This document shows, piece after piece, positions 1-43,028 of a stretch of 43,028 nt of DNA. The stretch is from a virus. A program made the position numbers and the translations under genes. Position 1 is the first letter of the stretch. Every line of letters begins with the position of its first letter. The notes beneath the pieces were generated by a model. The model ran no database searches. It was given only the letters and a program-made list of their open reading frames with translations, and had not been told where the DNA came from. The stretch lies in UHGV virus genome UHGV-1854010; one strand, written 5' to 3'.

Positions 1-3000
1 CCCGGAAAGCCGGGAGCTGATGGAAAGACCCCGTATTTACATATCGCCTATGCAAACAGTGCTGATGGAAAGACAGGATTTTCCACCACGGATGGTACAA
101 ATAAGCTCTATATCGGGCAGTATACAGATTATACACAGGCAGATAGTACAGATGCTACGAAGTATACATGGACAAAAATAAAAGGCGAACAGGGGGAACG
201 TGGGCTACAAGGATTGCAAGGAGAAAAAGGAGAACAGGGGATTCCTGGAACAGCTGGTGCGAATGGAAAGACCAGTTATTTCCACATCAAGTATTCTTCT
301 GTGGCAAAGCCGACAACGTTCAGTCAGATGACAGAGACGCCGTCTGCTTATATTGGAACTTATGTGGACTTTGTACAGGAAGATTCTACAGATCCTGCAA
401 GATATACCTGGTCGCAGTTTAAAGGATCGCAAGGCGTAAAAGGAGATCAGGGAATTGCTGGTAAGAATGGTGCAGATGGGAAAACAAGTTATTTACATAT
501 CGCCTATGCAAACAGTGCTGATGGAAAGACAGGGTTTGATGTTTCGAACAGCACTGGGAAGTTTTATATTGGACAGTATACAGATTTTACGCAAGAGGAT
601 TCTACAGACCCGACGAAATACGCATGGACAAAAATAAAAGGCGAACAGGGGGAACAAGGTCCGCAGGGAGTTCCCGGTCTGCAAGGAGTGCAAGGTCCCA
701 AAGGTGAACAAGGGATACAGGGTCCCAAAGGAGATACTGGAGCTGCAGGTGTAAACTACTGGAGATCATCAGCAACGATAGACTTATCTGATACTAAAAC
801 TTACGATGTAAATAAATGGTATCCCGTTGTGGGGAGTCAGCTTCCAACGAGTGTTTATAATCGTATTTTGGTTAATGTGTCTTTAAATAGTGGAACAAAA
901 CCATCCTGGAGTACACATGTTAGCGGATTCTCGGTGAATTTAGATCTGGCTTCCATTGGATCTGGGTGGGGAACTACTTCTGGCGAATGTATTATTTATG
1001 CAGACACGTATTCATTCTGTTCAGTGTCGCCTGCCAGCTATACACAACTGACTTATGGATCAATCCCTGTATTATATTTAAGAGGTGGCGGTAAATATTT
1101 TGTAAAGACTGATTTTGTGGTCAACTGGACGCCTAAGCCAACAGGATATACATGGCAGAATGGAAATTATAAGCAGACAGCACCTGTCTTAGATAGCAGA
1201 CCTGTACCAAGCGGAACCAATATTAAAGGGAAGAGCACCTATTTTCACATCAAGTATTCCGCAGTATCGAATCCAACCACCTCTAACCAGATGACAGAGA
1301 TACCTAACACATATATTGGTACTTACGTAGACTTCACACGGGAAGATAGCACGGATCCAAAGAAATATACCTGGTCACGTTTCCAAGGAGCCCAGGGTCC
1401 CCAGGGAACGCAGGGAATTCCGGGAACAAACGGCACAAACGGCAAGACAAGTTATCTGCACATTAAATATTCCAATGATGGAGGAAAAACGTTTACCGGA
1501 AACAGCGGAGAAGATGTGGGAACGCATATCGGTACTTGTGTGGATTACAATCAGTCCGATCCTGCAAGTGTTGGATCTTATAAGTGGGCGAAGATTAAAG
1601 GAGAACAAGGTGCTACAGGACCACAAGGAGCAACGGGACCACAAGGGCCGGCGGGGACATCAGGAAGAGGGATAAAAACCATTACAGAATATTATTTGAT
1701 TTCTTCCGCAAAAACAGGAATTACAACAGCGTCAAGCGGTTGGAGTACATCAGTTCCGACGATGACAGCAACAAATAAATACTTGTGGAACTATGAAAAA
1801 TTTACGTTTACAGATAATACCACAGCGACCACTACGCCAAAAATAATCGGGATATACGGAGACAAAGGAACAACAGGAGCTACTGGTCCGCAAGGACCTC
1901 AAGGAAATGCAGGTGCAACAGGTCCCCAGGGGCCACAAGGAGCGACAGGCCCGAAAGGACCGCAAGGGGCAACTGGCGCAACGGGGCCGCAAGGAGCAAC
2001 TGGAAACGGAATAAAGTCTATCACGAATTATTATCTTGCAACGGCAAGCGGAAGCGGTGTGTCGGCGTCCACATCAGGATGGACTACAACTGTACAAGCA
2101 ATAACGGCGTCAAAAAAATATCTGTGGAATTATGAAGTTGTTACCTATACAAATGGCAGCACGTATCAATCAGCACCATGTATCATCGGAGCATATGGTG
2201 ATAAGGGAGCGACCGGTGCTACAGGAGCAACAGGACCAAGTGGCATAATTGTATCTTCTACGGCTCCATCAAATCCTAAAGTTGGCCAGTTATGGCAAAC
2301 GGCATCCGGTCAGCCGATCAAGCGGTGGGATGGAAGTAGGTGGGTGATCCATTATATCGCAGTCGAGAATCTGGACGTGCAAACGCTCAGTGCGATCGTT
2401 GCCAACCTTGGAACTGTAACAGCCGGACTTATTAAGAGTAAGGGTGGACACTTTTACATAAATGTAGACACCGGAGAGATCGTGTCTAAAAGCAGTGACG
2501 GTACAATTTCCGTTTTTGTAAAAAAAGAGAATATTGACATGGTAAGATCGTTTACAGCGGCTAGGTACTGGGGGAGTCGATTAAACTACTCTGGATTAGA
2601 ATTTTATTCCGGCGGCAGTAGCATGGCAGATGATATCGCGAATGGATCTATGGTATGCTCTATTCGCGGAGATGAGGAGATGCGTGACTTTTCGGTGACA
2701 AACATAAATGGAGATAGCATATGGCTTATTAGGACAATTAAGCAGCTTACAAAATCTATCTCTTACGATTCCGGTACCGTGAAAGGTCCATATACAAGTG
2801 CAAACTCGGCAAATAACATCCGTGTGGAATTAAAAAGAAGAGGATGTCTGGTTGCATGCAAAATCACAATGCTTTCCCAGTTTCCAAGCAGCGGAAGACA
2901 CGGGGCATTCGATGAAGTGAGAATCCCAGACGGGTATCGCCCGGTGTTTGATGTTTATGCGCCGTATATCGAAGTGTCCGGATCGTCAGTGTTTGGCGCT

Positions 3001-3102
3001 GGACGGTATATAATTGGCAGTGATGGGGGAATTACAATTTTCGTTGAGAACCCGAATTGGACAGAGCGACTTTTGTCGATCACTTGGGTTACGGACGACT
3101 AA
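1..3102 (+). CDS. Tail fibre / tail-associated (Tal) protein, C-terminal 1034 codons; 5' partial in this window and continuous in-frame with 41262..43028. Collagen-like Gly-X-Y tracts are interleaved with repeated modules
   Basis: Frame 1 is open from nt 1 with no start codon. There are multiple (GXY)n tracts ([38 protein letters not shown] and others). A ~60-aa module (K-T-S-Y-[LF]-H-I-[AK]-Y ... Y-I-G-[QT]-Y-[TV]-D-F-T-[QR]-E-D-S-T-D-P-x-K-Y-[AT]-W) occurs at least 5 times, and a ~120-aa module (IK[TS]IT[EN]YYL ... KYLWNYE ... YGDKG) twice. The same module is found at the window end. Confidence 0.8.
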
Positions 3103-3125
3103 GGAGATTATATGGAGATTAGGGC

Positions 3126-3149
3126 AAGACCGTGTTGGTCTTATTTTTA
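3126..3149 (+). terminator. Putative intrinsic terminator after the tail-fibre gene (AAGACC-gtgtt-GGTCTT + ATTTTTAT)
   Basis: A 6-bp stem/loop is followed by a T-run immediately downstream of the stop codon at 3102. Confidence 0.45.
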
Positions 3150-3178
3150 TACTTAAAACCAGAAAGGAAAGTGAGGAT

Positions 3179-3631
3179 ATGAAGAAAATGGAACAGTTGG
3201 CAAATGTAAAAGCGTTTTTATGCATGGTGTTTGGAGCCATTGTTGGAGGATTTGTAAATCTGATTGGAGGATGGTCCGAGGATTTGACTACATTACTTAT
3301 TTTTATGGGAGCAGACTTTGTTCTCGGACTTCTGATCGCTGCCTTTTGGAAAAAGAGCAACAAATCAGAGAACGGGGCACTGAGCAGCTACTCTGCATGG
3401 AAAGGTCTGTGCAGAAAAGGGGTATCCCTACTGATCGTACTTATTGCATATCGGCTGGATGTCACTCTCGGCGTAGACTACATCCGCACAGCCGTAGTAC
3501 TGGCATTTATAGCAAATGAGGGTATCTCGATTTTGGAAAATGTTGGAATTATGGGTGTGAAATATCCGGAAGCGTTAAAAAAAGCACTGGATGTTTTAAC
3601 AAATAAATCACGGGAGCAGGAGGGCGAGTAA
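3179..3631 (+). CDS. Holin, phage_holin_4_1 (TcdE/LL-H-like) family; possible dual start MKKM
   Basis: RBS aggaaagtgagg lies upstream of ATG 3179. The protein has the LIGGWSEDL..GADFVLGLLIAAF TM helices and the conserved C-terminal IANEGISILEN motif typical of this holin family. The longer ORF from 3014 lacks an RBS and was rejected. Confidence 0.85.
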   Translation: MKKMEQLANVKAFLCMVFGAIVGGFVNLIGGWSEDLTTLLIFMGADFVLGLLIAAFWKKSNKSENGALSSYSAWKGLCRKGVSLLIVLIAYRLDVTLGVDYIRTAVVLAFIANEGISILENVGIMGVKYPEALKKALDVLTNKSREQEGE

Positions 3632-3677
3632 TCGTCCTCTTTTATTGTGCGTCATCGCACGGGAAGGAGAGAAAAAC

Positions 3678-4652
3678 ATGAGTATTTGTCGTGGAGTAGC
3701 AGGAAACAGAGGAAGAAATCCGGTAGGAATTTTTTTCCACAATGACGCTGGAAGCAAGAACGCCAATGCAGAATTTTATAGAAATTGGTTACAGACACAT
3801 CCTCTGGAAAACGGATTTGCGCACTATTATGTAGCGCAGGATGGAATCTTGCAGGCAGAGGATGACTGGAATTGCGCTTGGCACTGCGGAGACACAAACG
3901 GGAACTTAAATTATCTCGGCATCGAAACGTGTCAGAGTATGGGTGATCTGGATGTATTTAAAGCAAATGAGGAAAAAGCATTGCAGCTGGCAGCACAGAA
4001 GTGCAAGCAATATGGAATCACACCAAGTACAAGCACGATAAGGCTACATCAGGAAGTGTATGCTACATCTTGCCCTCACAGATCTGTGGAGATTCACGGT
4101 GGCAGGGAAGCTACAAAATCCTACTTTATTAAACGGATTAAGGAGTACATGGGTGGTAATGTCACGCCGCCAACTTATGTATCTGGAGGACAGGCGCAGG
4201 CTCAAGCTGCACAGAGACAGCCGGAAGTAGTATTTACTTACGCCGTCAAACTGGAGGACGGACGCATCTTGCCGTTCGTGCGGAATCTTACAGACTTTGC
4301 CGGGATTCAGGGCAAGCGCATCACGGATGTAGCTATTAAGGTAGACAAAGGCTCCGTAAAATACAGAGTCCACGTGATCGGAAGAGGGTGGCTACCTTAT
4401 GTGACAGGATGCAACTGGAAAGATCACAATAATGGTTATGCCGGTACAGGACAGCCAATTGACGCAATCGAGGTGTACTACAATACTCCAGCAGATTATG
4501 CGGCAAAATACGGCTACCAGAAAGCCCAGTACCGTGTCAGCCCTGTAAATGGAGCTTACTGGTCATGGCAGTATGATAACGAGACTGGAAACGGACAGGA
4601 CGGATATGCTGGAGCGTTCGGACAGGCAATCGATCGGTTCCAGTTGTTCTAA
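3678..4652 (+). CDS. Endolysin: N-acetylmuramoyl-L-alanine amidase (Amidase_2/PGRP fold) with a C-terminal repeated cell-wall-binding region
   Basis: RBS gggaaggagag lies upstream. The N-terminus GIFFHNDAGS...AHYYVAQDG...AWHCGD...NYLGIETCQS is the amidase_2 signature. The C-terminus has two related segments (YRVHVIGRGWLPYVTG... / YRVSPVNGAYWSWQYD...) that look like wall-binding repeats. It directly follows the holin, giving a classic lysis cassette. Confidence 0.85.
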   Translation: MSICRGVAGNRGRNPVGIFFHNDAGSKNANAEFYRNWLQTHPLENGFAHYYVAQDGILQAEDDWNCAWHCGDTNGNLNYLGIETCQSMGDLDVFKANEEKALQLAAQKCKQYGITPSTSTIRLHQEVYATSCPHRSVEIHGGREATKSYFIKRIKEYMGGNVTPPTYVSGGQAQAQAAQRQPEVVFTYAVKLEDGRILPFVRNLTDFAGIQGKRITDVAIKVDKGSVKYRVHVIGRGWLPYVTGCNWKDHNNGYAGTGQPIDAIEVYYNTPADYAAKYGYQKAQYRVSPVNGAYWSWQYDNETGNGQDGYAGAFGQAIDRFQLF

Positions 4653-4659
4653 TAAAAAC

Positions 4660-4686
4660 CCCCTCGGAGATCAGCTCTCTGAGGGG
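4660..4686. terminator. Bidirectional intrinsic terminator between the convergent endolysin (+) and integrase (-) genes
   Basis: An 11-bp stem CCCCTCGGAGA/TCTCTGAGGGG (one G.T pair) with a 5-nt loop. It is flanked by an A-run on the 5' side (a U-run for the minus strand) and a weaker T-rich tract on the 3' side. Confidence 0.6.
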
Positions 4687-4732
4687 TGAATATTGTATCA
4701 TTTTCGTGTATATTTATAATATGTAAAAATAT

Positions 4733-4776
4733 TATAGGTTATTGCTATTTGGTGGCCCTGATTGCAGTAACCTATA
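4733..4776. repeat. Imperfect inverted repeat TATAGGTTATTGC-N18-GCAGTAACCTATA; candidate attP core for the adjacent serine integrase
   Basis: Two 13-bp arms with 12/13 symmetry around an 18-bp spacer, in non-coding DNA 30 bp from the 3' end of the integrase gene. Serine-integrase attP sites are about 40-50 bp imperfect palindromes placed next to int. Confidence 0.3.
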
Positions 4777-4807
4777 ACATATCCGTAAACCCTTATAAAC
4801 AGAGGGC

Positions 4808-6226
4808 TCACGAGATATAAAGGTGGAAGATCAGTTTGCCGTTTTTCTTGTCATAAACGATATCTTCCACCAAACTTCTCATAAAAATGCCTTTGGTACC
4901 ATAGTCGATCGCATCATTTTTAATCACATCATATACAGTTTGCACGTTCTTGAGCACGTCAGATTTTGTTTTCGTATCTTCATTATTCTTATTGAGATTT
5001 TCCAGTTGCATCAAAATATCTTCCCTGTCTTTTTGCAGACGCTCTTTGTTCCGTTTATATTCTTCCAAAGTATCTACTTCATTCTCATAAGCGAGACGGA
5101 TCCGTTTCTCCCTGTTGGAAATTTTATCAAGTTCAGACAGGAGCGATTCACGTTCTGATATCTTCGCACCGGTCTCAGCAGAGTGGTAGGAGTATTCAAA
5201 ATCCATACCGGAAAGAAGTTTTTCAAAATACTCTTCCAGTGCAGCGATCACTTTTTTCTCTGATATCGAACAGGATTCGGTATGTATTCCTTTACTGTAC
5301 TTATAACACTGGAAACCAGGTGAGTGCCTGTTTGCACCATTGTAGGCGAGAGAGGCCCCGCAGTATCCACATTTTAAAATCCCTGATAACCAATGTTTAC
5401 ATGAGGATACATCACGGCGTTTCAGTGGCTTGTATGTAGTCTGTATCTTTTTCATGCGGGCTTCGAAGCGTTCTTTTGAGTAATGGACTTCATGCGTTCC
5501 CATGAATGTTATTCCATTCCACGCGACAAGACCATAATAGAATGGATTTTTCAAGATTCTTTCTACGCTACGGGATTCGAAAGGGTTCCCTCGTCTTGTG
5601 CGGACTCCCATATCGTTTAGCTTTCTTGTTATCTTTGTGGTATCTGAGTTGCGGTAATCAAATTCATCACAGATAAAGTCTACAATCTTCATTTCGTCTT
5701 GATCAATTTTATAAGGATCTCCGTTTCCAACAGCACGATACCCAAAAGGTGGGGACATCTGGTATCCTTTTTTTGTAGCCTTTTCTTTCATCCCTCTTAG
5801 GACTTCGCCAGAAAGCCGGATAGAGTAGTATTCATCCATCCATTCAATGATTCTCTCGATTAAAGAGCCGAATGGACCATCTATCAAAGGTTCTGACACA
5901 CTCACAACATCAACGTTGCTTTGCTTCCGCAGCAGGGATTTGTATACGATAGATTCTTCTTGATTTCTTGCGAATCTGCTGAATTTCCAAACCAGAATCA
6001 CATCAACCGGATGATCGGATGATTTTGCAAGCCCGATCATTTTCTGGAATTCTGGACGCTTGTCAGCTTTTCTACCGGATATTCCGATCTCAAAGAAAAC
6101 CTTCAAAATGATAATATTGTTTTTGGCAGCATATTCCCGTAATAGTTTCTCTTGCGAATCCGGAGAAAGTTCTTCTTGCTTATCAGTGGATACACGGACG
6201 TAACCATAGGCATATCTTGCGCTCAT
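4808..6226 (-). CDS. Large serine recombinase (phage integrase): resolvase catalytic domain, recombinase domain and zinc-ribbon
   Basis: The N-terminus YGYVRVSTDKQ contains the catalytic serine motif, and the protein is 472 aa. The Cys-rich segment CKHWLSGILKCGYCG...C..C is the zinc-ribbon, and a C-terminal coiled coil follows. RBS aggagatgatctaaaATG. It sits at the lysogeny-module boundary. Confidence 0.9.
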   Translation of the reverse strand: MSARYAYGYVRVSTDKQEELSPDSQEKLLREYAAKNNIIILKVFFEIGISGRKADKRPEFQKMIGLAKSSDHPVDVILVWKFSRFARNQEESIVYKSLLRKQSNVDVVSVSEPLIDGPFGSLIERIIEWMDEYYSIRLSGEVLRGMKEKATKKGYQMSPPFGYRAVGNGDPYKIDQDEMKIVDFICDEFDYRNSDTTKITRKLNDMGVRTRRGNPFESRSVERILKNPFYYGLVAWNGITFMGTHEVHYSKERFEARMKKIQTTYKPLKRRDVSSCKHWLSGILKCGYCGASLAYNGANRHSPGFQCYKYSKGIHTESCSISEKKVIAALEEYFEKLLSGMDFEYSYHSAETGAKISERESLLSELDKISNREKRIRLAYENEVDTLEEYKRNKERLQKDREDILMQLENLNKNNEDTKTKSDVLKNVQTVYDVIKNDAIDYGTKGIFMRSLVEDIVYDKKNGKLIFHLYIS

Positions 6227-6370
6227 TTTAGATCATCTCCTCATTTAATTTATGTAAAAATAGGTACAAAAATAACAGCCAGCACATGAACAAATGTTCC
6301 GCTTGCAAGCTGTTTCCGAAGATGATACAATATTCTTGGATTTTGATCGCATATCTTCGGATATGTATTG

Positions 6371-6410
6371 CCGTCCCGGTGTTGGTAGCAGTGGGACGGT
6401 TTTTTGTTTT
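6371..6410 (+). terminator. Intrinsic terminator hairpin CCGTCCC-N15-GGGACGG followed by TTTTTTGTTTT (plus-strand orientation; A-tract on the other side)
   Basis: Seen directly in the sequence between the int start and the DUF4041 gene stop (6412). The strongest U-tract is on the plus strand, although both neighbouring genes are on the minus strand. Confidence 0.5.
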
Positions 6411-6411
6411 A

Positions 6412-7917
6412 TTATTCATCGTCACTATCATCCTCAATCTCGAAATCAGAAGTGTATAGAGAATCACTTGATTGAGATTGACGGAATTCTTCTGCTATCA
6501 TGGTTTTATTAAATTCTGCTGTGGGTTCGATTTCTGTTACTAAGTTCTCTAATTCATCAATAGTCGTGTAGAAGAATTCTTTTCTCATATTAACTTTATT
6601 TACACGTTTTTCATTTAAAATATTATGTAACTTGCTTTCAAGTCCAACTGCATCATTTGAGAAGATAAAGCTATGCACATCAAACTTAAATGGTACAGAA
6701 GCGTCCCCGAGTTCATTCACCCTATCTTGTGGATTTAACCTTCTTGTCATACCTATCTTAAATACATTTTCACCAAAAGAACCAAGGTTGCTAATGATAT
6801 ATACATTCCCAGCTTTTCCGTTTGCAAGGTTTGAAATTTCTTCTTTTTTAACTACAACTTCGGAGAGTTGTGTTTGGAGTTCTAGTATACGTGCATTTAA
6901 TTTATCCAGTTCATCCATTTTTGCATTGGACATCTGCTCTCTAAGTTTTTCAATTTCTGCCTGATATTTGGTTTCTTCTTTTTCTATTTTTTTACGTTCC
7001 GATTCAAGTGCTTTTCGTTCTTCAGCTTCTTGACGCATTTGTTCCCTAAGGGCTAATTGTTCTTGCCGTGCCTGCTCTTTTTTCACGTAATAATTGTATT
7101 CAATTTTTACGGCGTTAATAAATAGATACTCTATTTCACCGATGAATTTAGTAAGGGTTCCTGCTATACTTTGGTTCCCATCACCGGCAATCTTTAGATA
7201 TTTCTGAGTGACAGTTTTAACATCATCTATAGATTTATCCAATTTCTCAAATTTTAAATTGTATAAAATATTTTGCAATTCTGCTCTTAATGCTATTACC
7301 ATGAGCTTGTAAATAGCCTGATTCGCCTTTGTCGTATAGCGAGCAGCATACTTTTCTAAAACGGAGTTAATTTGTTTATCGTTCAGTCTATAAGCTTTAC
7401 GTAAATCCTTAACATCCATACAGTGCAATTTTAGAATAACAGATGGGCTTATCTCTTCTAATTCTTCTAAGTCATAATTTTGTAGTTTTATATCATTCTG
7501 CTCAGGAGAATAGTTAAAAAAGTTCTCAAAAGTATAGTTTATAGCCTTCACCAACTCTTTAGAACGATTAAGTTTATTGGTTTGAGTTTTTATATTCTTG
7601 AGTATTTTAGCTTCATCTGTACGCAGCTCAGTTAAATGCTCTAAAACTTCTTGACTTTTATCGGTTCTTTCAATAATCAGCCTGTCTAAATCAGCTTGTT
7701 TTTGAACATATTTGTCCTCCAGTTGTTTTTCTTTTACCTCATAATTGCTTTTCAGTGAATTCGTCTTAGCTTTGATTTCGTAGTATTCATAAGCCCCCAT
7801 TTCTTGTAGCTTACTTTGCGCTTCTGATAATTCAGATTGCATTTGCTGTTTTTCTTGTTGCAAATGCACTATTTCATCTTTAAATCTTTTGATTCTAAAA
7901 ATATCAGTAAATCCCAT
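6412..7917 (-). CDS. DUF4041 (long coiled-coil) + C-terminal T5orf172/MUG113 (GIY-YIG-like) domain protein; lysogeny-module cargo and candidate defence or superinfection-exclusion gene
   Basis: The C-terminus GNVYIISNLGSFGENVFKIGMTRRLNPQDRVNELGDASVPFKFDVHSFIFSNDAVGLESKLH...RKEFF matches the T5orf172 signature. The N-terminal ~380 aa is heptad-rich coiled coil (DUF4041 architecture). Strong RBS aagagggaaaATG. The gene lies between integrase and ImmA/repressor. Confidence 0.8.
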   Translation of the reverse strand: MGFTDIFRIKRFKDEIVHLQQEKQQMQSELSEAQSKLQEMGAYEYYEIKAKTNSLKSNYEVKEKQLEDKYVQKQADLDRLIIERTDKSQEVLEHLTELRTDEAKILKNIKTQTNKLNRSKELVKAINYTFENFFNYSPEQNDIKLQNYDLEELEEISPSVILKLHCMDVKDLRKAYRLNDKQINSVLEKYAARYTTKANQAIYKLMVIALRAELQNILYNLKFEKLDKSIDDVKTVTQKYLKIAGDGNQSIAGTLTKFIGEIEYLFINAVKIEYNYYVKKEQARQEQLALREQMRQEAEERKALESERKKIEKEETKYQAEIEKLREQMSNAKMDELDKLNARILELQTQLSEVVVKKEEISNLANGKAGNVYIISNLGSFGENVFKIGMTRRLNPQDRVNELGDASVPFKFDVHSFIFSNDAVGLESKLHNILNEKRVNKVNMRKEFFYTTIDELENLVTEIEPTAEFNKTMIAEEFRQSQSSDSLYTSDFEIEDDSDDE

Positions 7918-7974
7918 TTTCCCTCTTTTCTCCTGTACCTTTACACCACTTTACTCTATATAAACGCTGTAGCG

Positions 7975-7983
7975 ATTATATCA
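7975..7983 (-). promoter_or_regulatory. Extended -10 (TGaTATAAT on minus strand) overlapping the ImmA stop codon; putative own promoter for the DUF4041/T5orf172 gene
   Basis: Plus-strand ATTATATCA is the reverse complement of TGATATAAT, located about 50 bp upstream of the 6412..7917 start codon. Confidence 0.3.
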
Positions 7984-8437
7984 TTTCCATAACTGCTAAA
8001 TTAGGAATAAAATAAATAACATAATTATCTACAGTAATATACTCACCGTATTTTCCTTTGTAGCAGTCAATAGCTTCTTGCAAATATTCTTCTGTGACAT
8101 GCAGATGTTCTGCAACTTCATATCTATTCTGGCAACCAGCATTAAAAGCTGATATGATGCCTCGCAATCCGATCATCCGGTTATACCCGTGCAACCTTCC
8201 TTTTTGTTCTTGCTTCATATTTTCAATATCTTGTAGATCAAAGATATCACCGACAGCAGTATGGTGATGTCCGATTTCTTCAGCTAAGACGCAAGCCTTT
8301 TCTGCGGATGTTTTCAACCTGTTTGATATTGCAATTCTATTTTTATAGATCAATCCGTTACTACCGGAAAGAGTCTTTTCGCGGACAATCAGTCCGCTAC
8401 TATTAGCCTCTTCCAAAAGTTCTTCATAAATCGTCAT
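7976..8437 (-). CDS. ImmA/IrrE-family zinc metallopeptidase (partner protease of the XRE repressor)
   Basis: HEXXH motif in AEEIGHHHTAVGD. Size, and position immediately downstream of an XRE repressor, match the ImmR/ImmA arrangement. Start chosen at MTIYEEL (8437) because of RBS GGGAG plus an 8-nt spacing; the alternative start at 8461 would overlap the repressor by 20 nt. Confidence 0.75.
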   Translation of the reverse strand: MTIYEELLEEANSSGLIVREKTLSGSNGLIYKNRIAISNRLKTSAEKACVLAEEIGHHHTAVGDIFDLQDIENMKQEQKGRLHGYNRMIGLRGIISAFNAGCQNRYEVAEHLHVTEEYLQEAIDCYKGKYGEYITVDNYVIYFIPNLAVMEMI

Positions 8438-8441
8438 TGTA

Positions 8442-9011
8442 TCACTCCCATTCAGAGTCATCCATCATGATGTCTTTATCGTGTTTTCTCATTTCATCTG
8501 TTACTTTAATGTCAGTTCGTTCATGAGCTGCTAATACTTCTAAATGATTGTTGGATTCTATAAAATTCGGATTTCCAAGTAATATTTCAGAATAATTCAA
8601 AAGACTTTTCTTTCCATTATTATTTAGCTTTCTCATGTTCTCTAAAAGCTTATATTCTAATCTGTTTTTCCTGAACATACTTTGATCGTAAGCTTTCTTG
8701 AATTCCTCAACATTATTAAACGAAAGGTTATCAGGGCCAATCGCATCTTTAAATTCGTAGTCGTTACGTCCCATCGGTACGTCAAATCCCATCAACCATG
8801 ACTCGCTTACGTTTAATGCTTTTCCTAAAACGAACAGTTTTTCTTGATTAGGTTCATTTTTTCCAGAACAGTATTGACTTATATCTGATTTGTTCATTTT
8901 TATCCCATATTGTTCACAGTATGGTGCAGTTAATTTCAGAACGTCTACTTGTCTAAGACCCTTTGTCTCCATAATCTTTTTTAGCCTAGTAGAAGTGCTT
9001 TCTTTCTTCAT
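8442..9011 (-). CDS. XRE-family HTH transcriptional repressor (CI-like/ImmR-like prophage repressor)
   Basis: The N-terminus LKKIMETKGLRQVDVLKLT...SQYCSGKNEPNQEKLFVLGKALNVSESWLMG is an HTH_XRE domain. The gene is divergent from the cro-like gene across an operator-rich intergenic region. There is no S24 peptidase domain, consistent with ImmA-mediated inactivation. Confidence 0.85.
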   Translation of the reverse strand: MKKESTSTRLKKIMETKGLRQVDVLKLTAPYCEQYGIKMNKSDISQYCSGKNEPNQEKLFVLGKALNVSESWLMGFDVPMGRNDYEFKDAIGPDNLSFNNVEEFKKAYDQSMFRKNRLEYKLLENMRKLNNNGKKSLLNYSEILLGNPNFIESNNHLEVLAAHERTDIKVTDEMRKHDKDIMMDDSEWE

Positions 9012-9037
9012 ATAAATGTACCGCCTTTCTGATTATA

Positions 9038-9066
9038 AATATACCATACACTAAACAAAAGTTCAA
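9038..9066 (-). promoter_or_regulatory. Repressor promoter (minus strand): -35 TTGAAC, 17-bp spacer, -10 TATATT; the -35 coincides with a GTTCAA operator half-site
   Basis: The reverse complement of 9038..9066 reads TTGAAC-N17-TATATT, with a downstream RBS aaaggcgg and start codon at 9011. Confidence 0.5.
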
Positions 9067-9098
9067 TATGAAAAACAATAAAGTTCAAAAAAATTAAC
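9061..9098. promoter_or_regulatory. Two degenerate operator copies (GTTCAATATGAAAAAC and GTTCAAAAAAATTAAC) sharing the GTTCAA half-site
   Basis: Same half-site and 16-bp register as the perfect palindrome at 9142..9157. Confidence 0.4.
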
Positions 9099-9105
9099 TT
9101 TTGTA

Positions 9106-9134
9106 TTGACAATGGTTGAAAAGGGTGCTAATAT
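9106..9134 (+). promoter_or_regulatory. Early lytic promoter (PR-like): -35 TTGACA, 17-bp spacer, -10 TAATAT, driving the cro-like gene
   Basis: Consensus sigma-70/sigA hexamers with ideal spacing. It is followed by a palindromic operator at about +1 and RBS aaaggagg before ATG 9174. Confidence 0.7.
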
Positions 9135-9141
9135 ACAAATG

Positions 9142-9157
9142 GTTCAAATATTTGAAC
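9142..9157. promoter_or_regulatory. Operator: perfect 16-bp palindrome GTTCAAATATTTGAAC overlapping the +1 region of the early promoter
   Basis: An exact dyad. Three further copies or half-site variants are nearby (9061, 9083, 9384). Confidence 0.7.
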
Positions 9158-9173
9158 AAGAAAGGAGGATAAA

Positions 9174-9404
9174 ATGGCATTCAATTATGACAAATTAAAA
9201 GGTCGAATAATTGAGAAGTTCGGAACTCAGTACAGATTTGCAGAAGCTATGGAATGGTCAGAAAGAACGCTTTGCTTGAAATTAAGTAGTGAGAGACCGT
9301 GGAAGCAGACAGATATCTGTAAAGCAGTAGAACTTCTAGATTTGGCACAGGAAGACATACCTAAATATTTTTTTAAAGAAAAAGTTCAAAATATTGAACT
9401 TTGA
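9174..9404 (+). CDS. Cro-like small HTH regulator
   Basis: 76 aa. It is the first gene of the rightward early operon, divergent from the repressor, with a strong RBS. Its positional and size profile matches Cro/early regulators of Firmicutes prophages. Confidence 0.55.
   Translation: MAFNYDKLKGRIIEKFGTQYRFAEAMEWSERTLCLKLSSERPWKQTDICKAVELLDLAQEDIPKYFFKEKVQNIEL
9384..9399. promoter_or_regulatory. Operator copy GTTCAAAATATTGAAC at the 3' end of the cro-like gene, 18 bp upstream of the Rha antirepressor start
   Basis: Near-perfect dyad with the same half-sites as 9142..9157. Confidence 0.55.
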
Positions 9405-9416
9405 AAGGATGGTCGA

Positions 9417-10085
9417 ATGACAGAACTCGTATATTTAAAAAATGATGAAGCAGTGTGTGACAGCTTACAGGTGGCGGAGAAGTTTGGAAAGAGACACAGC
9501 AATGTAGTAAGGACAATTGAAACTCTGTTAGGGGGTATGCTCAAAATTGAGGAGACCCAAAAAATGTTTTGGAAGTCGCATTACGTTGAAAAACAGAATG
9601 GACAACGCTATCCAAAGTATATTATGAACCGAGATGGTTTCTCTCTCTTAGTAATGGGTTTCACTGGTAAGAAAGCTCTTGAATGGAAATTGCAGTACAT
9701 CAAAGCATTTAATCAGATGGAAGCACTCATCAAAGAAAAGACAACTCAGACATGGGTAGAAACAAGAAAAGCCGGAAAACTGACCAGAAGAGCAGAGACA
9801 GACACCATTCAGAAGTTAGTGGGATATGCAAAGGGCCAGGGGAGTACACACGCAGAGATGCTTTACATGACCTATTCAAAACTTGCAAATAAGATGGCTG
9901 GAATTGGAAAACGTGATGAAGCAACAGTTATGCAGCTGAACAATCTTTCGTTGATGGAAAACATCATTCTCCATGTGATCGACACTGGAATACTGACTGG
10001 AAAGCATTACAAGGAGATTTATCAGGATTGTAAGAAGAGACTGGAAACCGTGAAGGATCTGGCTTACCTAGAATCTGTTGCGTAG
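9417..10085 (+). CDS. Rha-family phage regulatory protein / antirepressor
   Basis: The N-terminus LVYLKNDEAVCDSLQVAEKFGKRHSNVVRTIETLL matches the Phage_pRha domain. Confidence 0.8.
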   Translation: MTELVYLKNDEAVCDSLQVAEKFGKRHSNVVRTIETLLGGMLKIEETQKMFWKSHYVEKQNGQRYPKYIMNRDGFSLLVMGFTGKKALEWKLQYIKAFNQMEALIKEKTTQTWVETRKAGKLTRRAETDTIQKLVGYAKGQGSTHAEMLYMTYSKLANKMAGIGKRDEATVMQLNNLSLMENIILHVIDTGILTGKHYKEIYQDCKKRLETVKDLAYLESVA

Positions 10086-10141
10086 CCGATTACTTCGGTG
10101 TATCAGTTGAGTATTTTTTGGAGTAGGAGGAGGTAAAGAGG

Positions 10142-10318
10142 ATGAGTAACATTGGCCATGAAGGGAATGATGGCACAACAATGACGCAAGAAGAGCGCAA
10201 CGAATACTTATTAAAATACGAAAACTTCATTCATTGCGCTCGGTGCAAAAATTTAATACACAGTTCAAACAAATATTGTCAATATTGTGGGTGTCCTAAT
10301 GAAAAAGAACGTTTTTGA
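10142..10318 (+). CDS. Small hypothetical protein (58 aa) with a C-terminal CxxC...CxxC zinc-ribbon
   Basis: Strong RBS ggaggaggtaaagaggATG. Not in the ORF track because it is shorter than 60 aa. Its 3' end overlaps the convergent gene 10296..10772. Confidence 0.4.
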   Translation: MSNIGHEGNDGTTMTQEERNEYLLKYENFIHCARCKNLIHSSNKYCQYCGCPNEKERF

Positions 10319-10772
10319 TAGTTTCGCTCAAAACATTTGAAAGTAACTGAAACATAGAATCCTTAACAATTTGACCAGCCTTGCTCATTCCATTACGGTA
10401 ATTCGCAACGGATATAGGAGTTTCTGGCGTATCAACTAATAGATTCGGAATTGCATTTTTAATCAATTCTTTTGTACTAGAGTCAAGTTCTTCGTCAAGA
10501 GATAGAAGTTCGGTAGCGTTGTTCAAGATCTTTTCAGTCCACGGATACGGATTACCGCATGAGTGACAGTATGAAGGTGTAATGTATTGCGACTTATTAA
10601 GAGATAGAACGCCGTCGATCAAATATCTGCCTTGAATATGCTCTCCGCAATTTTGACAATGGGTTATTGTCTCAGCTCCGCATTTTGAGCAGTAAGGTTG
10701 TTTATGGTTTTCTATATTTGTTGTAATCACATGACCGTTTAAGCATATTTGAGCAGTTTTATATATTCCCAT
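10296..10772 (-). CDS. Reverse-oriented zinc-ribbon protein (four Cys pairs; resembles DUF2321-type prophage proteins); moron-like
   Basis: Start chosen at MGIYKTAQICLNGH with RBS aaaggagaacaacaaaATG. Motifs CLNGH, CSKCG, CQNCG and CHSCG are present. The gene is on the opposite strand to the surrounding early operon. Confidence 0.5.
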   Translation of the reverse strand: MGIYKTAQICLNGHVITTNIENHKQPYCSKCGAETITHCQNCGEHIQGRYLIDGVLSLNKSQYITPSYCHSCGNPYPWTEKILNNATELLSLDEELDSSTKELIKNAIPNLLVDTPETPISVANYRNGMSKAGQIVKDSMFQLLSNVLSETIKNVLFH

Positions 10773-10932
10773 TTTGTTGTTCTCCTTTCGTAATATTCCG
10801 ACTGGCACTCGGTAATTACAGTATAGGAGATAAACCAAAAGAAAGCAATCCCGCCATGGAGGTTGCGATGGCAGCACATATGGATTGTAACACAGACAAC
10901 CAATAATTCATACATAGTAGAGAGGTGGTGAA

Positions 10933-11085
10933 ATGAAAGGAATCGAAGTAGTAAGCATGATCAAGATTAATGGATCCTGGGTAAACCAAGAGGACTTAAG
11001 TAAAGAAGAATTTTCTCAGATTTTGGAGAAAAAATTAGACGAGACAATGAAAAATATAGGATTCGAAAGAAGAAAAACCGCTTAG
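10933..11085 (+). CDS. Small hypothetical phage protein (50 aa)
   Basis: RBS agagaggtggtgaaATG; compact early-region ORF. Confidence 0.35.
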   Translation: MKGIEVVSMIKINGSWVNQEDLSKEEFSQILEKKLDETMKNIGFERRKTA

Positions 11086-11106
11086 GCGGTAGAAGGGAGG
11101 ACAAGC

Positions 11107-11295
11107 ATGGAGATTAAAGGAACTTATCACTGCCAGACCACCCAGCAGCCGAACGCATTAAACGGTTGGGATATCCGGTCTGTATCGGTTGAGCTTCCGG
11201 AAACAAAGGACAAGCACTACTGGAACAAAGTCGCAGCATCTGTGATCGGGGGCGGGCTGGTGGCGATCGGCTGGTGGCTGGTGTTTGGGTATTAA
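11107..11295 (+). CDS. Small hypothetical protein with a C-terminal transmembrane segment
   Basis: RBS gaagggagg; the C-terminus AASVIGGGLVAIGWWLVFGY is hydrophobic. Confidence 0.4.
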   Translation: MEIKGTYHCQTTQQPNALNGWDIRSVSVELPETKDKHYWNKVAASVIGGGLVAIGWWLVFGY

Positions 11296-11389
11296 AAAAG
11301 AACACCCAGAGAGGGACCGGGGGGTTGGTTCTCTCTAAGCGCTCAAGCAACTATAATTTTATATTAACAGATTTTAGGAGAAAGTGCAA

Positions 11390-11542
11390 ATGGAAAGATC
11401 TTGTGATAATTGTGCAAATCTCTGTCCGATAGGAGAGGGAGACCACATATGCGAAGAAAAACCAGGAGTATTGGTATTGGAAGAGTATTTACCCACAGAT
11501 GACTATCTTTGGTGTAACGGAGATTGTTGGAGGAACAGATAA
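11390..11542 (+). CDS. Small Cys-rich hypothetical protein (50 aa)
   Basis: RBS aggagaaagtgcaaATG. Seven Cys in CDNCANLCP...HICEE...WCNGDCW. The stop codon abuts the next start. Confidence 0.35.
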   Translation: MERSCDNCANLCPIGEGDHICEEKPGVLVLEEYLPTDDYLWCNGDCWRNR

Positions 11543-11776
11543 ATGACAGCGAGAAATTTTGAGATAAAAGAAACGATGCTTGCTCTTCCCCAAAAGAGCG
11601 AAACGGATATTTACCACATAGAGCTAAACCGCATCAGCTGGTTTGGGAAAGAGGACAAGTTGGATATCCGCGGATGGTCAGAAGACCATTCAAAAATGAC
11701 AAAAGGAATCAGCCTCACAGAGGATGAATTCATAAAAATAGCCCGTGCAGGCTTAGAAAAAACAGGAGGTATTTAA
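11543..11776 (+). CDS. YdbC/PC4-like putative ssDNA-binding protein
   Basis: The motif DIRGWSEDHSKMTKGISLTEDEF resembles the conserved DIR.WspDH.KMgKGItL core of bacterial PC4-like YdbC proteins. Assignment is from memory of that family. Confidence 0.4.
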   Translation: MTARNFEIKETMLALPQKSETDIYHIELNRISWFGKEDKLDIRGWSEDHSKMTKGISLTEDEFIKIARAGLEKTGGI

Positions 11777-11777
11777 A

Positions 11778-12215
11778 ATGGCACAGATTACACTTACATT
11801 TGATAGTTATGAGGAACTGGTTTCTTTTTCAGAGAAACTGTTATCCAAAGAGGGGGGTATGGAAACCCCTGTAGCCAGCAAAACCGTTCCGGACGTTGAG
11901 CCTCAACAAGCAGTTTCCTATGGACAGCAGATTGCACCGCATTTTCCAGAGGCGAACACATCGGTACAGCCAAAACAGCCAGAGCAGAATCAAGTAATTC
12001 AGAATACCACGCCGGTCCCGTCGATTCCTATAGCTGCGCCGACGTATACAAGGGAAGATCTGTCAAAAGCTGCCATGTCTTTAATGGACAAAGGGATGCA
12101 GGCACAGCTGCAGCAGCTGATCCAGAGTTTCGGGGTATCCTCTCTTGTGGAACTACCAGCAGAACAGTACGGAAGCTTTGCAACGGCGATTCGGGAAATG
12201 GGGGCTCAGATCTAA
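11778..12215 (+). CDS. Hypothetical phage protein (Pro/Gln-rich linker, conserved C-terminal domain)
   Basis: Translationally coupled to its neighbours; precedes the DUF2800 nuclease as in related replication modules. Confidence 0.4.
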   Translation: MAQITLTFDSYEELVSFSEKLLSKEGGMETPVASKTVPDVEPQQAVSYGQQIAPHFPEANTSVQPKQPEQNQVIQNTTPVPSIPIAAPTYTREDLSKAAMSLMDKGMQAQLQQLIQSFGVSSLVELPAEQYGSFATAIREMGAQI

Positions 12216-12216
12216 T

Positions 12217-13395
12217 ATGGCACATGAAGAGAGAAACCATGCTCTGTTAAGTGCATCTTCGGCTCACAGATGGCTGGCGTGTACCCCAAGTGCACGGTTG
12301 GAGGAACAATTTCCGGATACTGCTTCTGAGGCTGCAAAAGAGGGGACACTGGCGCATGAACTTGCAGAGCTGAAGGTAAGGAACTATTTTAAGCCACATG
12401 ATGTGTCTAAAAGAAAGCTGACTTTTGCAATCAAAAAAATGAAAGAGAACCCGTTGTGGGATGACGAAATGTTGGAGCATACGGACACATACATTGACTA
12501 TATTCGGGATGTGTCCATTAAGCTCCCAACAGATCCGTATGTGGAAGTAGAAAAACAAGTCCGGTTCGACTCCTATGTACCAGAGGGGTTCGGTACTGCA
12601 GACTGCATCATGATTCAGGGAGAAACCCTGTTTGTGATCGACTTTAAATACGGCAAGGGTGTTCTTGTTTCCGCAGAGGAAAATCCACAGATGATGCTAT
12701 ATGCACTCGGTGCATATGACGCATGTAAGTTATTTTATCCGATTAAACAGATCCGGCTTGCTATCGTGCAGCCGAGGCTGCCAGACGGAATCTCTGAATG
12801 GGGATGTAGTCTGGAACAGCTTTTGGAATTTGGAGATTATGTGAAGGAAAAGGCTGCGGTTGCATTTAAAGGAGACGGAGAGTTTGTTCCCGGGGAAAAA
12901 CAGTGCAGGTTCTGCCGTGCGAAATCCCAGTGCAGGGCAAGGGCAGAAGAAAATGTGAAGCTGGCTTTTGCAACAGACAAGAAACCGCCATTGATTACAA
13001 ATGAGGAAGTTGGAAGATACCTGGAACAGGGAGAAGATGTTGCAAGATGGCTCAAAGATCTGCAGGAGTTTGCATTGTCAGAATGCCTTGCCGGAAAGAA
13101 GATTCCTGGATGGAAAGCGGTAGAGGGCCGAGGATCCAGAGACTGGACAGATATGGATACGGCATTTGAAAAACTTTTAAAGAGTGGGATTACAGAAGAG
13201 CCGATGCTGTGGGAAAAGAAACCACTGACTTTGGCGCAGGTAGAAAAGCTGATAGGGAAGAAAGATTTTCAGGACGCAGTCGGAGAGTTTGTGGTGAAGA
13301 AGCCAGGGAAACCGACACTTGCAAAAGAGTCAGATAAAAGAGAAACAATTACAAACAAAGTGACAGCCGAAGAGGCATTCAAGGAGGAAAACTAA
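12217..13395 (+). CDS. DUF2800-family PD-(D/E)XK nuclease (Cas4-like, with C-terminal Cys cluster)
   Basis: The N-terminus MAHEERNHALLSASSAHRWLACTPS is the hallmark of DUF2800. A CRFCRAKSQCRARAEE Cys cluster is present. The start was moved to 12217, immediately after the previous stop. Confidence 0.7.
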   Translation: MAHEERNHALLSASSAHRWLACTPSARLEEQFPDTASEAAKEGTLAHELAELKVRNYFKPHDVSKRKLTFAIKKMKENPLWDDEMLEHTDTYIDYIRDVSIKLPTDPYVEVEKQVRFDSYVPEGFGTADCIMIQGETLFVIDFKYGKGVLVSAEENPQMMLYALGAYDACKLFYPIKQIRLAIVQPRLPDGISEWGCSLEQLLEFGDYVKEKAAVAFKGDGEFVPGEKQCRFCRAKSQCRARAEENVKLAFATDKKPPLITNEEVGRYLEQGEDVARWLKDLQEFALSECLAGKKIPGWKAVEGRGSRDWTDMDTAFEKLLKSGITEEPMLWEKKPLTLAQVEKLIGKKDFQDAVGEFVVKKPGKPTLAKESDKRETITNKVTAEEAFKEEN

Positions 13396-13396
13396 T

Positions 13397-14026
13397 ATGA
13401 ACGAATTAACAAACGTAACAACAGGAAAAGCAAGATTATCTTATGTACACTTATTTAAACCTTATGCGGCTACACCGGGACAGGAAGAAAAATTCAGTGT
13501 TACCGTGTTAGTGCCGAAATCCGATGTGGATACTATGAACCGGATCAATGCAGCTATTGAAGCCGCGAAGCAGAGGGGAACAGCGGAAAAATGGAACGGT
13601 GTATGCCCACCTGTGGTGTCAACACCAGTTCATGACGGGGATGGTGTGCGTCCGTCAGATGGGATGCCATTTGGGGCAGAATGTAAAGGACACTGGGTGT
13701 TCACGGCAAGTGCAAAAGCAGATTATCCACCGGAGGTGGTAGACGTAAACATGAATCCGATTATTAACCAGTCTGAGATTTACAGTGGGATTTATGCGAG
13801 AGTAAATGTGAACTTCTTTCCATATTCTTTCGGGGGAAAGAAAGGAATTGGATGTGGCCTGGGTCCGGTCATGAAATTGGAAGACGGAGAATCCCTGGGA
13901 GGAAGTGCGCCGACAGCGGCACAGGCGTTTGGTGCAATGCCCCAGCCAGTCAATCCAACACCACAGTACAGGAACGCACCGCAGAATGTACAGGCAATCA
14001 ATCCGATCACAGGGATGCCGATGTAA
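13397..14026 (+). CDS. DUF2815-family protein (ssDNA-binding/annealing-like partner in this replication module)
   Basis: The N-terminus TGKARLSYVHLFKPYA follows the DUF2815 pattern. The conserved order is DUF2800-DUF2815-PolA-primase. Confidence 0.65.
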   Translation: MNELTNVTTGKARLSYVHLFKPYAATPGQEEKFSVTVLVPKSDVDTMNRINAAIEAAKQRGTAEKWNGVCPPVVSTPVHDGDGVRPSDGMPFGAECKGHWVFTASAKADYPPEVVDVNMNPIINQSEIYSGIYARVNVNFFPYSFGGKKGIGCGLGPVMKLEDGESLGGSAPTAAQAFGAMPQPVNPTPQYRNAPQNVQAINPITGMPM

Positions 14027-14069
14027 TCAAGAGGGGCTTTAGCCCCTCCTTTTAACAGGAGACGTAATT

Positions 14070-16046
14070 ATGCAACACCATTTATCTATAGATATTGAGA
14101 CAAAAAGCAGTGTGGACATCACAAAAGCGGGAGCTTACAGATATGCACAGTCCGAAGATTTTGAAATTCTTTTGTTTGCCTATAAATATGATGAAGAGGA
14201 TGTACAGCTTGTAGATCTTACCGTAGAAGAACGTATTCCAGAACGGATTTTGACCGCTCTTATGAATCCTAATGTGGTCAAGCACGCATATAATGCGGCA
14301 TTTGAGTGGTACTGTTTGAATACTGCAGGGTATCGTACTCCTTTGGAACAGTGGAACTGTACGATGATCCATGGACTGTATTGCGGGTACACTGCAGGGT
14401 TGGATGCAACAGGAAAGGCAATAGGCCTTCCGCAGGATAAGCAGAAGCTTTCCACAGGAAAGGCTTTGATCCGATATTTTTGTACTCCTTGTAAACCGAC
14501 AAAAAGTAACGGCGGCAGGAGCTGGAATCTTCCGAAGCACGCTCCGGAAAAGTGGGAGCTGTTCAGGGAATATTGTAAACAAGACGTTGTCACTGAGAAT
14601 GAAATCCTAAAAAGGTTGCAGGCGTTTCCAGTTCCGAAAGAAGAACAGAGATTGTGGAGGATGGATATCTTGATGAATGCGTATGGAGTTCGGGTAGATA
14701 CAAATCTGATCGCAGGGGCTTTGGCAATTGATTCTCATAGCACGGAGTGCCTGACAGCAGAAGCATTCAGGATTACCGGTCTTTCCAACCCGAATAGCGC
14801 AACACAGTTGCAACAGTGGTTGTCCGGAAAGGGTGTGGATATTCCAAACCTGCAAAAAGCAACAGTAGAAGAATACTTACAGCGGGAAGATCTTCCGGAT
14901 GATGCGAGAAAGATTTTGGAAATTCGTCAGCAGTTAGGGAAAACATCTATTAAGAAATATGTTGCCATGGATACCGCAAAGGGAGCGGATGATCGTGTAC
15001 GCGGACTGACACAGTTTTATGGTGCGAATCGGACCGGGCGTTGGGCAGGAAGGCTTGTACAGTTGCAGAATCTTCCGAGGAATTATTTAAAGACCCTGGA
15101 TTATGCCAGAAACCTTGTAAAAGATAAAAACTATGACGGGATTAAGCTGCTATACGGGAATGTTCCGGATACTCTGTCGCAGCTGATCAGAACAGCGTTC
15201 ATCCCCTCAGATGGGAATAAATTCGTTGTGGCTGACTTTTCTGCCATTGAAGCTCGTGTGATCGCGTGGCTGGCGGGAGAACAGTGGGTAAATGAAGTAT
15301 TTGCTACACATGGAAAGATCTATGAAGCAACAGCATCTCAGATGTTCCATGTTCCGATTGAAAAGATTGCAAAAGGAAATCCGGAATACAGCCTGCGGCA
15401 GAAAGGAAAAGTTGCCACGCTTGCGTTAGGGTATCAGGGTGGAACAGCAGCCTTAATTGCCATGGGAGCATTGAATATGGGACTGGCGGAAGAGGAACTT
15501 CCCGATATTGTACAGAGATGGCGGAGCGCAAATCCGCGGATCAGAGACTTGTGGTATGCAGTGGAGCAGGCGGCCCTTACTACGATGCAGACGGCACAGC
15601 CACAGGGTATCTACGGTTTGATTTTCCGGTACGAGGGGGATCTGGTATACGGACAGTCATTTTTGACAGTGCAGCTTCCAAGCGGGAGAAAGCTGTTCTA
15701 CCCGAAACCATTTCTGCAGGAGAATCAGTTTGGGAAGATGGCAATCCACTATTACACGGTCGGGCAACAGACAAGAAAATGGGAAGTGGCATCCACTTAT
15801 GGGGGAAAGATGACAGAGAATATCGTACAGGCAATCGCACGTGACTGTCTTGCAGAGACTCTAAAAAGAATTGACAGGATGGGGCTGCAGGTCGTGTTTC
15901 ATGTACATGATGAGGTGATCATCGATGCCCCTGTATCAATTACGGTGGATGAAATCTGTGATCTGATGGCAGAGCCGATACCTTGGGCACCTGGACTGAT
16001 CTTAAAAGGTGCTGGATTTGAGAGTGACTATTACATGAAAGACTAG
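14070..16046 (+). CDS. Family-A DNA polymerase (phage type, with 3'-5' exonuclease motif, no 5' nuclease domain)
   Basis: Exo motif DIETKS at the N-terminus; motif-B-like RQKGKVATLALGYQGG; motif C VVFHVHDEVIID. Confidence 0.85.
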   Translation: MQHHLSIDIETKSSVDITKAGAYRYAQSEDFEILLFAYKYDEEDVQLVDLTVEERIPERILTALMNPNVVKHAYNAAFEWYCLNTAGYRTPLEQWNCTMIHGLYCGYTAGLDATGKAIGLPQDKQKLSTGKALIRYFCTPCKPTKSNGGRSWNLPKHAPEKWELFREYCKQDVVTENEILKRLQAFPVPKEEQRLWRMDILMNAYGVRVDTNLIAGALAIDSHSTECLTAEAFRITGLSNPNSATQLQQWLSGKGVDIPNLQKATVEEYLQREDLPDDARKILEIRQQLGKTSIKKYVAMDTAKGADDRVRGLTQFYGANRTGRWAGRLVQLQNLPRNYLKTLDYARNLVKDKNYDGIKLLYGNVPDTLSQLIRTAFIPSDGNKFVVADFSAIEARVIAWLAGEQWVNEVFATHGKIYEATASQMFHVPIEKIAKGNPEYSLRQKGKVATLALGYQGGTAALIAMGALNMGLAEEELPDIVQRWRSANPRIRDLWYAVEQAALTTMQTAQPQGIYGLIFRYEGDLVYGQSFLTVQLPSGRKLFYPKPFLQENQFGKMAIHYYTVGQQTRKWEVASTYGGKMTENIVQAIARDCLAETLKRIDRMGLQVVFHVHDEVIIDAPVSITVDEICDLMAEPIPWAPGLILKGAGFESDYYMKD

Positions 16047-16057
16047 GAGGAGTTGAA

Positions 16058-18457
16058 GTGGAATATAACAGAAAACTTTTGGTCAGCATGGCCGGATCAA
16101 GAAAGGCTACATACTGGCCGAAAAGTGAGATCATGTGGTCGGAATTTGTTGACCGGTTGAAAACTCCGGCCAGAAGTCTGGAAACCTTAGAAAATTATTT
16201 AGCATTGTCAAAGAGCCAACAAGCTGAATTGAAAGATGTTGGAGGGTTTGTCGGCGGTACCTTTTTCAATGATAGAAGAAAAGGGGCTTACGTGCAGGGG
16301 AGAGATCTGCTGACATTGGATATGGACAATATACCGGCAGGGCAGACAGAAGAAATATTGAAGAGAGTATCTGGACTGGGATGCGCAACAGTTGTTTATA
16401 GTACGCGGAAACATTCCGGATACGCCCCGAGGCTCCGGGTCATTATTCCTGTGGATAGAACGGCTACTCCGGACGAATATGAACCCGCAGCAAGAAAGGC
16501 GGCTGCATTGATTGGGATCGAGTTCTGTGACCCGACTACATTTGACGCAAGCCGGCTGATGTACTGGCCAAGCTGTTGTAAGGACGGGGAGTATGTTTAT
16601 CGGGTATATGATCATCCGTTCTGCAGTCTGGACGGGCTGTTAGGAATGTATAAGAACTGGAAGAATGTAGCCGAATGGCCGCAAGTACCCGGAAGTGAAA
16701 CCATTGAAAAAAGACGTCTGGCAAAACAGGAAAATCCGACAGAGAAAAAAGGAATCATAGGAGCATTCTGCCGTACGTATTCCATTACACAGGCAATGGA
16801 ACAGTTTATCCCGGGAATGTACGAACAGACGGATATTCCAAACAGATACACTTATACGGGAGGAACCACAACGGGAGGTGCGATTCTATATGACGGTGAT
16901 CTGTTCCTCTATTCCCACCATGCTACGGATCCGTGTTCCGGGCAATTGGTGAATGCGTTTGACCTGATCCGTCTGCATATGTATGGCGACCTGGATAAAG
17001 AAGCAAAAGAGGGAACCCCATCCGTAAAGCTTCCGTCTTTTCAAGCAATGGCAAAAATGGCACGAGCGGACAAAGAGGTGTCTACTCTTCTTATTAAAGA
17101 GAAGTTTGAACGGGCAAAAAAAGTATCTGGTCTGGAAAGTCCGGCACGGGAAGAGGACGGGAATGTAGACTGGGTACTGAATCTTACAAAAGATGGAAAT
17201 GGGAAAATCGAAAAAACGATTGCAAATGTAACACTGGTACTGGAAAATGATCCGCTCTTAAAAGGGAAGATCGTTATCGACCAATTTGCAAGCTGTGGAA
17301 TGGTGCTGGGCGCATTGCCATGGGATCAGAGAGAGGGAAAACGCCGTTGGAAAGATGTTGACTACGCAGGGTATTACCGATATATGGAGACATTTTACGG
17401 ACTTACGGGAAAAGAAAAGCTGGATAACGGCCTGCTGATCGTGAGCAGCCAGAATCAGATTAACGAGGTGGAGGACTATCTGGAGAGTTTGAAATGGGAT
17501 GGTAAAAAGCGTGTGGATACGCTGCTGTCGGATTATCTGGGTGCAGAGGACAATACCTATACAAGGGCGGTGATCAGGAAGTCTTTATGTGCTGCAGTAG
17601 CAAGAGCTGTAACCGGAGGAGTGAAATATGATTATATGCCGATCTTTACCGGACCGCAGGGAATCGGGAAAAGTACATTCCTTGCAATTTTAGGAAAACA
17701 GTGGTTTTCGGATTCTTTGACAAGCTTTGAAGGAAAAGAAGCAGCGGAACTGATACAGGGTACCTGGATCAATGAAGTGGGAGAACTGACAGCAATGACC
17801 AAGCAGGAAACCAGTGCGGTCAAACAGTTTTTAAGCAAGACACACGATATCTACAGGGCAGCGTATGGGCGTACAACAGATAAGTATCCCAGGAGATGCG
17901 TATTTTTTGGTACTTCAAATGACAGCGAATTCCTAAAAGATGCCACAGGCAACAGAAGATTCTGGCCGGTGGATGTGGGGGAGTATAAGGCAAAGAAATC
18001 TGTATGGGTGGATCTTCCGGAAGAAGTGGATCAGATTTGGGCGGAAACGTACATGTACTGGGTACTGGGAGAGTCTTTATTTCTGCCGAAAGAAATTGAA
18101 AAACTGGCAGAAGAACAGCAGGAAAAACATAGGGAATCTTTTGCAAAGGAAGGAGTGATCCGGGAATTTTTAGAACGGAAAATCCCCGTGGGCTGGGATG
18201 GTATGAATCTAATGCAGAGGCGGCAGTTCCTGCAAGGGGGTACGCATTTAACAGCGAACGTTGATCTGATGGATCGGAGAAAGGTATGCGCTGCAGAGAT
18301 ATGGCAGGAGTGCTTTGGTTCCGATATCAAATACATGGGGAAGAGGGACAGCATGGAAATCAACAACATTCTATCTTGTATAAGCGGATGGAAGAGGAAC
18401 AAAGCAACTCAAAGATACGGGTTTTACGGGACACAAAGGGGGTTCGAAAGGGTGTGA
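16058..18457 (+). CDS. Phage primase/helicase: N-terminal primase-like domain plus VirE/D5-type P-loop NTPase
   Basis: GTG start with RBS GGAGG; Walker A FTGPQGIGKST; Walker B-like NEVGEL; 799 aa, typical of VirE-family replication proteins. Confidence 0.75.
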   Translation: MEYNRKLLVSMAGSRKATYWPKSEIMWSEFVDRLKTPARSLETLENYLALSKSQQAELKDVGGFVGGTFFNDRRKGAYVQGRDLLTLDMDNIPAGQTEEILKRVSGLGCATVVYSTRKHSGYAPRLRVIIPVDRTATPDEYEPAARKAAALIGIEFCDPTTFDASRLMYWPSCCKDGEYVYRVYDHPFCSLDGLLGMYKNWKNVAEWPQVPGSETIEKRRLAKQENPTEKKGIIGAFCRTYSITQAMEQFIPGMYEQTDIPNRYTYTGGTTTGGAILYDGDLFLYSHHATDPCSGQLVNAFDLIRLHMYGDLDKEAKEGTPSVKLPSFQAMAKMARADKEVSTLLIKEKFERAKKVSGLESPAREEDGNVDWVLNLTKDGNGKIEKTIANVTLVLENDPLLKGKIVIDQFASCGMVLGALPWDQREGKRRWKDVDYAGYYRYMETFYGLTGKEKLDNGLLIVSSQNQINEVEDYLESLKWDGKKRVDTLLSDYLGAEDNTYTRAVIRKSLCAAVARAVTGGVKYDYMPIFTGPQGIGKSTFLAILGKQWFSDSLTSFEGKEAAELIQGTWINEVGELTAMTKQETSAVKQFLSKTHDIYRAAYGRTTDKYPRRCVFFGTSNDSEFLKDATGNRRFWPVDVGEYKAKKSVWVDLPEEVDQIWAETYMYWVLGESLFLPKEIEKLAEEQQEKHRESFAKEGVIREFLERKIPVGWDGMNLMQRRQFLQGGTHLTANVDLMDRRKVCAAEIWQECFGSDIKYMGKRDSMEINNILSCISGWKRNKATQRYGFYGTQRGFERV

Positions 18458-18625
18458 ACAAAGTAATCTTGGTAAGCGTGAACATTACCCACTTCCGTGA
18501 ACAAAGTACAAAAATGCTGATTTTTGAGGTTTGTTTACGTGTTCACGGTGTTGTTGCTATCTTGTTCACATAGAAAACCCAGTATATACGCTGTTTGTAG
18601 ATATATGTGAACAATGTGAACAAAC
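18454..18625. repeat. Iteron cluster: seven copies of GTGAACA(A) in both orientations (two exact GTGAACAAAGTA 43 bp apart, tandem TGTGAACAATGTGAACAAAC); putative origin or regulator-binding region
   Basis: Copies at 18454, 18478, 18497 (direct), 18540, 18562 (inverted), and 18606 and 18615 (tandem). The cluster starts at the primase stop codon and runs into an AT-rich tract. Confidence 0.5.
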
Positions 18626-18691
18626 TTTTTATAAAAAATAAAAAAATATAATTAAAGATATATATATACACCATAATATGCCATAAACGGC

Positions 18692-18718
18692 ATACGCGCG
18701 TATACATATACGCGTATA
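18692..18718. repeat. Two adjacent perfect palindromes ATACGCGCGTAT and TATACGCGTATA within an AT-rich tract upstream of the VRR-NUC gene
   Basis: Seen directly in the sequence, downstream of the iterons and an A/T-rich stretch (ttttataaaaaataaaaaaatataattaaagatatatatata). Confidence 0.5.
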
Positions 18719-18746
18719 GGGCTTGTTGTTGTCAGGAGGTAGGAGA

Positions 18747-19064
18747 ATGTTAGAAAAAGAAATTGAAAAAATCCTAGTACAAGAGGTAAAAAAACTGGGA
18801 GGTAGAGCTTATAAGTGGGTAAGCCCAGGGAACACAGGAGTACCGGACCGGATCATCATCTTTCCGGGACAGATGCCGATCTTCACAGAGTTGAAAACGG
18901 ATTCTGGAAAGGTGTCATCTGTCCAGAGAGTCCAGTTAAAGAGATTATCAGACTTAGGTCAACGGGTACATGTGATATACGGCATCTCCGGAGTCTGCCA
19001 GTTCTTTCAAGGTCACGGGTTTGAGGAAACAAGCAGAAAGTTGGTGCAGAGATATGGGCTGTGA
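18747..19064 (+). CDS. VRR-NUC domain nuclease
   Basis: RBS ggaggtaggagaATG. Motifs GVPDRIIIF..ELKT and QRVQLKRL follow the VRR-NUC pattern; found in its usual position next to an SNF2 helicase. Confidence 0.7.
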   Translation: MLEKEIEKILVQEVKKLGGRAYKWVSPGNTGVPDRIIIFPGQMPIFTELKTDSGKVSSVQRVQLKRLSDLGQRVHVIYGISGVCQFFQGHGFEETSRKLVQRYGL

Positions 19065-20487
19065 TGCAAAGAAGTTCATTCCCCACGAATACCAGAAGTA
19101 CTGTATCGATAAGATACTGGAGATTAAAAAAATCGGGCTTTTTTTGGATATGGGTTTAGGGAAAACAATCACAACATTGACAGCGGTAAAGGAATTAAAA
19201 TACAACCGGTTTGAAGTACAAAAAATTTTGGTGATCGCACCGAAAAAAGTCGCAGAGGGAACCTGGACGAAGGAAAAGGATAAATGGGAGCATACGCGGA
19301 TGATGCGGGTATCCCAAATACTTGGAAGCGAAGCAAAAAGGATACGTGCCCTTAATACGCCCGCCGATCTGTACGTCATCAATCGGGAGAATGTGGTGTG
19401 GCTGGTGGATTATTATCGCAATGCCTGGCCGTTTGACATGGTAGTGATCGATGAATCCAGCAGTTTTAAAAGCCATAAGGCAAAACGATTCAAAGCATTG
19501 GCAAGTGTGGGATCCCGGATTGAAAGGATGGTAGAGCTGACAGGAACTCCTTCTCCAAATGGACTGGAGGATCTTTGGGCGCAGGTCTATCTTTTGGATG
19601 AGGGGGAACGTCTGGGCAAGAGATACACTGGATTCCGGGAACGTTATTTTGATCCGGGAGACCGGGGACAGAATGTGATATACAACTATAAGGCGAAACC
19701 GGGAACCGAAGAAAGTATCCTACAGAAGATCTCAGATATCTGTATCAGCATGAAGGCAGAGGACTACCTGCAACTTCCGGATATCACATATCATGAGATC
19801 CCGGTGGAACTTGACAGCAAGTCAAGGAAGGCCTATACGGAATTAGAGTACAAGATGGTGCTGGAGTTGCCGGAGGATGAAGAAGAAATCAGTGTCACAA
19901 GTGCAGCAGCATTGAGTAATAAGCTGTTACAGCTTGGGAACGGGGCAATTTATGATGAAGACCGGAACTATCATGAAATACATAACTGTAAGATCGAAGC
20001 ATTCCTGGAACTGATCGAGTCCCTTCAGGGGAAACCGGCACTGGTGTTTTATAATTTCCAGCATGATAAGATCAGGATTCTGAAAGCACTGGAAAAATCA
20101 AAATTGCGGATCCGTGAGCTTAAGACGACGCAGGACGAGGATGATTGGAATGCAGGAAAGATTGACCTACTGCTTACCCATCCAGCCAGCAGCGCTTACG
20201 GATTGAATCTGCAGCAGGGGGGAAATCACGTGATCTGGTTCGGCTTGACGTGGAATTATGAACTGTATACGCAGGCAAATAAAAGACTACACCGACAGGG
20301 GCAGACGGAGAAAGTGATCATACATCACCTGGTCTGTACGGAGACCAGAGATGAAGATGTGATGAAAGCGCTTAGTAAAAAGGATGATGTGCAAGGCTGG
20401 GTAATGGCCAGTCTGAAGGCAAGGATTAAAGCGATAAAGGAGAACAAGGGTATTGACAGATCAGGCAAAGAACAAGGCGTTAAATAA
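19054..20487 (+). CDS. SNF2-family (DEAD/DEAH-like) helicase
   Basis: Motif I LDMGLGKT, motif II VVIDESS, and C-terminal helicase motifs (HRQGQT). The start may be 19021 or 19054. Confidence 0.8.
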   Translation: MGCDAKKFIPHEYQKYCIDKILEIKKIGLFLDMGLGKTITTLTAVKELKYNRFEVQKILVIAPKKVAEGTWTKEKDKWEHTRMMRVSQILGSEAKRIRALNTPADLYVINRENVVWLVDYYRNAWPFDMVVIDESSSFKSHKAKRFKALASVGSRIERMVELTGTPSPNGLEDLWAQVYLLDEGERLGKRYTGFRERYFDPGDRGQNVIYNYKAKPGTEESILQKISDICISMKAEDYLQLPDITYHEIPVELDSKSRKAYTELEYKMVLELPEDEEEISVTSAAALSNKLLQLGNGAIYDEDRNYHEIHNCKIEAFLELIESLQGKPALVFYNFQHDKIRILKALEKSKLRIRELKTTQDEDDWNAGKIDLLLTHPASSAYGLNLQQGGNHVIWFGLTWNYELYTQANKRLHRQGQTEKVIIHHLVCTETRDEDVMKALSKKDDVQGWVMASLKARIKAIKENKGIDRSGKEQGVK

Positions 20488-20653
20488 ACATTTCAGCGAG
20501 GTGTTATGCCCGGGATGCGGACAGGCCATCAGGGAATCGGATGATATGAGTCGTATCCAGTATGTGAGGACAAAGAGGGCAACGGATGTTTTTTTTCATA
20601 CTGAATGTTTTAGGAAAATATGGAACAGGAGAGAAAAGAATGGGAAAAGTTGA
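20453..20653 (+). CDS. Possible small zinc-finger protein (66 aa) overlapping the helicase 3' end
   Basis: CPGCG...H..C motif; no strong RBS. Confidence 0.25.
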   Translation: MTDQAKNKALNKHFSEVLCPGCGQAIRESDDMSRIQYVRTKRATDVFFHTECFRKIWNRREKNGKS

Positions 20654-21023
20654 TGATTATACAGCTGGCAGATCACAGGGATTGATTCTAGCAAGGGAGA
20701 TTGTAAAAAAAGACGGTATCGATGGACTGGAAAAAGAAATCCAGTTCCGGAATATCACAGGAATAAATACAGCATTAACCAGAAAAGAACTAAACATTGC
20801 CTGTGAGAAAATCAAAAACATGACACTGGACACAATGATGGTGATCGCAGTTGCAACGCTGCATGATGAGTTCGGCTTTGCCGGGAAACGGTGCAAGAGA
20901 TTTATCGACCGGATGAACCTGAAAGCAGAGTGTCTGGTGGATGATATGGCAACATGGGACGAATACACAAAGATGATTAAAGATGAGATTGGAATCGAGA
21001 TGACGATACGGAGGAATGACTAA
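20640..21023 (+). CDS. Hypothetical phage protein
   Basis: RBS caggagagaaaagaATG; the stop overlaps the next start (ATGA). Confidence 0.45.
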   Translation: MGKVDDYTAGRSQGLILAREIVKKDGIDGLEKEIQFRNITGINTALTRKELNIACEKIKNMTLDTMMVIAVATLHDEFGFAGKRCKRFIDRMNLKAECLVDDMATWDEYTKMIKDEIGIEMTIRRND

Positions 21024-21205
21024 TGCCAAAAGTGAAAGAAACACGCTTGCGAAAAGGCGACACGATCAAATGCGCTGATGCAGAGGATTGCGTGAGGACA
21101 ATGAATGAGTTGGCGGTCTGCGGGATAGAGACAGATTTTCTCTACGAAAAAGATGGAGAGAGTGGTTTATGGTTGGAAATAACGGGAGGAAAATTAGATG
21201 GATGA
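21023..21205 (+). CDS. Small hypothetical phage protein (60 aa)
   Basis: Translationally coupled with its neighbours. Confidence 0.35.
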   Translation: MPKVKETRLRKGDTIKCADAEDCVRTMNELAVCGIETDFLYEKDGESGLWLEITGGKLDG

Positions 21206-21527
21206 GAAGAAAGTTAGAGAAGCAATAGGAAGGTTTCAAGTTGGGATTAATGCGGAAAGAGAAATGATAAGGCGCAATAAAGCATTTTTCCAGAAACAAG
21301 ATAACAGTTATTTGGAAAGTGATATTGAAGTTTATTGCACAGCAATCGAAGCACTAGAAAAGCAGCTACCCCAAAAAGTGGAAGTTAAAGAGTGGAGTCC
21401 TGCCAGATGTCCTTCTTGTGGAACTGAATTATCTGAGTCTTTGGGAGATGGATATTATATGCATCCAACATTTTTAAAAAGATGTCCAAATGTAGATTGC
21501 AGTCAGTTACTTGATTGGTCGGAATAA
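21198..21527 (+). CDS. Hypothetical protein with a C-terminal zinc-ribbon (CPSCG...CPNVDC)
   Basis: RBS ggaggaaaattagATG; Cys pairs. Confidence 0.45.
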   Translation: MDEKKVREAIGRFQVGINAEREMIRRNKAFFQKQDNSYLESDIEVYCTAIEALEKQLPQKVEVKEWSPARCPSCGTELSESLGDGYYMHPTFLKRCPNVDCSQLLDWSE

Positions 21528-21576
21528 TATTCAAGTTCCCTGCGAGTGATCGTGGGGAGCGGAAAGGTAATAGAAA

Positions 21577-21858
21577 ATGAAAGCACCTAAAGAAATAGCA
21601 AGTAAAGCAGAAAGATATGAGGAGTTAAAAAAAGAAATAGATACACTTTATGAAGAATTGGAAGAATTTGCTAATGCAAATGGCTTTGAGGATTTTTGGA
21701 TAAATGGATTTGGTGTGTCTCAAGAACCTAATGGCGAAGAGCAGTTCAATGGAGAATATTGCGACCAGTGGATGCGCGGCGAAGATTCCGGCGATGGAAT
21801 ATATTACTATCCGATTGAAGGGAGTACGCAATATTTTTGGATAGCATATGCGTTTTGA
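21577..21858 (+). CDS. Hypothetical phage protein
   Basis: RBS gagcggaaaggtaatagaaaATG. Confidence 0.4.
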   Translation: MKAPKEIASKAERYEELKKEIDTLYEELEEFANANGFEDFWINGFGVSQEPNGEEQFNGEYCDQWMRGEDSGDGIYYYPIEGSTQYFWIAYAF

Positions 21859-21968
21859 TTGGAGGTGCGAATATGAAATTTGATTATGAGGAAAAAGTAA
21901 CTTATTTACACTGTATTGAAGTAGATACAGAAGAAAGAGCTGACAGGAGAGGAAATTGAGGTGATGGA

Positions 21969-22163
21969 ATGAAGAAAATAATGATAACTATATTGCGCAA
22001 AAATGGAGAATGCAGAACTTGGACAAATGCAAGTGCGGAAGAACACTTAGCAATGGGTCTTACAGCTTACGCGGAAGGTGTAAAAAGATGTGCGGAATCA
22101 TGGGAAAAAGAAACGGAAGAAGTGGAAAGAGTGGTGAAAGAAGCGCTGGAAAGCGAGAGATAA
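21969..22163 (+). CDS. Small hypothetical phage protein
   Basis: RBS gaggaaattgaggtgATGgaATG. Confidence 0.35.
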   Translation: MKKIMITILRKNGECRTWTNASAEEHLAMGLTAYAEGVKRCAESWEKETEEVERVVKEALESER

Positions 22164-22166
22164 AGT

Positions 22167-22355
22167 ATGAACACATTAGAGAAAATCGTGGAAGAAATCG
22201 AAAACATGAAAAATGATGCCTACGAAACACTGAAGGAAGAAAAGAAAAGACATGGAGCGAGCAAAACAGCAGAAGAGCTGAAAAGCTATCTTTATGGCTT
22301 GACCTGTGCAGTAGATATTGTGGAGAAATATGTGGGTAAGGAGAATGTGGAATGA
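22167..22355 (+). CDS. Small hypothetical protein; its N-terminus is paralogous to that of the next gene
   Basis: MNTLEKIVEEIEN here versus MNVLEKILEEIED in 22352..22858. Confidence 0.4.
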   Translation: MNTLEKIVEEIENMKNDAYETLKEEKKRHGASKTAEELKSYLYGLTCAVDIVEKYVGKENVE

Positions 22356-22858
22356 ACGTACTAGAGAAGATCTTGGAAGAGATTGAAGATCATGCGATAG
22401 AGTTTGAATCATTCGGAATGTGTGATGATTATGTAAGTGTTGGTTGGGCAAAAGACATTATCCGTTCTCATATGGGCGATGTTCCGAAGTGCAGAGAATG
22501 CAGCCGAAGAAAATTTTATATGCAAGGATATGAAGATGGGAAGAAAAATGACGGTTGGATTCCGGTAAGCGAGAAATTGCCGGAAGTCGGAAAAATGGTA
22601 AAAGTTACTGTACACTCATCTGAATGGATTGGAGACTATTATTCATACTGGGTCCCAGAAGAAGAAAAGACATACCATCCGGAAGAGCGCAATGTGTACG
22701 ACGGATACATAGATAGAGTGGGTATGTGGAAATTTTGTGATGATGGAGGTTCGGTCTACGCTTGCGACAAAGAATTTGGGACAGATAAGGAAATAGTGTA
22801 CGATGTCGTGACAGCGTGGATGCCGAAAGAACAGATAGAACCATACAAGGAGAAATAA
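22352..22858 (+). CDS. DUF551-domain phage protein
   Basis: The C-terminus GWIPVSEKLPE...VTAWMPKEQIEPY matches the DUF551 signature (W.PVSE.LPE ... VTHWMPLP). Confidence 0.55.
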   Translation: MNVLEKILEEIEDHAIEFESFGMCDDYVSVGWAKDIIRSHMGDVPKCRECSRRKFYMQGYEDGKKNDGWIPVSEKLPEVGKMVKVTVHSSEWIGDYYSYWVPEEEKTYHPEERNVYDGYIDRVGMWKFCDDGGSVYACDKEFGTDKEIVYDVVTAWMPKEQIEPYKEK

Positions 22859-22859
22859 C

Positions 22860-23051
22860 ATGGACATCATAATCACAATCGCATTCCTAGCCCTGTATTA
22901 CATCCTGGGGCTTGGAACAGTGATTACTTTAAAGGCAGGATTGGAAGAAGATGTGGAGTTGGAGTGTGAGGATTATTTAGCAGCGGCACGCTTCCCGATA
23001 CTGTTGTTTGTGATTTTTTTAGATTGGATTGTGCGGAAGATAGTGAGGTAA
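22860..23051 (+). CDS. Small membrane protein (two TM helices)
   Basis: Hydrophobic segments IIITIAFLALYYILGLGTVI and FPILLFVIFLDWIV. Confidence 0.4.
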   Translation: MDIIITIAFLALYYILGLGTVITLKAGLEEDVELECEDYLAAARFPILLFVIFLDWIVRKIVR

Positions 23052-23057
23052 GAAAAT

Positions 23058-23651
23058 ATGAAAAAATTTAATTGGAATGAATTTAAAAATAAAGACAATA
23101 AGATTGCAGTGCACTGCAAGACAGAAGAGGAAGCGAAAGACTTTTGCGAAAGAATGCATAAGCAAGGAATGAAGTGGTGTTCAGGCGAAAGCTACCTGAA
23201 AGAGACAAATTACGAATTCTGCGAAGAAGAAATATGTTATATCAAAGGAGAGTTTTCGCCGTATCAGTACTATAAAAGCAATGGGTATGAAATCTTAGAA
23301 TGGAGTGATTACATGCAGAAAGAATTTACAAAGGCGGATTTAAAAGACGGAATGGTGGTCGAATATAATGATAACTATTTCAGGAAAAGACTTGTTATAG
23401 GCGGCTTTTTGACTGGCGAAGATGGATATGCGGATTTGGGAGACTATAACGAAAACTTAAAAAGTGTGGTAAGCGATTTGGAAATAGTTAGAGTATATAA
23501 GATTAAATGCATGGGAAAAATTAGCAGTATCATGGAAGACCACAATCTTGAACTCATCTGGGAGCGCAAAGAACCAAAGAAAATGACTGTGGAAGAAATG
23601 CGACAGAAGCTTGAAGAGCTGACAGGAAAAGAGATTGAGGTAACGGAATGA
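23058..23651 (+). CDS. Hypothetical phage protein
   Basis: ORF of 197 aa; the ATG follows an AG-rich stretch. Confidence 0.45.
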   Translation: MKKFNWNEFKNKDNKIAVHCKTEEEAKDFCERMHKQGMKWCSGESYLKETNYEFCEEEICYIKGEFSPYQYYKSNGYEILEWSDYMQKEFTKADLKDGMVVEYNDNYFRKRLVIGGFLTGEDGYADLGDYNENLKSVVSDLEIVRVYKIKCMGKISSIMEDHNLELIWERKEPKKMTVEEMRQKLEELTGKEIEVTE

Positions 23652-23896
23652 ACAGGGAAACCATGAGACGCAGGAAGGAGACGGCAGGAGTCATCCGAAA
23701 GATAGATGCACATGATATGGCAACGAGAAAGCCCTGTGAGACCGCTTTAAAGCAACAGGAGCATGAAGCCTTTAAGTGCGACTTTAAAAGCCGTGAGATG
23801 GCGAATAAGGACGCTGTGGAGTACATAGCAGAGAAATACAACATAAAAGATCCTGTTCCGGGAGGTGATAGAGTTGGACAAGAACGTGATTTATGA
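23648..23896 (+). CDS. Hypothetical small basic protein
   Basis: ATGA overlap with the preceding gene. Confidence 0.35.
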   Translation: MNRETMRRRKETAGVIRKIDAHDMATRKPCETALKQQEHEAFKCDFKSREMANKDAVEYIAEKYNIKDPVPGGDRVGQERDL

Positions 23897-24281
23897 GTAC
23901 ATAGATGCAAAAGAATTGGTAAAAGAGACAGAGGAAGATATCAGGCGGCACAGAAGAAAGACGATCGTACAGGACAAGGTGACAGGCAGCAATCCAGAGT
24001 TTCCGTATCAGCCACAGAGCTTTAATATCTCTGGATGTATAGAGAACACGGTGAATATAGACGAAGAGGAACGGTTGTTGGAAGAACGAAAGCTGAACGC
24101 AAAGCGGATTAAAGTAAAAGCAGAGCGAGTAATCAATAAAGCTCCGGTAAGGATGCAGAGGATTATCCGGTTCAGGGTCATGCAAGGACTGACGTGGGAT
24201 GAAGTGGCTGCGAAAATGAAGGGAAATTGCACAGGAGATAGTGCAAGAATGGAATTTCAGAGGTGGATGAAAGAAAAATAA
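23865..24281 (+). CDS. ArpU-family phage late-gene transcriptional regulator (sigma-region-4-like HTH)
   Basis: About 135 aa, placed just before the packaging genes. The C-terminus RIIRFRVMQGLTWDEVAAKMKGNCTGDSARMEFQRWMKEK follows the ArpU pattern. The true start is probably TTG 23874 (RBS GGAGG at 23860). Confidence 0.6.
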   Translation: MIELDKNVIYEYIDAKELVKETEEDIRRHRRKTIVQDKVTGSNPEFPYQPQSFNISGCIENTVNIDEEERLLEERKLNAKRIKVKAERVINKAPVRMQRIIRFRVMQGLTWDEVAAKMKGNCTGDSARMEFQRWMKEK

Positions 24282-24285
24282 AAGT

Positions 24286-24311
24286 TTGTTCGTTTTGTTC
24301 ACATTGTTCGT
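24286..24311. repeat. Second copy of the GTGAACA/GAACAA motif cluster (TTGTTCG-TTT-TGTTCACA-TTGTTCG), inverted relative to 18606..18625
   Basis: The reverse complement reads CGAACAATGTGAACAAAACGAACAA and shares the 13-mer CAATGTGAACAAA with 18611..18623. Confidence 0.45.
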
Positions 24312-24388
24312 TTTAAATAATATATAGTATAACATGGAGTTAAAAGTTAAGCTCTAGCAATTAACTTTCTTTCCAATTACATTCAAGG

Positions 24389-24430
24389 CACCGCCGGACT
24401 TTCACCCTTTCTCGTCTGGCGGTGTTTTTA
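24389..24430 (+). terminator. Strong intrinsic terminator (11-bp stem CACCGCCGGAC/GTCTGGCGGTG, TTTTTAT)
   Basis: Seen directly in the sequence, about 105 bp downstream of the arpU stop. Confidence 0.8.
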
Positions 24431-24431
24431 T

Positions 24432-24475
24432 GCCGTGGTCAGTTGGGACAAGCAGGTTCGACCCCTGCACACGGC
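24432..24475 (+). ncRNA. tRNA-like minihelix: acceptor-like stem GCCGTG/CACGGC, D-loop-like TCAGTTGGGA, perfect T-arm GCAGG-TTCGACC-CCTGC; no anticodon arm
   Basis: Fold inspected by hand. The D-loop and T-loop sequences resemble the neighbouring tRNA-Asn (AGCTCAGTTGGGAGAGC; GCAGGTTCGAATCCTGC). Confidence 0.4.
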
Positions 24476-24665
24476 TTTGTGATGTAAGATGCAGGCTGCA
24501 CAGCTGAGGTCTGTTCTGGGAGTGCACACCGGACTTACATTGCAATGGTACCAAAACGCAGATATCCGCAGATCTGCAAAACAAACAAATAGATTCAGCA
24601 ATCTATATTTTGTGTCAGTGCCCGAGTGCGGATAGGGTAAAGGATGTCAATAAAAGGCATCCTAC

Positions 24666-24738
24666 GGGTGTATAGCTCAGTTGGGAGAGCGATCGGCTGT
24701 TAACCGATGTGTCGCAGGTTCGAATCCTGCTATACCCG
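24666..24738 (+). tRNA. tRNA-Asn (anticodon GTT), phage-encoded, no encoded CCA
   Basis: Manual cloverleaf. Acceptor stem GGGTGTA/TATACCC (one G.U pair), D arm GCTC-AGTTGGGA-GAGC, anticodon arm ATCGG-CTGTTAA-CCGAT, variable loop GTGTC, T arm GCAGG-TTCGAAT-CCTGC, discriminator G. Confidence 0.85.
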
Positions 24739-24945
24739 TTGTGGACTACTGCAAGTTCCCCTTTTCTTATAAATTTTGATTGTGTACTTGGTTATTTTGG
24801 TTTTTGTTGGCGTTTGTAATTTTCATAGCAGTAATCCTAAATTCTTAGCATCCAGTTGATGGGTACTTTTGCTTGAAAGAGAATAGGGGGCATTGTAAAA
24901 TATATGCGTGGTAATTGTTAGGCGCAGGATGAGGAGGAAAAACGC

Positions 24946-25431
24946 ATGGAAGAGAAAGAACAAGTTGAGAAATTGGTGGAATTCGCAAGAGAAGTTTCGA
25001 AATTTTTACACATTACTACCCCAAGTATAAGGTACAAAGAACACGGAGGCTATGGGAGTTCATGGTACGATCCTGAAACTGACACTGTTTATATAGGCGT
25101 GGAAGCAAGAACTAGAGATGCGTATTATGACATTGCTCATGAAGTCAGACATAAATGGCAATGGGTAACGGATTCTGATTTTTATTATTCAAAGTATAAA
25201 GAAGTTGGAATAGTGAGCCTAGAAGAATATAGGTCGCAGATATCTGAGATAGACGCAGACGCATTTGCCGTACTTATGACGGCAATATATCTAAATGAAG
25301 TGGTTAAACTAAATGGATATTCGAATAAGGAGAAGGAAAATATTATTCGAAGAGCAATGAAAATTGCCAAGGAGTATAATATAAAATTCCCATTTGAGGA
25401 TTATTGCGGAATGATGAAGATAACATTATAA
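24946..25431 (+). CDS. AT-rich moron: hypothetical protein with an HExxH (AHEVRH) zinc-metallopeptidase-like motif
   Basis: Strong RBS gaggaggaaaaacgcATG. GC is clearly lower than in the flanking phage genes. The HEVRH motif has a downstream Glu/Asp cluster (EIDADAF). Confidence 0.5.
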   Translation: MEEKEQVEKLVEFAREVSKFLHITTPSIRYKEHGGYGSSWYDPETDTVYIGVEARTRDAYYDIAHEVRHKWQWVTDSDFYYSKYKEVGIVSLEEYRSQISEIDADAFAVLMTAIYLNEVVKLNGYSNKEKENIIRRAMKIAKEYNIKFPFEDYCGMMKITL

Positions 25432-25474
25432 CGACATGAATTGACGATAACTATATGCCTATAGATTAAGGTGT

Positions 25475-27094
25475 ATAGTTAGTGTCTGCTGAGCAAACTG
25501 AAAACACTTGATTTTACTGACTTTTGCCCCATTTTCTGGTATAATGATTGCAAGGATTTTGACAAAAACAAATCGTTTTTCTTGCAGTTTTCTTACAGAT
25601 TTTAAGTATAAAGGGGCTAAAACAATGTACAAACCGATCGACAAGTTACAGCATTCATTCCTCGATTTCAACCAACCTATGGGACTCCACATGAATCCGG
25701 ATAACCGCTGGGTCAGACTGGCTGACCGAATCCCATGGGATGAATTCGAAATAAAATATGCCAAGCTGTTTCCAAGTGATACGGGTAATGTTGCCAAGCC
25801 TCTTCGCATGGCATTAGGAGCCCTGATCATCCAGACCAAGTTCCAATTTTCCGACCGTGAGCTTGTGGAACAGATCGCTGAGAATCCGTATCTGCAATAC
25901 TTTATCGGGCTTCCCGGTTTTCGGGAAGAAGCTCCGTTTGATGCAAGTACACTGGTTCTTTTCCGTAAACGCATTTCAGCAGATATGCTGATGGAAGTAA
26001 ATGAGTATCTTCTTGCTCACAAGGAGGATGACAAAGATGACCATACTCCTCCATCCGTAGAAAAATCCGGTGATGATGGTACTGCAAAAGAAGATACAAA
26101 CAAAGGGACTCTGACACTTGATGCAACCTGCGCACCTGCAAACATACGTTATCCGCAGGACATCTCGCTTTTGAATGAAGCAAGAGAAAAGCTGGAAAAC
26201 ATGATTTACTGTTTTTGTAAATGTTATGGTCTTAAGTTGCCAAGAAGATACCGCAAACGTGCCAGAAAAGAGTATCTTGCATTTGCCAAGAGCAGAAAGC
26301 ACACGGCAAAGAAAATCCGCAGCGCACTCCGCAGACAGCTTGGCTACGTGAAAAGAGATCTTGGCTATCTGGAACAGTTCATGAGTGATGGATACGCCAT
26401 GACAGGTAAGGATATCGGCCTATATCTTACCATCATCAGGCTGTATGAACAGCAACAGTATATGTATGATAACAGAATCCATTCTGTAGAGCATCGCATT
26501 GTAAGCATTTCGCAGCCATGGCTTCGGCCGATTGTCAGAGGGAAGGTCAAAGCACCTGTTGAATTTGGCGCAAAATTTGATCTCAGTCTTGACAGCGAAG
26601 GTTATGGGCGCCTCGAAAAAATATCTTTCGAGGCATACAACGAGAGCACCTGCCTGATTGAAGCAATAGAACGCTTCAAAGAGCGTACCGGTTATTATCC
26701 AGAACGTGTCCTGGCAGATCAGATATACCGGACCAGGGAAAACAGGAGTTATTGCAAAGAGCATGGGATCCGGTTATCAGGTCCAAAGCTGGGCAGACCA
26801 AGCGCCACAGCAAAAGTTGATAAAAAACAAGAGTATCAGGATAATACCGATAGAATCGAAGTGGAGCGCACCTTCAGCCTGAGCAAACGCTGTTATGGTA
26901 TGAGCTGCATTACCACAAAACTGGAAGAAACGCAGTTGACATCTATCGCATTATCTGTATTCGTGACGAATCTGTTCAGGATTCAGAGGCGAATACTTTG
27001 TGCTCTTTTGCATCTGTTCCGATTCTGGTATGACCGGAACAGATATAAGAGTTGGAAGTTACAGATAGCTGCTTAATCAGCAGACACTAGTTAT
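25475..27094 (+). mobile_element. Insertion sequence (about 1.6 kb) with terminal inverted repeats ATAGTTAGTGTCTGCTGAG / ATCAGCAGACACTAGTTAT; IS5/IS1182-superfamily-like
   Basis: A 13-bp perfect core, TAGTGTCTGCTGA (25480..25492), has its reverse complement at 27077..27089 and can be extended to 19 bp with 3 mismatches. A single long transposase ORF lies between the repeats. No clear target-site duplication was found. Confidence 0.6.
25625..27076 (+). CDS. DDE transposase (IS5/IS1182-family-like, InsH-type N-terminal domain)
   Basis: 483 aa; the N-terminus LDFNQPMGLHMNPDNRWVRLADRIPWDEFE...SDRELVEQIAENPYLQYFIGL resembles the transposase InsH N-terminal/DUF772 domain, and the rest is DDE-like. 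Start set at MYKPIDK with RBS aaaggggctaaaacaATG. Confidence 0.65.
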   Translation: MYKPIDKLQHSFLDFNQPMGLHMNPDNRWVRLADRIPWDEFEIKYAKLFPSDTGNVAKPLRMALGALIIQTKFQFSDRELVEQIAENPYLQYFIGLPGFREEAPFDASTLVLFRKRISADMLMEVNEYLLAHKEDDKDDHTPPSVEKSGDDGTAKEDTNKGTLTLDATCAPANIRYPQDISLLNEAREKLENMIYCFCKCYGLKLPRRYRKRARKEYLAFAKSRKHTAKKIRSALRRQLGYVKRDLGYLEQFMSDGYAMTGKDIGLYLTIIRLYEQQQYMYDNRIHSVEHRIVSISQPWLRPIVRGKVKAPVEFGAKFDLSLDSEGYGRLEKISFEAYNESTCLIEAIERFKERTGYYPERVLADQIYRTRENRSYCKEHGIRLSGPKLGRPSATAKVDKKQEYQDNTDRIEVERTFSLSKRCYGMSCITTKLEETQLTSIALSVFVTNLFRIQRRILCALLHLFRFWYDRNRYKSWKLQIAA

Positions 27095-27134
27095 TTTTAT
27101 GCAGAATAGAACAGAATGGAAGGTGGTGAGTCCT

Positions 27135-27704
27135 ATGACAGAAAAACAGAAAATATTTGCAGATGAGTACTTGATTGATCTAAATGCCACACGGGCTTAC
27201 CGCGTCGCATATCCAAGCGTAAAGAAAGAAGAGTCAGCAGCAGTAAATGGAAGTAAGTTGCTAAGAAATGCTAAGGTTGCAGAATATATTGCCGAAAGAA
27301 TGGAAGAGCGGCAGAAGCGGACGGAGATCACGCAGGATCGGGTTTTAAATGAACTGGCCGCAATTGCTTTTTCCAAGGCTTCTGATTATGCGAAAGTAGT
27401 GGAGAAACAGGCAACCGCAGAGGTGAATGGGAACATTGTTCCACTTGTAGGAGAAGACGGAGCACCGATTCTGTATCGGACTGTGGAGCTGGAGCTTACA
27501 GAGAATCTTACAGAAGAACAGCAGCGAGCCCTAGGAACAATTAAGAAGGGGCGTGATGGATTAGAACAGAAACCATGCGACAAGGTGAAGGCGCTCGAGC
27601 TTCTTGGCAGACATTTAGGTATGTGGAATGACAAGCTAGATGTGGCAGGAGATATGGACATGAAGATTGTGGTAGATTACGGTGATGGTGATGAAACAAG
27701 TTAA
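27135..27704 (+). CDS. Terminase small subunit (Terminase_2 family)
   Basis: The N-terminus TEKQKIFADEYLIDLNATRAYRVAYPSV...SKLLRNAKVAEYI follows the Terminase_2 pattern. The start lies 45 bp after the IS right end. Confidence 0.8.
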   Translation: MTEKQKIFADEYLIDLNATRAYRVAYPSVKKEESAAVNGSKLLRNAKVAEYIAERMEERQKRTEITQDRVLNELAAIAFSKASDYAKVVEKQATAEVNGNIVPLVGEDGAPILYRTVELELTENLTEEQQRALGTIKKGRDGLEQKPCDKVKALELLGRHLGMWNDKLDVAGDMDMKIVVDYGDGDETS

Positions 27705-28947
27705 TGTAGGATTTAACAAAAATTTTAAAGAGTTCAATGAGTGCAAGAAACGATACCGACTGGCGAAAGGTTCTGCCGGATCCGGGAAGTCAGTGAACAT
27801 TGCACAGAATTTTATCATCAAACTTGGTGATCCAAAGTATAAAGGCGCAAATCTTCTGTGTGTCCGGAAAGTAGACACAACAAACAAGGATAGTACCTAT
27901 GCGGAGTTGAAGAGTGCGATTTATAAGATATACGGAGATAAAGCGGGATTATTCTGGCAGATCAGAAGTAATCCAATGGAGCTGATCTCGAAAGTAACTG
28001 GGAATAAAGTGATTTTCCGAGGAATGAAAGATGATGGACAGCGAGAAAAAGTAAAGTCTATCACATTTGATGTCGGAAAATTAACATGGATATGGATTGA
28101 AGAAGCAACGGAGCTTTACGAAGCGGATGTCGATATTCTCGATGACCGACTCAGAGGTGACTTGTCATTCAATCCATTTTTGTATTACCAGATCACATTC
28201 AGCTTCAACCCAGTGTCAGCAACGCACTGGCTAAAAGCAAAGTATTTCGACATAAAAAGTGATGATGTATACACACACCAGTCTACGTACCTGCAGAACC
28301 GGTTCATAGATGAAGCGTATCACCGGCGCATGATGATGCGTAAAGAACGGGATCCGGATGGATATCGGATTTACGGACTTGGTGAATGGGGAGAGACCGG
28401 AGGTCTTATCCTTACGAATTATGTGGTTGAGGAATTCGATACATCCCCAGAAAGATTCGATTACATGGTAAATTCACAGGACTTTGGATTCAACCATGCG
28501 AACTGTATCGGGGAGGTTGGATTCAAGGATGGAGATATCTACTTATGCCGGGAATTGTATGTATTTGAAAGAGATACATCAGAGATCATACAGCTGGGCG
28601 AGGGAAAATTCCAGAAGCGAATTACCATGTATTGCGATTCTGCTGAGCCAGACAGGATTAAGATGTGGCAGAAAGCTGGATACAGAGCATGTCCGGTCAA
28701 GAAAGAGCCAAACAGTGTGAAAGCGCAGATTGACTACTTAAAGCAGCACACGATCCACATTCATCCATCCTGTACAAACACAATTAAGGAGATCCAGCAG
28801 TGGAAATGGAAAAAGGATGAGAAAACGAACACATTCACGGATGAACCGGTGAATTTCTTTGATGATGCGATGGCGATGCTAAGGTACTCAATTGAGCAGG
28901 AGAGAAAAGGTAAGGTGAAGTTAAAGACCTTTAGAGGAGGAATATAA
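27685..28947 (+). CDS. Terminase large subunit (PBSX-type: ATPase plus nuclease)
   Basis: Walker A KGSAGSGKS; terminase-6-like nuclease at the C-terminus; overlaps terS. Confidence 0.85.
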   Translation: MVMKQVNVGFNKNFKEFNECKKRYRLAKGSAGSGKSVNIAQNFIIKLGDPKYKGANLLCVRKVDTTNKDSTYAELKSAIYKIYGDKAGLFWQIRSNPMELISKVTGNKVIFRGMKDDGQREKVKSITFDVGKLTWIWIEEATELYEADVDILDDRLRGDLSFNPFLYYQITFSFNPVSATHWLKAKYFDIKSDDVYTHQSTYLQNRFIDEAYHRRMMMRKERDPDGYRIYGLGEWGETGGLILTNYVVEEFDTSPERFDYMVNSQDFGFNHANCIGEVGFKDGDIYLCRELYVFERDTSEIIQLGEGKFQKRITMYCDSAEPDRIKMWQKAGYRACPVKKEPNSVKAQIDYLKQHTIHIHPSCTNTIKEIQQWKWKKDEKTNTFTDEPVNFFDDAMAMLRYSIEQERKGKVKLKTFRGGI

Positions 28948-28948
28948 A

Positions 28949-30307
28949 ATGAATGGGAAAAGACCATACAAACTGCCGGAACCGCTTTTATGTTCCGCTG
29001 ATAAAGAAATCAATATGACATTAGTAGATGAGTATATTCGCAAGCATGAAGAGCGAATACCAAGGTACAGATACCTTGAGAATCTATACAAAGGATTCCA
29101 TGATGTATTCCGTCTTCCGGAAAAGGAGTCATGGAAGCCGGATAACCGACTGGCAGTGAATTTCCCAAGGTATATCACAGAGACATTTTTGGGATATGCT
29201 TACGGGATTCCGGTTAAAAAATCGCACCCAGACGAAAAAATAAAAGATGCGATCCTTGAATTTGACCGGGATAACGATATCTCAGATCAAGAATACGAGC
29301 TGGCGAAGAAGTGCTGCATCTACGGACATGCTTTTGAGTATTTTTACCAGGATGAAGAAGCAAAGACAAAGACAGTAGTCTGCAATCCAAAAGAACTGTT
29401 TGTTGTCTACGATGATACCGTAAAGAGCCGCGCTCTATTTGCGGTGAGATATGGAAAAAAGGACGATAATGTCACAAAGTACGGTGAGATACTTACAAGG
29501 ACAGAAATCATCCCATTTGAGGGAGAAAAGATGCAGGAGGGCGTGCTGAACCCTTATGGGCGCATCAATTGCGTGGAATACGTGCTGAACGATGAGAGAA
29601 TCGGTCTGTATGAAGAAGTTGCCGGCATGGTAGAAACATACAACCGAGTGATCGGAGAAAAGGCGAACGATGTAGATTCTTTCGCAGAAGCGTATCTTGC
29701 AGTGCTGGGCGCCGAACTGGACGAGGAAGGCGTTTACAAAATTCGCGACAACCGGATTATAAACCTTTATGGTACAGACAACGCAAAAGATATTATCGTT
29801 CAGTTTCTTGGCAAGCCTACGGCAGACGGAACACAGGAAAATCTTTTGAATCGGCTTGAGGATTTGATTTATCAGACAAGCATGGTAGCGAACATCAGTG
29901 ATGAATCTTTTGGAAATGCTTCTGGAACTTCCCTTGCGTATAAACTGCAGTCTATGAGCAATCTTGCGTTGACGTTCGACCGTAAAGTTGAAAAATCCAT
30001 GAGAAAGCGGTATAAGCTGTTTTGCTCTCTTGCAACGAATGTGTCAGATCGGGACGCATGGAAAGATATTGATTTTACAATGAGTAGGAATATCCCGAAG
30101 AATCTCTTGGAGGAAGCGCAGACAGCACAGGCGCTTGAAAGTATCGTGTCCAAGGAAACGCAGCTGCAGGTCCTCTCGATCGTTAAGGACGTTACTGAGG
30201 AAATAGATCGAATGGAGAAAGAGGAAGAAAAGAAGCAGGAAACAATCGTAGAGAAGCGGATGTTCGGAGGTGCGGCAGATGAGCAGCAGGACGTACTGGA
30301 AGAATAG
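28949..30307 (+). CDS. Portal protein (SPP1 gp6 family)
   Basis: RBS agaggaggaatataaaATG. 452 aa, immediately after terL, with a conserved acidic C-terminus. Confidence 0.8.
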   Translation: MNGKRPYKLPEPLLCSADKEINMTLVDEYIRKHEERIPRYRYLENLYKGFHDVFRLPEKESWKPDNRLAVNFPRYITETFLGYAYGIPVKKSHPDEKIKDAILEFDRDNDISDQEYELAKKCCIYGHAFEYFYQDEEAKTKTVVCNPKELFVVYDDTVKSRALFAVRYGKKDDNVTKYGEILTRTEIIPFEGEKMQEGVLNPYGRINCVEYVLNDERIGLYEEVAGMVETYNRVIGEKANDVDSFAEAYLAVLGAELDEEGVYKIRDNRIINLYGTDNAKDIIVQFLGKPTADGTQENLLNRLEDLIYQTSMVANISDESFGNASGTSLAYKLQSMSNLALTFDRKVEKSMRKRYKLFCSLATNVSDRDAWKDIDFTMSRNIPKNLLEEAQTAQALESIVSKETQLQVLSIVKDVTEEIDRMEKEEEKKQETIVEKRMFGGAADEQQDVLEE

Positions 30308-31559
30308 GGAAGAAGAGCAGCGGAAGAAGAATATTAGGGATGAAGCTGAATACGCGAAAGAGATTGAGAAGATCTATGCGAACATGATGGATGAGATTCA
30401 AAAAGAAATAAATGGATTCTATACAAAATATGCAAAAGCAGAGGGAATCACAATTGCAGAAGCGAAGAAGCGGGTATCCAAAATGGACATTGATGCGTAC
30501 AGCCGGAAGGCGGAGCAGTATGTAAAGGATAAGGATTTTTCGAAGGAAGCCAATGAAGAGATGCGACTCTATAACGCAGCTATGAAGATTAACCGGTTGG
30601 AAATGCTGAAAGCCAATATCGGAATGAATCTTGTCGGCGGGTTTGATGAGCTTCAGAAGTATTTTGAGCAGATCCTGACGAAGAAAACACTGGAAGAATT
30701 TGAAAGGCAGGCTGGAATTCTTGGAAAATCCATTCAGAACAATGCGAAGATGGCACATTCGATCGTGAATGCTTCTTTCCACAATGCAAAATACTCGGAC
30801 CGTATTTGGATGTATCAGGATATGATGAAAGCAGAACTGGCGAAGCTCTTACAAACAGGTCTGATACAAGGCAAGAATCCAAGAATACTTGCAAGGCACC
30901 TTACCAAACTGTTTGGAGTAAGCAGGGAAAATGCGGAGCGACTGATGATAACGGAACTGTCAAGGGTGCAGGCAGAAGCGCAGAAACAGTCTTATATCCG
31001 CAATGGATTTGAAGAGTATGAGTTTATCGCGGAGCCGACTGCTTGCCCGATCTGCCGGGCTTTAGACGGAAAGCATTTTAAGGTATCGAAAATGATGCCG
31101 GGAGAAAATGCGCATCCAATGCATCCTAATTGTCATTGCAGTACAGCAGCATATATGGATGATAAAGAGTATCGAGAATGGCTGGATGGATATTCCGAAC
31201 ATGGAATGGATTTTGAAACTTGGAAGAAGAGGGTTGAAAAGAAATCTACGTTTGATATAATAAAGGCAGATAAAACTGTCAGCGGACATTCCGGCACTCC
31301 TAAGATGGCAGAGGCAAGAATGGTAATAGATCACATTGGAAAAGATGGGAAAGTAGATGTAAGAGCTTTTTACGGAGAGTCAAAATTAAAATCTAAAGAT
31401 ATCCACACAACCGATCATGGGAATCCAAAGCAGCACCCTTACGGGAAAAACGGGGAGCATGTACATGATTATACATGGGGAGATGATGGAAGATTGAAGA
31501 ATAAGACAACTCGCGAATTAAGTGAAGAGGAAAGAAAGGAAAATGGCGATATATTATGA
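30279..31559 (+). CDS. Head morphogenesis / minor capsid protein (Mu F-like, SPP1 gp7 family) with an about 115-aa C-terminal extension of unknown function
   Basis: The conserved MuF core ends around CPICRALDGKHFKVSKMMPGENAHPMHPNCHCS. The extra C-terminal segment contains HTTDHGNPKQHPYGKNGEHVHDY. Confidence 0.75.
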   Translation: MSSRTYWKNREEEQRKKNIRDEAEYAKEIEKIYANMMDEIQKEINGFYTKYAKAEGITIAEAKKRVSKMDIDAYSRKAEQYVKDKDFSKEANEEMRLYNAAMKINRLEMLKANIGMNLVGGFDELQKYFEQILTKKTLEEFERQAGILGKSIQNNAKMAHSIVNASFHNAKYSDRIWMYQDMMKAELAKLLQTGLIQGKNPRILARHLTKLFGVSRENAERLMITELSRVQAEAQKQSYIRNGFEEYEFIAEPTACPICRALDGKHFKVSKMMPGENAHPMHPNCHCSTAAYMDDKEYREWLDGYSEHGMDFETWKKRVEKKSTFDIIKADKTVSGHSGTPKMAEARMVIDHIGKDGKVDVRAFYGESKLKSKDIHTTDHGNPKQHPYGKNGEHVHDYTWGDDGRLKNKTTRELSEEERKENGDIL

Positions 31560-31795
31560 ATAAAGATGAAGTAAGACAAATTTTATCTGAGTGTTGCAAT
31601 GATATTTCTTTCTCTTACAGAGGATTGCCATCAGGAGTGACAGTTGAAGTTCATAATTATGTTCCGACATATCAAGTATGGCATGGAGATGACGTGAAAG
31701 AGTATGATAATGTGGATGAAGTTATGAATGATAAATTTTATAGTGGAAAGTCATTAAACGATCTAGTAAAAGAGGTAGAAATTGATGTAATGTAA
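31556..31795 (+). CDS. AT-rich small hypothetical protein (79 aa), moron-like; candidate immunity or accessory gene downstream of MuF
   Basis: About 33% GC against about 45% in neighbouring genes; followed by its own terminator. Confidence 0.45.
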   Translation: MNKDEVRQILSECCNDISFSYRGLPSGVTVEVHNYVPTYQVWHGDDVKEYDNVDEVMNDKFYSGKSLNDLVKEVEIDVM

Positions 31796-31827
31796 TACCA
31801 TCGGCTGAGTTGGCTGGTGGTATTTTT
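31796..31827 (+). terminator. Intrinsic terminator (10-bp stem with two G.U pairs, TTTTTAT)
   Basis: Fold TACCATCGGC-tgagttg-GCTGGTGGTA followed by a T-run. Confidence 0.6.
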
Positions 31828-31852
31828 ATACCCATTTTGGAGGTGATGTAAT

Positions 31853-32140
31853 TTGATTGAAGCAAGAATTCGACCAGAGCGAATCGAAATCTCTGGACAC
31901 GCCGGGTACGCAGAACCTGGAAAAGACATTGTTTGTGCTGGCGTTACGGCGCTTACGCAGACGCTGATCCAGTCGATTGATGACTTAACGGATGATGAAA
32001 TAGAATACAGAATATCTCCCGGAAAGGCTGAGATAGAATACAGGAATCTGTCAGAGAAATCAAAAATTCTGGTGGATTCCTTTTTCGTTGGCATTCGCTT
32101 GATTGCCGATGAGTTTCCGAATTATGTAGCAATTATGTAA
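31853..32140 (+). CDS. prp: Prp-like cysteine protease (ribosomal-processing cysteine protease / DUF464 family), phage-encoded
   Basis: TTG start with RBS GGAGG. The His-Cys dyad signature ISGHAGYAEPGKDIVCAGVTALTQT resembles the Prp (YsxB) GHA....DIVCAG motif. The gene sits immediately upstream of scaffold/capsid genes that carry L27-like leaders. Confidence 0.7.
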   Translation: MIEARIRPERIEISGHAGYAEPGKDIVCAGVTALTQTLIQSIDDLTDDEIEYRISPGKAEIEYRNLSEKSKILVDSFFVGIRLIADEFPNYVAIM

Positions 32141-32222
32141 TTCACGCCCAAGTCTTGAAGGCGTAAAAAGCTAGGGGAAAGGACCATGAAGAATGTCATT
32201 AAACTTTTAGGAGGTAAAGAAA

Positions 32223-32798
32223 ATGAAGAGCAGGATGTTTAGAATGCTGCAGTTATTTGCAGAAGAAACCGTAGATCACACAGCAGAACTTGATGCGGTG
32301 AAAGATAGTGTTAATCCGGAAAACACATCTGATGATAGCGGGGAAGAAAAAAAGTACACAGACAAGGATGTGGATGCGATTGTAAACAAAAGATTCGCAA
32401 AATGGAAAACTGAGCAGGAACAGGCGGTAAAGAGTGCTAAGGAAGAGGCAGAAAAACTGGCAAAAATGAATGCTGAGCAGAAACAGAATTACGAGATCGA
32501 GAAGTTGCAAAAAGAGAATGAAAAACTGAAGCAGGAGGCTGCAAAGGTTGAGCTTAGCAGAAGCGCCACAGGCATTCTTACAGAAAAAGGAATTGAAGCA
32601 ACGCAGGATGTTCTTGATTTTGTTGTAGGGAATGATGCTGATGATACGAATGCAAAAATTGATAAGCTTGTAAAAATCGTGGAATCCCAGCTTAAGAAAG
32701 CCGAGATTGCTAGAGCAACCGGAACCACACCAAAAACCATGACGAACTCAGGAAGTCCAATGTCTGAATTCGAAAAGAGACTTGCAAAGTATAAATAA
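32223..32798 (+). CDS. Scaffolding protein (coiled-coil, acidic) with an N-terminal L27-like leader MLQLFA|EE
   Basis: RBS ttaggaggtaaagaaaATG. Coiled-coil segment EKLAKMNAEQKQNYEIEKLQKENEKLKQEAAK. Sits in the scaffold position before the capsid gene. Confidence 0.7.
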   Translation: MKSRMFRMLQLFAEETVDHTAELDAVKDSVNPENTSDDSGEEKKYTDKDVDAIVNKRFAKWKTEQEQAVKSAKEEAEKLAKMNAEQKQNYEIEKLQKENEKLKQEAAKVELSRSATGILTEKGIEATQDVLDFVVGNDADDTNAKIDKLVKIVESQLKKAEIARATGTTPKTMTNSGSPMSEFEKRLAKYK

Positions 32799-32806
32799 AG
32801 GAGAAT

Positions 32807-33730
32807 GTGAAGATGAAGAATAAAGAATTTATGATGTTACAATTATTTGCGACAGGAGACAACAATGATATGCCGGTAAGAAGCTACCAGCTTGAGTTTA
32901 AAAGCCTTTTGGAGGTAGTATTTAAAAAGATGTCTTATTTCGCGGATTTTTTCGTCGGCGAACTTGAGGTACTGGATGGAGTCAGAGAAAATGAAACAGC
33001 CTTTTATGTAAAAACATCAGACATTCCGGTTGTGGTTGGAACTGGGTACGATAAAACAGCTACGAAAGCGTTTGGAACGGGAACAGGGAACTCTAGCCGT
33101 TTCGGGGAGAGAAAAGAGATTATCTACGCGAACACGCCGGTTAATTACTCTTGGGGATGGAATTACCACGAGGGAATTGACCGACACACGGTAAACAATG
33201 ATTTTGACGTTGCGGTAGCAGATCGCTTGGAACTGCAGGCGAGGGCTAAGACAAAGCAGTTTAACAAGCAGCACGGAAAATTTATTTCCACATCTGCCGG
33301 AAAAACTTTAAGTGTTACTGATTATACAGAAGACAATGTATTAAAGCTGTTTAATGAGCTGTCTAAGTATTTTAACAACATCGAAGCAGTTGGAACGAAA
33401 AAAATTAAGGTTTGCTCCGATCTGTACAATGCCGTTTCGGATCATCCTTTGAATACAACTGCTAAAAACTCTACTGTAAACATTGATGGCAATGAAGTTG
33501 TGAAGTTCAAGGGATTCCTTGTAGAGGAGATTCCGGATGAATTATTTCAGTCTAAAGAATGCGCCTATGCATATATTGCCGGAGTTGCAAAAGCATTTAC
33601 TGGAATTAACACAGCGAGAACGATTGAATCGGAAGACTTTGACGGAGTAGCTCTGCAGGGAGCTGGTAAGGCTGGAGAATTTATTCCGAATGACAACAAG
33701 AAAGCTGTAGTTAAAGTGTCGGTGGGGTAG
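32807..33730 (+). CDS. Major capsid protein with an N-terminal L27-like leader MLQLFA|TGD
   Basis: RBS ggagaatgtgaagATG. 307 aa. Sits between scaffold and connector genes. Confidence 0.65.
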   Translation: MKMKNKEFMMLQLFATGDNNDMPVRSYQLEFKSLLEVVFKKMSYFADFFVGELEVLDGVRENETAFYVKTSDIPVVVGTGYDKTATKAFGTGTGNSSRFGERKEIIYANTPVNYSWGWNYHEGIDRHTVNNDFDVAVADRLELQARAKTKQFNKQHGKFISTSAGKTLSVTDYTEDNVLKLFNELSKYFNNIEAVGTKKIKVCSDLYNAVSDHPLNTTAKNSTVNIDGNEVVKFKGFLVEEIPDELFQSKECAYAYIAGVAKAFTGINTARTIESEDFDGVALQGAGKAGEFIPNDNKKAVVKVSVG

Positions 33731-33732
33731 TA

Positions 33733-33765
33733 CCCACTGACAATACCGCCTTGATTGGCAGTGGG
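33733..33765 (+). promoter_or_regulatory. Conserved RNA hairpin CCCACTG-acaATACCGCCTTGATTgg-CAGTGGG immediately after the capsid gene stop
   Basis: Paired with the near-identical element at 36107..36139. Loops are 15/19 identical, and the stems differ by a compensatory A-T to T-A swap. Confidence 0.5.
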
Positions 33766-33820
33766 AAGATCGGAAAGGCAAAAGTAGGAAAAGCGAAATA
33801 ATATAACGGAGGTAGTAGAT

Positions 33821-34204
33821 ATGGCGTATTCTAAAAAAGATTGGGTAGATGGAGAGACAATCACGGAAGCATCAATGGATAACATCGAGAATGGTGTAGC
33901 TGCAAATGACACGAAAAATACACAGCAGGACGGAAAGATCACTGAATTAGAAGGGAAAATAGTGAAAGCAGTTGCTGGATCTAAAGATGGTTTGATGTCT
34001 AAGGAAGATAAAGCGAAACTGGACGGAATTGCAGAACAGGCGAATAAATACAATCTTCCTGCGGCGAACAAAACAACGCTGGGTGGTGTGAAACAGATGG
34101 CTTTGATCGCAGATTTGTCGACAGAAACAGCGACTGACCTGAAAAACAAAATCAATGCGATTCTTGCGGAGATGAAAAAACAGGGGATTATGGCGAATTC
34201 GTAA
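33821..34204 (+). CDS. Hypothetical structural protein (possible capsid decoration/accessory)
   Basis: RBS ggaggtagtagatATG; located between the capsid and head-tail connector genes. Confidence 0.4.
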   Translation: MAYSKKDWVDGETITEASMDNIENGVAANDTKNTQQDGKITELEGKIVKAVAGSKDGLMSKEDKAKLDGIAEQANKYNLPAANKTTLGGVKQMALIADLSTETATDLKNKINAILAEMKKQGIMANS

Positions 34205-34218
34205 GGAGTTGAAATTGA

Positions 34219-34545
34219 ATGTTGGATGATTTAAAAATTCTTCTGGGAATTGATGTTTCCGATAGGGATTCCGATGAAAAGCTTTTACTGATTCTGGAAT
34301 CTGTGCGAAATCGTTTGAAACTGCTTCTTGGTGGCATGGAAGTGCCATCGAGTATGCAGCATATCGTTACGGATGTGGCAGTGATCAGGTTTAACCGCAT
34401 TGGCTCAGAGGGCATGTCCTCACATAGCGTGGCTGGAGAAAGTACTACGTACAATGAAAATGATTTTTCCGCCTATATGGACGAGATACAAGCGTATCTT
34501 GACTCTGTAGACGGGGTAAAACGTGGGAGGGTGCGATTCCTATGA
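34219..34545 (+). CDS. Head-tail connector protein (gp6-like, Phage_connect_1)
   Basis: The N-terminus LDDLKILLGIDVSDRDSDEKLLLILESV is typical of gp6-like connectors. Confidence 0.6.
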   Translation: MLDDLKILLGIDVSDRDSDEKLLLILESVRNRLKLLLGGMEVPSSMQHIVTDVAVIRFNRIGSEGMSSHSVAGESTTYNENDFSAYMDEIQAYLDSVDGVKRGRVRFL

Positions 34546-34856
34546 GATATGATAAAGCTGTATATTTTCAGGCGGTAGAACATGGAGCGTATAATCCAGA
34601 TACTGGTGATTACGCAGATGACCACGTGACAGAAGTGAAGAAGTACGGAAGCGTTTCAGATACCGGAACAGAAACGATGAACCTGATTTATGGCAGCATT
34701 AAACAAGGAAGTCTTACAATTCAATTGCAGACTCATTATACAGAAACATTCCACAGGATCCGTGTTGGAAGGAAAGTATACAGAGTGGATTTTGAACGAA
34801 AACTGCGAACAAAGCATGTGTTTGTAGTAAGTGAGGTGCAAAGTGGCAGAAATTAA
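34542..34856 (+). CDS. Head-tail adaptor / head closure protein (SPP1 gp16-like)
   Basis: About 100 aa, in the conserved position and order; ATGA overlap with its neighbour. Confidence 0.5.
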   Translation: MRYDKAVYFQAVEHGAYNPDTGDYADDHVTEVKKYGSVSDTGTETMNLIYGSIKQGSLTIQLQTHYTETFHRIRVGRKVYRVDFERKLRTKHVFVVSEVQSGRN

Positions 34857-35178
34857 ATTTGAGGGAATTGCAAAGCTGAATAAAGGCTTGAAAAAGAGAA
34901 TGGATATGAGCGCAGTGAAGACTGTTGTAAAAAGGAACGGCTCTGATATGCAAAGAGAAGCGCAGAGGAACGCACCGGTTGACACTGGAACACTGAAAAG
35001 AAGTATCGGTATTGACATCTCTGATGGTGGGATGACCGCCACTGTCGAACCAACAGCTGAGTATGCGCCTTATGTAGAACTCGGAACTCGCTTTATGGAA
35101 GCCCAACCCTATTTAAAACCCGCATTTGAGGAGCAAAAGAAACAGTTTGAAAAAGATTTGCAAAAGCTTGTGAGGTGA
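34843..35178 (+). CDS. HK97 gp10-family neck protein
   Basis: NAPVDTGTLKRSI...EYAPYVELGTRFMEAQPYLKPAFE matches the gp10 family signature. GTG start after GAGG. Confidence 0.65.
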   Translation: MAEIKFEGIAKLNKGLKKRMDMSAVKTVVKRNGSDMQREAQRNAPVDTGTLKRSIGIDISDGGMTATVEPTAEYAPYVELGTRFMEAQPYLKPAFEEQKKQFEKDLQKLVR

Positions 35179-35181
35179 GAT

Positions 35182-35565
35182 ATGGATCCACAGCAAGAAT
35201 TATTTACAAAATTACTTACAGAGATCAAAGCATTAGGATATGACGTATATGACGGCTTCTTACCGCCGGATGGTACGCCGTATCCTTTTGTTTATCTTGC
35301 AGATAGCCAACAGACAGACGATGCCAATAAAACGGCTGTGTTTGGCAATGTGTATCAGACCATTCATGTCTGGCACAACAATCCAAGACAGAGAGGAACG
35401 GTATCAAAAATGCTGTTGGCGATCAAAACCACATGCAGAAAACTGGATCATACCGAAAATTTTGCATGGGATGTCCGGAATGTAAATCAGAGAATTCTTC
35501 CGGATACAACAACAAAGCACCCTCTTTTACACGGGTTGCTGGAAATAGAATTTAGTTTTAGTTAG
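35182..35565 (+). CDS. Tail terminator / tail completion protein (putative)
   Basis: About 127 aa, located between the gp10-like gene and the major tail protein. Confidence 0.45.
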   Translation: MDPQQELFTKLLTEIKALGYDVYDGFLPPDGTPYPFVYLADSQQTDDANKTAVFGNVYQTIHVWHNNPRQRGTVSKMLLAIKTTCRKLDHTENFAWDVRNVNQRILPDTTTKHPLLHGLLEIEFSFS

Positions 35566-35579
35566 AGAGGAGAAAAAGC

Positions 35580-36104
35580 ATGTTTAAGACAGGACTACAG
35601 TTATTTGCAGAGGCGGTACCTGGCAAGAAAATCGTCTATTTGTATCGACTTGCAGGAAAAGCCAAAGAAGGGGCTGCGAAAAATCTTGCATTCACAACAG
35701 AAAATGGAAGAACAAAAAGCAAGGACGCAGATTCCACTGCCACAAAGGACGGAGCCATCCGTACACCCGGGGCTGCGGAAACAGAAATCACGGCCACTGC
35801 TATCCTTGCGAAGAAAGATAAGTTAATCTCTGAGTTAGAGGACGCAATGGATTCGGATGAGTTGCTTGAAATCTGGGAAGCAAACCTTGAGGATCCGGCA
35901 GAACCTGGTCCGAATAAGTTTAAGGGCATGTATTTCCAGGGATATCTCACGGAATTTGAGATCACATCCTCGGCAGATGAAAATGTAGAGGTGTCTCTTA
36001 CTTTTGGTGTTAACGGCTCCGGAAAACGAGGGGATGTTACTGTAACTGCACAGCAGCAGGAAGTAGCAGCTTATGTGTTTAAGGATACGACACAGGAATC
36101 GTAA
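35580..36104 (+). CDS. Major tail (tube) protein, phi13/TP901-1-like, with an N-terminal L27-like leader GLQLFA|EAV
   Basis: RBS gagaggagaaaaagcATG. 174 aa, placed upstream of chaperones and TMP. Thr/Ala-rich, like phi13-family tail proteins. Confidence 0.7.
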   Translation: MFKTGLQLFAEAVPGKKIVYLYRLAGKAKEGAAKNLAFTTENGRTKSKDADSTATKDGAIRTPGAAETEITATAILAKKDKLISELEDAMDSDELLEIWEANLEDPAEPGPNKFKGMYFQGYLTEFEITSSADENVEVSLTFGVNGSGKRGDVTVTAQQQEVAAYVFKDTTQES

Positions 36105-36106
36105 CC

Positions 36107-36139
36107 CCCTCTGGTGATACTGCCTTGATTAGCAGAGGG
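36107..36139 (+). promoter_or_regulatory. Conserved RNA hairpin CCCTCTG-gtgATACTGCCTTGATTag-CAGAGGG immediately after the major tail gene stop (paralog of 33733..33765)
   Basis: See the paired element at 33733..33765; the stems covary (CCCACTG/CAGTGGG versus CCCTCTG/CAGAGGG). Confidence 0.5.
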
Positions 36140-36203
36140 AGAATTTGTAAGGCGAAAAACGGATGATTATGTACATAGGGGGCGGTAAAACCGCTCTCTT
36201 TTA

Positions 36204-36629
36204 ATGGAGGTAAAAAATATGATGGAATTAACAATTAACGGACAGGTGTACCAGTTTAAATTCGGAATGGGATTTTTGAGAGAAATCAACAAGCAGACAA
36301 ATATGCCTGTGGATGGATTGCCGGGAGTAAAAAAAGACGTAGGATTCCGGTATGCGCTTATGAACTTAATAAATGGTGATCCGGATGCGTTGGTAAACAT
36401 TCTTGATGTTGCGAATAAAGGGCAGAATCCGAGAGCGACAAGAGGCCTTTTGGATGAGTATATCGACGATGAGGACACAGATATTGATGAACTTACAGAA
36501 ACAGTAATGGGTTTCTTGAAGAGTGCCAATGCTACGAAAAAAGCTACGGACGAGATCGTGGACGCTGTGGAGAAAGAGAAACAGAGAATGGAAGAGGAAG
36601 AAGCGAAGAAGAGAGAGTTGATGATGTAG
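36204..36629 (+). CDS. Tail assembly chaperone (gpG-like)
   Basis: Acidic protein of about 140 aa immediately upstream of TMP; RBS ggaggtaaaaaatATG. Confidence 0.65.
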   Translation: MEVKNMMELTINGQVYQFKFGMGFLREINKQTNMPVDGLPGVKKDVGFRYALMNLINGDPDALVNILDVANKGQNPRATRGLLDEYIDDEDTDIDELTETVMGFLKSANATKKATDEIVDAVEKEKQRMEEEEAKKRELMM

Positions 36630-36652
36630 ATTTTGAAGAATCCTACAGAGAG

Positions 36653-36967
36653 GTGGCGTTGAATTGTTTCCGACATCTTGGCTTTAAGAGCTTTGAAGAA
36701 GTGGATAGGTTGACAATTCCAGAATACACCCTGCTCATGGAGGCTGTGCAGCTAAGAGAAGTAGATAAGGACTATCGAAATCATCTGCAAGCGTTCCTGA
36801 ATTTTGCTGTGAAAGCAGAGAAAAAGGTCGGAAAGAATAAGACTAAACCAGTTTATCAGAGATTCAGAAAGTTTTTTGATTACGAAAAAGAAGTAGATCG
36901 TGTGAGGAACCGAAAGCAAAAAAATGAAAGATTGGACATAATCGGCAGAATGATGAAAGGAGAGTGA
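36653..36967 (+). CDS. Tail assembly chaperone -1-frame extension (gpT-like); probably expressed as a G-T fusion by -1 frameshift near GAAAAAAG 36536..36543
   Basis: This reading frame is the -1 frame relative to 36204..36629 and is open from 36491. The upstream ORF contains an A6 run in ACG-AAA-AAA-GCT. The listed ORF starts at GTG with no good RBS. Confidence 0.5.
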   Translation: MALNCFRHLGFKSFEEVDRLTIPEYTLLMEAVQLREVDKDYRNHLQAFLNFAVKAEKKVGKNKTKPVYQRFRKFFDYEKEVDRVRNRKQKNERLDIIGRMMKGE

Positions 36968-36971
36968 TGGC

Positions 36972-39737
36972 ATGGCAGAAAGTTTTTCCGTAAAGGCAAT
37001 ATTATCTGCGCAGGATAGAGGATTTACGTCTGCTTTCAAATCTGCAATGGGTACCGTAAGCAATTTAAAAAGCACGCTCACAAGTGGAATCGGATTTGGA
37101 ATCATGGCCGGAATTGGGCAAAAGGCATTTGGTGCTGTCACATCCAGTATTGGCGGTATGGTGTCGGAATTAAATTCTTCCAGTGCTGCATGGAAAACAT
37201 TTAACGGAAACATGTCGATGGTTGGCAAAGGCGCTGACGAGATTGCATCTGTAAAAAAGGAATTGCAAGAGTTTGCAGAAGATACAATTTACAGCGCATC
37301 TGATATGGCGAGTACTTACGCTCAGCTGAGTGCAGTAGGTATTAAAAGCACGAACAAGCTTGTAAAGGGATTCGGAGGGCTTGCGGCGGCAGCTGAGAAT
37401 CCAAAACAGGCAATGAAAACTTTAAGCCAGCAAGCTACACAGATGGCAGCGAAACCAACAGTTGCTTGGGCAGACTTTAAACTTATGATCGAACAGACTC
37501 CGGCTGGTATATCGGCAGTCGCAAAAGAAATGGGCATGACTACCACGGATCTGGTGCAGAATGTGCAGGACGGAAAAATCGCGACAGAAGATTTCTTTGA
37601 TGCTATCGCAAAAGTCGGCACAAATGACGCATTTACGAAGCTTGCTACAGAGTATAAGACTGTAGATCAGGCAATGGATGGTCTGACCGAAACAGTAAGC
37701 AATAAGCTGGCACCGTCATTTGATGTTCTATCCGGTCGAGCGATCAAGTCCCTAGATGGGATAATAAATAAAATAGGAGATCTTGATGGGGATGCAATCG
37801 CAGGGAAATTAACTGGATTTTTCGATAAAGCAAGTGGGTACTGGAATGTTTTAAAAACAGAGGCCTCTGAGGTAAAAACAGCTTTCGGGGATGCGTTTTC
37901 AGCAATCGGCGAAGATCTCGGAAAGATCACCGGTGCGTTTGGATCCACGGAAAGCATTAGTTCTTTCGCCGGTGTAATGGATTCCGCGAGCGGGGCTCTG
38001 CAAACATTTGCCGGATTTTTAGAGGATCATTCTGAAACTATCGCGAAAGTGATTCCTCAGATTCCTAAGCTTGTCGTTGCATATAAAGGCTTTAAGATTG
38101 CAAAAAGTGTTGCCCCGTTTGTAGGCGCATTCACCAGTGCGATTGCAGGTCTTGCCGGCGTAGGGATTAGTGCGATTGCCGGAAAATTGTTTGGAATTTC
38201 CAAGGGACAGAGAGAAGTTGGAGTGTCGAGTAGGGAAAGCATGAAAAGCACTATGGAATCTGCCAAAGCATTTATGATGCTTGGTGCAGGAGTTGCTCTG
38301 ATTAGTGCAGGGTTTTTCCTACTTTCCCAGGGGGCAAAGGCAGTAGCGGACTCGGGTCCTTTAGCAGTTGCGGTTTTAGTTGGAATGGTAGCAGCGATTG
38401 CAGGTCTTTTGATCGTTGCAAAAATGGTAGCTCCGACATTATCCTCCGGTGCAGCCGGATTTGTTGCATTCGGCGCAGCTGTTGTTTTGGCAGCGGCCGG
38501 AATCGCCGTATTAACTATGTCCGCAATTTCTCTGGCAAATGCAGGCCCGCTTGCAATCGCAGTGATGTTCGGCTTGATCGTAGCAATTGGTGGATTGATG
38601 GTCGTAGCGGCTGCAGTAGCTCCTGTCCTTACAGCAGGAGCTGTTGGTTTGATCGCATTCGGTGTGGCTGCGGCACTTGTTGGAGCGGCAGTATTGCTTG
38701 CGAGCGCAGGCCTTGCGATCGTGGCAAGTGTACTTCCGATTGTCGCCGAGTATGGCTTACAGGCATCTGTAGCAATCGGAGCATTGGGCGTTGCAATGAC
38801 GGTATTTGGAGCCGGTGTGATCGTGGCCGGTGCGGGCTGCGCTGTCCTTGCTGTTGGATTGCTTGCAGTAGGCGTTGCGGTGCTTGGAGTCACAGTTGGA
38901 GTAGTTGCATTCGGTGTCGCAATGGTAGCAGCGTGTGTTGGAGTGCTGGCGATGGCAGTCGCGTTACTGGCAGTAAATTCCAGCATGAAGTCCATTGCAA
39001 AAAACGCAAAAACAGCGCAGAAATCCATTACAAGTATGAAGGATTCTGTGAGTATTGTGAATGACGGGTTGGATGCTCTTGGAAACAAGGCTAAAAGTGC
39101 CGTGAAATCTATAGTGAGTGCATTTGACAACGGCGCGCGAAAAGCTAAGAGTTCCGGAAAGAAACTCGGAGACAGCGCGAAAGATGGGGTACAAAGCGGA
39201 CTCCAGCCAACACAGGCAATCGCAATCAGCATGGTTTCTTCCGTGCTTGCATCTCTTGCGTCAGGGGCGGGCAGCGCCTATAGCAGTGGTCTGAATATTG
39301 GAATTAGCTTTGCAAATGGATTAGCCGCAAGCCTTGGAAGAATACAGGCGATTGCGGCACAGATGACGGGCGCGGCAAATTCTGCAGCAGCATCCCGGGC
39401 GAGCCTGCCAAAAACAAGAAGTGTTATAGCGGGTGAAATAGAAAATACTCCGATGATCTCAGCTTATGGAATGGTCGATGAAATAAATGACAGAATTGAT
39501 ATTCCGGTTATTTCCAGTGCTGATCCAGTCATGACGGCATATACAAGCAGAGTAGGTGCGAAGAAAGAATTATCTGATGATTATACTTATAAGAGAAATG
39601 CGACATACACAATCGTTGTGCCGGTTGAATATAACGGCAGAGAAGCAGCACGTGTTACTGCAGAATTTACACAGAAAGAGTTGGAAAGCCGTGAGAGTAT
39701 GAAACTGAGACTGAAAGGAGAACGAAGCCATGTATGA
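36972..39737 (+). CDS. Tail tape measure protein (TP901-family core, long Ala/Gly/Val-rich hydrophobic central region)
   Basis: 921 aa. N-terminal TMP core SASDMASTYAQLSAVGIKS... followed by multiple TM-like AGV-rich segments. The gene lies between chaperone and Dit. Confidence 0.85.
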   Translation: MAESFSVKAILSAQDRGFTSAFKSAMGTVSNLKSTLTSGIGFGIMAGIGQKAFGAVTSSIGGMVSELNSSSAAWKTFNGNMSMVGKGADEIASVKKELQEFAEDTIYSASDMASTYAQLSAVGIKSTNKLVKGFGGLAAAAENPKQAMKTLSQQATQMAAKPTVAWADFKLMIEQTPAGISAVAKEMGMTTTDLVQNVQDGKIATEDFFDAIAKVGTNDAFTKLATEYKTVDQAMDGLTETVSNKLAPSFDVLSGRAIKSLDGIINKIGDLDGDAIAGKLTGFFDKASGYWNVLKTEASEVKTAFGDAFSAIGEDLGKITGAFGSTESISSFAGVMDSASGALQTFAGFLEDHSETIAKVIPQIPKLVVAYKGFKIAKSVAPFVGAFTSAIAGLAGVGISAIAGKLFGISKGQREVGVSSRESMKSTMESAKAFMMLGAGVALISAGFFLLSQGAKAVADSGPLAVAVLVGMVAAIAGLLIVAKMVAPTLSSGAAGFVAFGAAVVLAAAGIAVLTMSAISLANAGPLAIAVMFGLIVAIGGLMVVAAAVAPVLTAGAVGLIAFGVAAALVGAAVLLASAGLAIVASVLPIVAEYGLQASVAIGALGVAMTVFGAGVIVAGAGCAVLAVGLLAVGVAVLGVTVGVVAFGVAMVAACVGVLAMAVALLAVNSSMKSIAKNAKTAQKSITSMKDSVSIVNDGLDALGNKAKSAVKSIVSAFDNGARKAKSSGKKLGDSAKDGVQSGLQPTQAIAISMVSSVLASLASGAGSAYSSGLNIGISFANGLAASLGRIQAIAAQMTGAANSAAASRASLPKTRSVIAGEIENTPMISAYGMVDEINDRIDIPVISSADPVMTAYTSRVGAKKELSDDYTYKRNATYTIVVPVEYNGREAARVTAEFTQKELESRESMKLRLKGERSHV

Positions 39738-41262
39738 GTTTGTGGATACAAATAAGGCGGGGAGCAAAAGTTCCCTGCCGAGTGAGGCTCTGCAGATTGA
39801 TGGGGCATATATTGAAAATCTAATTGATGGATATCGGACTCTGTACGTGACCGGTCGTGAGCTTTTGGGATCGGAAATTTCGGAGAGAGAAATTGACCTT
39901 GTGGATGGGTCCGAGTATACGGGAAAGCGAGATACAACCAGAAGCATTACAGTTGGATACCAGTTGCTTTGCGCATCTCCTAGAGAGTTCCAGGAAAAAT
40001 TCAACAAACTCTCTGGAATCTTAAATAAGGAACAGGCAAAGCTGATTTTTGCAGATGAACCGGATAAATATTTTATCGGGACGAAATCAAGTGTCGGAGA
40101 TGTGGAGCCAGGCAGATTGAACGTAAAAAGCGAATTTACTTTTTATTGTTGTGATCCACGGAAATATTCTGCAGCGGAAAAATCGTTTACCGCTCATCAG
40201 GAAAGCGGATATCAGACGCTTACTATTGTAAACGGTGGTACAGGATCCGTTCCGGTAAGCTACGATATCACTCACAACCATGAAAATGGATTTATCGGGA
40301 TTGCCAGTAAATACGGTGCAATACAACTCGGCAAGACCGAAGAAGCAGACGGCGAAGACTATAAGGCGTCAGAGATACTGTCAGAGGGGTATAGCCTGTT
40401 TCAAGACGATCATGGTACCTCTTATCAGAATCCAGAAAACACCACACAGGGAGCGTTGGAAGTGCGGAATGTTGCTGGATACAATGTGATGGCGCTAAAA
40501 GGTGGACAAGCAACATCCGGATACTGGAATGGTGGAATGAAAACGCTTACTATCCCGGTGGACAGTGAGGGCAGACGTGGAGCGAAGAACTTTTACTGTT
40601 ACACGCAGCACTGGTTCGAGACAGGTTTGATGGGACAGACGGGAGCACAGACTATTGCGTTTCTTACAGGGGAAAATGAAGTGATCTGCTCTATGTCTAT
40701 TAACAAGAGTGATACGGTTGGTAATACGGCGCATGTTGACTGGTTTGCCCCTCAAAACAAGAAAATTAAGACACTGGATTTCCAGCCGACAGCCTACGAG
40801 GATAACCCGTTTAATTTAAAAATGGGCGGCGGACACAATGACTTTTTAAAAGAGGGTGACAAGTTGCGTATTTTCTGGTACGGGAAGTATTACCACTTTA
40901 CTATCCCAGAGATCAAAGATATGGAATGCGAGAAAATCCAGATCTGGATTGGACAGTGGGGGGACCGAAATCTGTCGAACCAGTACGTTACGCACAACTA
41001 TTTAAAAAGCATCTGGTTTCGCAAGGACAACGTGGAAAAATATCGGGATGTGCCGAACCGGTATCGCGCTGGGGATGTGGTGTCTATAGACGGGGAGAGC
41101 ACGAAGGTCTACGTTAATGGTATGGTGGCTAAGGGAGATGAGATTACAGGGACGGATTATTTTAAAGTGCCGCCAGGGATTACAGAAGTGCAGTTCTGCT
41201 ATTCTTCCTTTTCTTCTCCACCGCCGCATATTAAAGCGAAAATACGGGAGGTTTACTTGTAA
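39730..41262 (+). CDS. Distal tail protein (Dit, Sipho_tail family) with a large C-terminal extension (evolved Dit)
   Basis: N-terminal Dit-like fold signature and position after TMP. 510 aa, about 250 aa more than a minimal Dit. Confidence 0.7.
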   Translation: MYEFVDTNKAGSKSSLPSEALQIDGAYIENLIDGYRTLYVTGRELLGSEISEREIDLVDGSEYTGKRDTTRSITVGYQLLCASPREFQEKFNKLSGILNKEQAKLIFADEPDKYFIGTKSSVGDVEPGRLNVKSEFTFYCCDPRKYSAAEKSFTAHQESGYQTLTIVNGGTGSVPVSYDITHNHENGFIGIASKYGAIQLGKTEEADGEDYKASEILSEGYSLFQDDHGTSYQNPENTTQGALEVRNVAGYNVMALKGGQATSGYWNGGMKTLTIPVDSEGRRGAKNFYCYTQHWFETGLMGQTGAQTIAFLTGENEVICSMSINKSDTVGNTAHVDWFAPQNKKIKTLDFQPTAYEDNPFNLKMGGGHNDFLKEGDKLRIFWYGKYYHFTIPEIKDMECEKIQIWIGQWGDRNLSNQYVTHNYLKSIWFRKDNVEKYRDVPNRYRAGDVVSIDGESTKVYVNGMVAKGDEITGTDYFKVPPGITEVQFCYSSFSSPPPHIKAKIREVYL

Positions 41263-43028
41263 TGGACAGTATTAGAATTGCGATTCTGAGCGCAAATAAC
41301 ACACCAGTAGCATTTATGGACAACGCACACAAAAAGTCTATGCACTACTGGAAAGACGAATTGCACGAATACTTACAGGGTGCGGCCAATACTTACACCT
41401 TTACGGTGTCCGCAAAGCATCAGGATGCAGAGAATGTTACCGCCGGGAATAAGGTGGCGTTTATACACAAAGGGAAATCCTACTATCTAAACATCGTAAA
41501 CACTGAGCAGACAGAAGAGACGATCACAGCTACGGCGTGGTCGTTATCTTTTGAGCTAATCAACGAGGATGCAGGGGAATACAAGGCAGGACAGGCGATG
41601 AGCTTTGAAGAGTACCTTGCCATATTTGACGCGGAAAGAACACTGAAATTGGGGCTTAACGAGGTATCAGATAAGCGGATCACCAATGAGTGGACAGGCA
41701 CAACGTCTGTATTAAAGAGGCTGTTTTCCTTGGCGAACATATTTTCTGCGGAGATCGAATTTGAGACAGTCTTAAACAAGGACTACTCCTTAAAAGAGAT
41801 CGTCCTGAATGTCTATCGAGAACACTCCGGAGCGGACAGCGGAATCGGAGAATACCGGAATGACATCGTACTGAGGTACGGAAAAGGAATTACCGGAATT
41901 CGAAAAACCACAGATGCCGAGAAGCTTTACACCTGTATCCAGCCTACCGGTAAGGACGGGCTGACGATTAATGGACTGGATAAGAAAGAGTACGATGAGA
42001 ACGGCAATATCGTGTACTTTACAGACGGTGCGATCATCCGGGCACCACAGGCGAGAGACAGGTTTCCATCCAACATCGTAAATAAAGAGGATGCTTATAT
42101 CCTAATGCGGAAAGAGTACGATACAGACAGCAAGGACAAGCTCTATAGCATGGCTCTGTCTGATCTTAAAACAGCATCCGAACCAGTAGTGACCTACGAG
42201 GTGGATGGATATTTTGACACCAACATCGGAGACACTGTAAGGATGCAAGATCAGGAGTGGACACCAGTACTTTATCTACAGGCGAGAGTGTCCGAACAGG
42301 TGCGCAGTCTTACCAATCCAAAAACAGCAAAGACGGTATTTACAAACTACAAAGAGCTTACATCCGAAATTTCGGACAGCTTATTACAGAGGATGCAAGA
42401 CCTTATTAATAAAAATAAGGTTTATACTTGCTCTATCTCAACAAACAACGGCATTATCTTTAAAAATGGCATCGGTAGCACTACTCTGACAGCTTACGCT
42501 TACGATAACGGCGTGGATGTGGCAGACAAGCTACAATTCCGATGGAGCAAGGATGGACATGAGTTTTATGTTGGTAAGAGCGTTACGGTAAATGCTGCTG
42601 ACGTGGATACAAAGGCGGTGTACTCATTTGAGGCTCTAGAAAATGGGATAAAACGTGGGTATTACGAAGTCACAATCACGGATGTAATGGATGGAGAGGA
42701 TGGAAAAGACGGGGAACAGGGTCCTCAGGGCGAGAAAGGAGAGCAAGGCGAACAGGGACCTCCTGGTCCACAAGGCGCTCCGGGATTGGATGGTATACAG
42801 GGTCCAAAAGGGGATCAAGGAATCCCGGGAAAAGACGGAGTTGACGGAAAAACACAGTACACTCACATTTCTTATGCAAACAGTGCAGACGGGTCTAAAG
42901 ATTTTTCTGTATCCGACAGCAATCGGGATTATGTCGGAATGTACGTTGATTTTACGCAAAATGACAGCACAGACCCGAAAAAATACGCGTGGAGTAAGAT
43001 CAAAGGTGCGGACGGAGCAAACGGAACA
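41262..43028 (+). CDS. Tail-associated protein Tal / minor structural protein N-terminal portion (Prophage_tail domain), running into collagen-like repeats; 3' partial, continues in-frame at window position 1
   Basis: The N-terminal domain (IRIAILSANNTPVAFMD...YTFTVSAKHQ) is typical of siphovirus 'phage minor structural protein, N-terminal region'. From 42690 the protein becomes Gly-X-Y repeats plus the YTHISYANSADG...[21 protein letters not shown] module. No stop codon precedes the window end. Confidence 0.8.
   Translation, partial: MDSIRIAILSANNTPVAFMDNAHKKSMHYWKDELHEYLQGAANTYTFTVSAKHQDAENVTAGNKVAFIHKGKSYYLNIVNTEQTEETITATAWSLSFELINEDAGEYKAGQAMSFEEYLAIFDAERTLKLGLNEVSDKRITNEWTGTTSVLKRLFSLANIFSAEIEFETVLNKDYSLKEIVLNVYREHSGADSGIGEYRNDIVLRYGKGITGIRKTTDAEKLYTCIQPTGKDGLTINGLDKKEYDENGNIVYFTDGAIIRAPQARDRFPSNIVNKEDAYILMRKEYDTDSKDKLYSMALSDLKTASEPVVTYEVDGYFDTNIGDTVRMQDQEWTPVLYLQARVSEQVRSLTNPKTAKTVFTNYKELTSEISDSLLQRMQDLINKNKVYTCSISTNNGIIFKNGIGSTTLTAYAYDNGVDVADKLQFRWSKDGHEFYVGKSVTVNAADVDTKAVYSFEALENGIKRGYYEVTITDVMDGEDGKDGEQGPQGEKGEQGEQGPPGPQGAPGLDGIQGPKGDQGIPGKDGVDGKTQYTHISYANSADGSKDFSVSDSNRDYVGMYVDFTQNDSTDPKKYAWSKIKGADGANGT

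What the first reader, a model, noticed from the sequence alone, without database searches (positions are those of the whole stretch)
33733..36139. Two covarying hairpins with a conserved 19-nt loop placed immediately 3' of the capsid and tail-tube genes
Element 1 at 33733..33765 is CCCACTG-ACAATACCGCCTTGATTGG-CAGTGGG. Element 2 at 36107..36139 is CCCTCTG-GTGATACTGCCTTGATTAG-CAGAGGG. Each starts within 3 nt of the stop codon of the two most abundant virion proteins. The 7-bp stems differ by a compensatory A:T to T:A swap, which is covariation evidence for RNA structure. The loops share ATACYGCCTTGATTRG (15/19 identical) and can form an inner 4-bp stem presenting ACYGCCTTG. Neither element has a U-tract, so they are not simple terminators. 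The conserved loop suggests a sequence-specific role. Candidates are a partial attenuator setting capsid/tube to minor-protein stoichiometry, a 3' stabiliser or RNase processing site, or a binding site for a phage RNA-binding protein.
Basis: seen in the sequence. Interest (0 to 1): 0.6.

Follow-up and report, generated by a model that had tools for sequence, protein, structure and literature searches.

The report
Frameshift cassettes extending capsid and tail proteins
The two hairpins are real, but they are most likely the stimulatory part of a portable ribosomal-frameshift signal that adds a short lysine-rich tail to some copies of the capsid and tail-tube proteins of human-gut phages, a signal that current annotations of these phages do not mention.

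Summary
Observation confirmed. Both 33-nt hairpins are at the stated coordinates, each exactly 2 nt after the stop codon of the capsid (phrog_840) or tail-tube (phrog_238) gene. In 28 distinct relatives, 95% of stem cells pair, and one pair shows all four Watson-Crick combinations.

The interpretation needs changing. The "conserved loop" is coding sequence. The -1 frame is open through hairpin and tail in all 57 distinct standard-length copies, apart from four with an earlier stop. It evolves as protein (pN/pS 0.38, against 0.83 and 1.06 in the other frames). It has no start codon in 77 of 91 contexts. It encodes P-[STPA]-x-D-x-A-L-[IV]-G-x-G-K-x-G-K-A-K-V-G-K-x-K*.

Conservation begins exactly at a slippery heptamer, GGGGGAA (a curated -1 slip site in actinophages) or GGTGGGG (window capsid). 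The order is heptamer, stop, 2 nt, hairpin.

The cassette sits on at least four capsid families and two tube families, including cultured Ruminococcus gnavus phages. One capsid family reaches the same tail through A_AAA_AAG.

Best reading: a portable -1 programmed frameshift cassette, a new variant of a known kind (phages A2, PSA, T7, SPP1). The window's tube copy lacks a canonical heptamer and may be weak or decaying. There is no protein-level evidence yet.

The parts
32807..33730 (+). Major capsid protein gene (0 frame), ending ...GTG GGG TAG
   Evidence: ORF. phrog_840 major head protein, E = 2e-116.
33721..33727 (+). Putative slippery heptamer G_GTG_GGG. tRNA-Gly can re-pair GGG to GGG in the -1 frame. 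The 0-frame stop TAG (33728-33730) follows directly.
   Evidence: Sequence. GGTGGGG+TAR occurs once in the window, 0.07 expected. The same heptamer+stop precedes the cassette in 12 of 91 distinct contexts, on three capsid families. Column conservation rises from 0.47 to 0.83 exactly at the heptamer.
33733..33765 (+). Hairpin 1: 7 bp, 1x1 internal loop, 4 bp, 9-nt loop. It lies 5 nt 3' of the heptamer and is the presumed frameshift stimulator.
   Evidence: -12.8 kcal/mol, z = -3.1; covariation.
33727..33801 (+). -1 frame extension: 24 codons VVPTDNTALIGSGKIGKAKVGKAK, then TAA at 33799-33801.
   Evidence: Reading. Conserved -1 ORF in relatives. Coding signature. No start codon in 77 of 91 contexts.
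33748..33779 (+). Possible pseudoknot stem 2: loop GCCUU (33748-33752) with AAGGC (33775-33779), 9 nt 3' of the hairpin.
   Evidence: Both pentamers are invariant in 57 distinct copies, including the synonymous third positions of GCC and AAG. The pairing appears in an MFE fold. With no variation there is no covariation test. This part is inference.
33821..34204 (+). Head fibre gene, linked to the capsid cassette as one insertion module.
   Evidence: PF11133 Phage_head_fibr, E = 4e-18. Every capsid-associated cassette is followed by a MAY...-type fibre gene. Relatives whose capsid lacks the cassette run straight into the MLDDLK connector gene, which is window 34219-34545.
35580..36104 (+). Tail tube (major tail) protein gene, ending CAG GAA TCG TAA.
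   Evidence: ORF. phrog_238, E = 5e-52.
36093..36104 (+). Non-canonical junction CAG_GAA_TCG_TAA. The only re-pairing available is tRNA-Glu GAA to GGA (36095-36097), 8 nt before the hairpin.
   Evidence: Sequence. This junction occurs in 11 of 91 contexts. The contig behind L041 and L123 has one extra A (GGAAATCG), which puts the extension in frame with the tube gene.
36107..36139 (+). Hairpin 2, with the same architecture as hairpin 1.
   Evidence: -15.4 kcal/mol, z = -3.8. Within this subtype the closing pair runs G:C to G:U to A:U.
36098..36166 (+). -1 frame extension: 22 codons IVTPSGDTALISRGRICKAKNG, then TGA at 36164-36166.
   Evidence: Reading. The coding signal within this subtype alone is weak (pN/pS 0.64 against 0.72 and 0.95).
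36177..36203 (+). Separate terminator-like hairpin (AGGGGGCGG-UAAAA-CCGCUCUCU) followed by UUUUAA, between the tube cassette and the tail-assembly chaperone gene.
   Evidence: -14.7 kcal/mol, z = -3.5. Conserved in relatives, and analogous hairpins with a U-tract follow the tube gene in distant relatives that lack the cassette. The simple scan did not flag it.

Best explanation
Each element is the 3' stimulatory hairpin of a portable -1 programmed ribosomal frameshift cassette. The cassette has five parts in order:
1. A slippery heptamer that forms the last two sense codons of the structural gene. It is G_GGG_GAA in most relatives and G_GUG_GGG at the window's capsid gene.
2. The 0-frame stop codon.
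3. Two further nucleotides, so the hairpin starts 5 nt after the heptamer.
4. An interrupted 11-bp hairpin, possibly closed into an H-type pseudoknot by GCCUU:AAGGC.
5. About 12 further codons.

Most ribosomes terminate and make the normal capsid or tube protein. A fraction pause at the hairpin, slip back one base, read through the hairpin in the -1 frame and add a 22-26-residue Lys-rich tail. The consensus is P-S/T-D-D-x-A-L-I/V-G-R/S-G-K-V/I-G-K-A-K-V-G-K-A-K.

The virion would then carry a sub-stoichiometric set of head and tail subunits with the same cationic C-terminal peptide. By analogy with T7 gp10B and the C-terminal domains of lambda gpV and SPP1 gp17.1*, that peptide should be surface-exposed.

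Shown here: the hairpin with its covariation, the conserved open -1 frame and its coding signature, the lack of a start codon, the heptamer at the cassette's left edge, and the spread across unrelated capsid and tube genes.

Inferred: that ribosomes actually shift, the efficiency, the pseudoknot, and what the tail does.

The window's tube copy has only a G_GAA re-pairing site, so it may shift poorly or be a decaying copy.
For: (1) Architecture. In 91 distinct contexts the hairpin always starts 2 nt after the stop aligned with the cassette. The 7 nt before that stop are GGGGGAA in 62 contexts, GGTGGGG in 12 and GGAATCG in 11. Conservation starts at the heptamer: 0.47 upstream, 0.83 within it.

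(2) GGGGGAA is the -1 slip heptamer in about a thousand curated SEA-PHAGES frameshifts, with tRNA-Glu re-pairing on GGA through a G:U pair (PMC10885494). It is also proposed, with a pseudoknot, in corynephage phi16 (PMC5506516).

(3) Coding. The -1 frame has no stop within the hairpin in any of 57 distinct copies. Four copies, of the window's tube type, stop early in the tail. Both other frames have a stop in all 57. Entropy runs codon position 3 > 1 > 2. pN/pS is 0.38 against 0.83 and 1.06, and 0.32 in the unstructured tail alone. Gly codons use GGA, GGC, GGT and GGG.

(4) 77 of 91 contexts have no ATG, GTG or TTG in the -1 frame upstream of the conserved peptide.

(5) Hairpin covariation: pair 4:30 is UA 16, GC 5, AU 3, CG 3.

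(6) Independent routes to the same tail. A phrog_267 capsid family reaches it through A_AAA_AAG-GCC-TAG without the hairpin. One contig has the tube extension in frame...FKDTVQEIVDPSSDNALISRGEIGKAKIGKR*.

(7) The same heptamer-stop-NN-hairpin module precedes a 120-190-aa -1 ORF on other capsids. That ORF lacks a start codon when the stop is TAA or TAG. It folds as a beta-sandwich with pLDDT 90.

(8) Precedent. Phage A2 uses -1 shifts on both head and tail genes, and PSA, A118, A500, T3 and T7 also recode structural genes (PMC5009743). SPP1 gp17.1* is described in PMC8718954.
Against: There is no protein, Ribo-seq or reporter evidence.

The window's tube junction (CAG_GAA_TCG_TAA) is not a recognised heptamer, and within that subtype the coding signal does not separate the frames.

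G_GUG_GGG allows good re-pairing for only one of the two tRNAs. Its fit to PRFect's 'twoonefour' class is by name only; I did not see that paper's Figure S1.

The in-frame variant comes from a single metagenomic contig and differs by one A in a short run, so an assembly error is possible. A protein-database search found no other fused forms.

The distinct sequences are related, so the shuffle statistics overstate independence.

The hairpins are modest (-13 to -15 kcal/mol).
Confidence: 0.72

Rival explanations
1. RNA-only element. The hairpin would act as a partial transcription attenuator, a 3' mRNA stabiliser or processing site, or a protein-binding site, raising capsid and tube expression relative to downstream genes.
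For: The hairpin is real and under selection. It follows the two most abundant virion genes. It persists, with compensatory changes, in the tube subtype that lacks a good slip site and in the in-frame variant. A stabilising role could coexist with frameshifting.
Against: There is no U-tract, and a separate U-tract hairpin exists after the tube cassette. An RNA-only role does not explain the fixed 2-nt offset from the stop, the heptamer at the cassette edge, the universally open -1 frame, or the pN/pS of 0.32 in the unstructured tail. GGA motifs are not conserved while the Gly codons are. There is no Rfam match.
Confidence: 0.1
2. Relic C-terminus. The Lys-rich tail was once encoded in frame, and 1-nt indels truncated the genes. 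On this view the downstream similarity is undecayed remnant and nothing is recoded.
For: An in-frame version exists. The window's tube subtype has a diverged tail (RICKAKNG, KKSKAKADKQ) and a weak coding signal. Rare copies carry further indels (items 8 and 37).
Against: The same out-of-frame arrangement (-1 frame, stop immediately after a slippery heptamer, 2-nt offset) recurs on six non-homologous gene families with no in-frame counterpart. It shows continued purifying selection and 0 of 57 stops within the hairpin in the -1 frame. A 3-nt deletion (GGGGGAA to GGTGGGG types) and a GAA-to-TAA change (L015) both preserve the frame.
Confidence: 0.1
3. Independent micro-ORF. A separate 22-26-aa Lys-rich peptide, or the 124-aa protein in the sister family, would be made by re-initiation coupled to termination of the capsid or tube gene.
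For: Some junctions create an in-frame ATG (GAA TAA TG to ATA ATG; GAA TGA to ATG A), with the G-run as a possible Shine-Dalgarno sequence. Gene callers annotate the 124-aa ORF this way.
Against: 77 of 91 contexts have no ATG, GTG or TTG before the conserved peptide. The peptide is conserved from the first codon after the slip site. In TAA/TAG variants of the 124-aa family, callers must invent upstream starts inside the capsid gene's -1 frame (P0036, P0095, P0101, P0106).
Confidence: 0.05

Closest known systems
Lactobacillus casei phage A2, gp5A/gp5B (major head) and gp10A/gp10B (major tail)
   Same: -1 ribosomal frameshifts in decoding both the major head gene and a tail protein gene of one siphophage, each giving a normal and a C-terminally extended virion protein (review PMC5009743).
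   Different: According to that review, the A2 extension is an Ig-like domain. Here the payload is a 22-26-aa Lys-rich peptide. One and the same cassette (slip site, hairpin and extension) serves both genes, and it is also found on unrelated capsid and tube families.
Listeria phages PSA, A118 and A500 (cps and tsh recoding)
   Same: Recoding of both the capsid and tail-shaft genes. In PSA the shift sits on a proline codon just 5' of a stop codon (tail shaft) or of a pseudoknot (capsid) (PMC5009743).
   Different: In PSA both shifts are +1, on proline codons (CCC_UGA for tsh). A118 and A500 use -1 for the coat gene and +1 for tsh. Here the conserved frame is -1, and the +1 frame closes within 3-4 codons.
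Phage T7 gene 10A/10B, and T3
   Same: A frameshift in the major capsid gene gives a minor, C-terminally extended coat protein. The review notes that the T7 extension is not an Ig-like domain.
   Different: Different slip site and stimulator. Capsid only, with no matching cassette on a tail gene.
Bacillus phage SPP1 gp17.1 / gp17.1*
   Same: A tail tube protein made in two forms by a frameshift at the gene's end. The extended form is a minority (3:1) and is dispensable (PMC8718954).
   Different: The SPP1 extension is a folded FN3 domain, and only the tail is affected.
G_GGG_GAA slip sites of actinobacteriophage and corynephage tail-assembly chaperone genes
   Same: The identical heptamer GGGGGAA used for -1 shifting, with tRNA-Glu re-pairing on GGA through G:U. 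In phi16 it is combined with a 3' pseudoknot (PMC10885494; PMC5506516).
   Different: Those sites lie inside chaperone (G/GT-type) genes of high-GC hosts. Here the heptamer forms the last two codons of capsid and tube genes of Lachnospiraceae phages and is followed at once by the stop codon.
Ig-like domains added to phage structural proteins by frameshifting (Fraser et al. 2006, as summarised in PMC5009743 and PMC8718954)
   Same: Accessory C-terminal decorations that move between structural genes by recombination and are sometimes expressed by frameshifting. The sister payload found here is a beta-sandwich whose best, weak matches are Ig and FN3 domains.
   Different: The window's payload is too short to fold as a domain and matches no Pfam or PDB entry.

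Membership tests
-1 programmed ribosomal frameshift signal | Slippery sequence at which the tRNA(s) can re-pair in the -1 frame | tested here: inconclusive
   Relatives: GGGGGAA in 62 of 91 contexts, a curated -1 heptamer, so the feature is met for the cassette family. Window capsid copy: G_GUG_GGG, with perfect re-pairing for tRNA-Gly only. Window tube copy: only G_GAA, not a recognised heptamer.
-1 programmed ribosomal frameshift signal | Stable 3' structure 5-9 nt after the slip site, supported by covariation | tested here: met
   The spacer is 5 nt at the capsid copy and 8 nt from GAA at the tube copy. Hairpins fold at -12.8 and -15.4 kcal/mol with z about -3 to -4. 95% of cells are paired, and 0 of 500 shuffles reach the observed covariation.
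-1 programmed ribosomal frameshift signal | -1 ORF open from the slip site, without its own start codon, evolving as protein-coding | tested here: met
   No -1 frame stop within the hairpin in 57 distinct copies; stops in the other frames in all 57. pN/pS 0.38 against 0.83 and 1.06. No start codon in 77 of 91 contexts. The signal is weak for the window's tube subtype taken alone.
-1 programmed ribosomal frameshift signal | Two protein products with a common N-terminus made from one mRNA | not testable with these tools
   Neither paper on the cultured R. gnavus phages mentions frameshifting or mass spectrometry.
H-type pseudoknot frameshift stimulator | Loop nucleotides pair with a downstream segment (stem 2) | tested here: inconclusive
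   GCCUU in the loop and AAGGC 9 nt downstream are complementary and invariant, even at synonymous sites. The pairing appears in an MFE fold. No variation exists to test covariation.
Intrinsic (Rho-independent) terminator | G+C-rich stem-loop immediately followed by a U-tract | tested here: not met
   No T-run follows either hairpin, and the terminator scan reports neither. A different hairpin at 36177-36203 does have one.
Any curated RNA family (Rfam 15) | Match to a covariance model | tested here: not met
   The only gathering-score hit is a tRNA. The E-value scan of 33650-36300 gives only chance-level hits, E >= 0.57.
Ig-like domain extensions of phage structural proteins | The extension is a folded Ig-like, FN3 or Big domain | tested here: not met
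   The window extensions are 22-24 aa with no Pfam or PDB match. The sister payload on other capsids is a beta-sandwich with only weak Ig/FN3 matches (best E = 0.015).

The most novel reading that the evidence does not exclude
Human-gut Lachnospiraceae siphophages carry a self-contained, horizontally mobile 'display cassette': slip site, stop, hairpin or pseudoknot, and payload. It can be pasted onto the 3' end of any capsid or tail-tube gene. It decorates head and tail alike with a sub-stoichiometric polycationic peptide. That peptide could mediate adhesion to anionic glycans (mucin, capsule, wall teichoic acids), or could dock the head-fibre protein whose gene always travels with the capsid copy. 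This would be a short-peptide counterpart of the Ig-like-domain mucus-adherence idea.
Probability: 0.2. Interest if true: 0.75.

Novelty: new variant of a known kind. Interest (0 to 1): 0.6.

Why it matters
If the shift occurs, common human-gut phages make unannotated isoforms of their two most abundant virion proteins. This includes the only cultured Ruminococcus gnavus phages examined here.

A related group of more than 300 'hypothetical proteins' of about 124 aa would then be frameshift extensions of capsid proteins, mis-called as separate genes.

The cassette is compact (about 80 nt), begins exactly at the slip site, and has been transferred between unrelated capsid and tube genes. It is therefore a natural example of modular recoding, and a candidate tool for partial-occupancy display on Firmicutes phages.

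It also gives gene callers and frameshift predictors a clear low-GC training case in which the 0-frame stop directly follows the heptamer.

The biological role of a shared cationic tail on head and tail is open. It can be tested in the cultured R. gnavus phages.

Tried and rejected
- tblastn of the extension peptide against INPHARED phages found nothing; the query is short and low-complexity. blastn with the 81-nt cassette did work.
- A protein-database search with the in-frame tube C-terminus found no further fused forms. All 22 hits covered at most 65% of the query.
- Rfam at gathering and at E-value thresholds gave nothing relevant.
- Pfam and PDB sequence searches with the extension peptides gave nothing. 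Pfam on the 125-aa sister payload gave nothing, and PHROGs gave one weak hit of unknown function.
- The simple terminator scan flagged neither hairpin, nor the U-tract hairpin at 36177.
- pN/pS restricted to the window's tube subtype does not discriminate between frames, so I do not claim selection on that copy's peptide.
- Stop-codon readthrough was rejected: the 0 frame hits TGA 7 codons later in both copies.
- A +1 shift was rejected: the +1 frame stops within 3-4 codons.
- T4 gene-60-style hopping was rejected: GGG-to-GGG matching would work for the capsid copy but not for the tube copy.
- A CsrA-type GGA-motif RNA was rejected: GGA is not conserved where the Gly codon is.
- L199's long -1 ORF first looked like an ordinary coupled gene with an ATGA overlap. 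Variants with TAA or TAG stops lack any start codon, which favours frameshifting there too.
Full report
**The observation**

Element 1 (33733-33765) follows the TAG of ORF 32807-33730, a major head protein (phrog_840, E = 2e-116). Element 2 (36107-36139) follows the TAA of ORF 35580-36104, a major tail protein (phrog_238, E = 5e-52). Each hairpin starts exactly 2 nt after its stop codon.

ViennaRNA folds each as 7 bp, a 1x1 internal loop, 4 bp and a 9-nt loop. The energies are -12.8 and -15.4 kcal/mol, with z = -3.1 and -3.8 against dinucleotide shuffles. Neither hairpin has a U-tract.

Two details differ from the finding. The two 19-nt 'loops' are 14/19 identical rather than 15/19. The repeat extends to 51 nt, 33733-33783 against 36107-36157, at 75% identity. 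The motif occurs only twice in the window. No Rfam family matches it.

**What the relatives show**

A capsid-based scan of IMG/VR gave 79 loci, and a close GenBank relative is MT835606. Printing the sequence after the capsid and tube stop codons in all of them showed three things:
- The element recurs after both genes in most close relatives.
- It always starts 2 nt after the stop. In one locus, L015, a GAA-to-TAA change has put an earlier stop one codon upstream, so the hairpin lies 5 nt after the first stop there.
- The -1 frame is always open from the end of the gene, through the hairpin, and for about 12 more codons.

That frame encodes a conserved peptide: P-[STPA]-[DEG]-[DN]-x-A-L-[IV]-[GS]-[RS]-G-[KR]-[VI]-G-K-A-K-[VI]-G-K-x-K*.

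In the window the -1 products would be:
- Capsid: ...VSVG|VVPTDNTALIGSGKIGKAKVGKAK* (33727-33801).
- Tube: ...TTQE|IVTPSGDTALISRGRICKAKNG* (36098-36166).

The 'conserved loop' GCCTTGATTRG is therefore the run of codons Ala-Leu-Ile-Gly/Ser.

**Coding test**

I collected every instance by peptide pattern from about 200 loci, which gave 91 distinct nucleotide contexts. On the 57 distinct standard-length copies, the -1 frame has no stop within the hairpin. Four copies, of the window's tube type, stop early in the tail. Both other frames have a stop in all 57. Column entropy runs codon position 3 (17.6) > 1 (10.2) > 2 (5.8). Pairwise pN/pS is 0.38, against 0.83 and 1.06 in the other frames. The unstructured tail alone gives 0.32, against 0.67 and 0.88. 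Gly codons use all four synonyms, and Ala, Leu, Ile and Val codons vary at third positions.

In 77 of 91 contexts the -1 frame has no ATG, GTG or TTG upstream of the conserved peptide. Independent initiation is therefore not the general route.

**Structure test**

On 28 distinct hairpins (alignment A1), 95.1% of cells form standard pairs. The same alignment gives 36-62% when the 3' partners are slid. Twenty-two cells are changed on both sides, against 4.8 in shuffles, and no shuffle out of 500 reaches the observed covariation score. Pair 4:30 occurs as U:A, G:C, A:U and C:G. Pair 7:27 occurs as G:C, G:U, A:U and U:A. The inner stem also covaries. These compensatory changes alter the encoded residues (Ser/Thr/Pro/Ala paired with Arg/Ser), so the RNA structure is selected in its own right.

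The sequences are related, so these numbers are not probabilities. Four Watson-Crick variants at one pair is nonetheless hard to obtain otherwise.

**The slip site**

The seven bases before the stop are GGGGGAA in 62 of 91 contexts. They are GGTGGGG in 12 (the window's capsid copy), GGAATCG in 11 (the window's tube copy), and rare variants of these in the rest. Column conservation jumps from 0.47 in the 18 nt upstream to 0.83 in the heptamer. The shared module therefore begins exactly at the heptamer.

The cassette is attached to capsid genes of four PHROG families (840, 422, 10, 267) and to tube genes of two (238, 88), which are otherwise unrelated in sequence.

GGGGGAA is a documented -1 slippery heptamer. 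The PRFect paper reports it in about a thousand curated actinobacteriophage frameshifts and explains the tRNA-Glu re-pairing on GGA through a G:U pair (PMC10885494). Corynephage phi16 is annotated with GGGGGAA plus an H-type pseudoknot (PMC5506516).

With a 5-nt spacer, formed by the stop codon plus 2 nt, the geometry matches the heptamer, short spacer and 3' structure layout of known -1 signals.

GGTGGGG differs from GGGGGAA by loss of the GAA codon. It still lets tRNA-Gly re-pair perfectly, 5 nt from the hairpin. In L015 the GAA has become TAA, which again leaves G_GGG as the slip site and preserves the frame.

**Independent support**

1. A phrog_267 capsid family (L194, L085) reaches the same ...VGKAKVGKAK* tail from A_AAA_AAG-GCC-TAG. 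This is the classic bacterial slip heptamer, used here without the hairpin.
2. One contig (L041 = L123) has one extra A (GGAAATCG), and its tube gene runs in frame into ...QEIVDPSSDNALISRGEIGKAKIGKR*. This is exactly the product predicted for a -1 shift at GAA in the window's tube type. It is a single contig, so an assembly error cannot be excluded, and a database search found no more fused forms.
3. In a Mediterraneibacter MAG (L199) and other contigs (L216, L218), the same GGGGGAA-stop-NN-hairpin module (9-bp stems, 19-25-nt loops) precedes a -1 ORF of 120-190 aa. That ORF has more than 300 database relatives. Where the stop is TGA an accidental ATG exists, and gene callers start there. Where the stop is TAA or TAG there is no start codon, and callers extend upstream into the capsid's -1 frame (P0036, P0095, P0101, P0106). 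The domain is predicted with high confidence as a beta-sandwich (pLDDT 90). Its best PDB matches are Ig-like and FN3 modules, but they are weak (E >= 0.015).

**Mechanism proposed**

Ribosomes reaching the last two codons of the capsid or tube gene meet the hairpin at the mRNA entrance. Most terminate at the adjacent stop. A fraction slip -1 on the G-run or GGAA, unwind the hairpin and translate it and the tail.

A pseudoknot is possible. Loop GCCUU and AAGGC, 9 nt downstream, are complementary and invariant in all 57 copies, even at the synonymous third positions of GCC and AAG, and the pairing appears in an MFE fold. With no variation it cannot be tested here.

The efficiency is unknown.

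The function of the tail is inferred only. It has a net charge of about +3 to +5. By analogy with T7 10B and the C-terminal domains of tube proteins (PMC8718954), it should be on the virion surface.

Capsid cassettes are always followed by a phi29-type head-fibre gene (PF11133). Capsids without the cassette also lack that gene. The two therefore travel as one module. Tube cassettes occur without either, so fibre docking cannot be the only role.

**The window's two copies are not equal**

The capsid copy (GGTGGGG-TAG-TA-hairpin, canonical tail) belongs to a recurrent type found on three capsid families.

The tube copy (CAG_GAA_TCG_TAA-CC-hairpin) has only the G_GAA re-pairing, 8 nt from the hairpin. 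Its tail has diverged (RICKAKNG*), and within its subtype pN/pS does not separate the frames (0.64, 0.72, 0.95). Its hairpin is still maintained through the series G:C to G:U to A:U. It may shift inefficiently, or it may be a decaying copy whose hairpin retains some other use.

A separate hairpin with a U-tract at 36177-36203 (z = -3.5) lies between it and the chaperone gene. That hairpin is the likelier transcriptional attenuator.

**Comparison with known systems**

Frameshift-made C-terminal variants of major capsid and tail proteins are established:
- Phage A2: -1 shifts on both head and tail genes.
- PSA, A118 and A500.
- T3 and T7 gene 10.
- SPP1 gp17.1*.
- Ig-like domains that move between structural genes (PMC5009743; PMC8718954).

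The present case belongs to that kind. It differs in four ways:
- One cassette is shared by the head and tail genes.
- The payload is a short cationic peptide rather than a folded domain.
- The heptamer forms the last two codons and is followed at once by the stop.
- The whole signal-plus-payload unit is demonstrably portable across unrelated genes.

The cassette is present at both the capsid and major-tail genes of six cultured R. gnavus phages. Neither of the two R. gnavus phage papers I checked mentions frameshifting. One of them describes these six phages. I found no paper describing this cassette.

The host range is Lachnospiraceae and related Clostridia. More distant capsid homologues, at 76% identity or less, lack the Lys-rich cassette.

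**Verdict**

The interpretation should shift from 'regulatory loop' to 'translated frameshift stimulator'. My confidence in the -1 frameshift reading is about 0.7 for the cassette family and the capsid copy, and lower for the tube copy. All evidence is comparative. Protein-level confirmation is the missing step and is feasible in cultured phages.

Noticed in passing
L199 4912-5307; L216 2500-3013; L218 114-548; proteins P0023-P0142: A family of more than 300 'hypothetical proteins' of about 124 aa (some 140-190 aa) lies directly after capsid genes, in the -1 frame, behind GGGGGAA-stop-NN and a 9-bp hairpin. With TAA or TAG stops it has no start codon. These are probably frameshift extensions of the capsid protein mis-called as genes. 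The predicted fold is a beta-sandwich (pLDDT 90) with weak Ig/FN3 matches. Some members carry a further C-terminal segment (...EELQAMTVKEIKAIAEARGYSI...).
   Followed up: partly
window 36177-36203: Terminator-like hairpin (9 bp including two G:U pairs, then UUUUAA) between the tube cassette and the tail-assembly chaperone gene. It is conserved in relatives, and distant relatives without the cassette also have a U-tract hairpin after the tube gene.
   Followed up: partly
window 33728-34218 (cassette plus head fibre gene 33821-34204): The capsid cassette and a phi29-type head-fibre gene (PF11133) behave as a single insertion. Relatives lacking the cassette go straight from the capsid stop to the MLDDLK connector gene. 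Window 34049-34209 is 92-93% identical to the head-fibre gene of R. gnavus phages phiRM10 and phiRg519T2, although the capsid genes are unrelated.
   Followed up: partly
L194 about 7150-7240; L085 about 9610-9720: A phrog_267 capsid gene ends GTA AAA AAA AAG GCC TAG. Its -1 frame gives KKGLDDLAKVGTAKVGKAKVGKAK*, the same Lys-rich tail reached through A_AAA_AAG. The run of nine A's could also support transcriptional slippage. No hairpin is present.
   Followed up: partly
window 36204-36629 and 36653-36967: The usual tail-assembly chaperone pair (phrog_183 and phrog_441), with the second ORF in the -1 frame. I saw no obvious canonical heptamer in the overlap 36540-36630.
   Followed up: no
window 1-3102 and 42700-43028: A very long tail-fibre-like ORF with collagen-like Gly-X-Y repeats and repeated about 80-nt modules runs off both ends of the window. 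This suggests a circularly permuted complete phage genome of about 43 kb.
   Followed up: no
window 24665-24739: A phage-encoded tRNA-Asn (GTT).
   Followed up: no
window 21935-21973 and 23614-23652: A 39-nt direct repeat (87% identical) ending ...GGAATGAA, apparently at two gene junctions. It remains unexplained.
   Followed up: no
L174 and L090 (items 8 and 37): Rare cassette copies with a 3-nt loss in the G-run and a 1-nt loss in the 3' arm (caggggaagatt), which break the -1 frame. These are either decaying copies or homopolymer assembly errors.
   Followed up: no
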